A stretch of 64,000 nt of DNA from Candidatus Hydrogenedentota bacterium (GTDB lineage Bacteria > Hydrogenedentota > Hydrogenedentia > Hydrogenedentales > SLHB01), in assembly GCA_045863335.1 (NCBI GenBank), contig BTVY01000001.1:40571-104570 (forward strand). Direction: 5' to 3'. Shown here piece after piece: positions 1-64,000 of this stretch. A program made the position numbers and the translations under genes. The notes under the pieces were generated by a model, which searched no databases, was not told the origin of the DNA, and saw only the letters and a program-made list of their open reading frames with translations. How positions within the stretch are numbered: the first letter of the stretch is position 1; every line of letters begins with the position of its first letter.

Positions 1-906
1 ACAATCGTTTCCAACCTCCTTCAGAGTGAGAATTGGCCCGCGCATAGTATTGATGCACTACTCCCAGAGGATCGCTCAATTGAAGTTGATGAGTCGAAAT
101 GGCTAGATGAAGTATCGCGTCTCTGCAAAGTGAACAAGGACGAGTTTTTGGCTTGGCCCGAGGAGCGTCGCAAAGAAAAACTAACCTACTATGGCGAAGC
201 GGCAACTTATAGAGTTCTCTACGGCTCGAAGGGTCGCAGAAGACCTAAACGGTTCTGCGGCTTTCATGATATGGCATTCTTGAGTTCCGGCGTGATTCGC
301 TATTTTCAAGAGTTCTTGGGTGTCAGTTTTCACATGCTCCAAGATGAGGAAACGCATGAGAAAGCGCTGTCAATTCCAGCGTCTATACAAACTAGAGCTA
401 TCCACCTAGTTTCGGAGCATAACCTTACTACTCTAAGCCGAAATGTTGAACTGCATGGGGAAGTGCTCAAATACTTGCTTCTTGATATTGGAGATTGTCT
501 GCGCCACAAGCTTCTAAAGCACGGGAGCGAACCTGAGGCAGCGCGCATTGTACTCGTCGATCCTGAGAATCTGCATGATGAGAATATGGTCGCTCTACGC
601 GAATTGATACTCGTCGGTGAGCGAGAAGGTGTGTTTCAAACCAAAGAAGGCCGACCAACGTACAAACCACGACACGGATCAGATCCGCAACCAGCTGAAC
701 TTCGACTCTGCCGAGTATTCGCCCCCGTCCTTGAGATAAGTCCTCGCTTGCGCTGGCGTACAGAGGTACGATGCGATCAACTTGCAGGGCTGCTCATTCC
801 TGGGCTTCGCGGTCAGGCGGTTAGTAAATTGAAGAAGAGTATGGTACGCGAAGTTGGCGGCGGCGACCAGAGTGAGTTTCCACTTTCAAAGGAGATCAAG
901 CGGTGA
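1..906 (+). CDS. ORC/CDC6-like AAA ATPase, C-terminal part (5'-truncated by the window edge)
   Basis: Frame is open from base 1 (TIVSNLLQSENW...) into the 130..906 ORF. The segment FCGFHDMAFLSSGVIRYFQE resembles the C-terminal motif of ORC-CDC6-like conflict-system ATPases. Walker motifs lie outside the window. Confidence 0.55.
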   Translation, partial: TIVSNLLQSENWPAHSIDALLPEDRSIEVDESKWLDEVSRLCKVNKDEFLAWPEERRKEKLTYYGEAATYRVLYGSKGRRRPKRFCGFHDMAFLSSGVIRYFQEFLGVSFHMLQDEETHEKALSIPASIQTRAIHLVSEHNLTTLSRNVELHGEVLKYLLLDIGDCLRHKLLKHGSEPEAARIVLVDPENLHDENMVALRELILVGEREGVFQTKEGRPTYKPRHGSDPQPAELRLCRVFAPVLEISPRLRWRTEVRCDQLAGLLIPGLRGQAVSKLKKSMVREVGGGDQSEFPLSKEIKR

Positions 907-1847
907 AAAGGCTCCTTCAAAGCGCCGAACTTCCGACACATAGCGTATTGGTGACATGTTCGAGCCATGAAGATAGATGCCTCGCGTTTCTCTCCAGGAT
1001 CAGTGATTGGAAACCCAAAATGGCGGTGGTATTCCACTACGACGACGAGAACCCAAAACGTGAGAAGAATCATAGTTTGATGCTTGCCAAGCTCGAGGAA
1101 ACGGATATACCCGCCCGCGAAGTAGTCTTCACTGAACGAAGAATTGTTAAGAGCTTTCGAGAAAATACAAAACTTTTTCACGAGACACTTTTGCAGAGCG
1201 ACGTACAGAACGTCGTTCTGGATATTTCTGTATTCACCAAGAGGCACTTACTCACCTTGCTTCAGTGGTTCGACGACCACAGCTTTTGGGACCATCTACA
1301 CGTCGTTTACAGTGAGCCGGAAGAGTATATCGTGTCCACCCATATACCGCTTTCCTTTGGCCTTTCGTCAATGCGACAGATACCGGGGTTTCCTGCCAGC
1401 CCAAATCTGAGCCGGCCACTTCATCTTGCCCTGTTCCTTGGATACGAAGGCGACCGTGCCCTTGCTGTACATGAGCATGTGCAACCTATGACCACCACAA
1501 TGTTCATAGGCGACCCGCCATTCCGACCTGAGTGGCGGGGCAGGTCCGAACTCTTCAACCAAGAACTGATTGCAATAGTGGGTGAAGATCGCGTAAGAAA
1601 TGTTGATTCTATCGACCCAATGAAGACCCTTGATGCCCTGATCCAGATTTTCGATACCGGATCGCACAGGAGCCCCTATTCTAGGGCAATCTCGCCGTTG
1701 GGTACTAAGCCTCAAACACTGGGAATATATGAGTACTTGCGACAAACAGACGATGCACCGGCGGTTGTATATGCCAGTCCGCTTAGGCATAATCATCGAT
1801 TCTCATCAAGGGGGTTCGGACCGACGTGGACATTAAAGGGTGACTAA
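903..1847 (+). CDS. Uncharacterised protein, possibly CARF-like Rossmann fold, coupled to the ATPase gene
   Basis: 314 aa; GTGA overlap with the upstream stop; motifs LDISVFTK, YSEPEEY, FLGYEGDRA, SPLGTKPQTLG; lower-GC codon usage. Confidence 0.5.
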   Translation: MKRLLQSAELPTHSVLVTCSSHEDRCLAFLSRISDWKPKMAVVFHYDDENPKREKNHSLMLAKLEETDIPAREVVFTERRIVKSFRENTKLFHETLLQSDVQNVVLDISVFTKRHLLTLLQWFDDHSFWDHLHVVYSEPEEYIVSTHIPLSFGLSSMRQIPGFPASPNLSRPLHLALFLGYEGDRALAVHEHVQPMTTTMFIGDPPFRPEWRGRSELFNQELIAIVGEDRVRNVDSIDPMKTLDALIQIFDTGSHRSPYSRAISPLGTKPQTLGIYEYLRQTDDAPAVVYASPLRHNHRFSSRGFGPTWTLKGD

Positions 1848-3030
1848 CGCAATGCCCCCTTCTCCATCGTATATTGATCGGTACCCCGCGAAGATGGTCC
1901 ATCACTTGGCATCCAGGTTGATTGATTCCTATGCGCGAAAGGCGACGAGGATTCTCGACCCGTTCTGCGGGTCCGGAGCTGTCTTAGTGGCTGCACAACG
2001 CAGAAGAATCCCCGCCTATGGGATAGATCTAAATCCAGTTGCGGGGCTGCTCACGCGAGTGAAACTTGAGGGATTTGACCAACGAGAGTTGGTTGGCCTC
2101 ACTGAGAAACTGTTGGACTCAGCCGAGTCGGGTAAATCCTGTTTGCCCATGTCATTACCTAACAAATGCTACTGGTTTACCCCCGCAACTCTGGCCAAGA
2201 TCGAGTCAATTCGTGGCGCCGCTTCCATTTCAGACCTTTGGAACTCGCGCGAGGGCAGGGCCTTGGTACTAGCGTTCGCACTAAGCATACGACTGTGTTC
2301 CAGGGCCGACCAGCGTAGTCCAAAGCCGTTTATCTCGAAACAAGCACGAAGCTCACGAGTGGGCCGACATTACGACCCATATACTATCATCAACAAAATC
2401 GTCGAGGAAATCTCCGATCACTATGGCGAACAACGCCAAACAACAATGACAGCGTTCGGCAGGGGCGACATTGTATCCGACCGCAAATTGATAAGGTTTA
2501 TGCCCGGCACCTCTCACGTGATCACATCGCCACCTTACATTAACGCTCAGGATTACTTCCGGAATTTCAAACTTGAATTGCACGCATTGGAAGGCGTATT
2601 GCCATTCCGAGTAGCAGAGCTTCGCGACCGATTTATTGGTACTGAGCGCGGCGATTTACTCCGCCCAGTAACAAGCTTACGGATCTCGGAGAACATACGC
2701 ATGCTCCCCGAACTTCCGGATCTCGCGAAGCGGAAGCCCAGACATGCTGCCATAATTCATCGTTATCTTTCGGATATGTACCATACTTTCAAACAGTTAT
2801 CTTGCCACATGAACCGCAAATCAACGTTTGTGCTGGTGTGCGGTGATAACCTCGTGGGCGGAGTTCACATTGCCACCTGGCAATTGCTTGGATCGATGCT
2901 TGAGCAATTGGGCTACTGTCTGCAGGATCGCTTCGCCGATCCAATTATAGATCGGGTCCTTGCGCCAAAAAGGTGTGGCCATAAGGGACTAATCAAGGAG
3001 GAGGTCATCTCTGTCTTCGAAAGGTTCTGA
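1840..3030 (+). CDS. DNA amino-methyltransferase (probably N4-cytosine)
   Basis: YPAKM, motif I ILDPFCGSG, motif IV VITSPPY in I-then-IV order; 8-nt overlap with the previous gene. Confidence 0.85.
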   Translation: MTNAMPPSPSYIDRYPAKMVHHLASRLIDSYARKATRILDPFCGSGAVLVAAQRRRIPAYGIDLNPVAGLLTRVKLEGFDQRELVGLTEKLLDSAESGKSCLPMSLPNKCYWFTPATLAKIESIRGAASISDLWNSREGRALVLAFALSIRLCSRADQRSPKPFISKQARSSRVGRHYDPYTIINKIVEEISDHYGEQRQTTMTAFGRGDIVSDRKLIRFMPGTSHVITSPPYINAQDYFRNFKLELHALEGVLPFRVAELRDRFIGTERGDLLRPVTSLRISENIRMLPELPDLAKRKPRHAAIIHRYLSDMYHTFKQLSCHMNRKSTFVLVCGDNLVGGVHIATWQLLGSMLEQLGYCLQDRFADPIIDRVLAPKRCGHKGLIKEEVISVFERF

Positions 3031-3069
3031 GTCCGCAGCAATCGGCAATAGCGAATGTTTTTCCTTAGC

Positions 3070-3107
3070 GGGCGGCTCGCGCCGGTCTTGGTGCGAGCCG
3101 CCCCTTT
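3070..3107. terminator. GC-rich hairpin between convergent genes
   Basis: GGGCGGCTCGCGCC-GGTCTT-GGTGCGAGCCGCCC followed by CTTT. Confidence 0.6.
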
Positions 3108-3115
3108 GTATCCCT

Positions 3116-4552
3116 TCACGCCTCCTGCACGACCTTGAAGCCCATAAGGTGGGCGAGGTCGTTGATGCTTTGGCTGTGGTCGCCGTAGAAGACGACGCGG
3201 TGGAGCAGAGTCATGGTATCGCTGCCGAGGAGGTCTGCGCCCCAGTTTTGGAACATGCTGCGAGCGTCGGCGACTTCGGTGACGAATTGCGTGCGGCACC
3301 CGAGTTCGTCGTGGGTCACGTCGATGATCTTGCCCGTGGACAACAGCATGGTGTCGAGATTGACGAACTTCGCGCAGGTGACCGGCTGGCCGATGCGGTT
3401 CTCCACGTCGAGCGAAACGCCCCGGTCGCTGTCGGTCTGGGTGCGGATGGTGAAGGGCAAGCGCTCGCCGTCCGGTCCGTCCATGCGCGTGGCGGACGTG
3501 CAGTGGAAGTGGATGAGCGCGTTGCGGGCCGTATCGAACACGGGATCCGTAATGAACCCCGGCACGCCAAAGGCGTAGCTGAACATCAACATGGTCAGCG
3601 TCGAATCCATGTCGCCTTCGCAAGCGCCGACGAATCCCATGTCATTGAGTTTGCTGAACGCGAGACAGCCTTTCGCGGGTTCACCCATGCAATTGGAACT
3701 CGTAACGGCCTGCGCCCCGTGGGCAATCATGAGTTCCTTCATGGCGAGGTAGAGCCGCGTCGCGTCGACGATTTCCTGCCGCGTGGGTTCAACGATGGCC
3801 TTGGCCTGGCCGAGCCAATAGGCTTCCGCCTCGGCCTCGGCAAGGGCCGGGTCGACCGCGTCAAACGCGGCAATCGTATCCTCCACCGTGATAGGAATCA
3901 TCTCGGCGCCCCACCGCTCTTTGAGTTGCGCGCCGTCGCAGGCAGCCGGCGTACCCATAGGGCCGCGCACGACGAGGATCTTCGTGTTCCGCATGCGCGA
4001 CGGCACCCGCATGAGCGCGGCAACCCGGTCGATCTCGCTCCAGTCACTGGACGGAATCGAAACCACCTTTTTGCCTTCCTTTTGCCAGAGCGGGAAGTAC
4101 ATCCAGCCGTGGCCGCTGAAGGGTTGCGAGAACACGGCCGTGGGCAGGCCCGCGGCGACGATCTGTTCCATGGCTTCCCGTGGCGCGCCGCCGCCGTGGC
4201 CGGACAGGTGAAACATGAGCACGCCATCGGCCTTCGGGAGCTGCTCCAGTACGGCGGGCAATTCATCCGGCGGCACCAGTTGGCCGCCCACGAATTTCAC
4301 GTCGCCCAAGCGGGTTTCCAGATCCGCGAGGTAAGCCTTGAACTTGTTGATCTCTTCGGTCGGACGGGAAAGATAGATGTCGCCGGTGCGGCCGATGAAC
4401 ACGGAATGGATGTTGATCAGTTCGGGCTTGGGCCAACGGTCGTCGTCGAAGGCGACGGTCCGTGCGTAGCTCTTCATCTGCGATGCGAGCAATACGCCCC
4501 CGGCCACACTGCATCCCAGGAATTGCCGCCGGCTCACGCAAGAAGAACACAT
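3116..4552 (-). CDS. L-fucose/L-arabinose isomerase-like protein with Tat signal
   Basis: Start MCSSCVSRRQFLG (twin-arginine); ACEGD, FHCT, GCRTQ, HRVVFYGDH motifs of the FucI/AraA-like C-terminal domain. Confidence 0.7.
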   Translation of the reverse strand: MCSSCVSRRQFLGCSVAGGVLLASQMKSYARTVAFDDDRWPKPELINIHSVFIGRTGDIYLSRPTEEINKFKAYLADLETRLGDVKFVGGQLVPPDELPAVLEQLPKADGVLMFHLSGHGGGAPREAMEQIVAAGLPTAVFSQPFSGHGWMYFPLWQKEGKKVVSIPSSDWSEIDRVAALMRVPSRMRNTKILVVRGPMGTPAACDGAQLKERWGAEMIPITVEDTIAAFDAVDPALAEAEAEAYWLGQAKAIVEPTRQEIVDATRLYLAMKELMIAHGAQAVTSSNCMGEPAKGCLAFSKLNDMGFVGACEGDMDSTLTMLMFSYAFGVPGFITDPVFDTARNALIHFHCTSATRMDGPDGERLPFTIRTQTDSDRGVSLDVENRIGQPVTCAKFVNLDTMLLSTGKIIDVTHDELGCRTQFVTEVADARSMFQNWGADLLGSDTMTLLHRVVFYGDHSQSINDLAHLMGFKVVQEA

Positions 4553-4905
4553 GGGTACCTCCTTGGGCCGAGGCAAGTCCCCCGGCCCCGTATCCACCAG
4601 AGATCATCCGATGAAAACAAGGTCCCCGTTCCGGCAGAGCACACAGACAGAGCGAGCGTTCGGCCGCCCCATCCCCCGTTTCCGGGACGACTCATGGTGG
4701 GAGAAAATCGGCGGGTGGATCGCACCACCCTCCCCCGTGGGTTTAGTCTAGCCCTTTCCGCCGGATCTGGCAAGGGCATTCCAACGCGGGGCAATCGCTC
4801 CAAGACTTCCAAATGCTTCGGCGTGGGAATTCATCTGCGAACGCGGAAGGCATAGAAACTGAAAAGATGGCCCCCCATTCGCGAGGGTGACGGGGTAGTG
4901 CTTCC

Positions 4906-4992
4906 TGTAGCGCCCGGTTTCCATGCCGGGCGAGATTCACATCCGCTAATTCACGGAGAAACAACGCCCGCCATGGAAGGCGGGACGCTACA
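4906..4992. repeat. Inverted pair of GTAG-type REP-like palindromes (REPIN-like)
   Basis: TGTAGCGCCCGGTTTCCATGCCGGGCG at 4906-4932 and the reverse complement of TGTAGCGTCCCGCCTTCCATGGCGGGCG at 4965-4992. Confidence 0.65.
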
Positions 4993-5024
4993 GATTGTCC
5001 TATGCTGATTTCTGCCACGGGTTG

Positions 5025-6617
5025 CTAAACCAGCGGCGTTCGGTCCTGGGTCCAGACGGTCAGGTTGGTGAGGTCGCGGGGTTTGCGCGGCAGAAGCAGG
5101 CCCATCGCGTAACCCGCGATAAACATGACGATATGGCCGATCACGCCGGTGTAATACACGTCGATGGGCAGGCGCAGACTCTCCGGAATGCGGAGCCACT
5201 CGGGCAGCGCGGTGTCATACTGGATGAACGTCATGTAGGCGGACCAGAGCACGGTGCATCCGATCGCGATGCCCACGCTGCGGGCGTCGCCGATCCGCGT
5301 GAGGAATCCGAGCAGGTAAAGGCCCAGCAGCCCGCCCGCGATGATGGAACTGATGATCAATCCGGTTTCGGCGATCGTCTTGCTTTCCGAAACGAGGAAT
5401 ACCCAGGCGCCGCCGATCATCATCACCGATGCCGCGATGCCGATCCACCGCGCCACGGAGAGGTAATGCTTGTCGTCCCGGTGCTTCACGAGATGGCGGC
5501 GGTACACGTCGACCACGCTGACCGTGGCAATGGCGTTGATGCTGGAATCCAGGGAAGACATGGCCGCGGCAAAGATCGCGGCGAGTACAATGCCGGTCAG
5601 CCCCGCGGGCAGTTTCTGGCTGATGAAGTACGGCAGGATCTCCTCTGCTTTGCGCGCGCCGGTCAACATGCCATCGGCGGCGGAGTCGGGGTGCGCCTGA
5701 TAGTACACATAGAAGGCTGTGCCCAGGAAGTAGAAGAAGATCCACATCCCAAGACTTGCGATGCAACTGACGAACAGGGCCTTCCGGGCTTCGTGCATGT
5801 TGGCCGATGCGCAATAGCGTTGCACGACGTTCTGGTTGCACGCGTACTCTGCCATGAAATGGGTTAGCCCCACGAAGAAGATCATCAGCGCGGTCTTCTC
5901 GCTGAGGCTAAAGGTCCAGGAGGCCTGCCGCAACGAACCGTCCGGCATAAGCTCTCGGAACGCGAGCTTGTCATGCGCCAGCCCGACCGAAACAATCTCG
6001 CCAAATCCGCCCGGCAACGCCTGGACGACCGCGACGAGACACAGCACGGCCCCCACGGCCAGCACGATGGTCTGGACCACGTCGGTCCAGACCACCGCCT
6101 CGATGCCTCCCGCCACGGTATAGAAGGCGACAAACACGCCGCATAGGAGAATGCAGATCGTCGGATCGAGCCCCGTGACCGTGGCGAACATGAGTGCGAG
6201 CAGATACAGGACCATCGCGAGCCGCGTGACCTGGGATATGAGAAAGGCCAGGGCGCCGTAGAGGCGCGTGGACGGGCCAAACCGCGCTTCCAGATACTCA
6301 AAGGCCGATGTGACTTTGCCGCGCCGGTAGAAGGGAAGAAAGAGGTAGGCGCCCGCAAACACCGCCAGGGGGAATCCGAGACTGAACGCGAATCGAATCC
6401 ACGAGGTCTTGTACGAGTCCGCGGGAATTCCAAGAAAAGAGTTGGAACTGATGGACGTTCCTACCAGGGAAATGCCGATGGCCCAACCGGGAAAGGCGCG
6501 GTTTCCCAGGAAGTATTCTTCCGTGCTGGTGTTGCGCCGGGCGAAATAGACACCGGCATACGCCATGCCCGCGAAGTACAGGACCATGACCAAATAGTCG
6601 ATCCAGGAAACGCCCAC
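5025..6617 (-). CDS. Sodium:solute symporter (SSS family, sugar or sugar-acid)
   Basis: 530 aa, many TM segments; EEYFLGNR, SAFEYLEARFG, GGIEAVVWTDVVQ, AAAMSSLDSSIN. Confidence 0.9.
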   Translation of the reverse strand: MGVSWIDYLVMVLYFAGMAYAGVYFARRNTSTEEYFLGNRAFPGWAIGISLVGTSISSNSFLGIPADSYKTSWIRFAFSLGFPLAVFAGAYLFLPFYRRGKVTSAFEYLEARFGPSTRLYGALAFLISQVTRLAMVLYLLALMFATVTGLDPTICILLCGVFVAFYTVAGGIEAVVWTDVVQTIVLAVGAVLCLVAVVQALPGGFGEIVSVGLAHDKLAFRELMPDGSLRQASWTFSLSEKTALMIFFVGLTHFMAEYACNQNVVQRYCASANMHEARKALFVSCIASLGMWIFFYFLGTAFYVYYQAHPDSAADGMLTGARKAEEILPYFISQKLPAGLTGIVLAAIFAAAMSSLDSSINAIATVSVVDVYRRHLVKHRDDKHYLSVARWIGIAASVMMIGGAWVFLVSESKTIAETGLIISSIIAGGLLGLYLLGFLTRIGDARSVGIAIGCTVLWSAYMTFIQYDTALPEWLRIPESLRLPIDVYYTGVIGHIVMFIAGYAMGLLLPRKPRDLTNLTVWTQDRTPLV

Positions 6618-6711
6618 GTGCTCCCTCCCGCCGCCGCAAAAGGCGAGCCAAACCTAGCACATGGGCGGTGCGACTACAAGGCGAGGCGGTAAGGTCTGTC
6701 GCGTGATAGGA

Positions 6712-9252
6712 TCAATCGTCGTCCACCGGAAATACGAAGGCCGCGCGCACAGGCGCGGGCATGGGGCTGTCCGCGCCCTTTATGGAACGCCACACGATCT
6801 CGTTGAACACGAGATCGTCTGCCGCGTCTTCTTTCTCGAAGTTGAGTTGGGCGGACAGGTCCGAACCCCAGTCGTCCGCGCTGTTGCGGACGGTGCGCAA
6901 TTCCTCCGGTACGGGCCGGCATTGGTACGGCGTGAGGTCAGACTCGTGCCGGAACGTGTTGTACATGGGCAAAGCCCCCGCGTCGTACTGGCTCATGGGT
7001 TGAAGCCCGAGAATCAATTCCATCGTCCGCAGCATGCTCGCGGTGGAGTACATGGTGCGGTCCAGACCCCGCCCGCGGGTGTACGGGCTCACCACCATCG
7101 CGACCGTCCGGTGCGCGTCGATGTGATCGGGTCCGTTCTGCGCGTCGTCCTGCACGACGAAGATCGCGGTTTCCGGCCACACGGAGCTTGCGCTGACCGC
7201 CTCGACGATCATGCCGAGGGCGAGATCGTTGTCCGCAACCATGGACCGGGGTGACAGACTGCCCTCCTTCGTGCCGGCGGTGTGATCGTTAGGCAATCGC
7301 ACGATCATGAATTGGGGCAGCGCGTCCTCCCCGAGCATGCGATTGAACTCCGAGATGAATCGCGCGGCGCGATCCACATCCAGGTAGTCGAGATCCCAGC
7401 CGTTGTAGAAGGGATCGAAATGCCCTTCCAGCGTCTCCACCGGCGTCGTCGCAGGCTCAAGATGCGCATCCGGATCGCCCGTGGCAATAGTGCCGGTCTG
7501 TTCCTGTCCGGCTTCGGGAGTCTTCGGTTCTGGATTTCCCACGAACTCGCCGAAGCTGAAGTACGACACGCCCGCCTCGCGGCACTTGTCCCAGATGTAT
7601 CCCGACTCCGGGTACGCGATGGGCCAGCGCCCCTCCGACGGATAGGTCAGCCCGTGGCCGCCGTAGGAGCTGGGCCACGTCTTCTGGACGAAATCGGTGG
7701 CGTACGCGCCGGTGGTCCATTCATGACCGTCCGCGCTCACCTGCGATTCCACGTAGAAGTTGTCCAGCAGCACGTACTCCCGCGCCAGCGCGTGGTGGTT
7801 CGGCGTGAACTTTTCCGGGAAGAGACACAAATCCGGGTCGCCGCGACCCTCCGGCATGTCGCCGAAAATCTGATCGTAGGTTCGGTTTTCTTTGATGATG
7901 TAGATACAGTGTTTGACAGGCGAGGGATCGCCCACCTTCGCGGGAATGGGGTTTCCTGAGGTGGGTTCCGCAACCGGCTGCTTGTCCTCCCGGTATGGAG
8001 AGCAGCGGCGTACTCGCGCCGTCAATTCGGGCAACACGTCGTTTGGCGGCATAGGAATGATCGACAGCGTTCCCGGCGTCATCACCTTGGCATGTTGTTC
8101 GTAGGTCCTTCGCGTGTCGTCACGCATGTACGGATTCGGACCGCGTGGATTGGCGTTGGAGGAGAAACCCTTGCCGTTGGCGACGTAGATGGTCTTTCCG
8201 TCGGCGGATACGCGGACGGACGTGGGATACCACCCAACCGGAATGGCGCCCAGCGCGCGCGAGCGTCCGGGCTCCTCAACTCCAAAAACCGCAACCGAGT
8301 TATTGTCCGCGTTGGCGATGAACAGGAGTTCGCCATTCGGCGACAGGGCGAGCGCGTTTGGCGTGCTGCCTTCCAACGCATCGGGATACAGCGCCGTGTT
8401 CAGCGTTTCCGTGACCTGCATGGCCGCCGTGTCGATGGCCGATACGGTGTTCACGTTCGCATTCGCCACGAAGAGCCGTGACCCGTCCGCGGAAAGCAAC
8501 AATTCATTCGGGTGTTCGCCGGTTTCCACCAACACAGGCTCGCCGATCCCCTCGCCTTCCAGCGGTATCATGGCGACCTTGGCCTGTCCCCAGAGGCTGA
8601 CGTATAGGCGCGAACCGTCCGGCGAAAACGCGCAATCATAGGGCCTGGATTCCGTGCCGAAATCGCGCCGCCACCGCTGAACGCCGGTCTCGGCATTCCA
8701 CACGCCGACCGCGTTGCCCCAGGTTTCCGTGACGGCGAGCCATGTGCCGTCGGGACTCACCTGGATGCCGCAGGGAACGTGCTGCTCCTTCACGGGCGCG
8801 ATCGAGAAGCTCCCCGGATTGGATAAGTACCCATCGTCGAAGTCAAAGGAGTGAATGACCTCGTCTTCGCCACCGCTCACGTACAACCGCGACCCGTCGG
8901 GCGAAAACGCGAGGCCGTAATACACGTTCGGCAACACCACGCGACTGACGAGCCGATTTCCACTCGTGCGGAAGACCATCAGTTCGTGCTCGCCCGCGCC
9001 GCAGTGGGCGACGACAAGATACTGCCCATCGGGAGTCAACCGCATGTTCATCGGGAACTGCCCCAAAGGCCGGTCGTCCCCTACCGGGTCCAGGTACCAT
9101 TGATTCGGCAACAGGATACGGTTCGGCGCAACCTCTCCTGTTCGCGCCGGTGTCTCTTGCGCCCCCGCGACAATTCCGAGCATTGAACAGACGATTGCGA
9201 CCCGTATAACGAAGCGATTTCCGGCAGGCGAAAAAAGAACATGGTGTGGCAT
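6712..9252 (-). CDS. Secreted YncE-type beta-propeller plus phosphoesterase/alkaline-phosphatase-fold protein
   Basis: Signal peptide; repeated SPDG..LYV blades; IIKENRTYDQ, SADGH, LPNDHT, DDAQNGPDH. Confidence 0.85.
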   Translation of the reverse strand: MPHHVLFSPAGNRFVIRVAIVCSMLGIVAGAQETPARTGEVAPNRILLPNQWYLDPVGDDRPLGQFPMNMRLTPDGQYLVVAHCGAGEHELMVFRTSGNRLVSRVVLPNVYYGLAFSPDGSRLYVSGGEDEVIHSFDFDDGYLSNPGSFSIAPVKEQHVPCGIQVSPDGTWLAVTETWGNAVGVWNAETGVQRWRRDFGTESRPYDCAFSPDGSRLYVSLWGQAKVAMIPLEGEGIGEPVLVETGEHPNELLLSADGSRLFVANANVNTVSAIDTAAMQVTETLNTALYPDALEGSTPNALALSPNGELLFIANADNNSVAVFGVEEPGRSRALGAIPVGWYPTSVRVSADGKTIYVANGKGFSSNANPRGPNPYMRDDTRRTYEQHAKVMTPGTLSIIPMPPNDVLPELTARVRRCSPYREDKQPVAEPTSGNPIPAKVGDPSPVKHCIYIIKENRTYDQIFGDMPEGRGDPDLCLFPEKFTPNHHALAREYVLLDNFYVESQVSADGHEWTTGAYATDFVQKTWPSSYGGHGLTYPSEGRWPIAYPESGYIWDKCREAGVSYFSFGEFVGNPEPKTPEAGQEQTGTIATGDPDAHLEPATTPVETLEGHFDPFYNGWDLDYLDVDRAARFISEFNRMLGEDALPQFMIVRLPNDHTAGTKEGSLSPRSMVADNDLALGMIVEAVSASSVWPETAIFVVQDDAQNGPDHIDAHRTVAMVVSPYTRGRGLDRTMYSTASMLRTMELILGLQPMSQYDAGALPMYNTFRHESDLTPYQCRPVPEELRTVRNSADDWGSDLSAQLNFEKEDAADDLVFNEIVWRSIKGADSPMPAPVRAAFVFPVDDD

Positions 9253-9349
9253 CGTGTAACTCCCCGCGATGGATTAACTACAGGACGCAGCATGCGGAAA
9301 TGGTATGGCGGATGCAACAGGTGCGTAAACTTGATGGGCGATGCGAACG

Positions 9350-11362
9350 TTACAGAATCCCCAAGATCGACAGGATAATTCTCAACAATGGCCAACGCAC
9401 CGTTGTCGAACCCTCTTTTTCAGGATCCGACGTTTGGGGAGGCTCGGGGTCTAACAGCGTGACGGACCCGTCGCTATCGTCAAATACGCCGGGATCGTCT
9501 TTCGACAGGACGCGAATGGAATACCCGCCTCCGGGTTCTAGTGCGGAATCGATATTCCACCGCGCTTTGCCATCGTTCTTGGTGCCTTTTTTGATGACCT
9601 GCACGAAATTGCCGTTGCGCCAGAGTTCGATTCGAATCTTTCCTGCGATACCCACGGACGTCCACCGGATTCCGCGACGGCCCCCCAGCGGCCAGCTCTT
9701 CGCTCCATCCGGGCGCGTGACGGTGATCTCGGGAACAATCATTGGATTGAGATACGCCGCCATGAGCGGATAGCTCACGTCGAACCGGCCGTAGTAGTCC
9801 AGGTTCGTAGTAGCCGAACAGGAACCCGGCCCGCCCCAGAGCTGACCAATAATCTGTTGCGTGGATTCGATCATGAGCGGACTTCCCGAGGAGCCCGGCT
9901 CGGTCGTGCCCAAAGTCCAACTCGACTGGTAGTACCGTTCCGCCGGCCGGGTGTCCCGAAGAGACTCGGCCACGTCCGTGACGATTCCGAAGGTGATCCG
10001 TTTGAAATCGATGGAGGGATGATGAATGCACGTGGTGGTCGTTCCGAGCGCCGTGGGCGAGGAGTTCCACCCCAGATACGTCAAACCCGCCGGGGGACTG
10101 TTGTTCAGACGCAGCAGCGTGAAATCGGTCCCCGCGCTGGCCGTACTGGTTGCGAGCAGTTGAGCCCCGCCCGTGGTTCTCGGCACGGTAGAGGGACTCG
10201 GCGGCACGCCATTGCAGGTGGACGTCTGATAGAGCCAATAGAACTCGAGCGTCGACGCCAACGAACTGGAGGAAACGCAATGGTTGGCCGTCAACAGGTA
10301 GGGCACCTCGGAAGTCGCGTCGGTGTCGGCGATCAACGCACCGGAGCAGAAGAAGCTGCCGCCGATGCTGACGGTACCGACGCCGCCCACGCCTTTCGCC
10401 GTGTCGGCCCAGGCGGGATAACAGGACACATCCTTATTGCAGGAACCCGCTGCCTTCAGGCCCGCATATTCGGAAAAGGGAATGTAATTGTGCACGACGC
10501 GATCGAGGGAGATGTGTACCGATTCACGATCCACACCGGCGGGCACGTAACACTCGACGACCACCGTATCCGTGAAACAGGTCGCGCTCCAGAAGTCGTC
10601 GGCGCTTGCGCTAGACTCCGGATAGGGGCCGTAAACTTCGGCGGGCTCGTTGGCATCGTATACGACCAACTCCGCGCCGGCGGGAAGGTCGATGTCTGCA
10701 AAATGTACGCGCATGCCGAGGGCTTCAGGAGAGAAGAGCGCAATAGACCAAAGATGCCCGCCGCCGGGGACAGACTGCCAGAAGCCGTGCGACACGGACT
10801 CACCATGCACGTTCACCGGTTCATCGATTTCCTGCACGACGCCAATCCGCATCGCGCCTTTGCCTTGTTCGGCGGCGCGGGCCATGTCTTCGGCAATGGC
10901 TGCGTCGACATCCACGTCCGGCAACACCGCCGCCCCGCTGATCGACAGGGCAAACTTCGGACCCACCGCGGCCGGCGCCGGGGCGATTCGCTTCTCATCG
11001 CGCTGAAGTAACTCCGCAGGCACCTCAGCAGGCGGAAGGTCCCACTGCTTGGGCTGAATTCCCAGCTGACCCAGTTCGGCGTCAGAGAGAACTGACCCGG
11101 CCTCGTCAAGGTACAGGTCGAAGGGTTCGCCACTGACCCGCGGCATCACCCGGTAGCCATGGATGTACCTATCCTCTTCCGACGGGGCGCGTTCCGACCA
11201 GGCCAACAGTATCTCGACATTGGAGGATCCGATTGCCGTTTCGAGATGGGACTCGAGCGCTTGCTGATGCAGCGCTTCGGGAGTGAGGCCCGGTTCTTCA
11301 GCCCGAAGGACTGCGAAACACGGGATCACGCAAAGAACGACCAGAAGGAACTGCCGAATCAT
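9350..11362 (-). CDS. Secreted trypsin-like serine protease (lysyl endopeptidase family) with C-terminal Ig-like domain
   Basis: Signal peptide; CSGAL, LTANHC, DFTLL, TEPGSSGSPL catalytic motifs. Confidence 0.85.
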   Translation of the reverse strand: MIRQFLLVVLCVIPCFAVLRAEEPGLTPEALHQQALESHLETAIGSSNVEILLAWSERAPSEEDRYIHGYRVMPRVSGEPFDLYLDEAGSVLSDAELGQLGIQPKQWDLPPAEVPAELLQRDEKRIAPAPAAVGPKFALSISGAAVLPDVDVDAAIAEDMARAAEQGKGAMRIGVVQEIDEPVNVHGESVSHGFWQSVPGGGHLWSIALFSPEALGMRVHFADIDLPAGAELVVYDANEPAEVYGPYPESSASADDFWSATCFTDTVVVECYVPAGVDRESVHISLDRVVHNYIPFSEYAGLKAAGSCNKDVSCYPAWADTAKGVGGVGTVSIGGSFFCSGALIADTDATSEVPYLLTANHCVSSSSLASTLEFYWLYQTSTCNGVPPSPSTVPRTTGGAQLLATSTASAGTDFTLLRLNNSPPAGLTYLGWNSSPTALGTTTTCIHHPSIDFKRITFGIVTDVAESLRDTRPAERYYQSSWTLGTTEPGSSGSPLMIESTQQIIGQLWGGPGSCSATTNLDYYGRFDVSYPLMAAYLNPMIVPEITVTRPDGAKSWPLGGRRGIRWTSVGIAGKIRIELWRNGNFVQVIKKGTKNDGKARWNIDSALEPGGGYSIRVLSKDDPGVFDDSDGSVTLLDPEPPQTSDPEKEGSTTVRWPLLRIILSILGIL

Positions 11363-11704
11363 GACTCAAGTATATCCATTGAACGCCGGCCTCTCGAACC
11401 ACATTTGAGAATAGCACACACCGCGCCGCAGGGTACCCTTTCCACGCATCTAATAACACCACAACGGCTTAGCACACAACAACCCGCCCCCCGATCTTTC
11501 GGCGAATCGAATCAACTATTCTACAATTCAGGCAAACCCGCGTTTCGAACGGGTGAAATTCCACGCGTTTTCTTGAATCAAAACCGCCGTTCTGCTACGT
11601 TCATACGGTGTGTGCACAGGGGGTATTCGCGCAGCAACACCCTTCCCGGACGTGCAAACCGATCCCACCGCCGCACGCTGCATTGCTGAGAAAGGAGCGA
11701 TCCC

Positions 11705-12538
11705 TTGTCCGAAGGTACCGATATCTACGATCTCAAAGGTAAAGTGGCCGTCATCACGGGAGGCGGAGGCGCGTTAGGCAGCTCCATTGCCTGCGGGTTT
11801 GCCCGGGCAGGCGCGGAGTGTGCCGTAACGAACGTGACGCTGGACAAGGCGGAATACGTCTCGGCCCAGCTCGCGGAAGCCTGCGGACACGCCAAGGGGT
11901 ACGAACTGGACGCCATGAAGGAAGGTGCCGTCGAGGATCTTTCCGAGGAGATCTTCAAGGAGTTCGGCCACGTCGATATCCTCGTGAATTGCGTGGGCGG
12001 TAATCTCAAGGAGGCCACCACGGCCCCCGACAAGACCTTCTTCGACCTGGACCTCGACGCCATTCAGAAGGTCATGGACCTCAATTTCTTCTCGTCGGTG
12101 GTGAAACCCTGCCAGGTCTTCGGCAAACGCATGCTGGACAACGAGCACGGCGGTTCGATCATCAATATTTCGTCCATGGCGGCCATTCGGCCACTGACTC
12201 GTATCGTCGGGTACAGCGCGGCCAAGGGCGCGGTGAACAATTTCACCCAATGGCTGGCGGTGCATCTCGCGAAGGATTGCGGCAAGAAGATCCGCGTGAA
12301 TGCCATCGCGCCGGGGTTCTTCCTGACCGCGCAGAATCAGTTCCTGCTAACCAACGACCGCACCGGCGAGTTGACGGAACGCGGACAGGCCATCATCGAC
12401 CACACACCCATGGGCGATTTCGGCGTCGGTGAAGACCTCATCGGCGCGGCGCTTTGGCTCGCGTCGGACTCGTCCCGCTTCGTCACGGGCACGGTGATTC
12501 CCGTGGACGGGGGCTTCTCCGCGTTCGCCGGGGTGTAG
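11705..12538 (+). CDS. uxuB: SDR-family D-mannonate oxidoreductase (fructuronate reductase)
   Basis: TGGGGALG, GGN, RPLTRIVGYSAAK, NFTQWLAVH, PGFFLT.QN, as in the SDR-type UxuB; AAGGAG RBS before a TTG start. Confidence 0.75.
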   Translation: MSEGTDIYDLKGKVAVITGGGGALGSSIACGFARAGAECAVTNVTLDKAEYVSAQLAEACGHAKGYELDAMKEGAVEDLSEEIFKEFGHVDILVNCVGGNLKEATTAPDKTFFDLDLDAIQKVMDLNFFSSVVKPCQVFGKRMLDNEHGGSIINISSMAAIRPLTRIVGYSAAKGAVNNFTQWLAVHLAKDCGKKIRVNAIAPGFFLTAQNQFLLTNDRTGELTERGQAIIDHTPMGDFGVGEDLIGAALWLASDSSRFVTGTVIPVDGGFSAFAGV

Positions 12539-12618
12539 CAACGGGAGTGACCCCTTCCCGCGTATTTTGAAAAGCAGTACGGGTCTTATTGAGATACGAA
12601 CAGAACAGAAATACTCAG

Positions 12619-12784
12619 AAGAACATCCCCCTTGATCCCCCTTCAAAGGGGGAATTCCGCACAACGCTTCGCGTTGTGAATGGTAGGGGCCAAGCCGCTG
12701 GCTCGGCGCAGATTGCGTCGAATATCGCGGAGGCTATGGCTATACAGATTCCCCCTTTGAAGGGGGATCAAGGGGGATGTTCTT
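12619..12784 (+). repeat. Dispersed 37-bp-TIR element, copy 1 (166 bp)
   Basis: AAGAACATCCCCCTTGATCCCCCTTCAAAGGGGGAAT at 12619-12655, perfect inverse at 12748-12784; internal hairpin CACAACGC-TTC-GCGTTGTG at 12660-12678. Confidence 0.95.
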
Positions 12785-12866
12785 GTGACAGATACGCGTT
12801 TCACAAAGCGCATTCTCGATATACAGATGTGTACGAAGAAGACGATCAGCGGAAAGGCATTCGATC

Positions 12867-13757
12867 ATGAGCGATCCGGTTGCAGCACTGAAGAACCACA
12901 AACCGAACCACGAATTCCTCATCGCCATCGACTCCGATGGCTGCGCCTTCGATACGATGGAGGTGAAACACAAGGAATGTTTCATTCCGAACATCGTGAA
13001 GTTCTGGGATCTGCAGCCCATCTCCAAGTTCGCCCGCGCGGCGGCGGAGTTCGTCAATCTCTATTCCAAGTGGCGCGGCGTGAATCGCTTTCCGGCGCTG
13101 CTGCTCACCTTCGATCTGCTCGCGGACTGGGACAAGGTCCAGGAGCGCGGATGGAAGGCGCCGGACATTCCCAACTTCAAGAAATGGATCCAAACCGAGA
13201 CGAAGCTCGGCAACCCCGCGCTGGAAGCCTACTGCAAGGAGCACAATCAACCAGATCTCAAGCGCGGGCTCGAGTGGAGCAAGGCCGTTAACGTTTCGGT
13301 AGCCGATATCGTCAAGGATGGACTGCCACCGTTCCCGCACGTGCGTGAATCGCTGGAGAAAGCGCACGACCGCGCGGATATGCTGGTCTGCTCCCAAACG
13401 CCCACCGAGGCCCTCACCCGCGAATGGGCGGAGCAGGGAATCGCCCAGTTCGTCTTTGCCATCGCGGGACAGGAAATGGGCAAGAAGTCCGAGCATATTG
13501 CCTTCGCTGCCGACGGCCGCTATGAAAAAGAAAAAATGCTCATGATTGGTGACGCGCCCGGCGACTACAAGGCCGCGCGCGACAACGGCGCGCTCTTCTT
13601 CCCCATCAACCCGGGCGAAGAAGAGGTCTCGTGGCAGCGGCTCCACGACGAAGCCCTCGACAAGTTCTTCAACGGCACCTACGCCGGCTCCTACGAAGAA
13701 GCGCTCATCAAGGAGTTCGATTCCTATCTGCCCGACACGCCGCCCTGGAAGTCGTAG
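12867..13757 (+). CDS. HAD-family hydrolase
   Basis: DSDGCAFD motif I, MIGDAPGD motif IV. Confidence 0.85.
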   Translation: MSDPVAALKNHKPNHEFLIAIDSDGCAFDTMEVKHKECFIPNIVKFWDLQPISKFARAAAEFVNLYSKWRGVNRFPALLLTFDLLADWDKVQERGWKAPDIPNFKKWIQTETKLGNPALEAYCKEHNQPDLKRGLEWSKAVNVSVADIVKDGLPPFPHVRESLEKAHDRADMLVCSQTPTEALTREWAEQGIAQFVFAIAGQEMGKKSEHIAFAADGRYEKEKMLMIGDAPGDYKAARDNGALFFPINPGEEEVSWQRLHDEALDKFFNGTYAGSYEEALIKEFDSYLPDTPPWKS

Positions 13758-13793
13758 GTGAGTGTTTCCATGATTGAGCGCTTGACAAACTCG

Positions 13794-13960
13794 AAGAACA
13801 TCCCCCTTTATCCCCCTTCAAAGGGGGAATCTTGCGTATCCATAGCTGTCGATGTATGCGGCGCGACCTGCGCCGCCCCCCGGACTTACCCCCTCTCCGT
13901 CACAACGCGAAGCGTTGTGCGACATTCCCCCTTTGAAGGGGGATCAAGGGGGATGTTCTT
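13794..13960 (-). repeat. 37-bp-TIR element, copy 2 (167 bp, reverse orientation)
   Basis: Arms 13794-13830 (1 mismatch) and 13924-13960; hairpin CACAACGC-GAA-GCGTTGTG at 13901-13919. Confidence 0.95.
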
Positions 13961-14014
13961 TTGCATCGCAAGAGACACCCGTTCTCCGTTGATTCGCAGC
14001 AGGCCGCGACACGT

Positions 14015-15157
14015 ATGAAAATCATCGCTGACGAAAATATTCCGTATGCGCGGGAGGCTTTTGGGCTGCTTGGGGACGTGACGACTGCGCCGGGGCGGAG
14101 TATGACGTCCGACCTCTTGCGCGACGCCGATCTCCTCTTCGTGCGCTCCATCACCAAGGTCAACGCCGCGCTGCTGGACGGCACCCGCGTGCAGTTCGTG
14201 GGAACCGCGACGATTGGCGAAGACCACGTAGACAAAGCGTACCTCACCGAGCGCGGGATCGGCTTCTCGAGCGCGCCGGGCTGCAACGCGAACAGCGTCG
14301 GCGAATACATCGCCGCGGCGTTGCTGGTCCTGGCGGAAACTCGTGGATTCAAGCTCACGGATCGCAAGCTCGGAATCATCGGGCACGGCAACGTGGGCAA
14401 ACGGGTCGAGCAGAAGGCGCGCGCCCTGGGGATGGAATGCGTGCTCAACGATCCCCCCTTGGCGCGACAGACGGGTGACGCGAAGTACCGGCCCCTCGAC
14501 GAGATCTTCGAGTGTCAGATCATTACGGCGCACGTGCCGTTGACGAAGGCCGGCGAAGATGCCACCTACCATCTGCTCAATGAAGCTTTCTTCAACCGGG
14601 TCAAGACCGGCACGATCATTATCAATACGTCCCGTGGCTCCGTCGCCGATGGTCAAGCACTGCGCGCGGCATTGGAGTCCGGCAAGGTCGGGGCCTGCGT
14701 CCTCGACGTGTGGGAAGGCGAGCCGAATATCGATCTTAACCTGCTGGCCAATCTGGCGTTGGCGACGCCGCACATCGCGGGTTACTCTTTTGACGGCAAG
14801 GTGAACGGGACGCGGCAGGTGTATGAAGCCGCATGCCGCCATCTCGGCATGACGCCTTCGTGGGACCCAGCCCCCCATCTGCCGGAGCCGGATTGTCCCG
14901 AGATCGAGGTCGACGGCGCACTCCCCCCGCAGCGGGCATTGCTGAACGCGGTTTCCGCCGTGTATGCCATTCGGGAGGACGATCGGGCGATGCGTGCTAT
15001 CATTCACAAATCGACCGAGCAGCGCGCCGCCTATTTCGACCAACTGCGCAAGGAATACCCGCAACGGCGGGAATTTCACAATACACGCGCAGCGGTCCAA
15101 CCCGAGAACGCAGCAATCGCGCAGACGCTTTCGGGTCTGGGATTCCAGATGGCTTGA
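14015..15157 (+). CDS. pdxB: 4-phosphoerythronate dehydrogenase
   Basis: MKIIADENIP, VRSITKV, TATIGEDH, APGCNA.SV.EY, DVWEGEP, TPHIAGYS.DGK. Confidence 0.9.
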   Translation: MKIIADENIPYAREAFGLLGDVTTAPGRSMTSDLLRDADLLFVRSITKVNAALLDGTRVQFVGTATIGEDHVDKAYLTERGIGFSSAPGCNANSVGEYIAAALLVLAETRGFKLTDRKLGIIGHGNVGKRVEQKARALGMECVLNDPPLARQTGDAKYRPLDEIFECQIITAHVPLTKAGEDATYHLLNEAFFNRVKTGTIIINTSRGSVADGQALRAALESGKVGACVLDVWEGEPNIDLNLLANLALATPHIAGYSFDGKVNGTRQVYEAACRHLGMTPSWDPAPHLPEPDCPEIEVDGALPPQRALLNAVSAVYAIREDDRAMRAIIHKSTEQRAAYFDQLRKEYPQRREFHNTRAAVQPENAAIAQTLSGLGFQMA

Positions 15158-15186
15158 CCGCCTGTTGAATTCCGCGGAGGTCTACG

Positions 15187-15555
15187 ATGCCCCGAGTGAT
15201 CCATTTTGAGATGCATGTCAAGCGGCCCGACCGGGCGGCCCGGTTCTACGCGGAAGCGTTTGGCTGGCTGACGCACCCCTGCGGCGGGCCGGATGACTAT
15301 TGGGTCCTCAGCACGGGCCCCGACTCGGAAGCGGGGATCGACGGCGGTGTGATGCGCGCCCGTGATAACGCGCCGCGGATCGTCAATACGATAGCGGTCG
15401 AATCGATCGACGATTCCATTGAACGGATCGTTGCGAACGGCGGCGAGATCGTGGTCCCCAAGACGGCCGTGCCCGGCGTAGGGTACAATGCCTACTTCAA
15501 GGATACGGAAGGCAACTGCTTCGGCCTGCACCAGTCAGACGCCGAAGCGGAATGA
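15187..15555 (+). CDS. VOC/glyoxalase family protein
   Basis: VIHFE, FY...FGW, GIDGG, DTEGN.FGL. Confidence 0.9.
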   Translation: MPRVIHFEMHVKRPDRAARFYAEAFGWLTHPCGGPDDYWVLSTGPDSEAGIDGGVMRARDNAPRIVNTIAVESIDDSIERIVANGGEIVVPKTAVPGVGYNAYFKDTEGNCFGLHQSDAEAE

Positions 15556-15574
15556 TGGACACGGTAAATTGACG

Positions 15575-16861
15575 ATGCTTAAACATGTGAATGACGCCGG
15601 GTATTTGACAGAGTCCGACCTGCGGGGATTTGTCGCCCGCGCATTTGAGAAGGAACACGTCGAGGGTAAGCGCGTCCTGTTTGTCATCCCGGACGCGACG
15701 CGCAGCATGCCCATGCCCGCCATGTTCCGCGCCTTGCACGAGACCCTGTATCGACGGGTAGCCCGCATGGACTTCCTGATCGCGCTGGGTACGCATCCGC
15801 CCATGCCGGAAGCGGCGATCCACAAACTCGTGGGAATCACGCGCGAAGAGCGCGAAGGCAAGTTCCGTAATGTGGGCCTCTTCAACCACGAGTGGAAAAA
15901 CAACCACGCCCTGATCAAGATCGGCACGCTGACGGAAGATATGCTCGCCGAAATCTCGGACGGCCTCCTGCGCGAGGAGGTCGACGTCACCATCAATAAG
16001 CGCATCTACGACTACGACCTCATTTGCATTCTCGGTCCTGTGTTCCCTCACGAAGTGGTGGGGTTCAGCGGGGGCAACAAGTATTTCTTCCCCGGCATCG
16101 CGGGCGCCGAAATCCTCAACGTGTTCCACTGGCTCGGCGCGCTCATCACAAACCCCATGATCAACGGCACGAAGTACACGCCCGTGCGAAAGGTCGTGGA
16201 CACGGCCGCGTCCATGATTCACATCGAAAAGCGCTGCTTCTGCCTGAACGTTATGGGCAAGGACTGCAAAGGCATCTTCTATGGAACGCCGGAGGAGGCC
16301 TGGGACGCCGCTGCCGACCTGTCCGCGCAGACGCACATCCGCTACATGGACAGGCCGTTCAAGAGCGTGCTCGCCATGGCGCCGGAGATGTACGACGAGA
16401 TCTGGGTCGCGGGCAAGTGCATGTATAAGCTCGAACCGGTTGTTGCGGACGGCGGCGAACTGATCATCTACGGAGCGCACATCAAGGAAGTCAGCGTTAC
16501 CCACGGCGAACTGATCAAGAAGATCGGCTACCACACGCGCGACTATTTCCTCGCGCAGATGGACAAGTTCCAAGATATCCCCGGCGGCATCCTCGCCCAC
16601 TCGACGCACGTGCGCGGCATCGGCGCCTACGAAGATGGCGTGGAGAAGTGCCGCGTTCAGGTGACGCTCGCCACGTCCATTCCGGAAGACGAGTGTAAGG
16701 CCATCAACCTGGGCTACCGCAATCCCGCGTCCATCAACCCGGAAGAGTGGCGGAACCGTGAAGATGAAGGCCTGCTCCTGGTCGAACGCGCGGGCGAAGT
16801 GTTGTATCGATTGAAACAGGGAAATCCGGAACCCCAGCGGCCCGCGACAATAAATCTATAA
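15575..16861 (+). CDS. LarA-superfamily nickel-pincer racemase/epimerase (candidate D-mannonate/D-gluconate 2-epimerase)
   Basis: PDATR, IALGTH, NHEW, PHEVVGFSGGNK (conserved His and Lys); clustered with uxuB and gnd. Confidence 0.8.
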   Translation: MLKHVNDAGYLTESDLRGFVARAFEKEHVEGKRVLFVIPDATRSMPMPAMFRALHETLYRRVARMDFLIALGTHPPMPEAAIHKLVGITREEREGKFRNVGLFNHEWKNNHALIKIGTLTEDMLAEISDGLLREEVDVTINKRIYDYDLICILGPVFPHEVVGFSGGNKYFFPGIAGAEILNVFHWLGALITNPMINGTKYTPVRKVVDTAASMIHIEKRCFCLNVMGKDCKGIFYGTPEEAWDAAADLSAQTHIRYMDRPFKSVLAMAPEMYDEIWVAGKCMYKLEPVVADGGELIIYGAHIKEVSVTHGELIKKIGYHTRDYFLAQMDKFQDIPGGILAHSTHVRGIGAYEDGVEKCRVQVTLATSIPEDECKAINLGYRNPASINPEEWRNREDEGLLLVERAGEVLYRLKQGNPEPQRPATINL

Positions 16862-16925
16862 CCGTTCGCGGTCGGGAACACCCGGCACCAAATAGACCGA
16901 CTATGTAGAGAGGAGATCCAGGGGG

Positions 16926-18212
16926 ATGCCAAAGAACGTTATCGTTGCACAATCGGGTGGCCCGAGCCCCGTCATCAATAGCTCGTTGCGCGGCGTCATC
17001 GACGCCTGCAAACTGTTTCCGGAGACCTTCGGCACCATCTACGCCGGATGGCACGGAATCGAAGGCGTGCTGAAGGAAGAGCTCCTGAACCTCTCCGCCC
17101 AGGACGAAGAAGAGGTTGCGCTGCTGCGCTACACGCCCGCCGCCGGTTCCATCGGCACCTGCCGCTACAAGCTCAAGAAGAATCAGCAGGCCGATTTCGA
17201 GCGCGTCATTGATGTCATGAAGGCCCACGACATCGGCTACTTCTTCTACAACGGCGGCAACGACTCCATGGACACGGCCCACAAGGTCAGCGTGCTCGCG
17301 CACGAGCGCGGGCTCGATCTGGTGGCAGTTGGCGTGCCCAAGACCATCGACAACGACGTGGGCGATTCGGAATTCAAGCTCATCGACCACACGCCCGGCT
17401 ACGGCAGCGTTGCGCGGTACTGGATGGGCATCGTCCAGAACGCGAACGAGGAGAACGCCGGTTCCTGCCCTGCCGATCCGGTGCTCGTGTTGCAGGCCAT
17501 GGGCCGCAAGATCGGCTACATCCCCGCAGCGGCGCGCCTCGCGGATCCCAAGCGCGAGATGCCGCTTCAGATCTACTTGACGGAGTCCGCCGTCACCGCC
17601 GAGGAGATGTGCGACAACGTCAACGACCAACTCAAGAAGGACGGCCGTTGCATCATCGTCGTCAGCGAAGGGTTCGAAGTCGGCGACATCGGCGCCACGA
17701 AAGACAGCTTCGGACACACGCAATTCAGCGCTTCGAAGACGACCGTCGCCCAGCAGGTCGTCACGATGCTGAACGAGCGCGGCCTTCCGGTTCCCGGAGC
17801 GGCGCGCGGCCAGGTCTCGGGCACGGACCAGCGCGACACGTGCCTGTATGCCTCCATTCCGGATCTCGACGAAGCCTACAAAGTGGGCCAGAAAGCGGCC
17901 CTAATCGCGGAATCCGGCGAGAACGGCTGGATGGCAACCATCCTTCGCGAACCCGGCCCCATCTACAATGTGCGCTACGACAAGGTGCCCTTGGAGAAAG
18001 TCGCCAACTCGGAACGCACCTTCCCCAAGGAATGGCTTGCCCCGAGCAAGATCGACGTAACGGACGAATTCGTGCGCTACGCCAAACCGCTCATCGGCGA
18101 AGACTGGGCCAGCGTGCCGGTCGTCAACGGCCGCCAGCGCTTCACGCGGTTCAAACCCATCTTCGCGGAGAAGAAGCTGCCCGAGTACACGTTGGAAGCC
18201 TTGCGCAAGTAG
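16926..18212 (+). CDS. pfp: PfkA-family phosphofructokinase, PPi-dependent type
   Basis: QSGGPSPVIN, GGNDS (Asp) and PKTIDND (Lys) signatures of PPi use, MGR. Confidence 0.8.
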   Translation: MPKNVIVAQSGGPSPVINSSLRGVIDACKLFPETFGTIYAGWHGIEGVLKEELLNLSAQDEEEVALLRYTPAAGSIGTCRYKLKKNQQADFERVIDVMKAHDIGYFFYNGGNDSMDTAHKVSVLAHERGLDLVAVGVPKTIDNDVGDSEFKLIDHTPGYGSVARYWMGIVQNANEENAGSCPADPVLVLQAMGRKIGYIPAAARLADPKREMPLQIYLTESAVTAEEMCDNVNDQLKKDGRCIIVVSEGFEVGDIGATKDSFGHTQFSASKTTVAQQVVTMLNERGLPVPGAARGQVSGTDQRDTCLYASIPDLDEAYKVGQKAALIAESGENGWMATILREPGPIYNVRYDKVPLEKVANSERTFPKEWLAPSKIDVTDEFVRYAKPLIGEDWASVPVVNGRQRFTRFKPIFAEKKLPEYTLEALRK

Positions 18213-18236
18213 CAAAGGAGTTGTCCCGGCCGGCCG

Positions 18237-19151
18237 ATGATTTTTTACTACAACACGGACTACGACAAACCTTCGGGCGGCATGTGGGCCTGTTACCGCC
18301 ACGTCGATGTCTTGAACGAGCACGGCATCGACGCGGCGGTTTTGCATGTGGAGCCCGGGTTCCGCGTGAGTTGGTTCGAGAATGCGACGCGCGTCGAGAA
18401 CATGAAGGAAGTCGTCGCACATCCCGATGACATCGTCGTGATTTCCTCGATCATTGAACATCAGTGGCCGGATGTCTTCCCGGGACTGCGCAAGGTTATC
18501 TTCAACCAGGGCGCCTACCTGACCTTTCACGCCTACCCACTGGGCTACGCGGGCAAGTATCACTACGAAGATGCGTTGGGAACCATCGTCGTTTCCGAGG
18601 ACAGCGAGCGCTATCTCCGGTGCGCCTTTCCGGATATCCCCATCTTCCGGACCGTATACGGCATCGATCCGAGCCTCTTCCATTACGACCCCGCGATCAA
18701 GAAAGACCAGATCGCCTTTGTCCCCGCGCGGAATCCGGACGAGGCGAAGCAGGTTCTATGCATCTTGACGAACCGGGGCATGCGCCTTCCCCTCGTGCCC
18801 ATCCACGACAAACCGCGGGAAGAGGCGGCCCGCATCCTGCGCGAGTCGCGGTACTTCCTTTCCTTCGGCTTCCCCGAAGGGTTCGGCCTGCCTCCCTGCG
18901 AAGCCATGGCCTGCGGCTGCATCGTTATCGGCTATCACGCCATGGGCGGCAGGGAGTTCTTGAAAGCGCCGTACGCCTTCCCGGTCGGCCAGGGTGACGT
19001 GATTGAGTTTGTCCACACTGTCGAACGGGCGCTCGCGGAGGACCATACTGCCACCGCACTGGCCGCATCTGCCTTCATCGCGGCGCAGTATTCCCCCGCG
19101 CGGGAGCGGGAAAGCATTCTGGGTTGTTGGCATCAGCTGCTGGGCGCGTAG
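18237..19151 (+). CDS. Glycosyltransferase, GT-B fold (GT4-like)
   Basis: PSGG N-terminal motif; EGFGLPPCEAMACG. Confidence 0.85.
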   Translation: MIFYYNTDYDKPSGGMWACYRHVDVLNEHGIDAAVLHVEPGFRVSWFENATRVENMKEVVAHPDDIVVISSIIEHQWPDVFPGLRKVIFNQGAYLTFHAYPLGYAGKYHYEDALGTIVVSEDSERYLRCAFPDIPIFRTVYGIDPSLFHYDPAIKKDQIAFVPARNPDEAKQVLCILTNRGMRLPLVPIHDKPREEAARILRESRYFLSFGFPEGFGLPPCEAMACGCIVIGYHAMGGREFLKAPYAFPVGQGDVIEFVHTVERALAEDHTATALAASAFIAAQYSPARERESILGCWHQLLGA

Positions 19152-19317
19152 CCCGGTGGTCCAAAACTTCGTTCGCCACCCCGTTTTGTAGTACAATTCT
19201 AGCCACTGTGCGCCCTATCCATTCCCGGGCGAGGGCACCCAACAACCCAATTGCCATGGATTGGCGCGCAGGTTTGGGGGAAACCAGCAACGTGGTTATT
19301 TGAGGAGAACGCTACCC

Positions 19318-20769
19318 ATGGCTGAAATGGACATCGGACTTATCGGGCTCGCCGTTATGGGCGAAAACCTTGTTTTGAATATGGAGAGCAAGGGCTTCTC
19401 CGTGGCGGTCTACAACCGCACCGTCGAGAAGGTCGACAACTTCATCAACGGCCGCGGCAAGGGCAAGAACTTCAAAGGCTGCCACAGCATCGAAGAACTT
19501 TGCGCCAACCTCAAGCGTCCGCGCAAGGTCATGATGCTCGTCAAGGCCGGCAAACCGGTTGACGATTTCATCGAGCAACTAATCCCGCACCTGGAAAAGG
19601 GCGACATCATCATCGACGGCGGCAACAGCCACTTCCCGGACACGATCCGTCGCGCCGAGTATTGCGAAAGCAAAGGCCTGCTCTACATCGGCACGGGCGT
19701 GTCCGGCGGCGAGGAGGGCGCGCTGAAGGGACCGTCCATCATGCCCGGCGGCTCGCCAGAGGCGTGGGAACATGTGAAGCCCATCTTCCAGGGCATCTCG
19801 GCGAAGACGGACGACGGCATTCCGTGCTGCGACTGGGTCGGCGAAGGCGGCGCGGGCCACTTCGTGAAGATGGTCCACAACGGCATCGAATACGGCGACA
19901 TGCAGATGATCTGCGAGACGTACCAGCTCATGAAGCAGGGTCTCGGCATGTCGAACGAAGAAATGCACCAGGTATTCGCCGAATGGAACAAGGGCGAACT
20001 CGATTCGTACCTCATTGAAATCACCCGCGATATCCTCGGTTACAAAGACGAAGACGGCAACGAGGTCGTCGACCTGATTCTCGATCGCGCCGGCCAGAAA
20101 GGCACGGGCAAGTGGACCGTCGTGGCGGCCCTCGACGCAGGGCAGCCTTTGACCCTCATCGGCGAAGCGGTCTTTGCGCGCTGCCTGTCCGCGATCAAGG
20201 ACGAACGAGTCGAGGCTTCGAAGCAGTTGGAAGGCCAGGTGGCTTCCTTCAGCGGCGACAAGAAGGCGTTCGTTGACGATCTCCGCAATGCCCTCTATGC
20301 TTCCAAGATCGTCAGCTATGCGCAAGGCTACCAGCTCATGCGCGCCGCGGCCGAAGAATACGGCTGGAACCTCAATTACGGCGGCATCGCCCTCATGTGG
20401 CGCGGCGGCTGCATCATCCGTTCCGTCTTCCTGGGCAAGATCAAAGAAGCCTTCGACGACAATCCGGAACTCGTCAACCTGTTGCTCGACCCCTTCTTCA
20501 AGGACGCCGTCTCGCAAGCCCAGGCGTCGTGGCGGCGCGTCGTGTCCACCGCGGTCAACATGGGAATCCCCGCGCCCGCCATCGGCTCCGCGTTGGCGTA
20601 CTTCGACGGTTACCGTTGCGAGCGCCTTCCGGCCAACTTGCTGCAGGCGCAGCGCGACTACTTCGGTGCCCATACCTACGAACGCATCGACAAGCCGCGG
20701 GGCGAGTTCTTCCACACCAACTGGACCGGTCGTGGCGGGAGCACCTCCGCCTCGACCTACGTCGTGTAG
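19318..20769 (+). CDS. gnd: 6-phosphogluconate dehydrogenase, NADP-dependent decarboxylating
   Basis: [44 protein letters not shown]; GAGGAG RBS. Confidence 0.97.
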
Positions 20770-20803
20770 CCTGAGCAATTCGAAGGAGGCGCGTACAGAG
20801 CCC

Positions 20804-21712
20804 ATGGAAGGTTCGATTCAGGAATACGCCAAGATTGGCATCGTACACTTCATGGCCTATCCCGCCTGTGGGGGCGGCGACGGGCCGGTTCGGGAATCGG
20901 TCGAAGCACTGGCGAAAGATCCCCTGTTCGAAGTGATTGAGGTTACGCGGATCAATGATGCCGCGCTGCGGAAGCAGGTCCGGTCCATCGCGGAAGGAAA
21001 CGGCGTAGAACTGTGTTTCGGGGCGCAGCCCATCTTGCTGGGCGGGAGTCTGGACCTCAACCATCCGGAGAACGACGAGCGGATCAAGGCGATCGAGGCG
21101 GTAAAGAACGGCATCGATCAGGCGCAGGAACTCGGCGCCAAAGGCGTGGCCGTCCTAAGCGGCAAAGTCAGCGCCGACAAGAATGCGGCCATGGCCCGTC
21201 TTGTCGATTCCCTTCGCCAACTCGGCAATTACGCTGGCGACAAGGGCCTGCCCCTCGTGCTCGAAACCTTTGACCAGGTCCCGTACGGGAAGAACTGTTT
21301 GATCGGATCGACCACGGACGCGGTCACTGTGTCGGAAGAAGTCCGGAAGGATTGTCCGAACTTCGGCATTATGCTGGACCTGAGTCATCTGCCGTTACAG
21401 GAAGAACGCGCGCAGGACGCCATCCCGGCCGCCGGCGACCATCTCGTTCACGCGCACATGGGCAATTGCGCGATGGACGATCCGGACCATCCCGCATACG
21501 GCGACAATCATCCGCGTTTCGGAGCGCCCGGAACGCGAAACGATGTGCCGGAACTCGCCGAGTACTTGAGAGTTCTGTTGGATACCGGCTATCTGGACAA
21601 GCAGAACCGCCGCGTGCTTAGTTTCGAGGTCAAACCCATGGCCGGCGAAGCATCCGAAGAGATCGTGGAAGAATCGAAGCGGAAGCTCGACGAGGCCTGG
21701 AAACGAGTCTAA
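20804..21712 (+). CDS. Sugar phosphate isomerase/epimerase (xylose-isomerase-like TIM barrel)
   Basis: AAGGAGG RBS; LETFD, DLSH, HAHMGN, GDNHP, FEVKP metal-ligand pattern. Confidence 0.75.
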   Translation: MEGSIQEYAKIGIVHFMAYPACGGGDGPVRESVEALAKDPLFEVIEVTRINDAALRKQVRSIAEGNGVELCFGAQPILLGGSLDLNHPENDERIKAIEAVKNGIDQAQELGAKGVAVLSGKVSADKNAAMARLVDSLRQLGNYAGDKGLPLVLETFDQVPYGKNCLIGSTTDAVTVSEEVRKDCPNFGIMLDLSHLPLQEERAQDAIPAAGDHLVHAHMGNCAMDDPDHPAYGDNHPRFGAPGTRNDVPELAEYLRVLLDTGYLDKQNRRVLSFEVKPMAGEASEEIVEESKRKLDEAWKRV

Positions 21713-21827
21713 TCGCAACCGCGCCCGCGAGCCGCTCTGGACCGCGGGCGCGTCCATTTCGCTAACCGCAAGGATTGCCGCCGGCCTCGCACGGTTTCCG
21801 GCGAACACGAAAACAATGGAGGCTCCC

Positions 21828-22808
21828 ATGGCCAGGATCTTTGTTGCACGCCGCATTCCCGACGCTGGATTGAACCTGCTTTACGACGCGTTTGGCAAAG
21901 AGAACGTCGCCATTTATCCGGAAGATCGGGTCATCCCGCGGGATGCCCTCCTAAGCGGTGTCAAAGGTATGGACGCCATCCTTCCCATCCTGACGGACCG
22001 CATCGACGGAGAGGTCATGGCCGCCGCAGGGCCGCGATTGAAGATCATCGCCAACTTCGCGGTCGGCTACAACAATATCGACGTGGATGCCGCCACCCAA
22101 CGGAAGATCCCCGTGACCAACACGCCCGGCGTCCTCACGGAAACCACCGCCGACCTCACGTGGACCCTGATGCTGGCGGTCGCACGGCGCGCCGGGGAGT
22201 CGGAGCGCATCCTCCGCGCCGGAAAATGGACCGGCTGGGGCCCCATGCAGTTGATGGGGTCTGATGTCTACGGCAAGACGCTCGGCATCTTCGGCTACGG
22301 CCGCATCGGCCAAGCCGTGGCACGGCGCGCCCTCGCGTTCGACATGAAGGTTATTTACGCGAGCCGGCGCCCCGTGGACTCAGGCCTGGATCATAAGACC
22401 CACCCTCGTGCCGTGGATAAGAAGACCTTGCTCGCAGAGTCCGACTTTGTGAGCATCCACTGCCCCCTTCTCCCCGAAACCACCCACGCATTCGGCGCCG
22501 CCGAGTTCGATGCTATGAAGAACACCGCCTATCTCATCAATACGTCGCGCGGCCCGGTCGTAGACGAAGCGGCCTTGGTAGACGCTTTGAAAGGCGGCAA
22601 AATCGCCGGCGCTGGACTGGACGTCTACGAGGAAGAACCCAAGATCCATCCGGGCTTGTTCGAGTGCGAAAACGCGGTGCTTCTACCCCACCTCGGCAGC
22701 GCTACGCAGGAAACGCGCGGCAAGATGGCCCACATTGCCGCCACCAACATCGTCGCGCGCCTGAATGGCGAACAACCACCCAATTGCGTGAATCCGCAAG
22801 TGCTGTGA
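21828..22808 (+). CDS. D-2-hydroxyacid dehydrogenase (glyoxylate/hydroxypyruvate/2-ketogluconate reductase family)
   Basis: VGYNNID, TNTPGVLTETTAD, GYGRIG, NTSRGPVVDE, LDVYEEEP, PHLGSA. Confidence 0.9.
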   Translation: MARIFVARRIPDAGLNLLYDAFGKENVAIYPEDRVIPRDALLSGVKGMDAILPILTDRIDGEVMAAAGPRLKIIANFAVGYNNIDVDAATQRKIPVTNTPGVLTETTADLTWTLMLAVARRAGESERILRAGKWTGWGPMQLMGSDVYGKTLGIFGYGRIGQAVARRALAFDMKVIYASRRPVDSGLDHKTHPRAVDKKTLLAESDFVSIHCPLLPETTHAFGAAEFDAMKNTAYLINTSRGPVVDEAALVDALKGGKIAGAGLDVYEEEPKIHPGLFECENAVLLPHLGSATQETRGKMAHIAATNIVARLNGEQPPNCVNPQVL

Positions 22809-22945
22809 GTAGCGCTGGCGCTGTCGCAGTTCCTGTGCGCGCATGGGCTGGCAGTAGTTAGACGGAACGGAATCCTGACCGCAGGGATTAACGTATTGTG
22901 GGACAAATCTGACGGATACTCGGGCCAGATCGGAGGGCTATTCCA

Positions 22946-23518
22946 ATGCGACTTCAGAGCCTGCTCATTGCCGTACTACTGCTTTCCGCAAGCTGTATCC
23001 CCTTATCGCTGCACCCCTTGTACACGGACGAGGACCTCGTTTATGACCCGGGACTCGAGGGCGCGTGGGGCGAAGAGGGCGAGCAGTGGATATTCGAAAA
23101 GGCGGACGAGAAGGAGTACAAACTCACCATCAAGGATAATGACGAGTCCTTCATCTTCTCCGCGCACCTGGTCCAATTGAAGGAATACCGATTCCTCGAC
23201 ATGCAAGCCAGCGAAGTGGCAGGACTTTCCGATTTCTTCGGTGGGTTCTTGGTCCCGGCCCATGGGATCTTTCAGATCGAGCGCGAGGGCGACACGTTCC
23301 GGCTCCGGACGATGGACTACGAATGGCTGGAGGATCGGCTTGAGAAAGGCCGGCTCTGGGTTGCCCACGAGGAACTCGACGACTGGTTTGTGTTCACGGC
23401 CGACACCAAACGCATGCAACGGTTTTTCTTGAAATGGGTCGACCATGAAGATGCCTATGGCGGGTGGGAAGAAACCAATCGCCTTTCGGCCACGGGAGAC
23501 GCTCCCGCGCAGTCTTAG
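22946..23518 (+). CDS. Hypothetical lipoprotein
   Basis: Signal peptide ending in a lipobox, LSAS-C; SLHPLYT, LEGAW. Confidence 0.65.
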   Translation: MRLQSLLIAVLLLSASCIPLSLHPLYTDEDLVYDPGLEGAWGEEGEQWIFEKADEKEYKLTIKDNDESFIFSAHLVQLKEYRFLDMQASEVAGLSDFFGGFLVPAHGIFQIEREGDTFRLRTMDYEWLEDRLEKGRLWVAHEELDDWFVFTADTKRMQRFFLKWVDHEDAYGGWEETNRLSATGDAPAQS

Positions 23519-23596
23519 CCGCCGGTTCGCCGTCTCCTTCCTGTCTGCGCTATAATTGCGCCTCACGGCACGAGGTCAGCAAGGAAGGGAGTTCTC

Positions 23597-24247
23597 ATGA
23601 TTTACGTGGGGCGTATCGTTTGTGTTGGGGCAACGGATGATGGGCGGCTATACGCCGGGTATCGGGTGTCGAGCCGATCCTTTCCCAATCGCCATGCTGT
23701 CGCAAAAGAGGACTCCGTCAGCATCATCCCAAAACCGGGTCACGAATCAGACGTCGAGAAAAACCCCTACATCGCGTACAACTGCGTGCGCATCGTCTGC
23801 GAAGGGGCCGTGGCCGTCGTCACCAATGGCAGCCAGACGGATCCCATCGCGGAGAAGATTGCGGCGGGCATGTCACCACGCGAAGCGCTCGTCTTGTCGC
23901 TCCTCGCATTGGATTACGAACACGACGACTACAATACACCGCGTATCTGCGCCGTCGTGGACAAGGGCACCGAATCGGCCTGGCTCGGCATCGTGCGCGA
24001 AGACGGGCTGAACGTGGCGCGAGTTGCGCTGGAGCCGGGCCATTTCCGCTACGTCACTACCTACGAAGAGAATGACCTGGATCCCGATCAAGGCGGAACG
24101 TTTTCCGTTTCCAACGCGGAGAACGCCTGCGAATTCATGCTGGGCGGCGGTGTATTCGCTGCCCGCACCAACCCAATCACGGCCGTTGCCGTCGTGGCCG
24201 CGCCGGAAGGATTCGACATGGCCGTGAAGGACGCCATTACCGCGTGA
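23597..24247 (+). CDS. purO: Archaeal-type IMP cyclohydrolase
   Basis: YVGR, YRVSSRSFPNR, NPYIAYNC, NGSQTD, DYEHDDYNTPRI; same operon as purB. Confidence 0.85.
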   Translation: MIYVGRIVCVGATDDGRLYAGYRVSSRSFPNRHAVAKEDSVSIIPKPGHESDVEKNPYIAYNCVRIVCEGAVAVVTNGSQTDPIAEKIAAGMSPREALVLSLLALDYEHDDYNTPRICAVVDKGTESAWLGIVREDGLNVARVALEPGHFRYVTTYEENDLDPDQGGTFSVSNAENACEFMLGGGVFAARTNPITAVAVVAAPEGFDMAVKDAITA

Positions 24248-25797
24248 TGTCGCATGATTTTCTGAGAAATCTGGAACATCTCGTTCGCGCGCGGTACTCG
24301 CTCGTGTACCTCGTCACCTGGGAGGAGGACCGGGCGCGCAGGCTGCTCATCAATCTCGCGGAGAGCCTCAAGAAGTCGATCTACGAGTGGAGCATCACCG
24401 ATGGCATGCGAAGTATGGACGGGGCCAGCCAGGCCAGCCCCGACCGCCGTCAAACGCGGGAACCGCTGGCCGTATTGAACGAGATTCTCCAGTCCGACGG
24501 TTCCGCCATCTACGTGCTCAAAGATTTCCACGCCTACCTGGAGGCACCAGAGATTGTGCGCCAGGTGCGGGACTTGGCCGTTGCCTTGCGCCGCACGAAG
24601 AAGACCATCGTCATTCTCTCGCCCATCTTGAAACTCCCTGCGGAACTCGAGAAATCCGTCACCATCCTCGATCTTCCGCTGCCCTCGTACGGCGATCTCA
24701 GCGCCTTGCTGGACCACACAATCGCAAGCGCAGGGTCGTCGCGGCGATTTGAAGTCCGGCTGTCGCCCGACGAACGCGACCGGCTTATCAAGGCGGCCCA
24801 GGGCCTCACGATGACGGAAGCGGAGAACGCCTTCGCCCACGCCATCGTGCTGGACAAAGTCCTCGATGCGAGCGACATTCAGGCCATCGCCGCTGAGAAA
24901 CGGCAGGTGATTCGCAAGTCGGGCGTGCTGGAGTTCTATGATGTGTCCTCCGGCCTCGCGGGCGTGGGCGGCATGGACATCCTCAAGGACTGGCTCGGCA
25001 AACGCGTGCGCGCCTTCACTGACGAAGCCAGGCGATACGGCTTGCCGCAGCCCAAAGGCATCCTCCTCATGGGCGTACAGGGTTGCGGGAAAAGTCTCGT
25101 GGCAAAGACCATTGCCGCGTCGTGGAACCTCCCGCTCATTCGAATGGACATGAGCCGCATTTTCGAAGGGTATATCGGCAGTTCCGAACAGAACATGCGC
25201 AAGGCCGTGCAGGTCGCGGAGAGCGTGGCGCCGGTCGTGCTCTGGATCGACGAGATCGAAAAAGCCTTCAGCGGCGTCGGCGGTTCCGGCAGCTCCGATT
25301 CCGGCACCACAGCGCGCGTCGTGGGCACGTTTCTAACCTGGATCCAGGAGAAGACCGCCCCTGTATTCGTGGTTGCCACGGCGAACGACGTGAAGGAACT
25401 TCCGCCCGAATTGCTTCGCAAAGGCCGGCTCGACGAAATCTTCTTCGTAGACCTGCCGCGCCCGCGGGAGCGCGGCGATATCTTCGCGATTCACCTGCGT
25501 CGCGTCGGGCGCGATCCGGGCAAGTTCGATCTCGAGTCGCTGGCGGTTGCGTCCGAAGGCTTCAGCGGAGCGGAAATCGAGCAGGCGATTATCTCCGCCA
25601 TGCACGACAGTTTCTTCGCGAACCGGGAAGTGCAATCGAGCGACATCCTGCAAGCCATCAAAGAAACCGTTCCACTGGCAACGACCATGCGGGAACGGAT
25701 TCAGGAGTTGCGCGATTGGTCCAGGGATCGTGCGCGGCCGGTCTCGTCACTACAGCAGCTTGACAGTCTTGGGAAACCGGCACATGGATCGGTTTGA
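24247..25797 (+). CDS. Ycf46-like AAA+ ATPase
   Basis: TWEEDR, LKDFH, Walker A GVQGCGKS, Walker [28 protein letters not shown]. Confidence 0.9.
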
Positions 25798-26638
25798 TTG
25801 GCTGGAACTCGACAGTACGGTCGGCGTTGACGCGAAGGGCAAGCGCGAAGAGAAGGCAGCCCCTGCACCGCGCATTCGTCCTCACGATGCGACATCCTTC
25901 TATCGCGCTGCTAAGGAAATGCGGGCGTCCGGCCACTTCAAAGCGGCCACGGATTTCTACCGCAAAGCCGTGGGATTCGACGACCGGCACTATGCCGCTC
26001 GCGTTGAGCTAATCGATACGCTAATCCGCGCAGGCCGTCTGGCCGAAGCGGAGCAGGCGGCGAACGATGCCCACGAAAACTACCGAATGGTCCGGTCGTT
26101 CTACGCCTCGCGGGCGCTCGTGCTCGCCCACCAAGGCCGTTTCAACGAGGCGATGCCTTGTTCCGACGTCAGCATGGAAGGCGAAGTCCGGTCCTGGTAC
26201 TCGCGGTGCGTTCGGGGTGAAATTCTCTTGCGCATGGACTCGGCGTTTCGGTTCGATGCGCTAGAGCTTTTCTCGGAGGCCACTACGCTGACGTTTTACC
26301 CTTGGGAACCGCAGTTCCTTGCGGGGTGGGCATTGATGGACGCGAAGCTGTATGCTTTGGCGGCGGCTCATCTGGCCGAAGCAGCGCACCTAAACCCGCG
26401 CATCCCGCTCTGTTGGTTGTGCCTGGGCGACTGCTTCCGGGAACTGAAGTTTTTTGAGCAAGCCATCTTCTATTACCAGCGGGTGATGGAACTCGAGCCG
26501 ACGAACGAACTCGCCATCGAGCGGCAGCGCCGGTGCAGCACCTTGAGCTATGGGCTGATGCGACTGTTCCGTCGGGAGGATCTTCACCGCCGCTGGCGTC
26601 AGGCATTCGACAAGAACATGGGGATTGAGAAGGAGTGA
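25784..26638 (+). CDS. Tetratricopeptide repeat protein
   Basis: Start MDRFDWLE overlapping the ATPase stop; TPR patterns such as [23 protein letters not shown]. Confidence 0.8.
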
Positions 26639-26640
26639 AC

Positions 26641-28071
26641 ATGACCACCGAGTACGTGTCGCCGTTCGTCGAACGGTTTGCGACCAGGGAAATGGCGCAG
26701 CTTTGGAGCGCCCAGAAGAAGTTTTCCACGTGGCGCCGCTGCTGGATTGCGCTCGCGGAGGCGGAACAGGAACTGGGGCTACCCATCACCAACGAGCAGC
26801 TCGCGGAAATGCGCGCGCATGTGGACGACATCGACTTCGAAGCTGCGGCGAAGTTTGAGCGGGAATTGCGTCACGACGTCATGGCCCACGTGCATACCTA
26901 TGGACTCGTTGCGCCGAAGGCCAAGCCCATCATCCATCTCGGCGCGACAAGCTGTTTTGTGGGCGACAACACCGACCTCATCCTGCTGCGCGAAGCGCTT
27001 GAGATCATCCTGACCAAGGCAGTGAACGTGCTCGACAAGTTGCGGGTATTCGCGGAGCGATGGAAGGATCTGCCGACACTCGGCTACACCCACTATCAGC
27101 CCGCGCAGGTTGTCACGGTAGGCAAACGGGCCTGTCTTTGGGCGCAAGACATCCTGTTCGACATCGAAGATCTCGAACGCGCGCGCGACCGCCTTCGCTG
27201 CCGCGGCGTCAAAGGCACGACCGGCACCCAGGCTTCCTTCCTCGCCCTCTTCGACGGCGATCACGGCAAAGTGCTGGCGCTCGAGGCGCGCGTCTCGGAG
27301 AAGCTCGGATTTGACCGCGCCTACGCCGTGACCGGCCAGACCTACCCGCGCAAGGTTGACACCCAAGTGCTGCAAGTGCTCGCCAGTATCGGTGAATCGG
27401 TACACAAGTTCGCGACTGATATGCGGCTCTTGCAGAATTTGAAGGAGATCGAGGAACCTTTCGAGTCCAAGCAGATCGGCAGTTCCGCCATGGCCTACAA
27501 GCGCAACCCCATGCGTTGTGAGCGCGCCTGCTCCCTCGCGCGCTACCTCATGGTCGCGCCGTTGCACAGCGAGTTCACGACGGCGACGCAGTGGTTCGAG
27601 CGCACCCTAGACGACAGCGCGATCCGCCGCATCAGTTTGCCGGAGGCCTTTCTGGCAGCGGATGCGATTCTAAACCTATACCTGAATGTAATGGAGAATC
27701 CCGCCGTCTATCCCAAGGTTATTGAACGTCATCTGCGCGCGGAACTGCCCTTCATGGCCACCGAGAACATCCTCATGGCATGCGTGAAACGCGGCGGTGA
27801 CCGGCAGGAGTTGCACGAAGTCATCCGCACGCATTCCCAGGCCGCCGCGCAACGCGTCAAAATGGAAGGCGCCGACAACGATCTGCTGGAACGCCTGGCC
27901 CGCGATCCCGCCATTGGCATGACCGAAACCGAGATCGAAGCCGTGCTCGACATGCGACAGTTCGTAGGCCGTGCTCCCGAGCAGGTGGTCGAGTTCATCG
28001 CTAACGAAGTTCAGCCGGTCCTTTCGCGCCACGCAGACCGCATCGGCGGTCAATCGGACGTGCGCGTGTAA
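26641..28071 (+). CDS. purB: Adenylosuccinate lyase
   Basis: [44 protein letters not shown]. Confidence 0.95.
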
Positions 28072-28072
28072 G

Positions 28073-29047
28073 ATGGACGGACCGAAGAAGGTCGCTGTCA
28101 TCGTCAACCCGCGATCCGCAAACGGACGGACAGGAAAGGCGTGGCCCGCCTTGGAACATCGTTTCCGAGAGGTCTTGCCCCAGTTTGACGTACTGAAGAC
28201 AGACCGGCCCTGGCACGCGGCGGAGCTTACCCGGCAGGCGCTTCGCTCCGGTTGCGACCGGATCGTCAGCGTTGGCGGAGACGGCACGCACCACGAAGTC
28301 CTGAACGGGTTTTTCGATGGCTATCTCCCCATCAATCCCGCGGCGAGTTTGGCGATCTTTCCGCACGGCACCGGTTCGGATCTCGCACGCACCCTTGGCG
28401 TTCTAAACGCGGCCAACGCCCTCAGTCTGCTCAATGGAAGTTATTCGATGAAGGTCGATGTGGGCCGCGTGACGTTTACCTTGCCGGGGGGCGCCGCGCA
28501 GGAGGTGCGGTACTTCATCAATGTCGCCGATTTCGGAATGGGAGGCTCGGTCGTCGAATGCGTTAACCGGGGCACAAAGCGCTTGGGGCCGTTCCTGACG
28601 TTTCTCACGGCCTTACTGCGTACCCTCGCGACCTATCGAAACCCGCTCATCAAACTTCAGATCGACGGGGAACTCCTCGAGCAACGCACCGTAAACGTCA
28701 TCATCGCGAACGGTAAGTACTATGGGGGCGGCATTCACGTGGCACGGGAGGCGCGAATGGACAGCGGCTCCTTTGAAGTGTACGTTCTGGGCGATATCGG
28801 GTTCTGGAAGGCGGTGTTTAATCTTCCGAAATTCTATACCGGAACTTACATCGATCGCACGGACCTCGTCCGGCGTTACACCGCACACCGGGTGGTGGCC
28901 CACTCAGACGAACGTGTCCTGCTCAACCTCGACGGCGAACAGCCGGGCCAACTCCCGGCCGCGGTGGAAGTATTGCCATCCGCGCTTCGATTGGTCGTTC
29001 CCGGTTCGCCTGAACCCACGCGCGCGACGCCTAACCGGAGTGTTTAG
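28073..29047 (+). CDS. Diacylglycerol/lipid kinase family protein
   Basis: IVNPRS, GGDGT, GTGSD, NG.YYGGG, LDGE. Confidence 0.9.
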   Translation: MDGPKKVAVIVNPRSANGRTGKAWPALEHRFREVLPQFDVLKTDRPWHAAELTRQALRSGCDRIVSVGGDGTHHEVLNGFFDGYLPINPAASLAIFPHGTGSDLARTLGVLNAANALSLLNGSYSMKVDVGRVTFTLPGGAAQEVRYFINVADFGMGGSVVECVNRGTKRLGPFLTFLTALLRTLATYRNPLIKLQIDGELLEQRTVNVIIANGKYYGGGIHVAREARMDSGSFEVYVLGDIGFWKAVFNLPKFYTGTYIDRTDLVRRYTAHRVVAHSDERVLLNLDGEQPGQLPAAVEVLPSALRLVVPGSPEPTRATPNRSV

Positions 29048-30494
29048 CGATCACTTCGCCGTCCGGCCCGATCGCCAGATCGGCATCAAGTTTCAAATTG
29101 AGATTCCGCGCGCGCTCCACGAACTCCTGCTGCGAAAAGGCAAATTGCGGACTGATCTCAATCTGAATCGCAACGTTGCCGTCAGCATCGCGCGAAACTG
29201 CGTAGCCGGCCGCTTCCAGCCAGCGCGCCCACAGTTCGGCCTGAGACTCCCGCGCCGCCTCCACGCTGTTCGCGCCGCTGAACTGCTTGATCGGCGTGTA
29301 TTCGCCCGCGCGGTCGATCTCCAATGCGATGGGTTCGTGGCCGGTAAACCGCAAGGCGTCGAACACAAAGGTCTCGAACTTGTATCCGTTCGGCTTCTCC
29401 GGCTCCACGCGCTCCCCGGACTCGTTGATGTACGGGATCTTCTTGTGCGCCCGATGCCAGGGAAACGATTCGAACCGGCTAAACACGTCCTCGATGAATC
29501 CTACTGAAATCATGTGAATGGCCGGGTTGCCCGCGTAGTAGACCGGATGACCTTCGGCATCGGTCTCAAGGAGCTGCGGATAAATATCCAGTTCCGAATA
29601 CTCGATGGTCCGGTATTCGCCGTCGCACAGGCAGTGAACGCCGACCGACTCGCGCACCTCCGTCTTCCGGTGAATCTTTGACGACATCTGCCCCTTGCCG
29701 AGGATGTGATACCCGATGAAATATGGGTCGGCAACCTTTAGCGCCCAATTGTCCACCTGAAAGTAGCTCAACGTGTCCACGCCGCGCTGTTTTGCGTCGT
29801 CCGCCATGCCGTTCTCCACGACAGCGGGAATGACGCCGCCGTGCCCATTCGGGTTCATCGCGAGGTTTCCAGGTTCATCCAGCATGAACTTCCCGCGATC
29901 GTCCACGCAGGGCACCATACGCTGCGTAAAGAAATAGACATCCGTTTCGCGCAATCCGAAGAACTCGTTCTCCTTGAAGAACGCCCGGGTTTCCTCGCGA
30001 TTGGTGTCGCTCACCATGATGTACCACGGCAACACGCAGCCGTATTTGCGTTGGGCATGGAGGATTTTATCCGCGTGATACGCAAACAACGAACGGCCCG
30101 TAATGGGCCCCACCGGGTACGCCCCTTTGGGGCCGTCGTAGCCGAGGCGCGTGCCTTGACCGCCGGCCACCAGCAACATGCCCACACGGCCGCTGCGCAA
30201 CGCCGCTTCGCCGGCATCCCACGCCTCCTGCGCATCCTTACGGGCGGCATCTGCCACTGGAATCGTGGGAACCGGGTCGATTCGGTCGAACACTTCCGGA
30301 GGCGGATCCTTCCTCACCCATGTATTCACCAGGCGTTCCATTAAGGGCAGGTCGATCGCGGCGATCTGGCCGGCGAAGTTTTCGCGCGCGTCGCCGGACA
30401 GGTCATCCCAGTGACGCAGCACATGTTCTTGATCGTAAGCAGCGAGTCGTTCCCGCAGCGCATCCACAGATGGGGTCATCAATCCTTGCTCCAT
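29031..30494 (-). CDS. UDPGP type 1 family nucleotidyltransferase (UDP-GlcNAc pyrophosphorylase-like)
   Basis: AGGQGTRLG..GPKG, PNGHGG, QVDN, EYSE, KFETFVFD. Confidence 0.9.
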   Translation of the reverse strand: MEQGLMTPSVDALRERLAAYDQEHVLRHWDDLSGDARENFAGQIAAIDLPLMERLVNTWVRKDPPPEVFDRIDPVPTIPVADAARKDAQEAWDAGEAALRSGRVGMLLVAGGQGTRLGYDGPKGAYPVGPITGRSLFAYHADKILHAQRKYGCVLPWYIMVSDTNREETRAFFKENEFFGLRETDVYFFTQRMVPCVDDRGKFMLDEPGNLAMNPNGHGGVIPAVVENGMADDAKQRGVDTLSYFQVDNWALKVADPYFIGYHILGKGQMSSKIHRKTEVRESVGVHCLCDGEYRTIEYSELDIYPQLLETDAEGHPVYYAGNPAIHMISVGFIEDVFSRFESFPWHRAHKKIPYINESGERVEPEKPNGYKFETFVFDALRFTGHEPIALEIDRAGEYTPIKQFSGANSVEAARESQAELWARWLEAAGYAVSRDADGNVAIQIEISPQFAFSQQEFVERARNLNLKLDADLAIGPDGEVIAKHSG

Positions 30495-30865
30495 GTTTTT
30501 CCGTATACCGACATGTTCTCCCGTTGTTTGCGGTTCGGGAGAAGACCGGGTTTAGCGCCTTGAACCAGCTCGAACTTGGACCCACAGGTGTCGCACAGTC
30601 CATACTCAAACCCCGGATGTTCGAGATACTCGCCGCATCGCGGACATGCGGGCAGGTGCTTTCGATAGACCGCTTCCAGGGAGGGGAAATCAAGCCCGCA
30701 GCACGCGCATTTCGCAACGGGAGCCACGCGGAGCCAGCATCGGGAAAACGCGCGGTACGCCTTGCAGACGGCGCAATACACCTCGCGCCCCATCACTTGC
30801 CGAACCGAAGGCGCAGGATTCGACTTCTCCGCGTCGCGTTTCTTTTGGCCAAAGAGCGCCATCAT
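30479..30865 (-). CDS. Small multi-zinc-ribbon protein
   Basis: Four CxxC pairs (CAVC, CACC, CPRC, CDTC); overlaps the start of the UDPGP gene. Confidence 0.65.
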   Translation of the reverse strand: MMALFGQKKRDAEKSNPAPSVRQVMGREVYCAVCKAYRAFSRCWLRVAPVAKCACCGLDFPSLEAVYRKHLPACPRCGEYLEHPGFEYGLCDTCGSKFELVQGAKPGLLPNRKQRENMSVYGKTWSKD

Positions 30866-30966
30866 CATACTCGATAGGAGTTGTAACGCCCTCGGTGGGC
30901 GTCATCGATGGAACGGCACACCGTCACGGAGCGTCGGGCAAAACAGACACCGGCCTGAAAACGAAT

Positions 30967-32196
30967 TCAGCCCGTTACAGAGGCAAATGCGCGCATCGTA
31001 TGCTTGACGGCCTTGTCGCCGGACCGCACGGTAAACGATACGGATTCATTCTTCAATCCCGGTCCCGCATCCGGCCGGACGCCGAGATCGAGAAACTTCG
31101 TGTTCGGCTTGTCCCCGTCCCGAACCGCCACGCTAAAGGCTTCACCGGTAACCTCCACGTCGTCCAGGGAAAAGTCGGTCTCGGAACTGACTACGGCAGT
31201 GGCGATCTGGGAGCTGCCGGGATCGACAGCGTTTCGCACGCTCAGCATGGTTGGCGTAACGCTGAAGAACGACTCCACATTTGCGGAAACGCGATAGGCG
31301 AAGCGGTCGACCCGCTTCGTGTTCGTCAGAATGTAGAAGGAGTCGCTGAATGTCCCCACGGGCAAATCCGGGGCGAACTTCACCACGATCTCCCACTCCT
31401 TGCGCTCGGGATCGGCCCACTCGCTCTGGGGCCGTTCTTTCAGATCGAGCGTATATTGAATCTCGCCGGAATCCACATCCGTGTCCTCCGGGCCGGATTT
31501 TCGCGTGGCATTGCGGCCCGGGCGAACTTCCGTGACTTCCAGATCGGTTGCGTTGGCCTCGCGCAACACCACACGCGCTTCGGTGGATTCGCCGTTCTGG
31601 ATGGTGCCCAACTCCAGGGACTCCGGCTCCATGGTGAATTCGGGGAGCACCTGTGCCTCCACCGCCACTTCCAAGGATGGGGTCACGGGGTCGGACGACA
31701 TCAACGTCAGCACCTTCCGCGAATGGAATCCGGGGACCCGGAACGGATCCAAGGTAATCGTCATGTCCATCTTCGCGTTCGGGGGAATTACCGTCTCGGC
31801 TTTGCCGTTCTCCCCGGTTACGTTCTTGGTCATTTGGCCCTGGGTGCAACCGCACGTGGTTCGAATATCGAGTATCTTCAGCGGTGCGTCGCCACGGTTG
31901 TAGACTGCCATCGTCGCGGTCGTCGGTTTCGTATTGTCAACCACTCCCATATTGAAGTCGGTGGTTTCTACTTCGATCTTGGCCGCGCCGGGTGTGTTGG
32001 CGCCGCCCCCGGCGATCAGCCCGTCATGAGAACTGGAACCTTGGCCGGATTCTCGCAACGCGGACACTTCCTCAAGGAAATCGCGGGAATCGCCGTCCAA
32101 CTTCGTGGCGCCGCTCGTCCGAATATAGGCCACGAGAAAGAACCCTCCAATCAGAACGAGAGTCCCCGCGATTACATGACTCGATCGAATTCGCAT
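30967..32196 (-). CDS. DUF1573-domain protein with Ig-like repeats, membrane-anchored
   Basis: N-terminal TM; NRGDAPLKI...TTCGCT motif. Confidence 0.75.
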   Translation of the reverse strand: MRIRSSHVIAGTLVLIGGFFLVAYIRTSGATKLDGDSRDFLEEVSALRESGQGSSSHDGLIAGGGANTPGAAKIEVETTDFNMGVVDNTKPTTATMAVYNRGDAPLKILDIRTTCGCTQGQMTKNVTGENGKAETVIPPNAKMDMTITLDPFRVPGFHSRKVLTLMSSDPVTPSLEVAVEAQVLPEFTMEPESLELGTIQNGESTEARVVLREANATDLEVTEVRPGRNATRKSGPEDTDVDSGEIQYTLDLKERPQSEWADPERKEWEIVVKFAPDLPVGTFSDSFYILTNTKRVDRFAYRVSANVESFFSVTPTMLSVRNAVDPGSSQIATAVVSSETDFSLDDVEVTGEAFSVAVRDGDKPNTKFLDLGVRPDAGPGLKNESVSFTVRSGDKAVKHTMRAFASVTG

Positions 32197-32200
32197 AGCT

Positions 32201-33211
32201 TCACTCCGCGCGGAATCGCACGCCGTACCGCGCCTCCGCATCTCGTAACGCGCCGGACAGGTTTTCGTAGGTCGCCGGGGTCACCTCCCGTTTGACCTCC
32301 ATTGCCATGAGCAGCGCGCCTACAACCGGCTCGTACGTTGGCATGATGGTCCGTGCCTGCGGGCACTCCTGGTGGAGCACTTCCCGCATCGCATCGACCA
32401 GCACAGGACTGCTGCCCTTAAAAACACTTCCGGCCATAACAACGTCAAAGTCTTCGTGAGACATTCCCAATTTGCGCGCCACGGCGTTCACCATGGCGCC
32501 CAGGTACTTGCCGCCACTGCGTAGGATATCACAAGCAGCCGCGTCGCCTTCAAACGCCGCGTCGAACACCAGTTTCGCCATGGGCTCGAGGTCGAAGTAG
32601 GTAATTTCCCGTCGGTATAGCTTGTAGAACAATTCCTCGACCGAAGAGCACCCCGCCCGCTCCACGAATTTCCGGGTCAACAGGGTTTCGGGAATGATGC
32701 CGTCGCGAGCCTGCCAGACTCTCTGAATTCCCTGGCGCCCAATATCAGAGCCCGAACAAATGTCGCCAAATTCCGGGCCCAGCCCGCCTACGCGCGCATG
32801 GTCACCGGCACGATTCTTGCCGGCGGAGACGCAGCCCGTGCCGCAGGCAATCACGATTCCGTATGGCTCACGCGTACCGCCGCGCAGGCCGGCCATGGAA
32901 TCGTTCTGAAAATCCCGCGGGATGTCGCCGAACAAGGGTGTAAAAATCTCCCGCTCGAGCATTTCGTAGTCTTCCGGGATATCGGCCCCGGCGATACCCA
33001 TACCGATGGCGTCGATATCGGAGAGCGCCAGCCCGGCACACGCGAGCGCTGACTCAACGGCCTTCCGGTTCTCCTCTCGTGCGGGCCCTACGCCGTGGAA
33101 TTCATAATTCCCCGTGCCCGCCTTGCCAAATCCTTTGATATGGCCATTTTCGTCGCCGATCAGGCAGAAGGTTTTGGTGCCCCCTGCATCCAACCCCAGA
33201 TAATGCTTCAT
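32201..33211 (-). CDS. BadF/BadG/BcrA/BcrD-family sugar kinase (N-acetylglucosamine kinase-like)
   Basis: LGLDAGGTKT, GIAGAD, ND, ACGTG, GD..SG, GSVF. Confidence 0.85.
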   Translation of the reverse strand: MKHYLGLDAGGTKTFCLIGDENGHIKGFGKAGTGNYEFHGVGPAREENRKAVESALACAGLALSDIDAIGMGIAGADIPEDYEMLEREIFTPLFGDIPRDFQNDSMAGLRGGTREPYGIVIACGTGCVSAGKNRAGDHARVGGLGPEFGDICSGSDIGRQGIQRVWQARDGIIPETLLTRKFVERAGCSSVEELFYKLYRREITYFDLEPMAKLVFDAAFEGDAAACDILRSGGKYLGAMVNAVARKLGMSHEDFDVVMAGSVFKGSSPVLVDAMREVLHQECPQARTIMPTYEPVVGALLMAMEVKREVTPATYENLSGALRDAEARYGVRFRAE

Positions 33212-33304
33212 GAATTCCTCTTTTCCACGACGCTCAATATGCAACGGCGCGCGAGACCGAAGTCCCGCGCGCCGATTCCAGTACGCGTATCGAATTCGTC
33301 CGGC

Positions 33305-34150
33305 TTAATTGCCGCGAACTTGCCGGAGGCGTTCCCGTGCTTGATCCGTGACTTCCGAAAGCGGATAGTTCTCAACCAAGTCCGTCCAAAGTTCGATGGC
33401 GCGCTGCGTTTGCCCCAGGGCGATGTGACAATCCGCCTGGCGCGTCATGGAATACGCGGCCTTAAGGTTGTCCGGTCCCGGGTAATTACTCCGCACCTTC
33501 TCGAACTCGGCGATGGCCGTTTCGTTCTGTCCCAGCTTCCGAAACGACTCCGCTTTCCAGAACTGGGCGTTCGCCGCATTATTCGCCGTCGGATACCGTT
33601 GCAGGAACCCGTCGTACAATGCAATGGCCTGCTCGTAATCATCGTTCAGGAAGGCCTGCTGCGCCTTGTTGTACTCCGTCAACGCGTTGGAAGCGGCGTC
33701 GCCGGCCGGAGGCGCCTCCGGTACCGGAGCTTCCGACATCGCGGCAGGCGGGATCTCAGCGCCACCAGCTGGGGGGGTAACGACAACCGGAGGCTCGAAT
33801 CCTGGCGCCGCTCCACTGCGAGGCCCGGATCGCCCGAATTCCTGGTAGATGACCGTGGCCAAGCGATCCAGTGACTCCTGGAGCGCTTCCAGCTTCGCCT
33901 GGTTCTCCTCGACCTTGGTCTGCAGCTGACGCGTGGTCGTTTCGCTCGCTTCGACCTTTGCCGTCAGTTCTGCCGCGGTCTCGTTGAGTTGCGTGATCCG
34001 CGGGCCGAGGTCCGTTTCCAGGTTCTTCGCAATGCGATGGGTCGCATACACGGAATTGGCAACCTGATCGCCGCTGGAGCTTGTCGTAGCACAACCGGAA
34101 CTGAGCGCTGCCAACGCCGTCATCCCCGCCAGGGCAGTCCTGAAACGCAT
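33305..34150 (-). CDS. cpoB: Tol-Pal system protein CpoB/YbgF (lipoprotein with coiled coil and TPRs)
   Basis: LSSG-C lipobox, coiled coil, TPRs with YP...AANAQFW; directly downstream of pal. Confidence 0.8.
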   Translation of the reverse strand: MRFRTALAGMTALAALSSGCATTSSSGDQVANSVYATHRIAKNLETDLGPRITQLNETAAELTAKVEASETTTRQLQTKVEENQAKLEALQESLDRLATVIYQEFGRSGPRSGAAPGFEPPVVVTPPAGGAEIPPAAMSEAPVPEAPPAGDAASNALTEYNKAQQAFLNDDYEQAIALYDGFLQRYPTANNAANAQFWKAESFRKLGQNETAIAEFEKVRSNYPGPDNLKAAYSMTRQADCHIALGQTQRAIELWTDLVENYPLSEVTDQARERLRQVRGN

Positions 34151-34163
34151 GGTACATGTACCC

Positions 34164-34700
34164 CTATCGGTTCGCTTTGTTGAACTCACAACGCCGGTTC
34201 TGCGCCCATGCTGCTTCCGTGTGACCCAAGTCCACCGGATCTTCTTCACCGTAGCTGATCGTGATCAGACGGTCGCCGGAAATCCCCAAGCGAATCAGGT
34301 GGTCGCGGGTCGCCAACGCGCGTTTCTCGCCCAGGGCCAAGTTGTAATCCTGGGTGCCCCGCTCGTCGCAGTGCCCTTCAATCTGCACATATACGTTCGG
34401 ATACTGCTTCAAGACTTCCGCATTGTGACGCAGCGTCTCCAGGGCATCCGGGCGCAGCGTGTAGCTGTCGTAATCGAAATAGATGGTCCGCACGCCTTCG
34501 GCGGACTCAAATACGAGGGATTCCACGTCAACATCCGGCAGGCCGCTTCCCGTCGTTTCCTCGGGTCCCGGTCCCGTGGGGGTCGTGGTGGTCAACCCCG
34601 GGTCAATGGGAGCCGGTTTCTTGCTCTTACACCCCGTTGAAACGGCCAGCGCAAGAACGATACAAAGCCCGCACAGCATTCCACTCCGCAGGTAGCTCAT
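34164..34700 (-). CDS. pal: Peptidoglycan-associated lipoprotein
   Basis: STG-C lipobox; IYFDYD, IEGHCDERGT..YN.ALG..RA, SYGEE.P, NRR. Confidence 0.95.
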   Translation of the reverse strand: MSYLRSGMLCGLCIVLALAVSTGCKSKKPAPIDPGLTTTTPTGPGPEETTGSGLPDVDVESLVFESAEGVRTIYFDYDSYTLRPDALETLRHNAEVLKQYPNVYVQIEGHCDERGTQDYNLALGEKRALATRDHLIRLGISGDRLITISYGEEDPVDLGHTEAAWAQNRRCEFNKANR

Positions 34701-34993
34701 GTGAAAGAATCCTCCAAGGTCAGTTTTTTTTGAGACTATGATTCTACCAAATCCGCAAAACGCGATCAAACCAGCTTATTCCAATGACTTATATGCCCAA
34801 TCGGAGCCAAAAGTTGCCTGAAATGCAAATTCCAATGATTTAGCTGATTGATCGCGGGCGACTACGCCCATATTGTACACCAATCTTTACTGATCCACAA
34901 AATCTTGTAATGCACCGCGCGGCGTCTTCAACATCCGCTCGCGTATCGCACTGACGCGTCCACCTCCACCTTCCACACCAATCCGATATTCTC

Positions 34994-36217
34994 TTACAGC
35001 GCCAGATTCTCCCGAATGCTGCTGACGGCCGCCTCAATGTCTTCGGCGTGGCCAAAGGCGCTCAACCGGAAGAACCCTTCGCCGCTGGGCCCGAACCCGG
35101 ACCCGGGCGTGCCCACCACGTGGGCCTCATTCAGGAGCTTGTCGAAGAACTCCCATGAACTCGTGCCGTTCGGGGTCTGCATCCACACGTAGGGCGCGTT
35201 ATCGCCGCCGTACACGGTGAGGCCCAGCGCTTCGAGGCCGTCCTTGATGGTTCGGGCATTCTTCATGTAATACGCCACCATCTCCGCACACTCGCGCTGT
35301 CCGGTTTCGGACATGACCGCGAGACCGCCTTCCTGCACGATATTGGACGCGCCATTGAACATGGTCGTCTGACGCCGGTTCCAGAGGCGATGAACTTTCC
35401 CGGCCTCCGCGTTCTCGCAGACGAGGGCCTTGGGCACCACGCTCCAGCCGAGGCGCACACCGGTGAACCCGGCCTCCTTCGAGAAACTGCTGATCTCGAG
35501 AGCGCACTCCGTCGCCCCCTCGATCTCGAAAATCGACCGGGGCAATTCCGGGTCGCTGATGAACGCCGCGTACGCGGAGTCGAAAATGATGACGGCCTTC
35601 ACCTCGCGCGCGTAATCGACAAATGTCTTCAACTGTTCCCGGGTCGCCACCGCCCCCGTGGGGTTGTTCGGGCTGCACAGGTAAATGAGATCGACTTTAC
35701 CCTCGGGGACCGCAGGAATAAATGCATTGTCCGCCGTACACGGCATGTAGACAAGCCCCTGAAACCGACCGTCTTTCCATTGCCCTGTCCGGCCGGCGAT
35801 GACATTGCTGTCCACATACACGGGATACGCGGGATCCTGCACCGCGACACTGTTATCAACGCCGAAAATGGACTGAATATTCGCCGAATCGGGCTTCGCC
35901 CCGTCACTCACAAAGACTTCATCCGGTTCAATGGACACCCCGAGACCCCGGTATCGATCCGCCAAGGCCTGCCGAAGTTCTGTATTCCCCTGCTCCGCGC
36001 CGTACCCCGTATAGGTTTGCACGTCCGCCAGCTTATCGACCCCTCGGTGGAGGCCCGCAATGACCGATGAGGTCAGCGGCTCGGTCGTATCGCCGATTCC
36101 CAGGCGCATGATCTTGGCATCGGGGTGCTCCGCCTGAAAGGCGCGAGTTCGTTTGGCGATTTCGGGAAACAGATACCCCGCCTGAAGCTTGTCGTAGTTC
36201 AAGTTCAATGTTGCCAT
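34994..36217 (-). CDS. dapL: LL-diaminopimelate aminotransferase
   Basis: YLFPEI, LGIGD, SDGAK, DPAYPVYVD, SFSKEAGFTGVR, PGSGFG..GEG. Confidence 0.95.
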   Translation of the reverse strand: MATLNLNYDKLQAGYLFPEIAKRTRAFQAEHPDAKIMRLGIGDTTEPLTSSVIAGLHRGVDKLADVQTYTGYGAEQGNTELRQALADRYRGLGVSIEPDEVFVSDGAKPDSANIQSIFGVDNSVAVQDPAYPVYVDSNVIAGRTGQWKDGRFQGLVYMPCTADNAFIPAVPEGKVDLIYLCSPNNPTGAVATREQLKTFVDYAREVKAVIIFDSAYAAFISDPELPRSIFEIEGATECALEISSFSKEAGFTGVRLGWSVVPKALVCENAEAGKVHRLWNRRQTTMFNGASNIVQEGGLAVMSETGQRECAEMVAYYMKNARTIKDGLEALGLTVYGGDNAPYVWMQTPNGTSSWEFFDKLLNEAHVVGTPGSGFGPSGEGFFRLSAFGHAEDIEAAVSSIRENLAL

Positions 36218-36347
36218 GACTGTAAATTCGGCTCCTATCGTTCGTTCCCACGCTGAGAAGGGGCAAGATGATACCTGAAACTACTTCAACGATGCACATC
36301 TTTGGATAGGTGAATGGACGATTCGCGCAGGTCCGCAGGATTATTCG

Positions 36348-39300
36348 CTAAGCCTCCGGGGAGTCCTCGTCCTTCTTCGCCGTGATGAGATACAGAATGG
36401 GCAAAACGAAGAGCGTCAGCACTGTCGCCGTCAGTATCCCGCCGACCACCACTGTGGCGAGAGGCCGTTGGACCTCCGCGCCCACGCCCGTGGACAAGGC
36501 CATGGGGATGAAGCCGACAGCATCGGTGATCGCGGTCGCCAGAACCGGGCGAAGGCGTTGCTTGCCGGCCGCGAGTACGGCGTCTCGAATCGCCAATCCA
36601 TCAGCAAGGAACGATCGAATCGCGGCGACAAGCACCTGCCCATTCAGCACCGCGATACCCGACAGCGCGATGAACCCGACCGCAGCACTCACGCTGAACG
36701 GGATGTCCCGTATCCACAGCGACACAATACCGCCAATCGCCGCGAAGGGAACGCCCGTGTAAATGATCAAGACGTCACGAAAACTCTTGAGGCTGAGGTA
36801 CAGCAACACGAATACCAGCAACAGTGTCAACGGCACGATGATGGCCAGCCGCAGTCGCGCGCGTTCGAGATTCTGGAATTGCCCGCCCCATTCGATGAGG
36901 TAGCCTTCCGGAAGATCGACTTCCTCCGCGATACGCCGCTGCGCTTCGTCCACGAAAGATGCCACGTCCCGGTCGCGGACGTTCGTCTGCACGCGGATGA
37001 GACGCCGTCCCCATTCGCGGTTGATCGTGGCAGGACTATTCGTCTCGACCACGTCCGCCAACTCGTGCAGCTCAAGTTGCGTGCCTTGGTCCGTGGGAAC
37101 CAACGCCTCTTTCAGGCGCTCCGGGTCCTCGCGAAAACTGTCCGGAAGCCGCAGCACGAAGGGGAACGTCCGCTGGCCTTCGTAGATGGTCCCCACGTCC
37201 GTCCCGCCAACCGCTTCGACAAAATCCAGCACGTCGCCTGCGGGGACTCCATAACGTGCGATGCGGTTCTGGTCGACGCGAACTTGAACGGTTGGTTGGC
37301 CCGTCAATTGATCCACGGAGATGTCCGCCGCGCCGTCCACGTCGAGGAGCACACGCTGAATGTCGTCGGAGATCCGGACCAGTTCATCGAAGTCGTCGCC
37401 GAAAATCTTGATGCCCACGTCCGAACGCATACCCGAGGTCAGCTCGTTCATACGCAGCTCGATGGGCTGAGAGTAGGCAACGTTAATACCCGGCAAATCG
37501 CTCAGAACCTCTTCGACACCCGCCAACAGCTCCGCTTGTGTGCTGACGCGGGTCCACTGATTCCGCGGATGAAGCGTGAGGAATACGTCGGTCAGCTCGA
37601 TACCCATGGGATCGGTGGCGACTTCCGCGGACCCGATTCGGCTCCACACGTATTGGATCTCATCGGGAAACGCATCCAGCAGTAACTGCTCCATGCGCGT
37701 GTTGTAGCGCACGGAGGTGTCGATAGACACGCCCGCCAGCCGGATCACGTTCGCCACGATGGCGCCTTCACTCAGTCGCGGCACGAACTCCCCGCCGAGG
37801 CGAGTCGCCAGTCCCGCGGTAGCGGACAGCGCAATGACCGTCAATGCGAGCACAAGCCATCGCAGCTTCAACGCGCCGCCCAGGAAGAATCCGTAAATCT
37901 CGGTCAAGAAGTACGAGAACCCCTTGCGCTCGGGCCGCGCGTTTCGCGGGAGCACGTAGTACGACAGCACCGGCGACAGGAACACCGCGATGAGCAACGC
38001 GCCGAGCATGGCCAGGATGAAGGTCCACGCCATCGGTTTGAACATCTTCCCTTCTATCCCCTGAAGGGTCAGAATCGGGAAAAACACGATGAGAATAATG
38101 CCCATCCCGAATGCGATGGGACGCACGACTTCCTGGCTCGAGCGGATGATGCACGCAAGCCGTTCGGCGCGGGTCAATTTACGCCCCTGCCGCTCCTGCT
38201 CGTCGCGGAGCCGCCGCAGATTGGCTTCCGTCATCACCACGGATCCGTCCACCAGAATTCCAAAGTCGATCGCGCCAAGGCTGAGTAGGCTCGCCGCAAT
38301 GGACAACTCGAACATGCCGAGCACGGCGAACAGCATCGCGATGGGGATCGTGATCGCGACGAGCAAGCCTGCGCGCACGTTGCCCAGGAGCAGGAACAAG
38401 ACGACAATGACGAAGACCGCGCCCAGGATTAGATTGTGCTGCACCGTTCCGATCACTTCCGCGATCAGATCGGTGCGGTCGTAGACCACATCGATAACGA
38501 TGTCTTCCGGCAGCGCGGTCGCCGCGAGTTGCAGTTGCTCCCGCAAAGCCTGCGTCACATCCTGGCTGTTCTCGCCGAGCAACATGAAGCCGAGGCCCAG
38601 CAAGGCCTCGCCCTGCCCCTGAAACGTCACCGCACCACGGCGAATCTCGTGGTCGACCCGCACTTCGGCGAGATCGTGAATGTGTAGCGGCGTGCCTTCG
38701 AACGCGGCGACGACAATGTTCTCGATCTCTTCGACCGTCGACACACGACCCAACCCGTGGACCAGCAAACTTTCTCCCGTTCGCTCAATCTGCCCACCGC
38801 CCACGTTTCCGTTGTTTCGCTCGAGCGCATCCTTCACGTTCGCCAGGGTGAGGCCGTACTTGATCAGCGACTCCGGACTGACGATAACGTGAAACTGTTT
38901 CTCGAAGCCGCCCCAACTGTTCACTTCCGCCACGCCGGAAACCTTGAGCAGCTCCGGCTTGACGACCCAGTCGTGGAGCGTGCGAATCTCCGTGACCGAA
39001 CGGTTCGGATCGGTCGATCGCACGATGTAATGGAGCACCTCGCCGAGACCAGTCGAGATGGGCCCCATCTCCGGGCGTTCGATGCTTTCCGGAAGTTGAA
39101 CGCCATTGACGCGCTCCATGATGAATTGGCGCGCGTCATAGACGTCCGTGCGTTCGTCGAACGTCGCCACAACTTGCGACAGCCCGAATTTCGATATGGA
39201 GCGCACGTTTTCGAGACCGGGCAGTCCGGATACCGCCAATTCAATGGGAAGCGTGATCTGCTGTTCGATTTCTTCGGCATTCAGCGCGGACGCAGTCGTG

Positions 39301-39449
39301 TTGATCTGCACCTGCGTGGGCGATGTGTCGGGGAATGCGTCAATCGGCAGGTCCGTCAGCCGCCACACGCCAACGCCGCAGACGACGGCGAATAGAATCA
39401 GGACGAGCAGACGGTTTTGAAGCGTCGCCGCAATAATCGAATTTAACAT
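36348..39449 (-). CDS. czcA: CzcA/CusA-family heavy-metal RND efflux permease
   Basis: 1033 aa; LPIDAFPD, MGPISTGLGE, SLGAIDFG..VDG, RLRPVL, GAEVQRPLA. Confidence 0.92.
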   Translation of the reverse strand: MLNSIIAATLQNRLLVLILFAVVCGVGVWRLTDLPIDAFPDTSPTQVQINTTASALNAEEIEQQITLPIELAVSGLPGLENVRSISKFGLSQVVATFDERTDVYDARQFIMERVNGVQLPESIERPEMGPISTGLGEVLHYIVRSTDPNRSVTEIRTLHDWVVKPELLKVSGVAEVNSWGGFEKQFHVIVSPESLIKYGLTLANVKDALERNNGNVGGGQIERTGESLLVHGLGRVSTVEEIENIVVAAFEGTPLHIHDLAEVRVDHEIRRGAVTFQGQGEALLGLGFMLLGENSQDVTQALREQLQLAATALPEDIVIDVVYDRTDLIAEVIGTVQHNLILGAVFVIVVLFLLLGNVRAGLLVAITIPIAMLFAVLGMFELSIAASLLSLGAIDFGILVDGSVVMTEANLRRLRDEQERQGRKLTRAERLACIIRSSQEVVRPIAFGMGIILIVFFPILTLQGIEGKMFKPMAWTFILAMLGALLIAVFLSPVLSYYVLPRNARPERKGFSYFLTEIYGFFLGGALKLRWLVLALTVIALSATAGLATRLGGEFVPRLSEGAIVANVIRLAGVSIDTSVRYNTRMEQLLLDAFPDEIQYVWSRIGSAEVATDPMGIELTDVFLTLHPRNQWTRVSTQAELLAGVEEVLSDLPGINVAYSQPIELRMNELTSGMRSDVGIKIFGDDFDELVRISDDIQRVLLDVDGAADISVDQLTGQPTVQVRVDQNRIARYGVPAGDVLDFVEAVGGTDVGTIYEGQRTFPFVLRLPDSFREDPERLKEALVPTDQGTQLELHELADVVETNSPATINREWGRRLIRVQTNVRDRDVASFVDEAQRRIAEEVDLPEGYLIEWGGQFQNLERARLRLAIIVPLTLLLVFVLLYLSLKSFRDVLIIYTGVPFAAIGGIVSLWIRDIPFSVSAAVGFIALSGIAVLNGQVLVAAIRSFLADGLAIRDAVLAAGKQRLRPVLATAITDAVGFIPMALSTGVGAEVQRPLATVVVGGILTATVLTLFVLPILYLITAKKDEDSPEA

Positions 39450-39519
39450 GGATAAGGCTCCAGTGGATCAATTGACGGTTCGCAGCCACGGATGCTTCCA
39501 GGCACTGCCGATCGCTCTC

Positions 39520-39681
39520 AAGAACATCCCCCTCAATCCCCCTTCAAAGGGGGAATCGATCGCAACGCTACGCGTTGCGACTGCCACGCGACGTGCTACG
39601 TATAAGGCGAGGCCGACGTCACTCCCCTGAATCGGCGGCTGGGCTATCCCCCTTTGAAGGGGGATAGAGGGGGATGTACTT
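39520..39681 (+). repeat. 37-bp-TIR element, copy 3 (162 bp, more diverged)
   Basis: Arms 39520-39556 and 39645-39681 with several mismatches; hairpin TCGCAACGC-TAC-GCGTTGCGA at 39560-39580. Confidence 0.9.
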
Positions 39682-39705
39682 GACCGCAGTTGTGATGATC
39701 TGTAG

Positions 39706-41319
39706 TTAATGATCGGTGCAACCCGCGCCGAGCCGGGCCTTCAATAACTCCGATTTGACCAGATAACTTTCCGACACGACGATCTCGTCTTCCGGCCGAA
39801 GTCCCGCGAGAACCATGACTTGCCCCTCGGTGTTCGGACCGAGTTGGACGACGCGGCTTTCGAACAGGTCATCCTCCAACTTGGTGAAAATTACCGATCG
39901 CCCATCGATGTTCTGCACGGCGCCCTTGGGCACGGTCAACCCGGCGAGCTGTTCCGTCGCCGCAAGTTTGACCGTCGCGAACATGCCGTGGCGCAGCCGC
40001 TCGCCATCGTTGGGAAGCACAGCGCGCGCCTCCACCTTGCGCGTATCGAGGTTGACGTCAAAGGCGACCCACGTCAATTCGCCCTCGAAGACATCGCTTG
40101 GAAACGCTTCGACGCGCGCGGCAACCGGCATACCTTGTTGAAGCGTGCCGAGGTGACTTTCCGGAATGGATAGTTCCAGCCACATGGAACTCAGGTCAGC
40201 CACTTGAAACAGCGCGTCGCCCATCTCCACGGCAGATCCCGCGACCGCGTCCCGTTTGACAATCGTCCCGTCAAAAGGCGCCCGGACGGGCATGACCGAC
40301 GTTGTCGATCCCGACTGCGCCACTTCGGAAACCTCGGCCTCCGTGAAACCGAGATTCATGAGCTGTTGCCGCGCCTGTTGCGTGTCGCTGCGGCTGGCGC
40401 CGTAGGCCGCCTTCGCGGAATCCAGATCTTGTTGGGGAGAGATCTCGCGCGATACGAGATCCTTCTCTCGCGTGTACGTTTGCCGGTGGAGTTCTTCCTG
40501 GGCTAACGCGCTGACCAAAGCACTCTTCGCCTGGGCGATAGCGGGCGAATTGATTCGAGCGATGACCTGACCGGCCTCCACGCGATCGCCCACGTCCACC
40601 AGTACGCTCTCCAGCACGCCGCCCGCGAGCGGAGTCACCATGGCCAACTTGTTGCGGTCAAAGGTGACGCGTCCGACCACTTCCAGCGTGTCAAACATGG
40701 CCGACGAACCCGGACGCCCCACCTCCACCCCGGCTTTGTCGACCGAGGTGTTGGACACGAACCGAACCTTCATCCCCTGACCGGGCTCCAGGCCACCCAC
40801 CAGTTCAGGATGGCACAGCCCGCATTCGGATTCCGCCAGGTCATGCTCGGTGCACCATAGGCCTGCAGTATCCCCGCCGTGAGAATGACCGTCGTGTTCC
40901 TTCTCACCAGCCAGTTCCGGATGGCAAATCGTACATTCGTCTTCGTACACGCCATGCTCGTTGCACCACAGCCGGTTCGGATCGCGCTCTTCGGAGGTCT
41001 TCTCTGCAATCTCCGGATGGCAAATCACGCACTCGTCTTCGTACACGCCATGCTCGTTGCACCACAGCCGGTTCGGGTCGCGTTCTTCTTGTGCGCTTGC
41101 ACCCGCGGCGTCATGGTCGTGACCGTGACCGTCATGATCGTGAACATCATCACCGTGGTCGTGTTGCTCCTGTGGAGAAGCTTGGGCTTCGTCCAAGTTC
41201 TGAACGTCACACCCGGAAAAGGTCAGAGCCGCTGTAGCTATCAATAAAGACAGCATCCAAAACAAAGCTGACTCAGACAGGCGGAATCGCCTTGCAAGAG
41301 GTTTACTGTTTCTGTTCAT
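39706..41319 (-). CDS. czcB: CzcB-like RND periplasmic adaptor with His-rich tract and three Cys/His metal-binding repeats
   Basis: FSG-C lipobox-like signal; HDHGDDVHDHDGHGHDHD; WCxEHxxxExECxxCHP three times; biotinyl-lipoyl-like and beta-barrel MFP domains. Confidence 0.88.
   Translation of the reverse strand: MNRNSKPLARRFRLSESALFWMLSLLIATAALTFSGCDVQNLDEAQASPQEQHDHGDDVHDHDGHGHDHDAAGASAQEERDPNRLWCNEHGVYEDECVICHPEIAEKTSEERDPNRLWCNEHGVYEDECTICHPELAGEKEHDGHSHGGDTAGLWCTEHDLAESECGLCHPELVGGLEPGQGMKVRFVSNTSVDKAGVEVGRPGSSAMFDTLEVVGRVTFDRNKLAMVTPLAGGVLESVLVDVGDRVEAGQVIARINSPAIAQAKSALVSALAQEELHRQTYTREKDLVSREISPQQDLDSAKAAYGASRSDTQQARQQLMNLGFTEAEVSEVAQSGSTTSVMPVRAPFDGTIVKRDAVAGSAVEMGDALFQVADLSSMWLELSIPESHLGTLQQGMPVAARVEAFPSDVFEGELTWVAFDVNLDTRKVEARAVLPNDGERLRHGMFATVKLAATEQLAGLTVPKGAVQNIDGRSVIFTKLEDDLFESRVVQLGPNTEGQVMVLAGLRPEDEIVVSESYLVKSELLKARLGAGCTDH
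40916..41088 (-). repeat. Intragenic direct repeat, about 77 nt at 96-nt period
   Basis: 40916-40992 and 41012-41088 both encode EERDPNRLWCNEHGVYEDECxICHPE. Confidence 0.9.
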
Positions 41320-42823
41320 CGGAAATCTCCTCTGTAACCGGCGCCTGGCCGGTGAGTCGTTCTATATCCACGTTGGCCGTGTGATACCTCGTCAACGCGT
41401 CCAACCTCGCAATCTGGGCATCAAACAGCGTTCGTTGCGCATCCAGCACGTCGAGGTAGCTGAACTTGCCCAGCTCATACCCTTCGCGCGTTTTCTCCAC
41501 GGTTTCCCGCGCCTTGGCGAGGATTTCGCTCTCCAGCGACTGCAATTCGTCATACGCGGCTTCTGCGGTTTCGCGGGACTCCACCAACACCGCGTGAACC
41601 GCCACCGCGGCCCCCCGGCGCTCTTCCGACACCTTGGATGCCAGCGCTTCCGCTTCTGCGATGTTCCCTTGATTCCGGTCGAAGATGGGGAGCGCCACAG
41701 AAACGCCGAACAGCACGCTGTACTCCGCGTCGCGATCCGAATCGACGTCCGTCTGCGAAAATGAAAGGGCGCCGTCCGTGTCGCCACCGATTTGCGAAAC
41801 GGACCGGCCCGCGATCCCTTGTCGCTTCACGCCGAACACGACTTCCGGATCGGGGATACGCTTAGCGCGTTCCAGGTGAAACCGCGCGTCGCGAACCGAC
41901 AACTCTGTCGCCCAGCGCGCCAAGTCCGGGTTCTGCTCGAGACGTTCGATCAGTTGTTCCATTGGCGCCACGGGGGCCACGCCATCAAGGTCGCCCGCGA
42001 CCTCGGTATACAAGACTTGTGTTCCGCCCCATTGGGCCGCGAGTCTCGCTTGCGCGATTCGGAGTTCACGTACCGCGTTGGCCAACGCGATGGCCGTCGT
42101 CGACTCCGCGATCTGGGCGCGATTGTTCTCGAGCGGGGAAACCTGCCCCGCGTCGACGCGCGCCGCCATCGTGCGTGCCACGTCTTCCGCCAGCGCGACC
42201 AGATCCCGTTCCTGCTTGATCCGCTCCTGCGCGACGAGCACGTCAACAAAGGCCCGGGCCGTTTCCGCAATCACGTCGGCCCGCGCGGCTTCGTAGTCCC
42301 ATTGCACAAGTTGCTTCTCTTCTTCGGCGAGGGCAACGCGTTTCGCGCGTTTCCCGCCCAGCTCGATCACCTGCGAGATGCTCAGCGTAATCTCGGTTTC
42401 CGCGAACCCGGACGGTCCGCCCGACTCCTGCTCCAATTCGCCGCCGAACACAGGCTCCACGCGCGGGAATGTGAGTTCCAGCGGTTCCGCCTGCCCGTTC
42501 GTCGGGACCGTTACCGTGCGCTCGCCGAGGCTCCCGCCGAGGGTCCGCGTCCGTGACGTGGCGCCGGGCCCCGAGTTGAGCCGGATGTCCTCGATCTCGA
42601 ATTCGAGTTCCGGGTTAGGCCGCAGGCTTGCCTGCAACACGCGCGCATCCGCCGCGCGCAGGTCCCAATCAAACGCCGCGAGCTTAGGACTCCCTTGCAG
42701 CGCCGCGTGGATTGCACTCTCCAGCGTAAGCGTGCCGCTAGGCTCCGTGAATGCTTCCTGCCCCTGCGCGATTAGCGCTGCGAAGAGAAAGCCGAGTACC
42801 CCCCGAAGGGGTTGGAAAGACAT
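41303..42823 (-). CDS. czcC: TolC/CzcC-family outer membrane efflux protein
   Basis: PNPELE, SQVIELGGKR, LPIFDRNQGNI, YLDVLDAQRTL; 17-nt overlap with czcB. Confidence 0.9.
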   Translation of the reverse strand: MSFQPLRGVLGFLFAALIAQGQEAFTEPSGTLTLESAIHAALQGSPKLAAFDWDLRAADARVLQASLRPNPELEFEIEDIRLNSGPGATSRTRTLGGSLGERTVTVPTNGQAEPLELTFPRVEPVFGGELEQESGGPSGFAETEITLSISQVIELGGKRAKRVALAEEEKQLVQWDYEAARADVIAETARAFVDVLVAQERIKQERDLVALAEDVARTMAARVDAGQVSPLENNRAQIAESTTAIALANAVRELRIAQARLAAQWGGTQVLYTEVAGDLDGVAPVAPMEQLIERLEQNPDLARWATELSVRDARFHLERAKRIPDPEVVFGVKRQGIAGRSVSQIGGDTDGALSFSQTDVDSDRDAEYSVLFGVSVALPIFDRNQGNIAEAEALASKVSEERRGAAVAVHAVLVESRETAEAAYDELQSLESEILAKARETVEKTREGYELGKFSYLDVLDAQRTLFDAQIARLDALTRYHTANVDIERLTGQAPVTEEISDEQKQ

Positions 42824-42898
42824 GATCGAAACTCCTCGAATGCACCCGAAGGTGCAGAACACCCGTAATGGACTTACTGGGAACGTCGAGAAGTTCGA

Positions 42899-43357
42899 TC
42901 AGATGAGAAGAACAGTGGAACGGGAGTGCAGGATCTCGAAAGGCAAGATAGGCAAATCTACTGCGACGACACGTGCCGAGGCGGCGAAGATTTCACCTCC
43001 AGCCACACATGGTAGATCGGCCGTTACGCTATGCGATGGTGGCGGTGCCGAAGTCTTAACAGGGACGAGCAGCGGCTTGCCGGAATAGAGCAGCAACGGA
43101 ACATCCACACAAGGATGCTCCTCGTTCGCGTCCGCGCATACAAGCAGGTCGCCGGCATTGGCCGCGTCCATGGCGAAATCATCGGGACAGCAGTCCAGCG
43201 GTTGGCAGGTCGTTTCCAGGCTCACGTGCCCGTCGTGGCACACGCACAGAACAAGCCCTCCCGCCCACGCCGGACCGCCCGTGAGAAACATCACACACGC
43301 CAGCGCCGCGAGGCACAGGGTTCGCCTTCCACTATTTCGACCGATGTAAACCATCAC
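42899..43357 (-). CDS. Exported Cys/His-rich hypothetical protein heading the czc operon
   Basis: Signal peptide; LVLCVCHDGHVSLE, CC, HPCVD; ends in STVLLI. Confidence 0.6.
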   Translation of the reverse strand: MMVYIGRNSGRRTLCLAALACVMFLTGGPAWAGGLVLCVCHDGHVSLETTCQPLDCCPDDFAMDAANAGDLLVCADANEEHPCVDVPLLLYSGKPLLVPVKTSAPPPSHSVTADLPCVAGGEIFAASARVVAVDLPILPFEILHSRSTVLLI

Positions 43358-43422
43358 AACCGTTATTGTACAGAAACCCGCCGGAACTGTCTACACCAAG
43401 TCCAACAGCATCAAATGTTTCT

Positions 43423-45504
43423 CTATTCCCCGCGCTCCACGTTCACCGGCCAGGTTACGCGGTCCGGAGACTCGTAGAGTCCAATCTTCTCCACCGGAAT
43501 CGGCTTAAACCCCATGGCGAAGGCGGGCGAATCCTCATTCAAACGGAAGTCCTGCTGCGCCGCGTTCACGAAGTGCGGGTCTTCCTGGATGAGATTATTC
43601 TCGATCGTCTGGTACGGCCGCGCCTTGTCCTCGACCTCGTCCCAGGTGCCGCCCCAACAGATGTTGCGCGTAATGATATTGCCCTCGGGCGCTTTCGGCT
43701 CGCCTTCCATGATGCGCAGCAAGGCGGGATACCGGGTACTGTACGGCGGTTTCTTGTAATCGATTCCGGAGATGGTCCCCTTCTCCTTCTCTTCCGCGAT
43801 CCATTCGTCCGCATGGCCGTTCGCCCAACCCAGGGCGCGCGCATCGATGTGCAAGGCCGGCTTGCAGTCCACGAAGATGTTGTTCGCCACCGTGCAATCG
43901 CGACCGCCGCCGATGAACGCCGCGCGCGTCACCTTGTAGAACACGTTGCTCACGATGTCAGCGGAAGAGAACATGTCGTCGAGGTAGACGCCCACGCAGC
44001 CCTTGTCCTGGAACCCGCTGATGTGGTGGAGATAATTGTTCTGGATGAGGTTGCCGCGCATGGTCCAGTTACGGCCCGTGTAGATTGCTCCCGCGTCGTT
44101 GGACTCGTAACACACGTTGAAGATCTCGTTGAACTCGATGAGATGATCGTTTCCGCCAAAGCCCATCCCCATGTGCGGCGCGTCGTGAATGAGGTTGTGC
44201 GTCGCCTTGTTGCCCACGCCCTGCAGTGTGATGCCGGGGTTGTACATACGGTTGATCCGGCTGTACTCGTAGATGTGATTGTTGTCCGCGTAGTGGTCGC
44301 CTCGCGCCAGGGTGTTCCGGTCGCCTCCGCTCAACGAGATCCCGCCTCCGCCGGTCTGGTAGATGTCGCAGCCGACGACCCCGTGTTCGGTACCGCCCCC
44401 GACGCTCACCGCCCAGCCGCCGAGATTCCGAATCGTGCACGCCTCGACGCGGTTCCTCGTGCCGTCCGAAATGCGAATCGCCGTGTCGCGGCCCGTTTCC
44501 AGTGTGAACCCGCGCAGGGTCACATACGACGCGCCTTCCAACTGGAACAGCGTAGGCACGATGGTGACCACCACGTCGCCGTCGGCAATCGGTTCCGGAG
44601 GCCAGAAGTACAACACACCCGTCTCGCGATCGAGGTACCATTCGCCAGGCGAATCGAGTTCGATGAGGAGGTTATACCCGTAGAACCATTGGCCCTTGCG
44701 GTAGCCGTAGCCGTGGTACGGCTCGGCCACGTCGATCTCATGCTTCTCCACGTCGATTGCCGCGATCTGCTGCCGCTGATCGGACCAGTCCCAGAACCAG
44801 TAACCATGCACCCACGGGTCCTTCTCGCCCACCCACCGCGCCGGCCGGTCGCCCTCGTAAATGAACTTGCCCACTGTACTGCCGGGTATGCCGTGGATTT
44901 TGTGCCCGTCGTCCACGACGAGATCGGCGATGTGCGTGAACTCATCGTTCGGCCAACGCGACAACGTCATCGGCTGGTCGCGGAAGAAAACCTCCATCCC
45001 GCCGCCCGCGGGCGAGCCGAAGTCTTCGATCCCCATGGCACGCAGGTCCGCCTTGACCGCATGCTCCCGCGCCGACGGATCGAGCCGTTCCAGTTCTGCC
45101 GCATCCGTCACCGGCGCAAACGCGTTCACCACGCGCCCGCCGCTGATCCGCACCGCTTCGCCCTCTGCCGCGACGTACGTCACGCGCGCCTGCTCCGTGC
45201 CGGAATCCTCGCCGCTGAGAACCAGCGCCTCGCCAAACTCATACCGCCCCCCATGCACGACAACCCGAACGCCGTCCTCCGGTAGTCCCGCGTCGGCCTT
45301 CATCCGCCGCACCGCGTCCCGCGCCCGCACCAGCGTCGCAAACGGCCCATCCGTCCCCTCCGCATTCGGAGCCGCGAGCGTCCCCGACCAGGCATCGTTT
45401 CCGGCTTGGGATACGTGAATCGCGCTATCCTGCGCCCAGCTCACAGTCGCTGCGGCAATCAGCGCAGCGCAAACAACGGTTAAATACGGCACACGCGTAA
45501 TCAT
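43423..45504 (-). CDS. Secreted right-handed parallel beta-helix protein (GH141-like)
   Basis: Signal peptide; [40 protein letters not shown]. Confidence 0.8.
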
Positions 45505-45603
45505 GGTATTCTTACTCCCCGATGTTCCCCCGCAAGAACGGGCTATCAGTCACCGCATTATGCCAACACGGACCGGTTGAAGAAAATGGGAGGACTCGTT
45601 GAG

Positions 45604-48045
45604 ATGAGCCGATGGATCATGGCGCTAGTCGCAACAGGGGTATTGGCCGCGCAGGAAATTCCGCAAGCGGAAAATCGTTCGGCCTCCCTGTGGTACACGC
45701 AACCCGCAGCGGTGTGGACCGAGGCCTTGCCCGTGGGCAACGGCCGCCTCGGCGCGATGGTCTTCGGCGGGGTGGCCCGGGAACGCATTCAGCTCAACGA
45801 AGACAGCCTGTGGTCGGGCGGGCCGCAGTTTGCCGACAATCCGGACGCGCTGAAGCATCTCGCTGAAGTCCGCGCATTGTTGCTCGAAGGCAAGTACGCA
45901 GAAGCGGAAGCGCTCACGTACGAGACGCTCGTCTGCCAGGGCGCGGGGTCGGGCCGGGGAAACGGCGCGTATGTACCCTTCGGTTCGTACCAGACGCTCG
46001 GCGATATTCTTCTCGACTTCGGTGCCGATCCGACTGCGGTCGAGTCGTACGTCCGTACGCTGGACCTGGACACCGCGATTGCATCGGTCCAATACCAGCT
46101 TGGCGAGACCACCTACACCCGCGAGATCTTCAGCAGCGCACCGGATCAGTCGCTCGTGATGCGGATTACCGCCGACGCGCCGGGCGCCGTATCCTTTCGC
46201 GCCAGTCTCGACCGTGACCCGCGTCGTAGCTCGCGCCGCTGGAAGAACGACTCCCGCATCGAGCCTTTCGAGCAATCCGAAGAAACGGAGCCGGCCAACT
46301 TCGCGCGCGTTGAGAATGGCACGACCCTCGTCCTGACGGGCCGTGCCTGGATGGGCAAGGGGATGCGCTACGAAGCGCGCCTCCTGATTCGTCCCGAAGG
46401 CGGTCACCTCGAATCGAGCGATGGCATCATCACCGTTCGCGACGCGGACGCAGTCACGATGCTTCTCGTCGCCGCGACGGACTACGCCGGCAACGACCCA
46501 ACAGCCACGTGCGAACGGCAGGTGGCTCAGGTTGCCAACAAGGACTATGCCGGCCTTCGCGCCGCCCACCTGCGCGATTACCAAAACCTGTACAACCGCG
46601 TCAGCATCGACCTCGGCGGCGAAACGGCCGCCGCAGCGCAACCCACGGACGCCCGCATCGCCGCCGTCCAATCCGGCGCCGACGATCCGGCGCTGGCCGC
46701 GCTCTATTTTCAGTACGGCCGCTACCTGCTCATCTCCAGTTCGCGCCCCGGCGACCTGCCCGCGAACCTGCAAGGAATCTGGTGCGATCATTTCCAGGCG
46801 CCGTGGAACGCCGATTACCACCACAACATCAACGACCAGATGAACTATTGGCCCGCGGAGGTCACGAATCTTGCGGAATGCCACGAGCCATTTCTTGAAT
46901 ACATTGCGTCGCTCCAGACACCCGGCAGCCGCACGGCACGCATTCACTACGACGCCGGTGGTTGGGTGGTCCATACCATCTCCAACATCTGGGGATTCAC
47001 CTCCCCCGGCGAGCACCCGTCCTGGGGACAGTTCATGGCCGCAAGCGGGTGGCTCTGCCAGCATCTCTGGGAACACTACGCCTACAACGGCGACGGCGAC
47101 TACCTCGCGTCGGTGTATCCCGTCATGAAAGGCGCGGCGGAGTTCTATCTGGACACCCTGATCGAAGAACCGGACCACGGCTGGCTCGTCACCGCGCCGT
47201 CCAACTCGCCGGAGAACAAGTTCCGCACCGCCGACGGCGTGGAAGCGAACGTCTGCATGGGGCCTTCCATGGATCTGGAAATCCTGCACGATCTCTTCTC
47301 GAACTGCATCGAAGCCAGCGAGATTCTCGATACCGATGAAGATTTCCGCGCGACACTAATCGACACACGCTCGCGCCTCGCGCCGCTCCAGATCGGAAAA
47401 CACGGTCAGCTTCAGGAATGGCTCTACGACTTCGACGAGCCTGAACCGGGCCACCGTCACATGTCCCACCTCTTTGCCCTGCACCCCGGCAGCCAGATCA
47501 CCCGCACCGGCACCCCCGAACTCGCGCAGGCCGCCGAGGTCTCGCTGCGACGCCGACTCGAAAGCGGCGGAGGCCACACGGGCTGGAGCCGCGCGTGGAT
47601 TGTCAGCTTCTGGGCGCGCCTCGGCAACGGCGACGAAGCCCGCGAAAACCTGAACGCCCTGCTGGCAAAGTCCACCCTGCCGAACCTCTTCGACAACCAC
47701 GCCCCCTTCCAGATCGACGGCAACTTCGGCGGCACCGCCGGCGTCGCGGAGATGCTGCTGCAAAGCCATGACGGCGCAATTGCATTACTGCCGGCCTTAC
47801 CCGCAGCGTGGCCGAACGGCCACGTCGCTGGTCTCCGCGCCCGCGGTGGGTTCACAGTCGACGTTGGCTGGAATGGAGGACAATTGACTGAAGCGACCAT
47901 CGTTGCCGATCGCGATGGGCCTTGCTTGGTTCGGCTAGACAACCCATTGCGTGTGTTTCAAGAAGAGCGGGAAGTAGCCGTCTTGGAGCCCGGCATTGCA
48001 GTCTTCGAAGCGCGGCGCGCTGTGTCGTACACGCTCCGGCCATAG
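45604..48045 (+). CDS. Glycoside hydrolase family 95 (alpha-L-fucosidase)
   Basis: [50 protein letters not shown]. Confidence 0.95.
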
Positions 48046-48091
48046 AATCATGCATACCCGCGGTCGAATTTCCCCAATTCTGGAGCTGGAA

Positions 48092-49180
48092 ATGCAGATC
48101 AAAGTACCACTGACTTTCTTAATAGCGATAACCGCAGTGTCGGCGACGGCGCAATCGCCACAATCGTCGAACCTGCCCGACCCGCTGCGCTTCGAAGACG
48201 GCACCCCGGTCGAGACACCGCAACAGTGGGAGAAGCGGCGCGATGAGATAATCGCTCTCCTGTTGACGATCGAATATGGCCACATACCGCCCGCGCCTGA
48301 CTCGATTCGTGCAGAATCGGAGTCGGCCGAGCGTGTCGAGGACGTTGGCGCGACGTTGCATCGCGCGAATCTCATGTTGGGGCCGCACCAAGACGTGCCG
48401 ATGCAGGTGGGTTACTACGTGCCGGAGCGCGGCGAGGCGCCGTTCCCGGTTGTACTCGCGGTCGAGCCCGTATGGGAAGAACATCTGCGTCCGGTCGCCA
48501 AGCTGTTTGCCTATGCGGGCTACGTTTTCGCCGGGTATCAACGCCACGACCTCGACCAGGACAACGCCGACCGCTCTGACGGGGTTCACCCTAAGTATCC
48601 CGACTACGACTGGGCATCCCTCGCGGTCTGGGCCTGGGGCGCGATGCGGGTCGTGGACTTTCTGGAAACGGTGGAGTCCGCGGATGTCGGCAGGCTTGCG
48701 ATCACCGGGCACTCCCGTGCGGGGAAAGTCGCTCTTCTTGCCGGTGCGCTCGACACGCGAATCGCGCTGACGGTCCCCCACGCTTCGGGCGCGGGGGGCG
48801 CGGGTTCGTTCCGCATCACAGAAAAGGGAGTCGAGACGCTCGAACTCATCACCGAGCCGGAGCGATTCCACTACTGGTTCCATCCCAATCTCGCGAAATT
48901 CGCGGGACGAGTGGACGAATTGCCTTTCGATCAGCATTTTCTGCGCGCGCTCGTGGCGCCCCGGGTCGTATTGAGCGTTGACGGTCTCGAGGACCAGTGG
49001 GCCAACCCGGCCGGTACCCGCGCGATGCGTGACGCGGCGCAACCGGTGTTCGACTTCCTGGGCGTCCCGGAGAATAACCGGGCCCATTTCCGGCCGGGTG
49101 GACACGACACCACCATGGAAGACTGGGACGTACTCCTGACGGTTGCCAACGAAATCCTGAAGGACCAATCGCCCAGGTAG
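48092..49180 (+). CDS. CE15-like glucuronyl esterase / alpha-beta hydrolase, secreted
   Basis: LPDPL, WAWG..R..DFL, GHSRAGK nucleophile motif, LPFDQH, D.WANP, GGH. Confidence 0.8.
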   Translation: MQIKVPLTFLIAITAVSATAQSPQSSNLPDPLRFEDGTPVETPQQWEKRRDEIIALLLTIEYGHIPPAPDSIRAESESAERVEDVGATLHRANLMLGPHQDVPMQVGYYVPERGEAPFPVVLAVEPVWEEHLRPVAKLFAYAGYVFAGYQRHDLDQDNADRSDGVHPKYPDYDWASLAVWAWGAMRVVDFLETVESADVGRLAITGHSRAGKVALLAGALDTRIALTVPHASGAGGAGSFRITEKGVETLELITEPERFHYWFHPNLAKFAGRVDELPFDQHFLRALVAPRVVLSVDGLEDQWANPAGTRAMRDAAQPVFDFLGVPENNRAHFRPGGHDTTMEDWDVLLTVANEILKDQSPR

Positions 49181-49224
49181 TTTCCATCCCCGGATTGGTC
49201 GAGCCCCGCGTCGCTGGGGCACAG

Positions 49225-49267
49225 AAAAAGGACGATGGCAGATTCCTCTCGGAACCTGCCACCGCCC
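49225..49267 (-). terminator. Rho-independent terminator of the PEP-CTERM gene
   Basis: Minus strand GGGCGGTGGCAGGTTCC-GAGA-GGAATCTGCCATCGTCC-TTTTT. Confidence 0.8.
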
Positions 49268-49308
49268 AGTTGAACGAGTCGGTCTACATAGGACCCTCTT
49301 GCGAGGGG

Positions 49309-50076
49309 CTAGGCCAAACGATTCTTCCGGAACTTCCGCACGGCAAGACCGGCGAGGCCAAGGCCAAGCAGCGCCATGGAGGAAGGTTCGGGGATCACGG
49401 TCCGGTTCAGCGTGAACTGAATCAGGATGTCGTTGTAATCCTGGTCACCGATATCTTCGTTGCCTGCGAAGTAGGTGAAGGGAAGATCTTCCCACGTCAA
49501 CACGTAGGTGTCGGTCATGCCAGGAACGGCCCACAACAGGACGTGCACTTCATCCGTACCCGTCGAGAACTGGCCGTTGTTCTGCTCTTTCTGGGAGTAC
49601 CACTCGAAGGTAAACGGCGAGGTCGGATCCTTCGCCTTGTCCAGGAAACCAATCTCACCCAAGCCGGACACGTTCACGTTCACGGCCGGTTCCGACAATG
49701 CACCCTGGCCGCTATTCGGGCCGGTGTTGTCAATCGGACCCACGATGTGCGTAAGCGGGGCCGGTTTCCCGATGTTGTCGACGTCGCTATACAAGTAAAT
49801 GTCGTCTTCCAGGTAGGACTGGCGATACACCGCCTCAAACGTAATGGATTCCACATCCGGGTCCAGAACGAAGGTCTGGAAGTCCATGACCTGCAACGCC
49901 AGGAACGCGGCGTCGTTGTTGCCGGTGTATGCAGTCCCATACAGCTCGTTGAAGATTTCGTACAACTCTTTTTCACCAACCGGGTTTGGCGTCCCCGGAA
50001 CGATGGTCGCTGCGAACGCCGTAGTAGACACGAACGCCACGAGCGCCAACGCAATCAACGCTCTCCTCAGTTTCAT
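49309..50076 (-). CDS. PEP-CTERM sorting-domain surface protein (DUF4114-like C-terminal region)
   Basis: Signal peptide; WEDL...GDQDYND; C-terminal IPEPSSMALLGLGLAGLAVRKFRK; AGGAG RBS. Confidence 0.9.
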   Translation of the reverse strand: MKLRRALIALALVAFVSTTAFAATIVPGTPNPVGEKELYEIFNELYGTAYTGNNDAAFLALQVMDFQTFVLDPDVESITFEAVYRQSYLEDDIYLYSDVDNIGKPAPLTHIVGPIDNTGPNSGQGALSEPAVNVNVSGLGEIGFLDKAKDPTSPFTFEWYSQKEQNNGQFSTGTDEVHVLLWAVPGMTDTYVLTWEDLPFTYFAGNEDIGDQDYNDILIQFTLNRTVIPEPSSMALLGLGLAGLAVRKFRKNRLA

Positions 50077-50227
50077 TGCTCGGTTTCTCCTTTAAGTTCC
50101 TATAGTCGCAGCCTAGCCACACACGCATTATCAATCTACTTCTGACACCCGATGACCCGTACCGGCCACCAGTCCAAAACCTGATCGCTATTGGTCTTGG
50201 TCAACCCTTGCGTCGGTGTTCATAGAG

Positions 50228-50244
50228 AGCACATTCCGTGCCAA
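50228..50244 (-). promoter_or_regulatory. Sigma54 -24/-12 promoter of the PEP-CTERM gene
   Basis: Minus strand TTGGCAC-GGAAT-GTGCT; AT-rich tract and a GATCA-N7-TGATC palindrome further upstream. Confidence 0.7.
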
Positions 50245-50424
50245 AGCTCACACTTACTACGTAACTTTCTTTATAATAAGCCTTTACAAACATGCGACGG
50301 ATCAGTATCCCTGATCAATCCATGCCTTTCCGATCATTAAGTTTGTCACAAGAGAGGAATTATTACTCCAGGAAGGTAAACTAATGATGTTATTCAAACA
50401 TCTTCTTCGCTCCGCTGAGCGGAA

Positions 50425-51813
50425 TCAGGCACCCTCATCCAGGCCGTATTGCGTGATTCGACGCCGCAAGGTCTGGTAGCTCATCCCCAAGTGGTCCGCC
50501 GCTTTACGACGATTCCACTGGAACCGATCCAGGGCGTCGAGGATCCGCTCCGGCTCGGGCCGATCATCGGGGGCGGAATCTGCGGCCACGTTCTCCGGTT
50601 CCGCGGCTGGCATCGAACCGCCGGACGATCGCAGCGCGCGAGGGTTGGGTGGCGTAAGCGGCTGTTTTCCTAAGGCGAGCCAACGCTTGATCGTGCTTTC
50701 CAGTTCGCGGACATTGCCCGGCCAATGGTGGTTGGCCAATTCCGACAAATCTTCCACACTCACCCGCGTTTCCGCGTCCGCGGAGAATCGCCCGTGCTTC
50801 TGCATGAAATGACGAACCAGCAACGGAACGTCTTCCTTTCTCGCAGACAACGGCGGCACCCAAACGCAGACTTCGTTAAGCCGGAAATACAGGTCCCCGC
50901 GGAACGAGCCGTCTTTCGTCTTGGCCTCCAGATCGGCGTTGGTGGCGGCGATGATCTGGACATCGACCGTGATTTGCCGGCGTCCGCCGAGCTTGGTGAA
51001 TTCTTTGTGCTCGATGACCTGGAGCAGTTTCGCCTGAAGGTTGGGATGCATGTCGCCGATCTCATCGAGAAAAATAATCCCCCGGTGAGCCAGTTCAAAC
51101 CGCCCCGGTTTTGCGGTAACTGCGCCGGTGAACGCGCCCTTCTCGTAACCGAATAGCTCGCTCTCTAACAATTGCTCGGGGAGTGCCGTGCAGTTCACCT
51201 TCACGAACGGCCTGCTGGACCGGCGGGAAAGCCGGTGTATTTCCCGCGCCACCATGTCTTTTCCGGTCCCGCTCTCACCGCGAAGCAAACAATTCAGGTC
51301 GGTTTGCGCAATCTGTTTGATCACCGTGCGCAGTTCCTGCATGGCGGGGCTGATACCGATCAGCAGCGTGTCGTCTGCCCCGGGGCGTTGCGCCGAGGTT
51401 TGCTGCCGCGACGCCGCGCCCTGCGTGGGCGAGTCCAGGGCGCGATTCAAGGCGCTTCGAACTTCGGCCAAGCTGAAGGGTTTCGGCAGGAAATCGGCCG
51501 CTCCACGCCGGATGCAATCGATGACAAGGTTCGGCGGTGAATCCACGGCCACACAAATCACGCGCGGCGCGCCCGGCGCGTCGACCATCATGGTCAGGAC
51601 TTCTTGCGTCAATCCGGCTTCGGGCAGGACTTCCATGATAATCGCCGAGATGTTGATGTCGCCGGCGATGCTTAACGCATCGCTGACGGAACCGACCGCC
51701 CGAACTTCAAAACCGGATCGCGCCAAACCCTTTTCCAGCGCCCACCGGACGCCGGGGTCGGTGTCCAGTACCACGACGATGCGCCGGCCGGCGGATGACT
51801 CTTCCTGAACCAT
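50425..51813 (-). CDS. Sigma54-dependent enhancer-binding protein (NtrC family) with atypical receiver domain
   Basis: GESGTGK, ESELFG, GAFTGA, FLDEIG, WPGNVREL, Fis-type HTH; receiver reads IIMEVLP (Glu at the phospho-Asp position). Confidence 0.92.
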   Translation of the reverse strand: MVQEESSAGRRIVVVLDTDPGVRWALEKGLARSGFEVRAVGSVSDALSIAGDINISAIIMEVLPEAGLTQEVLTMMVDAPGAPRVICVAVDSPPNLVIDCIRRGAADFLPKPFSLAEVRSALNRALDSPTQGAASRQQTSAQRPGADDTLLIGISPAMQELRTVIKQIAQTDLNCLLRGESGTGKDMVAREIHRLSRRSSRPFVKVNCTALPEQLLESELFGYEKGAFTGAVTAKPGRFELAHRGIIFLDEIGDMHPNLQAKLLQVIEHKEFTKLGGRRQITVDVQIIAATNADLEAKTKDGSFRGDLYFRLNEVCVWVPPLSARKEDVPLLVRHFMQKHGRFSADAETRVSVEDLSELANHHWPGNVRELESTIKRWLALGKQPLTPPNPRALRSSGGSMPAAEPENVAADSAPDDRPEPERILDALDRFQWNRRKAADHLGMSYQTLRRRITQYGLDEGA

Positions 51814-51830
51814 GATTCCACCCTGCGCGT

Positions 51831-53495
51831 TCACAATACAGGCTCCCATCGGCGGGACGGATTCGTCGCGTTTCGAGGCAACTGTATTCGAACCGTGGTT
51901 CGGACCTGATCCGCGACCTCAACCGACAGACTTCCGCCACAAGCATGGACCGTGCGCTCCGCAAGCTGAAGCACGGGGTTCACCGCGGCGGACCCGGACA
52001 ATTCATCGCGGGCCTGCGATGACGCGGCGGCGCTGCCGGTTGCTTTGTAGGCGACTTCGAAGGCGACGTGTTGATTGTCCGATTCCTGCAATCGAAGCGT
52101 TATGGTGCCTCCCATCTCCACCGAGCGCAGACTTCCCAGAATCACGTCGAGAATGGTGCGCGCGAGGGTGGTCCCATTCAACAATACGCACTCGCATTCA
52201 GACTGAAACTCGCGCTTGATGGTGACACCGCGATTTTGAATCGCCACGGTGAGCATGTCGAGCGCCTGCTCCACGTAATCCGCCAGCGTCACGGTCTCGA
52301 CCGCGTTCTCCCGCAGGGTCGACAACTTTCGAAACTCTTGGGTTTGCCGGCGCAAACGGTCCGCGTTCTCCGCGACAATGGCCAGCCCCTGCTCCGCCTC
52401 CTTGTTGTCGATCGTCTCCGATACGAACTCCACGGCAGTCTGGATCGCGGTAAGCGGCTGGATAAAATTGCGGGCAAGTTCGATCCCAATGTTCCCCAGG
52501 CTGGCATGGTGCGCGACATGGTAGAGCAATTGTCCACGCTCCCATTCGAACGCCAGGAAATAGGCGCAGGTGTCCAGGAATTCCGAATCTGACACATCCG
52601 GCTCGCGCCCCTTGACCAGCATGAATGCCACGGTGCTCGTCGTCCCGGACCTCGAAACCTGGGGATAGACCAGAAAGTCCAGGGCGTCCACGTCGATTCC
52701 GCCAATATGGACCGTCGATTCCCGAACCAAAAGCCCGGGGTCGGCCTCGGCCAAAACGGAGTCGTACCCCGATAGGGACATGGACTCCGACCCCAGGAAC
52801 TCCACTTCCAGGGCGCCTTCCGGTTGCACGGCCATCAGGAGCTTGCGACGGGTGGCATTGCACAGCGCCAAACCGCGCAATGGGAGGTGGCTCGCAAGTT
52901 CCGCAAAGACCTGGCGGAACAAGTGCTCATCCGTGTAGTACTCCGTGGACATTTGAGCCAGGCGAAGCAGCGCGCGAAGCCTCGAATTGCTCACCTCGCA
53001 CGCCGAAGCGTACTGTCGAATATCCGCGGTGGCCGCCTCGACTCGAGCGCGTAGTTGCTCGCGTTCTTCCAGAAGCAGGCGGAACAACTCGGCCCGCTCC
53101 ATCGCCATGGCGTGGTGGGCCATGGCCCGGCTTACTGCCGCGCGCAAGGTGATCAAATCGACCGGCTTTCGCAAATAGTCAAAGGCCCCGCCGCGCATCG
53201 TGTCGATGATCGTCTCCGCCGACGTGTCGCCCGTTAAGACCATGAGCACGGTGCAGGGATCCTCGCTCGAGAAGTCAGACAACAGGGTTAACCCGTTCCC
53301 GTCCGGCAGTCCCAGATCGATAAGTGCGCAGGCGTATTTCCCTTTCGAGAAAAGATCCCGTCCCTCGGCGCAAGTGGACGCGCACTCGCACTCGTACCCC
53401 TCGCGGCGCAACACTTCCCGCAGTAGGTTACGCTGGGCCTGTTCGTCCTCGACGATCAGGAAGCGGGGGGACGCTTCTGCAATGACCTTTTCCAA
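51831..53495 (-). CDS. Receiver plus degenerate histidine-kinase-like hybrid protein
   Basis: Canonical receiver (IVEDE, LIDLGLPDG, LTG, KP); H-box reads ELARNFIQPL with no His; N and G boxes eroded. Confidence 0.8.
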   Translation of the reverse strand: MEKVIAEASPRFLIVEDEQAQRNLLREVLRREGYECECASTCAEGRDLFSKGKYACALIDLGLPDGNGLTLLSDFSSEDPCTVLMVLTGDTSAETIIDTMRGGAFDYLRKPVDLITLRAAVSRAMAHHAMAMERAELFRLLLEEREQLRARVEAATADIRQYASACEVSNSRLRALLRLAQMSTEYYTDEHLFRQVFAELASHLPLRGLALCNATRRKLLMAVQPEGALEVEFLGSESMSLSGYDSVLAEADPGLLVRESTVHIGGIDVDALDFLVYPQVSRSGTTSTVAFMLVKGREPDVSDSEFLDTCAYFLAFEWERGQLLYHVAHHASLGNIGIELARNFIQPLTAIQTAVEFVSETIDNKEAEQGLAIVAENADRLRRQTQEFRKLSTLRENAVETVTLADYVEQALDMLTVAIQNRGVTIKREFQSECECVLLNGTTLARTILDVILGSLRSVEMGGTITLRLQESDNQHVAFEVAYKATGSAAASSQARDELSGSAAVNPVLQLAERTVHACGGSLSVEVADQVRTTVRIQLPRNATNPSRRWEPVL

Positions 53496-53631
53496 GAGTT
53501 AGGCACTCGCGAACAGTTTACGCATTAATGAGCATTAGCGCACTCAGCTATTATCGTATAGATCAAGCGGGCACTTGTCAAGAATGTTCCTGACTTCCCA
53601 TCGCGAACATTGTTCAAATTCCATCAAAAAG

Positions 53632-53647
53632 TTGTCAACTATGACAA
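53632..53647. promoter_or_regulatory. Palindromic candidate enhancer (bEBP) site
   Basis: TTGTCA-ACTA-TGACAA about 110 nt upstream of a sigma54 promoter. Confidence 0.5.
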
Positions 53648-53753
53648 TCTTAGTTCCAGAGTTTACAATGCCACAATGAATAGCAAGAATTCAATATTCC
53701 GCTAAGCTATTATCTAACAAAACCTTAAAAACACATTCACTTGACGAAAACTA

Positions 53754-53770
53754 TTGGCACATCATTTGCT
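53754..53770 (+). promoter_or_regulatory. Sigma54 -24/-12 promoter
   Basis: TTGGCAC-ATCAT-TTGCT, consensus match, upstream of the GGAGGAG RBS of the 53804 gene. Confidence 0.85.
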
Positions 53771-53803
53771 CACCCAATTGATGCGCTGGGGAGGAGCCTT
53801 TGA

Positions 53804-54367
53804 ATGGACGATATCCAGAAGTTAAAGACTGCCATCGACGATCTGCAAAATCGACTGCGCGAGGAAGTCCAACTTCGTACCGAATTGGAACGCAGGTGTC
53901 ACCTGCTTGAAAAACTGGCGTACCGGGATCCGGCAAGCGGCCTTCGCACGGAAACCTATCTCCACGCGCGCGTCCGTGAGGAAATCGAGCGATCAATTCG
54001 GTATCCCGCATCGACGACCCTACTCACGTTGTCCGTCCCTGATGCAGTCGATGACATCCTCTCCCGTCTCGGGATGCATCTCACCGATGAACTCCGTTCG
54101 ACCGATCAAGTGTTCAGTTTGAACCGCAGGGGCCTCGCGATTCTCCTCGTGGAAACCCCTGAGGACGGTGCCCACCGGGTTCTCGATCGATTGCGCGCCG
54201 ACTTGGAGCAGTTCGTGAAAGAGTACGGGTACACGATTACGAGCTTTCCGGTAGACGCTAACCTTGCCGACGATTTCATGAATCTGGCGATCGAGCGCCA
54301 CAAGAGCATGTCCGACGGGCTTCAAATGGGCTCGAGCGGCACTGCCGCCTCTCAATCGTACAACTGA
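53804..54367 (+). CDS. Coiled-coil plus degenerate GGDEF-domain protein
   Basis: LAYRDPASGL, EEIERS.RY; LRSTDQVFSLNRRGLAILL aligns to R..D....GGDEF with RxxD kept and GGDEF lost. Confidence 0.75.
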   Translation: MDDIQKLKTAIDDLQNRLREEVQLRTELERRCHLLEKLAYRDPASGLRTETYLHARVREEIERSIRYPASTTLLTLSVPDAVDDILSRLGMHLTDELRSTDQVFSLNRRGLAILLVETPEDGAHRVLDRLRADLEQFVKEYGYTITSFPVDANLADDFMNLAIERHKSMSDGLQMGSSGTAASQSYN

Positions 54368-54553
54368 TCGCTGCCCAATTTCCGCGAATCACGGGGGCCG
54401 AGTTCTACGTTGGACCTCTCACCCGCCTTGTAACGCTGGCGTCCCAGATGCTAACTTCTACCACTGTCCAGAACACGTATTACCGTGTTGGGCGGCACAA
54501 TTCCCTGCTCCCCCAAAGTGTGAGTCCATCCAACCAGCGGAGAGCCCAAGTCC

Positions 54554-55585
54554 GTGAAAGCTGTAAAGTGGTACGCCCCGCGCGACATGCGCTTGGTAGA
54601 GATTCCCATTCCCACACCGAAGCCCGAGGAGGCTCTGATCCGGATCGAGTCGACCGGCGTCTGCGGCTCGGATATGCACTACTACGTGGACGGGCGCATC
54701 GGCAAGACCATCATGACGGAGCCCCTGATCCTTGGGCACGAGTACGCGGGAATCGTCGAGGCGGTTGGTCCGGAGGCGGACTCGACATTGATCGGGAAAC
54801 GCGTCGCCGTCGAACCGGGTATCCCGTGCCTGCGCTGTGAATACTGCCTGAAAGGGCACTACAACGTTTGCACCAGCCTTCAGTTTCCCGGGGGTCCGCC
54901 CAACGACGGCGCCTTGTGCGAGTACATCGCCGTCCACGCGGCCTTCTGCTTCCCCGTCCCCGATGTTATCACCCCGGCCGAGGCGGCGATGATTGAGCCG
55001 CTGGCCGTGGCCCTGCACACGATCGAACTCGCCCACCTCAGGCCTGGCGAAACCGTGGCGATCCTGGGACTCGGCCCCATCGGCCTGCTCACCGCGCAAG
55101 TCGCGAAAGTTGCCGGGGCAAAGCAGGTGATCGGTACGGACCTGCTCGAGTACCGCGTCGCCAGCGCGAAGAAGTACGGCGTCGATTCCGCAGTGAACGT
55201 TTCCGCGGCGGACACCATCGAAGCCGTCATGGAAGCGACGAACGGACGCGGCGTCGACGTGGCCATCGACTGCGCTCGCTCCGTGGATACGCCCGCATTG
55301 GCTTGTCGCGTCGCGCGTCCTGCCGGCCGTTGCGTGCTCACGGGGATTTCGGGCGAGGAGTATGGCCAGTTCCCCGTAGACATCGCCCGGCGCAAGGAAC
55401 TCACTGTCACCTGGTGCCGGCGCTTCCGATTCAACTTCCCCACGGCCATCGATCTCGTCGCAACCGGCCGGGTGGATGTGAAATCCTTGATTACCCATTC
55501 GTTTCCATTGGAAAAGGCGCTGGATGCCTTTGAACTCGTGAGTCACGCCGCCGATGGCGTGCTCAAGGCATCGGTCGATCAGTAA
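54554..55585 (+). CDS. Zinc-dependent alcohol/polyol dehydrogenase (sorbitol dehydrogenase-like)
   Basis: GVCGSD.H, GHE, C..C..C.......C, EPL, GLGPIG. Confidence 0.9.
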   Translation: MKAVKWYAPRDMRLVEIPIPTPKPEEALIRIESTGVCGSDMHYYVDGRIGKTIMTEPLILGHEYAGIVEAVGPEADSTLIGKRVAVEPGIPCLRCEYCLKGHYNVCTSLQFPGGPPNDGALCEYIAVHAAFCFPVPDVITPAEAAMIEPLAVALHTIELAHLRPGETVAILGLGPIGLLTAQVAKVAGAKQVIGTDLLEYRVASAKKYGVDSAVNVSAADTIEAVMEATNGRGVDVAIDCARSVDTPALACRVARPAGRCVLTGISGEEYGQFPVDIARRKELTVTWCRRFRFNFPTAIDLVATGRVDVKSLITHSFPLEKALDAFELVSHAADGVLKASVDQ

Positions 55586-55615
55586 CGTGAGACCCGTATT
55601 TCGAGGGGTGCGATC

Positions 55616-56995
55616 ATGCTCAAAAAACTGCTCGTAGGAACCGGGATCGTTCTGGTCGTCCTGATCCTGCTGGTTCTCGTTTTCGTGGGTCCGTGGCCGA
55701 CCTATGCCGCAACGGACGTCACGACGGAGTCCTACTTCAAGGATGCAATCCAAGCCGCTGACGAGAGCCTCCAGCAAACATCGGTGGGCGCGTCAGGCCA
55801 ACTCCATGCGGGGTGGGCGAGCGAACGCATCACACCGGAGACCGGCACGCCCCTCGCCGGCTTCGGCGATCGCCAGGGCAGACCCTCCACCGGCGTGCAC
55901 GATGAACTCTACGTGAAGGCGGTCGCTGTAAGCGATGGGACGGACACCACCGTGATCGTCGGCGCCGACATGCTGATCGTGCCCAACAATATCGCGGATC
56001 GCGCCCGCGAAAAGGCGATGGCCGCGACCGATCTTCAACCCGGCGACATTCTGTTCAACGCCTCGCACACCCACTCGGGGCCGGGCGCCTGGGCGCCGGG
56101 ACTGGCGGCGTCGCTCTTTGGCGGCGCGTACGATGAATCCGTCATGGAGCGGATCGGCGACGCCTTCGGTACCGCTATCATCAATGCCTACGGCAATCTC
56201 AAACCCGCGTCCTATGCGCGGGGCGATGTGGATGTGCCGGATCACATTAAGAACCGGGCCCACGAAGGCCCTGTCGACAGCGAATTGAATTACCTCATCC
56301 TTAAACATGCGAACGGCGACACGTGCCACGTGGTGTCATATGGCGCACACGCCACGGTTATCGGTTCGAGTAACATGGAGTTCAGCGGAGACTACCCGGG
56401 CTATCTGGAACGGGCCATCGAAACGCAAACCGGTGGCATGGCAATCTTTCTTGCCGGCGCCGTGGGTAGCATGAGCCCCCGCATCGATGGGACCGACGGC
56501 TTCACGAAGGCGGAAACGCTGGGTTCGACCTTGGCGGAAAAGGTCCTCGCCGACGCGGAGGGTTTATCCTATTCCGAATCCGCCGATGTCGCGTCCGCCG
56601 GGTTTTCCTTTGAAACACCGCCGCTGCAACTGCGGTTGAACCAGAATTGGCGGCTTTCGCCAAACCTCTTCCCATTGGTCGGACTCGATGATACGGCGTG
56701 GATCTCCGGCGTCAAGATTGGCGACATGTTCTTCTACGGGACGCCTTGCGACATGAGCGGCGAGATTAGCCTCACGATGAAATCATGGGCGCAGCAGCAG
56801 GGAATCGACTTGTGGGTACTGAGCTTCGCGGGAGATTACATCGGTTATGTATCCCCCCAGAAGTACTACGATCTTCCACGCGAAGAGACCCACGAGTATG
56901 AAATGTATCTCATGTCGTGGATTGGTCCCAATCAGGAAGCCTTCTTCACGGAAATGTTGCATCACCTCGTCGATTCCATGGGATTTCAGTCCTGA
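55616..56995 (+). CDS. Neutral/alkaline ceramidase N-terminal-domain-like protein, membrane-anchored
   Basis: ITP..G.PLAG, HDELYVKA, ASHTHSGP, HAT, SGDYPG. Confidence 0.75.
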   Translation: MLKKLLVGTGIVLVVLILLVLVFVGPWPTYAATDVTTESYFKDAIQAADESLQQTSVGASGQLHAGWASERITPETGTPLAGFGDRQGRPSTGVHDELYVKAVAVSDGTDTTVIVGADMLIVPNNIADRAREKAMAATDLQPGDILFNASHTHSGPGAWAPGLAASLFGGAYDESVMERIGDAFGTAIINAYGNLKPASYARGDVDVPDHIKNRAHEGPVDSELNYLILKHANGDTCHVVSYGAHATVIGSSNMEFSGDYPGYLERAIETQTGGMAIFLAGAVGSMSPRIDGTDGFTKAETLGSTLAEKVLADAEGLSYSESADVASAGFSFETPPLQLRLNQNWRLSPNLFPLVGLDDTAWISGVKIGDMFFYGTPCDMSGEISLTMKSWAQQQGIDLWVLSFAGDYIGYVSPQKYYDLPREETHEYEMYLMSWIGPNQEAFFTEMLHHLVDSMGFQS

Positions 56996-57017
56996 GTTCC
57001 GGTTGCCGCACACATTA

Positions 57018-57071
57018 TCGACCTCGACCTCGAAATCGGTATCGGTATCGGTATCGGTATCGGCATCGAGG
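57018..57071. repeat. Hexamer tandem repeat (TCGnnn)x9 with a (TCGGTA)x4 core
   Basis: TCGACC TCGACC TCGAAA TCGGTA TCGGTA TCGGTA TCGGTA TCGGCA TCGAGG, intergenic. Confidence 0.9.
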
Positions 57072-57199
57072 TTACGGATCGATCCTGATTCTGGTAATGG
57101 CAGGTCGCCACTTTTGACACAGTGGATTCGTGGGCTACTATCGGCAGCCGGGATCTTCACTCGCAACCAATTCTCCAATCAAAGGAGTGTCCTTTTCCC

Positions 57200-58606
57200 A
57201 TGTCATACCCTGATCCCCCGCCCGCGCATAGCCCTTCTGAGATGGACCCTCCCCCGCTGTCTCCGACTCCGCCCGTTAAGCCGCTGCTCGTGCCGGCCCT
57301 GACGGCGCTCGTTGGGGTTATCGTGATTAGCGTGATGGCCCTGCTGGAAACGCAAATTGATGAGGACCAGGTCTGGCGGAATGCCCTGCTCGCCGCATCG
57401 GGCGAACCCCTGCATGACGACGCGTTGATCCTCCACACACGAAAAATTTCGGACGAGAACTTCCCGCCCTCGCCATTGGCGGAACAACTTCATGATATCG
57501 ACGGCGGCGCGGAGGTCATCGCGTTGCTCGGACTCGAAATGCGCGAGCGCATCATCGCCATGGAACTATCGCCGGAACAATGGCAGGCATTGACTGCGTC
57601 CGGTTCCCCGCCGGAACCCGGGAAGCGGCAAGTCCTCGCGGGCCCTCTCTGCCGGCTCGAAGAGTTCACCGTCGATGGCGAGACCTTCACCGTTACCGGC
57701 AAACTGCAGCGCGGCACCGCGGGCATGGCTTTCTCCTACCTGCTCCCCTACGACGACGCCGTCGCGCCGCTCTTCACGGAAGAAGCCGGCGCCACCACCG
57801 GCTGGCTGGAACCCGAGGGTCAAACCCGCGAACCGACAGAGGAAGAGATCGCCGCGTTGGAGTCTGAGGCTCAGCAGATTATCGCGCCCATGGTGCCCAC
57901 AACCATGCCGCTCGCCTGGGGCGGGTTCCTCGGCATCCTATTGGTCACCATCGGTGGAGCGGTATTTCAGGTGCGCGTGCTGTTTCGTTTGATCCGCATA
58001 CCGCTGCTCGAACCCATCATCGCGCCCATGCGGCAGTATTGGACGCTCTTCGTCGCGGTGCACCTGCTCTGCTACGGCGCCTTGTTCGCCGCCACGCTCG
58101 CCGCCTTCGCCATGCCGCTGCTCAACCTGCAAGTACTGACTTTCGTCACGGAAATCTTCACCACGGGCGAACTCAGCCACCTCGGCGACGCCTACATGAG
58201 CGGCAACGTCATCAGCGCGGCCTGGTTCACCTTCAAGAACAACTTCGTCGTGCAGACGCTCATCTACAGCATTGCGCCCTCGTTGATCGTGCCGTTCCTG
58301 GGACTCTTCAAGACCATGCTGAATCTGGCCGTGGCGGGTTTCGCCCTTGCTCCCCTCTGGACCGATCTGCTTTCGCGCTTCACGTACCACTCCGTCACCT
58401 TGTCCCTCGAAGTCGAAGCCTACGTCGTCGCCGCCTTCGGGATTTGCCTCTATCCGATCTACATCGCGCGGGCACTCACGTCGGGAGAACCCGCGAAGGG
58501 ACTCCTGAAAGTTCCCCCCATGCTGATCGCATCCATCGTCGTGTCCGGCGCGCTGCTCTTCCTCGGCGCCGTCTACGAAGCCGTCACGCTGATCCTGATC
58601 GGCTAG
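57200..58606 (+). CDS. Multi-pass membrane protein, C-terminal region SpoIIM/DUF95-like
   Basis: AAGGAG RBS; several TM segments; F.NN, H...EVEAY, GAVYEA. Confidence 0.6.
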   Translation: MSYPDPPPAHSPSEMDPPPLSPTPPVKPLLVPALTALVGVIVISVMALLETQIDEDQVWRNALLAASGEPLHDDALILHTRKISDENFPPSPLAEQLHDIDGGAEVIALLGLEMRERIIAMELSPEQWQALTASGSPPEPGKRQVLAGPLCRLEEFTVDGETFTVTGKLQRGTAGMAFSYLLPYDDAVAPLFTEEAGATTGWLEPEGQTREPTEEEIAALESEAQQIIAPMVPTTMPLAWGGFLGILLVTIGGAVFQVRVLFRLIRIPLLEPIIAPMRQYWTLFVAVHLLCYGALFAATLAAFAMPLLNLQVLTFVTEIFTTGELSHLGDAYMSGNVISAAWFTFKNNFVVQTLIYSIAPSLIVPFLGLFKTMLNLAVAGFALAPLWTDLLSRFTYHSVTLSLEVEAYVVAAFGICLYPIYIARALTSGEPAKGLLKVPPMLIASIVVSGALLFLGAVYEAVTLILIG

Positions 58607-58611
58607 ATCGC

Positions 58612-58642
58612 AAAAAAAAGAGGGCGGGTGTTCCAACCCGCC
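58612..58642 (-). terminator. Rho-independent terminator between convergent genes
   Basis: A8 tract then GGCGGGT-GTTCCA-ACCCGCC hairpin. Confidence 0.6.
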
Positions 58643-58759
58643 ACCAGAAAGCCTAAGTTCCGACGCGAGAATCGGACATACGCCGGGAAGCCACCTTCGG
58701 ATCCTCCTTCCACCCCGCAGGGGTGAGACAAGAAAGCCCAGGGCGGCGTTGCCGCAACC

Positions 58760-58825
58760 AAATTCGAATCTCGAAGCACGAAATCCGAAACAAATTCAAA
58801 TGACCGAAATCTGAATGACCGAAAC
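58760..58825. repeat. Degenerate heptamer tandem repeat (AAATCCG-like)
   Basis: AAATTCG AATCTCG AAGCACG AAATCCG AAAC AAATTCA AATGACCG AAATCTG AATGACCG AAAC. Confidence 0.75.
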
Positions 58826-58879
58826 ACTTCAGCCGGGCCGATGACAAAAACCTCCAACATAAGGACGGGTGCCCACGGC

Positions 58880-58984
58880 AGCCCCGGATGGGGCGACTCG
58901 AATGTAGCCCGGGGTGGAGCGAGGTACGAGCGAAACCCCGGGTCACGTGACCACAACAACCGCGCAGCCCCCGAACGGGGGCGA
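58880..58984. repeat. Three-hairpin REP-like element
   Basis: GCCCC-GGAT-GGGGCGA, TGTAG-CCCGGGGT...ACCCCGGG, GCCCCC-GAAC-GGGGGCGA. Confidence 0.6.
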
Positions 58985-59189
58985 AAGAATGAATCTCGCG
59001 CCGACACCTATCGTTGGATATCGAACAAGTTATGGAGTCGATGCCAGCGAAATGCGAAAGGATTCCACTATTTTCGCGGATAGGCACCCGGCGCAACGCC
59101 ACAACATTTGTGTGGACCTTCTCATAGATTAAGCAGTAGGCTCTGGCGGGCCGGAAAACCCGCCCTCCTCGGAAGGACAAAACTGACGA

Positions 59190-60014
59190 TCAGGCGGTGC
59201 TGCCGGTGCGGTAACCGGAAAGATCGATGGTGACGAAACGATATCCCGCGCCGCGCACGGAGGCCACGACCGCGTCGCGGAGTTCGCCGTCGAGCAGGCG
59301 CGGCAGATCATCGGGATCCACTTCGATCCGGCAGAGATCGCCGTGATGCCGGGCGCGGTACTGGCGGAAACCCAGTTTCTTCAGCGCCTCTTCGGCTTTC
59401 TCCACCTTCTGAAGATCTTCGATGGTCACGCGGGTCCCCACGGGAAACCGCGACGACAAACACGCGAACGACGGCTTGTCGGCCGTGGGCAACCCGCGCC
59501 GTTCGCTCAACACGCGAATCTCCGCCTTGGTCATGTTCGCTTCGACCAAGGGCGCGACGACCTCGAACTCCTTCGCGGCCTTCGCGCCGAGTCGCGTCGT
59601 ATCGACGAGATCATCGGTAATTTCGCCGTAGGCCAGCTTTGGAATCTTCGTGCTCTCCGCGTAGGCCCGCATCTTCGTGAACAACTCCGCGCGGCAGTGG
59701 TAGCACCGCGTCCCGTCGTTCTTGAGGTAGTCGTCGTTCGCGAACTCTTCGGTGAACAGGACCTCGAAATTCCAGCCGCGCTCCTTTGCCAATGCCGTGG
59801 CCTCGGCGACTTCGGACCGTGGAATACTCGGCGAGTCCCCCAACAGCACGCGCGCCTTCGCACCGAGCGTCTCATGGGCCACATCGGAAAGATACGTCGA
59901 ATCCACGCCGCCGGAGTAGGCAATGGCGATCGCGCCGTAGTTTCGGAGCAAGTCCTTCAGACGCGCTTCCTTCTCCAGCGCGCTTTCTTCGAGTATGACG
60001 GTTGGGGTAGCCAT
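59190..60014 (-). CDS. larE: ATP-dependent sulfur transferase LarE
   Basis: PP-loop AYSGGVDS, RCYHC, KPSFACLSSRFP, R.RHHG, DL.GYRTGS. Confidence 0.9.
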   Translation of the reverse strand: MATPTVILEESALEKEARLKDLLRNYGAIAIAYSGGVDSTYLSDVAHETLGAKARVLLGDSPSIPRSEVAEATALAKERGWNFEVLFTEEFANDDYLKNDGTRCYHCRAELFTKMRAYAESTKIPKLAYGEITDDLVDTTRLGAKAAKEFEVVAPLVEANMTKAEIRVLSERRGLPTADKPSFACLSSRFPVGTRVTIEDLQKVEKAEEALKKLGFRQYRARHHGDLCRIEVDPDDLPRLLDGELRDAVVASVRGAGYRFVTIDLSGYRTGSTA

Positions 60015-60020
60015 AAGTTC

Positions 60021-61355
60021 CTATGTCGTCAGGGCTGGCGTCTCAATGAGCGAACCCAGCGCAAAATCGCCCTTGAGTTCGTCGAGCCGCACGTCCCGCA
60101 CTTCGTTAACGAGTTCTTCCTTGGAACGAACCGCCACCCGGATGTAATTCCCGGTATAACCCGACCAGAACCCGTTTTCCTGGTGCTCGAAAAGCACTTC
60201 CACGGTTTGGCCCAGTCGCGCAGCGTAGAACGCCCGCCGCTTCGCGTCGCTCAAGCGGCGAACCGCCGCGCTCCGCCGGTTCATCGTTTGCGGGTCCACC
60301 TTCTCCGCGTACCGCGACGCGGGCGTGCCCTTCCGCTCCGAGTATTTGAAGACGTGCGCGTAGGCAATCGGACTGTCCTCGATCAAGCGGAAGGTCTCCA
60401 TGAAATCCTCGTCGGTCTCGCCAGGCGACCCTACGAGAACGTCGGTGCCAATACACAGTTCCGGCACGGAGGCATCCGCCAACTCGATAAACGCCATGAA
60501 CTCCTCGCGCGAATATCGCCGCTTCATCAATTCCAGCACCCGGTTCGAACCGGACTGCAACGGAATGTGCAGATACGGAACCAGCGCATGATGCGAAACC
60601 GCCATGCGCTCGAAAAGCCCTTCGGGGATCGTCGTCGGCTCGATGGAGCTGATGCGAATCCGCTCGACGCCGTCCAGCGCGTTCAAGCGATCAACCACAT
60701 CGACGATACTCTGTCCCTCGTACGCGTAGGTGCCCACGTTGACGCCCGTCAGCACGAGTTCCTTCGCGCCGCGGTCCAGCAACTGCCGCGCGTCGTCCAG
60801 CAGATTGTCCATAGCCCGGCTGCGCGCGCGGCCGCGGGCAAAGGGGATGATGCAAAAGCTGCACATGAAGTCGCAGCCGTCCTGAATCTTCAGGTTCGCG
60901 CGCCGCGTGACTTCTCCATTGCCAACGATCTCCATCGTGAAATCGTCGCGCTCGATCCGGTCCCGCACAATGAGCGGCGCGTCGTTCTTCCCCGCCGCCA
61001 CGTAGTCCAGCACGCTCAACTTTTCCTGATTGCCCACGATGAGATCGACGCCTTCGATCTCCGACAGCGCCTTGTACCCCATCTGCGAGTAGCACCCGAT
61101 CACCGCCGTGTACGCGCCGGGATTCTTTCGAATAAACGACCGTACCAGTTGCCGCGACTTTGCATCGGCCTCTCCGGTCACCGTGCAGGTATTGATGATG
61201 CCGAGGTCCGCCGGTTCGCCAAAGGGCACGACGTCGTACCCCTCGGCTTCGAGACGCTCGACGATGAGGCTCGATTCCGACTGGTTCAACCGGCAGCCAA
61301 GCGTGTGCACAGAAGCGCGCCGCGGCTGACCGCGATGTGGGGGACAATGACTCAT
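60021..61355 (-). CDS. mtaB: tRNA t6A37 methylthiotransferase MtaB
   Basis: TLGCRLNQSES, INTCTVT, radical SAM QDGCDFMCSFC, RISSIEP, TRAM domain. Confidence 0.92.
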   Translation of the reverse strand: MSHCPPHRGQPRRASVHTLGCRLNQSESSLIVERLEAEGYDVVPFGEPADLGIINTCTVTGEADAKSRQLVRSFIRKNPGAYTAVIGCYSQMGYKALSEIEGVDLIVGNQEKLSVLDYVAAGKNDAPLIVRDRIERDDFTMEIVGNGEVTRRANLKIQDGCDFMCSFCIIPFARGRARSRAMDNLLDDARQLLDRGAKELVLTGVNVGTYAYEGQSIVDVVDRLNALDGVERIRISSIEPTTIPEGLFERMAVSHHALVPYLHIPLQSGSNRVLELMKRRYSREEFMAFIELADASVPELCIGTDVLVGSPGETDEDFMETFRLIEDSPIAYAHVFKYSERKGTPASRYAEKVDPQTMNRRSAAVRRLSDAKRRAFYAARLGQTVEVLFEHQENGFWSGYTGNYIRVAVRSKEELVNEVRDVRLDELKGDFALGSLIETPALTT

Positions 61356-61440
61356 GGTTCGACAGGGATGCTCTATTGCCTGTATGCCCAGTACAACTCT
61401 CCGCGCTTAATGATACACTTCGAATGCCACTCATTTCCCG

Positions 61441-61608
61441 AAGAACATCCCCCTTGATCCCCCTTCAAAGGGGGAATGGCTTGTTCTTCGTTCTCAGAAG
61501 TTGCCGAGTGACTCTGACCTACGTGACGTGCACCCAGCATCTCTAATCCGCAACGCAAAGTGTTGCGATATTTTCCCCCTTTGAAGGGGGATCAAGGGGG
61601 ATGTTCCC
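61441..61608 (-). repeat. 37-bp-TIR element, copy 4 (168 bp, reverse orientation)
   Basis: Arms 61441-61477 and 61572-61608; hairpin CGCAACGC-AAA-GTGTTGCG at 61549-61567. Confidence 0.95.
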
Positions 61609-61640
61609 TAAGAGAATTGGATTGACTATCGAACGATCTA

Positions 61641-63122
61641 CTATTTCACAACGCCGGCCTCGCGCCGTATCCATTCCGACAGCATGCGCACGCCGTAGCC
61701 GGTCGCGTGCTTCGGGTTCAGGTACGGGATGTTCTTCCCGCCCCAGGCCGTACCCGCAATGTCGATATGCGCCCACGGCGTGTCGCCCACGAATTCCTTC
61801 AGGAAACAGCCACCGATGATTGTACCAGCTTCGCGGGCCGGACCGATATTGCTGAGGTCCCCGTGCGTCCCTTCGATGAGTTTGCAGTAGTCGTCCCACA
61901 GGGGAAGCCGCCAGATCCGCTCGCCCGTCGCGTCAGCCACGGCCTGCAACGACGCATACAGCGCGTCGTCCGTGCTCATTACACCCGCGGCGTAATGACC
62001 CAGCGCCACGATCGCCGCTCCCGTCAACGTGGCGAGGTCCACCATCTTGTCGGGCTGATAGTGCTCCACAGCATACGCCATGGCATCCGCGAGAATGAGC
62101 CGCCCTTCGGCGTCGGTGTTGTTCACTTCGATGGTCTTGCCGTTGTAGGCCCGCACGATGTCGCCCGGCTTCTGCGCGCGCGATCCGACCACGTTCTCCG
62201 CGGCCGGCGCCACGCACACCACGTTAATCGGCGGCCGCGTCTGCACGACGGTACGCATCGCGCCCAAGACCGCCGCCGCGCCGCACATGTCGAACTTCAT
62301 CTCTTCCATGCCCTGCGATGGCTTGATGCTCACCCCGCCGGTGTCAAAGGTGACCCCCTTGCCCACGATGGCCAGGGTCGGCGCTTCGGGTTCGCAGTGG
62401 TACGAGAGGATGATGATCTTCGCCGGTTCCGTCGCGCCGCGCGTCACGCCGAGCAGCGCGTTCATGCCGAGTTCCAGCATGCGGCCTTCGTCGATGAAAT
62501 CGTAGGTGCAGCACTCGTGATGTTCGGCGATGCTCCGCGCTTCGAAGGCCAGTTGCCCCGGCGTCAGATCGTTGGAGGATCGATTGCCCAGGTCCCGCGC
62601 CCAGTTCGCGTTTTCACAGACCGACACCGCGTGACGGCACCGCTCTTTCGCCGCGTCATCACCGCCGAGCAGGACAAACTGCGACACCGATACCGCCGGG
62701 TTCTCCTCCGACGGCTTCTTATATTTCTCAAACCGGTACTGGCCGAGCACGATGCCTTCGAGCAGCGCTTCACAGGGCCAACTGGAATTGGACAGATCGA
62801 CCGCACACATCTCTACGCGATGGCGGCCCAGCGCTTCGACCGCCTTGCCGCCCGCGCGCCGGAGCTGCTCCGCGTCAACGGCGTCCTTGCCAAGACCGAC
62901 GAGCACCACGCAGGCCAACCCATCCGCCGCCGCGGGAAATGCGAACACATCACCCGCCTTGCCCTTAAACAAACCGGACTCCAAGGCCGGCGTCGCCACC
63001 CGCGCATCCGCCTCGGACAACCGCGCCGAAACCGGCCCGCTATGCCCCTCCGCCACCGGGACCACCAGCGCCGCCGGCCCGTCCGCCGTCAACGTCTCCG
63101 CAATCTGTACTTCCAATTCCAT
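61641..63122 (-). CDS. pepA: Leucyl aminopeptidase (M17)
   Basis: VGKGVTFDTGG, MKFDMCGAA, NTDAEGRL.LAD, ATLTGA, HIDIAG. Confidence 0.95.
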   Translation of the reverse strand: MELEVQIAETLTADGPAALVVPVAEGHSGPVSARLSEADARVATPALESGLFKGKAGDVFAFPAAADGLACVVLVGLGKDAVDAEQLRRAGGKAVEALGRHRVEMCAVDLSNSSWPCEALLEGIVLGQYRFEKYKKPSEENPAVSVSQFVLLGGDDAAKERCRHAVSVCENANWARDLGNRSSNDLTPGQLAFEARSIAEHHECCTYDFIDEGRMLELGMNALLGVTRGATEPAKIIILSYHCEPEAPTLAIVGKGVTFDTGGVSIKPSQGMEEMKFDMCGAAAVLGAMRTVVQTRPPINVVCVAPAAENVVGSRAQKPGDIVRAYNGKTIEVNNTDAEGRLILADAMAYAVEHYQPDKMVDLATLTGAAIVALGHYAAGVMSTDDALYASLQAVADATGERIWRLPLWDDYCKLIEGTHGDLSNIGPAREAGTIIGGCFLKEFVGDTPWAHIDIAGTAWGGKNIPYLNPKHATGYGVRMLSEWIRREAGVVK

Positions 63123-63203
63123 TTCAGAGCCCCACCTCTCTTACTGGACCAACGATAATTCGCAATGATCGAAAAAGCTCCATGAGCGCTCGCACAGAGC
63201 TGA

Positions 63204-63370
63204 AGAAACATCCCCCTTGATCCCCCTTCAAAGGGGGAATTTGGATATCCTCATCTATGGTTAATTGCACGTGGATCTGGTCAAAAAATGGGTTGCCGCT
63301 CTGTCCAATCCACAACGCAACGCGTTGTTCCCAATTCCCCCTTTGAAGGGGGATCAAGGGGGATGTTCTT
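63204..63370 (-). repeat. 37-bp-TIR element, copy 5 (167 bp), downstream flank of the DUF559 gene
   Basis: Arms 63204-63240 and 63334-63370; hairpin ACAACGC-AAC-GCGTTGT at 63312-63328. Confidence 0.95.
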
Positions 63371-63387
63371 AAGTGCCAACCGATAGA

Positions 63388-63774
63388 TCATGTATCGGCA
63401 GCTTCAATATCTTCAAGAACACCCCTAATCTCGTCAATCACGCTTCTCACGTTGTCCAGCACGTGTGTATCACGAAAACGCATTACACGAATCCCGAGAG
63501 CATTCAGTCGCTTGTCTTTGCTCCCATCGCGAGCGTATGCGTCAAGCTCGTCATGGCTGGAACCGTCAATCTCAATTGCGAGCGCTCGTTCATGACAAAA
63601 GAAGTCGACGATGTATTCATCTATCGGAACCTGGCGGTGAAACTCGCAACCTAGCGATTTTCCCTTCAGCGAGCGCCAGAGTACGATCTCCGCGAAAGTA
63701 CTGTTCTTCCGCAACCCGCGCGCCAACGAGCGCAGCTTAGGGTCGTATACTACTATCGGATTGCGCTTCGACAT
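63388..63774 (-). CDS. Stand-alone DUF559 (Vsr-like, PD-(D/E)XK fold) endonuclease-domain protein
   Basis: ARGLRKNSTFAEIVLW, FHRQVPIDEYIVDFFC, IEIDGSSH, DKRLNALGIRVMRF; ATG at 63774 (ORF extends to a TTG at 63804). Confidence 0.9.
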   Translation of the reverse strand: MSKRNPIVVYDPKLRSLARGLRKNSTFAEIVLWRSLKGKSLGCEFHRQVPIDEYIVDFFCHERALAIEIDGSSHDELDAYARDGSKDKRLNALGIRVMRFRDTHVLDNVRSVIDEIRGVLEDIEAADT

Positions 63775-63829
63775 CAGCTCGCACGCATCCCGTCTCTTGA
63801 CCAAAAATCAAAGCCCTATCGAAATGCAA

Positions 63830-63997
63830 AACAACATCCCCCTTGATCCCCCTTCAAAGGGGGAATCAGTCGCAACGCGTTGCGTTGCGGTTCAGGGATG
63901 CTCGATGTTTTTTCGTAGGCCAACATCACTCGGCAACCACCCAAAACTACGATAAGCGCAATTCCCCCTTTGAAGGGGGATCAAGGGGGATGTTCTT
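63830..63997 (+). repeat. 37-bp-TIR element, copy 6 (168 bp), upstream flank of the DUF559 gene
   Basis: Arms 63830-63866 and 63961-63997; hairpin CGCAACGC-GTT-GCGTTGCG at 63871-63889. Confidence 0.95.
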
Positions 63998-64000
63998 AAG

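What the first reader, a model, noticed from the sequence alone, without database searches (positions are those of the whole stretch)
63204..63997. DUF559 endonuclease gene bracketed by two copies of the dispersed TIR element: candidate REPIN/RAYT-like system with a Vsr-fold nuclease
Seen: a lone 128-aa DUF559 gene (63388-63774) has a complete repeat element 17 nt past its stop and another 55 nt before its ATG. The two copies are inverted relative to each other, and both have their internal CAACGC/GCGTTG hairpin on the side facing the gene. Four more copies are scattered in intergenic regions of this window with no transposase nearby. Known: REP/REPIN elements cluster around their cognate HUH tyrosine transposase gene (RAYT), which spreads them; DUF559 proteins are Vsr-like nucleases with no well-established role. 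Inference: this is an analogous two-part system in which the DUF559 nuclease recognises or nicks the hairpins and propagates the non-autonomous elements, or the elements mobilise the gene. I cannot confirm from here whether this association has been formally described.
Basis: partly seen in the sequence, partly recalled or inferred. Interest (0 to 1): 0.9.

Follow-up and report, generated by a model that had tools for sequence, protein, structure and literature searches.

The report
Small nuclease gene tied to triplex-motif repeats
A tiny nuclease gene of unknown function sits between copies of a dispersed repeat, and the same pairing recurs across several bacterial phyla, including E. coli, so this enzyme may spread or maintain a long-known repeat family of unexplained origin.

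Summary
Observation confirmed. A 128-aa DUF559 (Vsr-fold) nuclease gene (63388-63774, minus strand) lies between two ~160-nt inverted-repeat elements. Six copies lie in the window and about 155 loci in this 6.75-Mb Hydrogenedentota genome.

Within this genome, bracketing is weak evidence, because housekeeping genes are bracketed too.

The comparative evidence is strong:
- All 7 short homologues in 6 related genomes carry the same kind of arm beside the gene.
- So do 67 of 77 homologous loci from Bacteroidota, Planctomycetota, Balneolales, Ignavibacteria and KSB1.
- In Flavobacteriia the arms occur almost only at the gene.
- Arm type follows the protein tree, not the host.
- The cassette is an insertion relative to close relatives and occupies three loci within one genus.

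The arms are a short-stem form of the known intrastrand triplex repeats (BoxC/PIT/TMECO), whose origin was unexplained. E. coli's DUF559 gene ycjD also abuts such repeats.

Best reading: a REP/RAYT-like, IS/MITE-like selfish system run by a PD-(D/E)xK nuclease. Cutting and mobilisation are inferred, not shown. My literature searches found no paper linking DUF559 to these repeats.

The parts
63388..63774 (-). DUF559 / Vsr-fold PD-(D/E)xK nuclease gene, 128 aa plus stop codon
   Evidence: ORF. Pfam PF04480 E 1.3e-28. PDB 3hrl E 1.3e-19. AF2 model pLDDT 88.8, nearest folds 3hrl, I-Bth0305I and Vsr. D57, E68, G71 and H74 are invariant, and D70 is at least 90% conserved, in 45 homologues.
63775..63829 (-). 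55-nt spacer between the gene's ATG and the head of element copy 2; presumed promoter region (inferred)
   Evidence: Position only. The sigma-70 consensus scan found nothing. The homologous spacer in G025 holds a TATATAAT-like box.
63204..63373 (-). Element copy 1 (~160 nt), lying downstream of the gene. It has two 34-nt arms (63207-63240, 63334-63367), each made of an ACAT head, a C5 run, a linker, a second C5 run, a loop and a G5 run. A subterminal 7-8 bp hairpin lies at about 63310-63330, on the gene side.
   Evidence: Reversed relative to the family consensus in the 65-copy alignment. Hairpin folding.
63830..63997 (+). Element copy 2 (~160 nt), lying upstream of the gene. Arms at 63833-63866 and 63961-63994; subterminal hairpin at about 63869-63888, on the gene side. 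It abuts a scaffold gap.
61441..61608 (-). Element copy on the far side of pepA (61641-63122, minus strand)
   Evidence: pepA is Pfam Peptidase_M17.
12619..12784 (+). Dispersed element copy
13794..13960 (-). Dispersed element copy
39520..39681 (+). Dispersed element copy with a more diverged right arm (5 mismatches)

Best explanation
The DUF559 gene and the repeats form one co-evolving selfish DNA system.

The autonomous form is a cassette of about 0.5 kb: one arm, a short promoter region, the 125-aa Vsr-fold nuclease gene, and a second arm. Each arm has a 4-nt head (ACAT or ACAC), a C-run, a linker that sometimes holds its own hairpin, a second C-run, a loop and a G-run. This is the layout of the known intrastrand triplex motifs.

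The ~160-nt elements scattered through this genome are gene-less pairs of such arms. They depend on the nuclease supplied in trans by the single gene copy.

Inferred mechanism: the nuclease recognises the folded or extruded arm together with its head and nicks beside it. Host replication and repair then complete excision, copying or insertion. That would leave target duplications of variable length and extra filler DNA.

What is shown: the gene-repeat association, its co-variation, the presence/absence polymorphism of cassette and elements, and constraint on the arms. What is inferred: binding, cutting and the trans-mobilisation step.
For: (1) In the same order, 7 of 7 short homologues in 6 genomes (G000, G001, G004, G005, G025, G034 with two) have arms on both sides within about 100 nt. 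The three long fused DUF559 ORFs examined have none.

(2) All 6 genomes with a short homologue are among the 13 of 41 genomes that carry at least 9 arms per strand. None of the other 28 has a short homologue. The reversed-pattern control gave 0 in all 41.

(3) Among the best 80 of at least 484 relatives in other phyla, 77 loci were testable.
- 61 have flank-to-flank repeats scoring 20 or more, against a shuffle maximum of 14.5.
- The ACAY-CCC head faces the gene upstream in 57, downstream in 60, on both sides in 50 and on either side in 67.
- The reversed-motif control gave 6 and 2.

(4) In 5 Flavobacteriia genomes the arm pattern occurs only 2-16 times. In G043 and G044 the only two copies flank the gene, and in G041 all 16 lie within 2.1 kb of it. 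Arms and gene therefore travel together where no dispersed population exists.

(5) Gene-bearing and short forms share arms in the same layout. Heads point outward in Flavobacterium L087/L098 and in the 160-nt elements here. Heads point inward in G034, both around the gene and in its 118-nt short elements.

(6) Arm type (ACAC or ACAT) needs 2 changes on the protein tree of 36 labelled rows, against a mean of 11.6 and a minimum of 5 in 200 shuffles. The ACAC clade (SH-aLRT 96) mixes Flavobacteriaceae, Cytophagales, Bacteroidales and Balneolales, while other members of those three orders carry ACAT.

(7) Mobility.
- Within one genus the gene sits at three loci.
- The G005 cassette is an insertion of about 960 nt where G000 has an uninterrupted site.
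- The Flavobacterium G044 cassette is an insertion of about 680 nt with an 8-nt direct repeat, where 5 congeners are empty.
- 3 of 4 element loci in the rib operon are present in G000 and absent in G005, at 92-94% nucleotide identity. One has a 15-nt direct repeat.

(8) Orthologous element copies keep the arms and hairpin almost unchanged, while the interior has diverged by roughly 25-35%. The subterminal hairpin shows compensatory variants across 65 copies.

(9) The fold is nearest to 3hrl, then to the homing endonuclease I-Bth0305I, with weaker matches to the R2 retrotransposon endonuclease and Vsr.

(10) None of the 11 Y1 transposase genes lies within 2.1 kb of an arm.

(11) In E. coli K-12 the DUF559 gene ycjD ends inside a degenerate triplex motif, with a full TMECO about 170 nt downstream. 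The chromosome holds 23 such motifs.
Against: No biochemistry: binding and cutting are not shown, and a PD-(D/E)xK hydrolase cannot carry out strand transfer by itself.

Arms occur without a detectable short DUF559 gene in 7 of the 13 arm-rich genomes (G002, G003, G007, G010, G015, G026, G033). Some of these are 98-100% complete, although a gene boxed in by repeats is easily lost from draft assemblies.

In E. coli, lineages without ycjD such as O157:H7 still show 14-15 matching places, against 17-34 in rows with ycjD and 1-5 in many others. The dependence is at most loose.

In G000 the interiors and the extra flanking DNA of the two inserted elements tested (E1, E3) are unique in the genome. 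For these copies there is no sign of recent copy-and-paste of whole elements.

The direct repeats at insertion sites vary in length: 8, about 9, 15 and 8 nt. Non-conserved DNA lies between repeat and arm, which no known transposition chemistry explains.

Within G000, bracketing also occurs for housekeeping genes.

The cited work reports no stable triplex in vivo and no promoter or terminator activity for the E. coli motifs (PMC4666352, passages).
Confidence: 0.5

Rival explanations
1. Maintenance rather than mobility. The DUF559 protein would be a Vsr-like, sequence- or structure-specific repair nickase. It would correct mismatches or resolve hairpin or triplex structures in the arms, so the repeats stay intact and tolerable. 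The repeats would spread by replication slippage or recombination without it.
For: The fold family includes Vsr, a mismatch-specific nickase. In orthologous copies the arms are almost unchanged while the interior has diverged by about 25-35%. That needs a force acting on every copy, not only on source copies. One gene copy per genome is enough for this role. In the ycjD-less E. coli CFT073, one of 4 loci examined holds a degenerate motif with an 8-nt deletion, and 3 lack it.
Against: It does not explain why the gene itself is boxed in by arms even in genomes with no other arms. It also does not explain why the cassette moves between loci and shows a phylogeny at odds with the host. O157 Sakai lacks ycjD yet keeps 3 of 4 motifs nearly intact.
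Confidence: 0.2
2. A free-standing selfish nuclease gene of the homing type. It would use the repeats only as landing pads or homology arms for its own spread, and the repeats would be propagated by some other, unidentified means.
For: The second-best fold match is the homing endonuclease I-Bth0305I. The gene is usually single-copy. At one locus G000 has a single element where G001 has element-gene-element. In metagenome contigs the gene piece shows 0-1 differences in 515-517 nt. The neighbouring pepA pieces of the same runs differ by 2-3.6% (contigs only, a hint).
Against: There is no conserved target gene and no intron or intein. Insertion sites differ between genomes, and in two cases the site held no element before. 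In Flavobacteriia there is no repeat population to land in.
Confidence: 0.12
3. No functional link. Triplex-type repeats would be unstable hotspots that tend to trap or flank small genes, and DUF559 would be a frequent passenger.
For: TM loci are more rearranged than control sites in E. coli (PMC4666352 abstract). In G000 other small genes are bracketed too.
Against: The same gene family is flanked in 67 of 77 loci across phyla. Arm type tracks the protein tree. In some genomes the arms exist only at the gene.
Confidence: 0.05
4. The elements are REPINs or MITEs moved by a conventional enzyme encoded elsewhere in the genome, either a RAYT/IS200-like Y1 transposase or a DDE transposase.
For: G000 encodes 11 Y1_Tnp matches, 9 of them strong.
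Against: None lies within 2,128 nt of an arm, and they have their own different CCCCG-loop-GGGG repeats. No arm pair encloses 400-8000 nt anywhere in the assembly. DDE families were not searched genome-wide, and IS copies may be missing from a draft assembly.
Confidence: 0.05

Closest known systems
REP/REPIN with RAYT (TnpA-REP)
   Same: A usually single-copy nuclease gene is flanked by the same short structured repeats that are dispersed in intergenic DNA, often as inverted doublets. A conserved 4-nt tag sits beside the hairpin: GTAG or CGTC for REPs (title of PMC3733652, seen in the listing) and ACAT or ACAC here. Repeat type goes with the protein lineage.
   Different: The enzyme is a Vsr-fold PD-(D/E)xK hydrolase, not an HUH Y1 transposase. 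Here the gene changes locus within a genus and its tree disagrees with the host. RAYTs, in contrast, are described as single-copy and no longer copying themselves (abstract start of 10.1101/119735). The arms have three runs (triplex layout), not a simple hairpin.
Intrastrand triplex motifs: BoxC / PIT elements / TMECO (Holder et al. 2015, PMC4666352)
   Same: The layout is C-stem, loop, G-stem, loop, G-stem. The motifs are intergenic, often in inverted pairs, and vary between close strains. The E. coli instance lies beside the DUF559 gene ycjD.
   Different: The stems here are 5 nt, below the 6-nt minimum of that paper's search (passage). There is an ACAY head, and in many lineages a covarying hairpin lies in the second loop. 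That paper reports finding no transposase or integrase remnants near the motifs and never mentions ycjD or an endonuclease.
Insertion sequence with its MITEs
   Same: Gene-bearing and gene-less forms share terminal inverted repeats. Both appear as insertions flanked by direct repeats, and copy number varies greatly between genomes.
   Different: There is no recognised transposase family. The direct repeats vary in length (8 to 15 nt). Non-conserved DNA lies between repeat and arm. Element interiors are unique while the arms stay conserved. Arms occur heads-in or heads-out.
Homing endonuclease I-Bth0305I and Vsr endonuclease
   Same: Same fold family: Foldseek E 1.9e-4 for 3r3p and 0.089 for 1vsr. 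Group 58 of the PD-(D/E)XK survey PMC3424549 lists VSR, DUF559 and DUF2726 together.
   Different: The gene is not in an intron or intein and has no conserved target gene. No cytosine methyltransferase partner was looked for or seen beside it.

Membership tests
DUF559 / Vsr-like PD-(D/E)xK nucleases | Match to Pfam PF04480 above the gathering score | tested here: met
   99.4 bits against a cut-off of 20.6, covering 3-108 of 109 profile positions
DUF559 / Vsr-like PD-(D/E)xK nucleases | Fold like solved members | tested here: met
   Profile against PDB: 3hrl E 1.3e-19. AF2 model pLDDT 88.8. Foldseek: 3hrl 1.5e-7, 3r3p 1.9e-4, 1vsr 0.089.
DUF559 / Vsr-like PD-(D/E)xK nucleases | Conserved acidic/His core; nuclease activity | tested here: inconclusive
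   D57, E68, G71 and H74 are invariant, and D70 is at least 90% conserved, in 45 sequences. Which residues are catalytic is inferred. Activity cannot be tested with these tools.
Intrastrand triplex motif repeats (BoxC/PIT/TM) | Three consecutive blocks: C-stem, loop, G-stem, loop, G-stem | tested here: met
   Read directly in both arms of every copy
Intrastrand triplex motif repeats (BoxC/PIT/TM) | Stem length of at least 6 nt, as required by the ITxF search | tested here: not met
   Stems are 5 nt in this genome. The criterion is quoted from PMC4666352. Relatives have 6-9 nt stems.
Intrastrand triplex motif repeats (BoxC/PIT/TM) | Forms a triplex as isolated single strand | not testable with these tools
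   Shown in vitro only for the E. coli motif (PMC4666352)
REPIN/RAYT system | Associated gene is an HUH Y1 transposase (PF01797) | tested here: not met
   The flanked gene is DUF559. The 11 PF01797 matches in the genome lie at least 2,128 nt from any arm.
REPIN/RAYT system | Gene flanked by the repeats that are dispersed as inverted doublets | tested here: met
IS with MITEs | Recognised transposase between the terminal repeats | tested here: not met
   Only DUF559-type matches in Pfam and NCBIfam
IS with MITEs | Same termini on gene-bearing and short forms | tested here: met
   L087/L098 compared with the 160-nt elements; L006/L011 compared with the 118-nt elements of G034
IS with MITEs | Target duplication of fixed length directly at the termini | tested here: not met
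   Direct repeats of 8, about 9, 15 and 8 nt, separated from the arms by non-conserved DNA. No repeat at the heads in 64 copies.
Homing endonuclease genes | Resides in an intron or intein, or at one conserved target site | tested here: not met
   Three different loci in one genus, and a different locus in Flavobacterium

The most novel reading that the evidence does not exclude
Short DUF559 proteins, including E. coli YcjD, would be the missing enzymes of the BoxC/PIT/triplex-motif repeats. Together they would form a new class of prokaryotic mobile element whose only protein is a Vsr-fold hydrolase. Its ends would be structure-forming three-run motifs, and it would move by nuclease-triggered host repair rather than by a transposase. 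The class would span at least five or six phyla.
Probability: 0.4. Interest if true: 0.9.

Novelty: new variant of a known kind. Interest (0 to 1): 0.82.

Why it matters
BoxC/PIT/TMECO repeats have been known in E. coli since the 1990s. They were shown to be widespread and linked to local genome instability. The authors nevertheless stated that they never found mobility genes near them and that mechanism and origin remained unanswered (PMC4666352, passages).

DUF559 is a very large family with no assigned role. A specific, co-varying pairing of the two gives each a candidate function. It also adds a REP/RAYT-like system built on a different nuclease fold.

The question becomes directly testable in E. 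coli K-12, using ycjD and its 23 TMECO motifs.

There is a practical side too. These repeats break assemblies: contigs in four public runs end at the arms. This can hide the gene from draft genomes.

Tried and rejected
Longer imperfect terminal repeats. One insertion (E1) suggested that elements might extend beyond the heads. In 64 copies, the 60-nt flanks were no more complementary, and no more directly repeated, than mismatched pairs (0 of 64 above the 95th percentile). Rejected.

Donor copies. The interiors and extra flanks of inserted elements E1 and E3 were searched in the genome. Only self hits and the shared hairpin were found.

Known RNA family. An Rfam E-value scan of 61000-64000 gave only two chance-level matches.

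Promoter. The sigma-70 scan of 63150-64000 found none, while the arms score as terminator-like. Neither result is used.

Defence system. PADLOC gave only DpdF at 9.6e-4 and mREase_II at 6.9e-3. PHROGs gave one weak HNH family. Not pursued.

Reads. The joints reported by read laying lie between repeat copies and cannot be told apart from cross-mapping. No contig spans the whole locus, and RNA-library contigs do not show transcription.

Strict dependence of E. coli motif number on ycjD. Not found. Rows without ycjD range from 1 to 20 places.

Literature searches. The searches were DUF559, Vsr-like plus REP (29), REPIN/RAYT/endonuclease/Vsr (30), the 16-mers and heads (57: 0 papers held any of the four 16-mers), ycjD (64) and boxC (65). 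None gave a paper linking the gene family to the repeats. Supplementary files of the papers were closed; the supplementary tables of PMC4666352 list genes next to each motif and may bear on this.

Full report
1. What is in the window.

The ORF at 63388-63774 (minus strand) encodes 128 aa. It matches Pfam DUF559 (PF04480) at E 1.3e-28, covering nearly the whole profile. The ATG at 63774 fits the N-termini of the homologues.

On each side lies a ~160-nt element. The first ends 17 nt from the stop codon and the second starts 55 nt from the ATG. The two are inverted relative to each other, and in both the internal hairpin is on the gene side.

The window holds six copies in all. There are 11 arm matches with up to 3 mismatches, against none expected in 100 shuffles, plus one arm with 5 mismatches. 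The window is C1:40571-104570 of a 6.75-Mb, 105-contig, 60% G+C genome. A 100-N scaffold gap follows the window directly, then two tandem half-elements and folD.

2. Anatomy of the element.

Genome-wide there are 240 arm matches with up to 5 mismatches. They form 81 pairs, 65 of them 150-170 nt long, and 155 element loci in all.

Aligning the 65 full copies shows a polar element:
- a sharply bounded head, (G)AAG-AACAT;
- an arm made of C5, a 5-nt linker, C5, a 6-nt loop and G5;
- a subterminal hairpin of 7-9 bp next to one arm only;
- about 65 nt with almost no conservation;
- the inverse arm.

The hairpin is present in essentially all 65 copies and has several compensatory stem variants. No Rfam family matches.

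3. Is the bracketing more than chance?

Inside this genome, only weakly. The DUF559 gap (465 nt) is the smallest of 91 same-contig gaps. However, 4 gaps are 700 nt or less (Poisson expectation 2.5) and 22 are 3,000 nt or less (expectation 10.3). The other tight gaps hold ribH, a yajQ-like gene, a pseudopilin-like gene and ribE.

The genome has only two PF04480 matches. The second, in a 372-aa ORF on C45, has no arm within 32 kb.

4. Relatives in the same order.

A search of 41 genomes found short homologues (51-72% identity, open frames of 127-179 aa) in G000, G001 (with an internal TAG), G004, G005, G025 and G034, which has two. All 7 have arms on both sides. The long fused DUF559 ORFs (L007, L008, L012) have none.

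An arm pattern with a reversed-pattern control (0 everywhere) gave at least 9 matches per strand in 13 of 41 genomes. All 6 genomes with a short homologue are among them, and none of the other 28 has one.

Seven arm-rich genomes (G002, G003, G007, G010, G015, G026, G033) showed no short homologue. A family search of five of them confirmed this. This counts against strict dependence. It may partly reflect assemblies breaking at the repeats, as contigs do in four public runs.

The layout differs between lineages:
- In G004, G005 and G001 the two flanking copies are in direct orientation. In G005 and G001 they are alike throughout.
- In G034 the dispersed short element is 118 nt with heads pointing inward, and the gene sits exactly where its 25-32-nt spacer would be.

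5. Other phyla.

A profile of the six proteins found at least 484 relatives in the species-representative genome collection. The best 80 come mostly from Bacteroidota, with Balneolales, Calditrichota, Scalindua (Planctomycetota), KSB1, Ignavibacteria and further Hydrogenedentota. One record title identifies G004, and so the window's genus, as Candidatus Hydrogenedentes.

Of 77 loci with enough flank:
- 61 have upstream/downstream repeats scoring 20 or more, against a shuffle maximum of 14.5;
- the head motif faces the gene upstream in 57, downstream in 60, on both sides in 50 and on either side in 67;
- the reversed control gave 6 and 2;
- five Flavobacterium loci have heads pointing outward instead. 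Two of them (L087, L098) were inspected, and there the arms lie 12-25 nt from the gene.

The arm layout is conserved: head ACAT or ACAC, C-run, a short linker or a covarying hairpin, C-run, loop, G-run.

In five Flavobacteriia genomes the arm pattern occurs 16, 3, 2, 2 and 5 times:
- in two of them the only two copies flank the gene;
- in Formosa all 16 lie in a local array with a period of about 100 nt around it;
- in G045, 3 of 5 copies are at the gene;
- in G042, 1 of 3 copies is adjacent.

One Scalindua genome has 7 and 12 per strand. Two further Hydrogenedentota genomes have 80/90 and 29/31, including tandem arrays with periods of 48, 103 and 108 nt.

6. Co-variation.

On a maximum-likelihood tree of 45 proteins, head type needs 2 changes among 36 labelled rows. 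Two hundred shuffles gave a mean of 11.6 and a minimum of 5.

The ACAC clade (SH-aLRT 96, 15 rows) contains Flavobacteriaceae, but also Cytophagales, a Bacteroidales row and a Balneolales row. Other members of those three orders carry ACAT arms and sit elsewhere on the tree. Nine rows with no arm or mixed arms were left unlabelled. Kinship inflates such counts, but the cross-order cases do not depend on it.

7. Mobility.

Locus comparison within the genus:
- G004 shares the pepA/folD locus with G000. The neighbouring proteins are about 90% identical, the nuclease only 72%.
- G005 carries its gene at a site that is uninterrupted in G000 (C43, about 42,495).
- G001 carries its gene where G000 has a single element (C75:3908-4067).

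G005 is 92-94% identical to G000 at the nucleotide level in the rib operon, and G004 only 77-78%. Yet the G005 nuclease is more distant (62-64%) than that of G004. The gene therefore does not follow the host.

In Flavobacterium, the cassette of G044 is an insertion of about 680 nt at the overlapping stop/start of two genes, with an 8-nt direct repeat. Five congeners have the empty site. Between cassettes of different species, similarity is confined to arm-gene-arm, about 498 nt.

In the rib operon, 3 of 4 element loci of G000 are absent in G005. One insertion is 275 nt including a 15-nt direct repeat, again at an overlapping stop/start.

The interiors and the extra DNA of the two inserted elements tested (E1, E3) are unique in the genome. 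For an orthologous copy, arms and hairpin are almost unchanged while the interior has diverged by roughly 25-35% (counted by eye).

8. The protein.

The 45-sequence alignment keeps D57, E68, G71 and H74 invariant, and D70 at 90% or more. The AF2 model (pLDDT 88.8) is closest to 3hrl, then to the homing endonuclease I-Bth0305I. PvuRts1I, the R2 retrotransposon endonuclease and Vsr follow at weaker scores. Defence and phage libraries give only weak matches.

9. Other candidate enzymes.

G000 has 11 Y1_Tnp matches. None is closer than 2,128 nt to an arm, and they carry their own different short palindromes. No arm pair encloses 400-8000 nt. The neighbours of the other window copies have no transposase domain. 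DDE transposases were not searched genome-wide.

10. Link to known repeats.

The three-run layout is that of the intrastrand triplex motifs described as BoxC, then as PIT elements, then as TM/TMECO. I read the abstract and passages of PMC4666352. That paper:
- counts 23 TMECO in E. coli MG1655 and 3,610 in 262 proteobacterial genomes;
- shows triplex formation in vitro but not in vivo;
- links the loci to local variability;
- states that no transposase or integrase remnants were found and that mechanism and origin are open.

The paper contains neither 'ycjD' nor 'endonuclease'.

E. coli's DUF559 protein YcjD is 36% identical to the window protein over 105 aa. Its stop codon lies in a degenerate motif. 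A 39-nt copy of its 3' end and a full TMECO lie within about 200 nt downstream. With 23 motifs in 4.64 Mb, one falling within 200 nt of a given gene is expected about 0.002 times (my estimate).

From memory only, not checked: I recall that BoxC was first noted in the fabI (envM) region, which is next to ycjD.

PMC12817139 (passages only) reports ycjD in phylogroups A, B1 and C, and in ST69 and ST182, in place of eefRABCD.

MG1655 has 23 motifs and ycjD; CFT073 has 2 and no ycjD. A blastn of ycjD plus its motif against 5,426 complete genomes found 3,377 with the gene. In an evenly spread sample of 60 rows, the 37 rows with ycjD have 17-34 places. The 23 rows without it have 1-20 places, with O157/O55 at 14-15 and many at 2-5. 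This is a trend confounded by phylogroup, not a rule.

Four MG1655 motif loci were examined:
- CFT073 lacks three. One is a clean empty site where MG1655 has an insertion of about 94 nt between 8-nt direct repeats.
- CFT073 holds one degenerate copy.
- Sakai keeps three and part of the fourth.

11. Reading.

Shown:
- a specific, widespread and co-varying association of a short Vsr-fold nuclease gene with three-run repeat arms;
- cassette and short elements behaving as insertions;
- strong constraint on arms and hairpins.

Inferred:
- the nuclease recognises and cuts the arms;
- this drives movement of the cassette and, in trans, of the gene-less doublets;
- host repair produces the variable direct repeats and filler DNA.

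The covarying stems point to a single-stranded or extruded form as the substrate.

The main rival is a Vsr-like maintenance role. It explains the constraint on every copy better, but explains the mobility of the cassette worse. The two are not exclusive.

Noticed in passing
just past the window: G000:C1:104571-104868: A 100-N scaffold gap starts right after the window. It is followed by two tandem half-elements with a 102-nt period, then folD on the minus strand. The locus is a small repeat array whose true length is unknown.
   Followed up: partly
G000:C7:164314-165057, C16:55519-56088, C62:581-664 and other Y1_Tnp loci: The genome has 11 IS200/RAYT-like Y1 transposase matches. Several are flanked by their own short CCCCG-loop-GGGG palindromes, for example three copies at an 83-nt period on C7. 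This looks like a separate REP/RAYT-type system in the same genome.
   Followed up: partly
G000:C45:56057-56365: A second DUF559 domain lies inside a 372-aa ORF and has no arms nearby. Similar long forms occur in G003, G005 and G013 (open frames of 318-1321 aa), and a further DUF559 match lies in a 1772-aa frame in G015.
   Followed up: no
L117:4250-4388 (G000:C28:84749-84887): A 139-nt element carries a single arm and is absent at the orthologous G005 site. G000 has one full-length copy. G003 and G005 together hold at least 18 near-full-length copies at 84-95% identity. This is a sub-family that has recently multiplied as a whole unit in the relatives.
   Followed up: partly
insertion sites: L117:1066-1340, L054:~1359-2036, L003:~1131-2089: All three best-defined insertions sit exactly at an overlapping stop/start junction of two co-directional genes and duplicate it, so both genes stay intact. 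Whether this reflects target preference or survival of harmless insertions is open.
   Followed up: partly
L004 (G001:C774:701-1081): The G001 copy of the nuclease gene has an internal TAG stop and is probably a pseudogene.
   Followed up: no
L124:421-565 (E. coli MG1655 1351320-1351464): A 39-nt copy (90% identical) of the 3' end of ycjD lies 106 nt downstream of the gene end, between triplex motifs. It looks like a remnant of a tandem event.
   Followed up: no
L115 (G060:C1:183000-189000): One Flavobacterium genome has three partial or whole copies of the gene and about 20 arm matches within 6 kb. This is a local cluster that I fetched but did not analyse.
   Followed up: no
window 63341-63860 in runs X1, X2, X4: In public metagenome contigs the nuclease piece shows 0-1 differences in 515-517 nt, while pepA pieces of X2 and X4 differ by 2-3.6%. 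This hints that the cassette is younger than, or exchanged between, the strains carrying it.
   Followed up: partly
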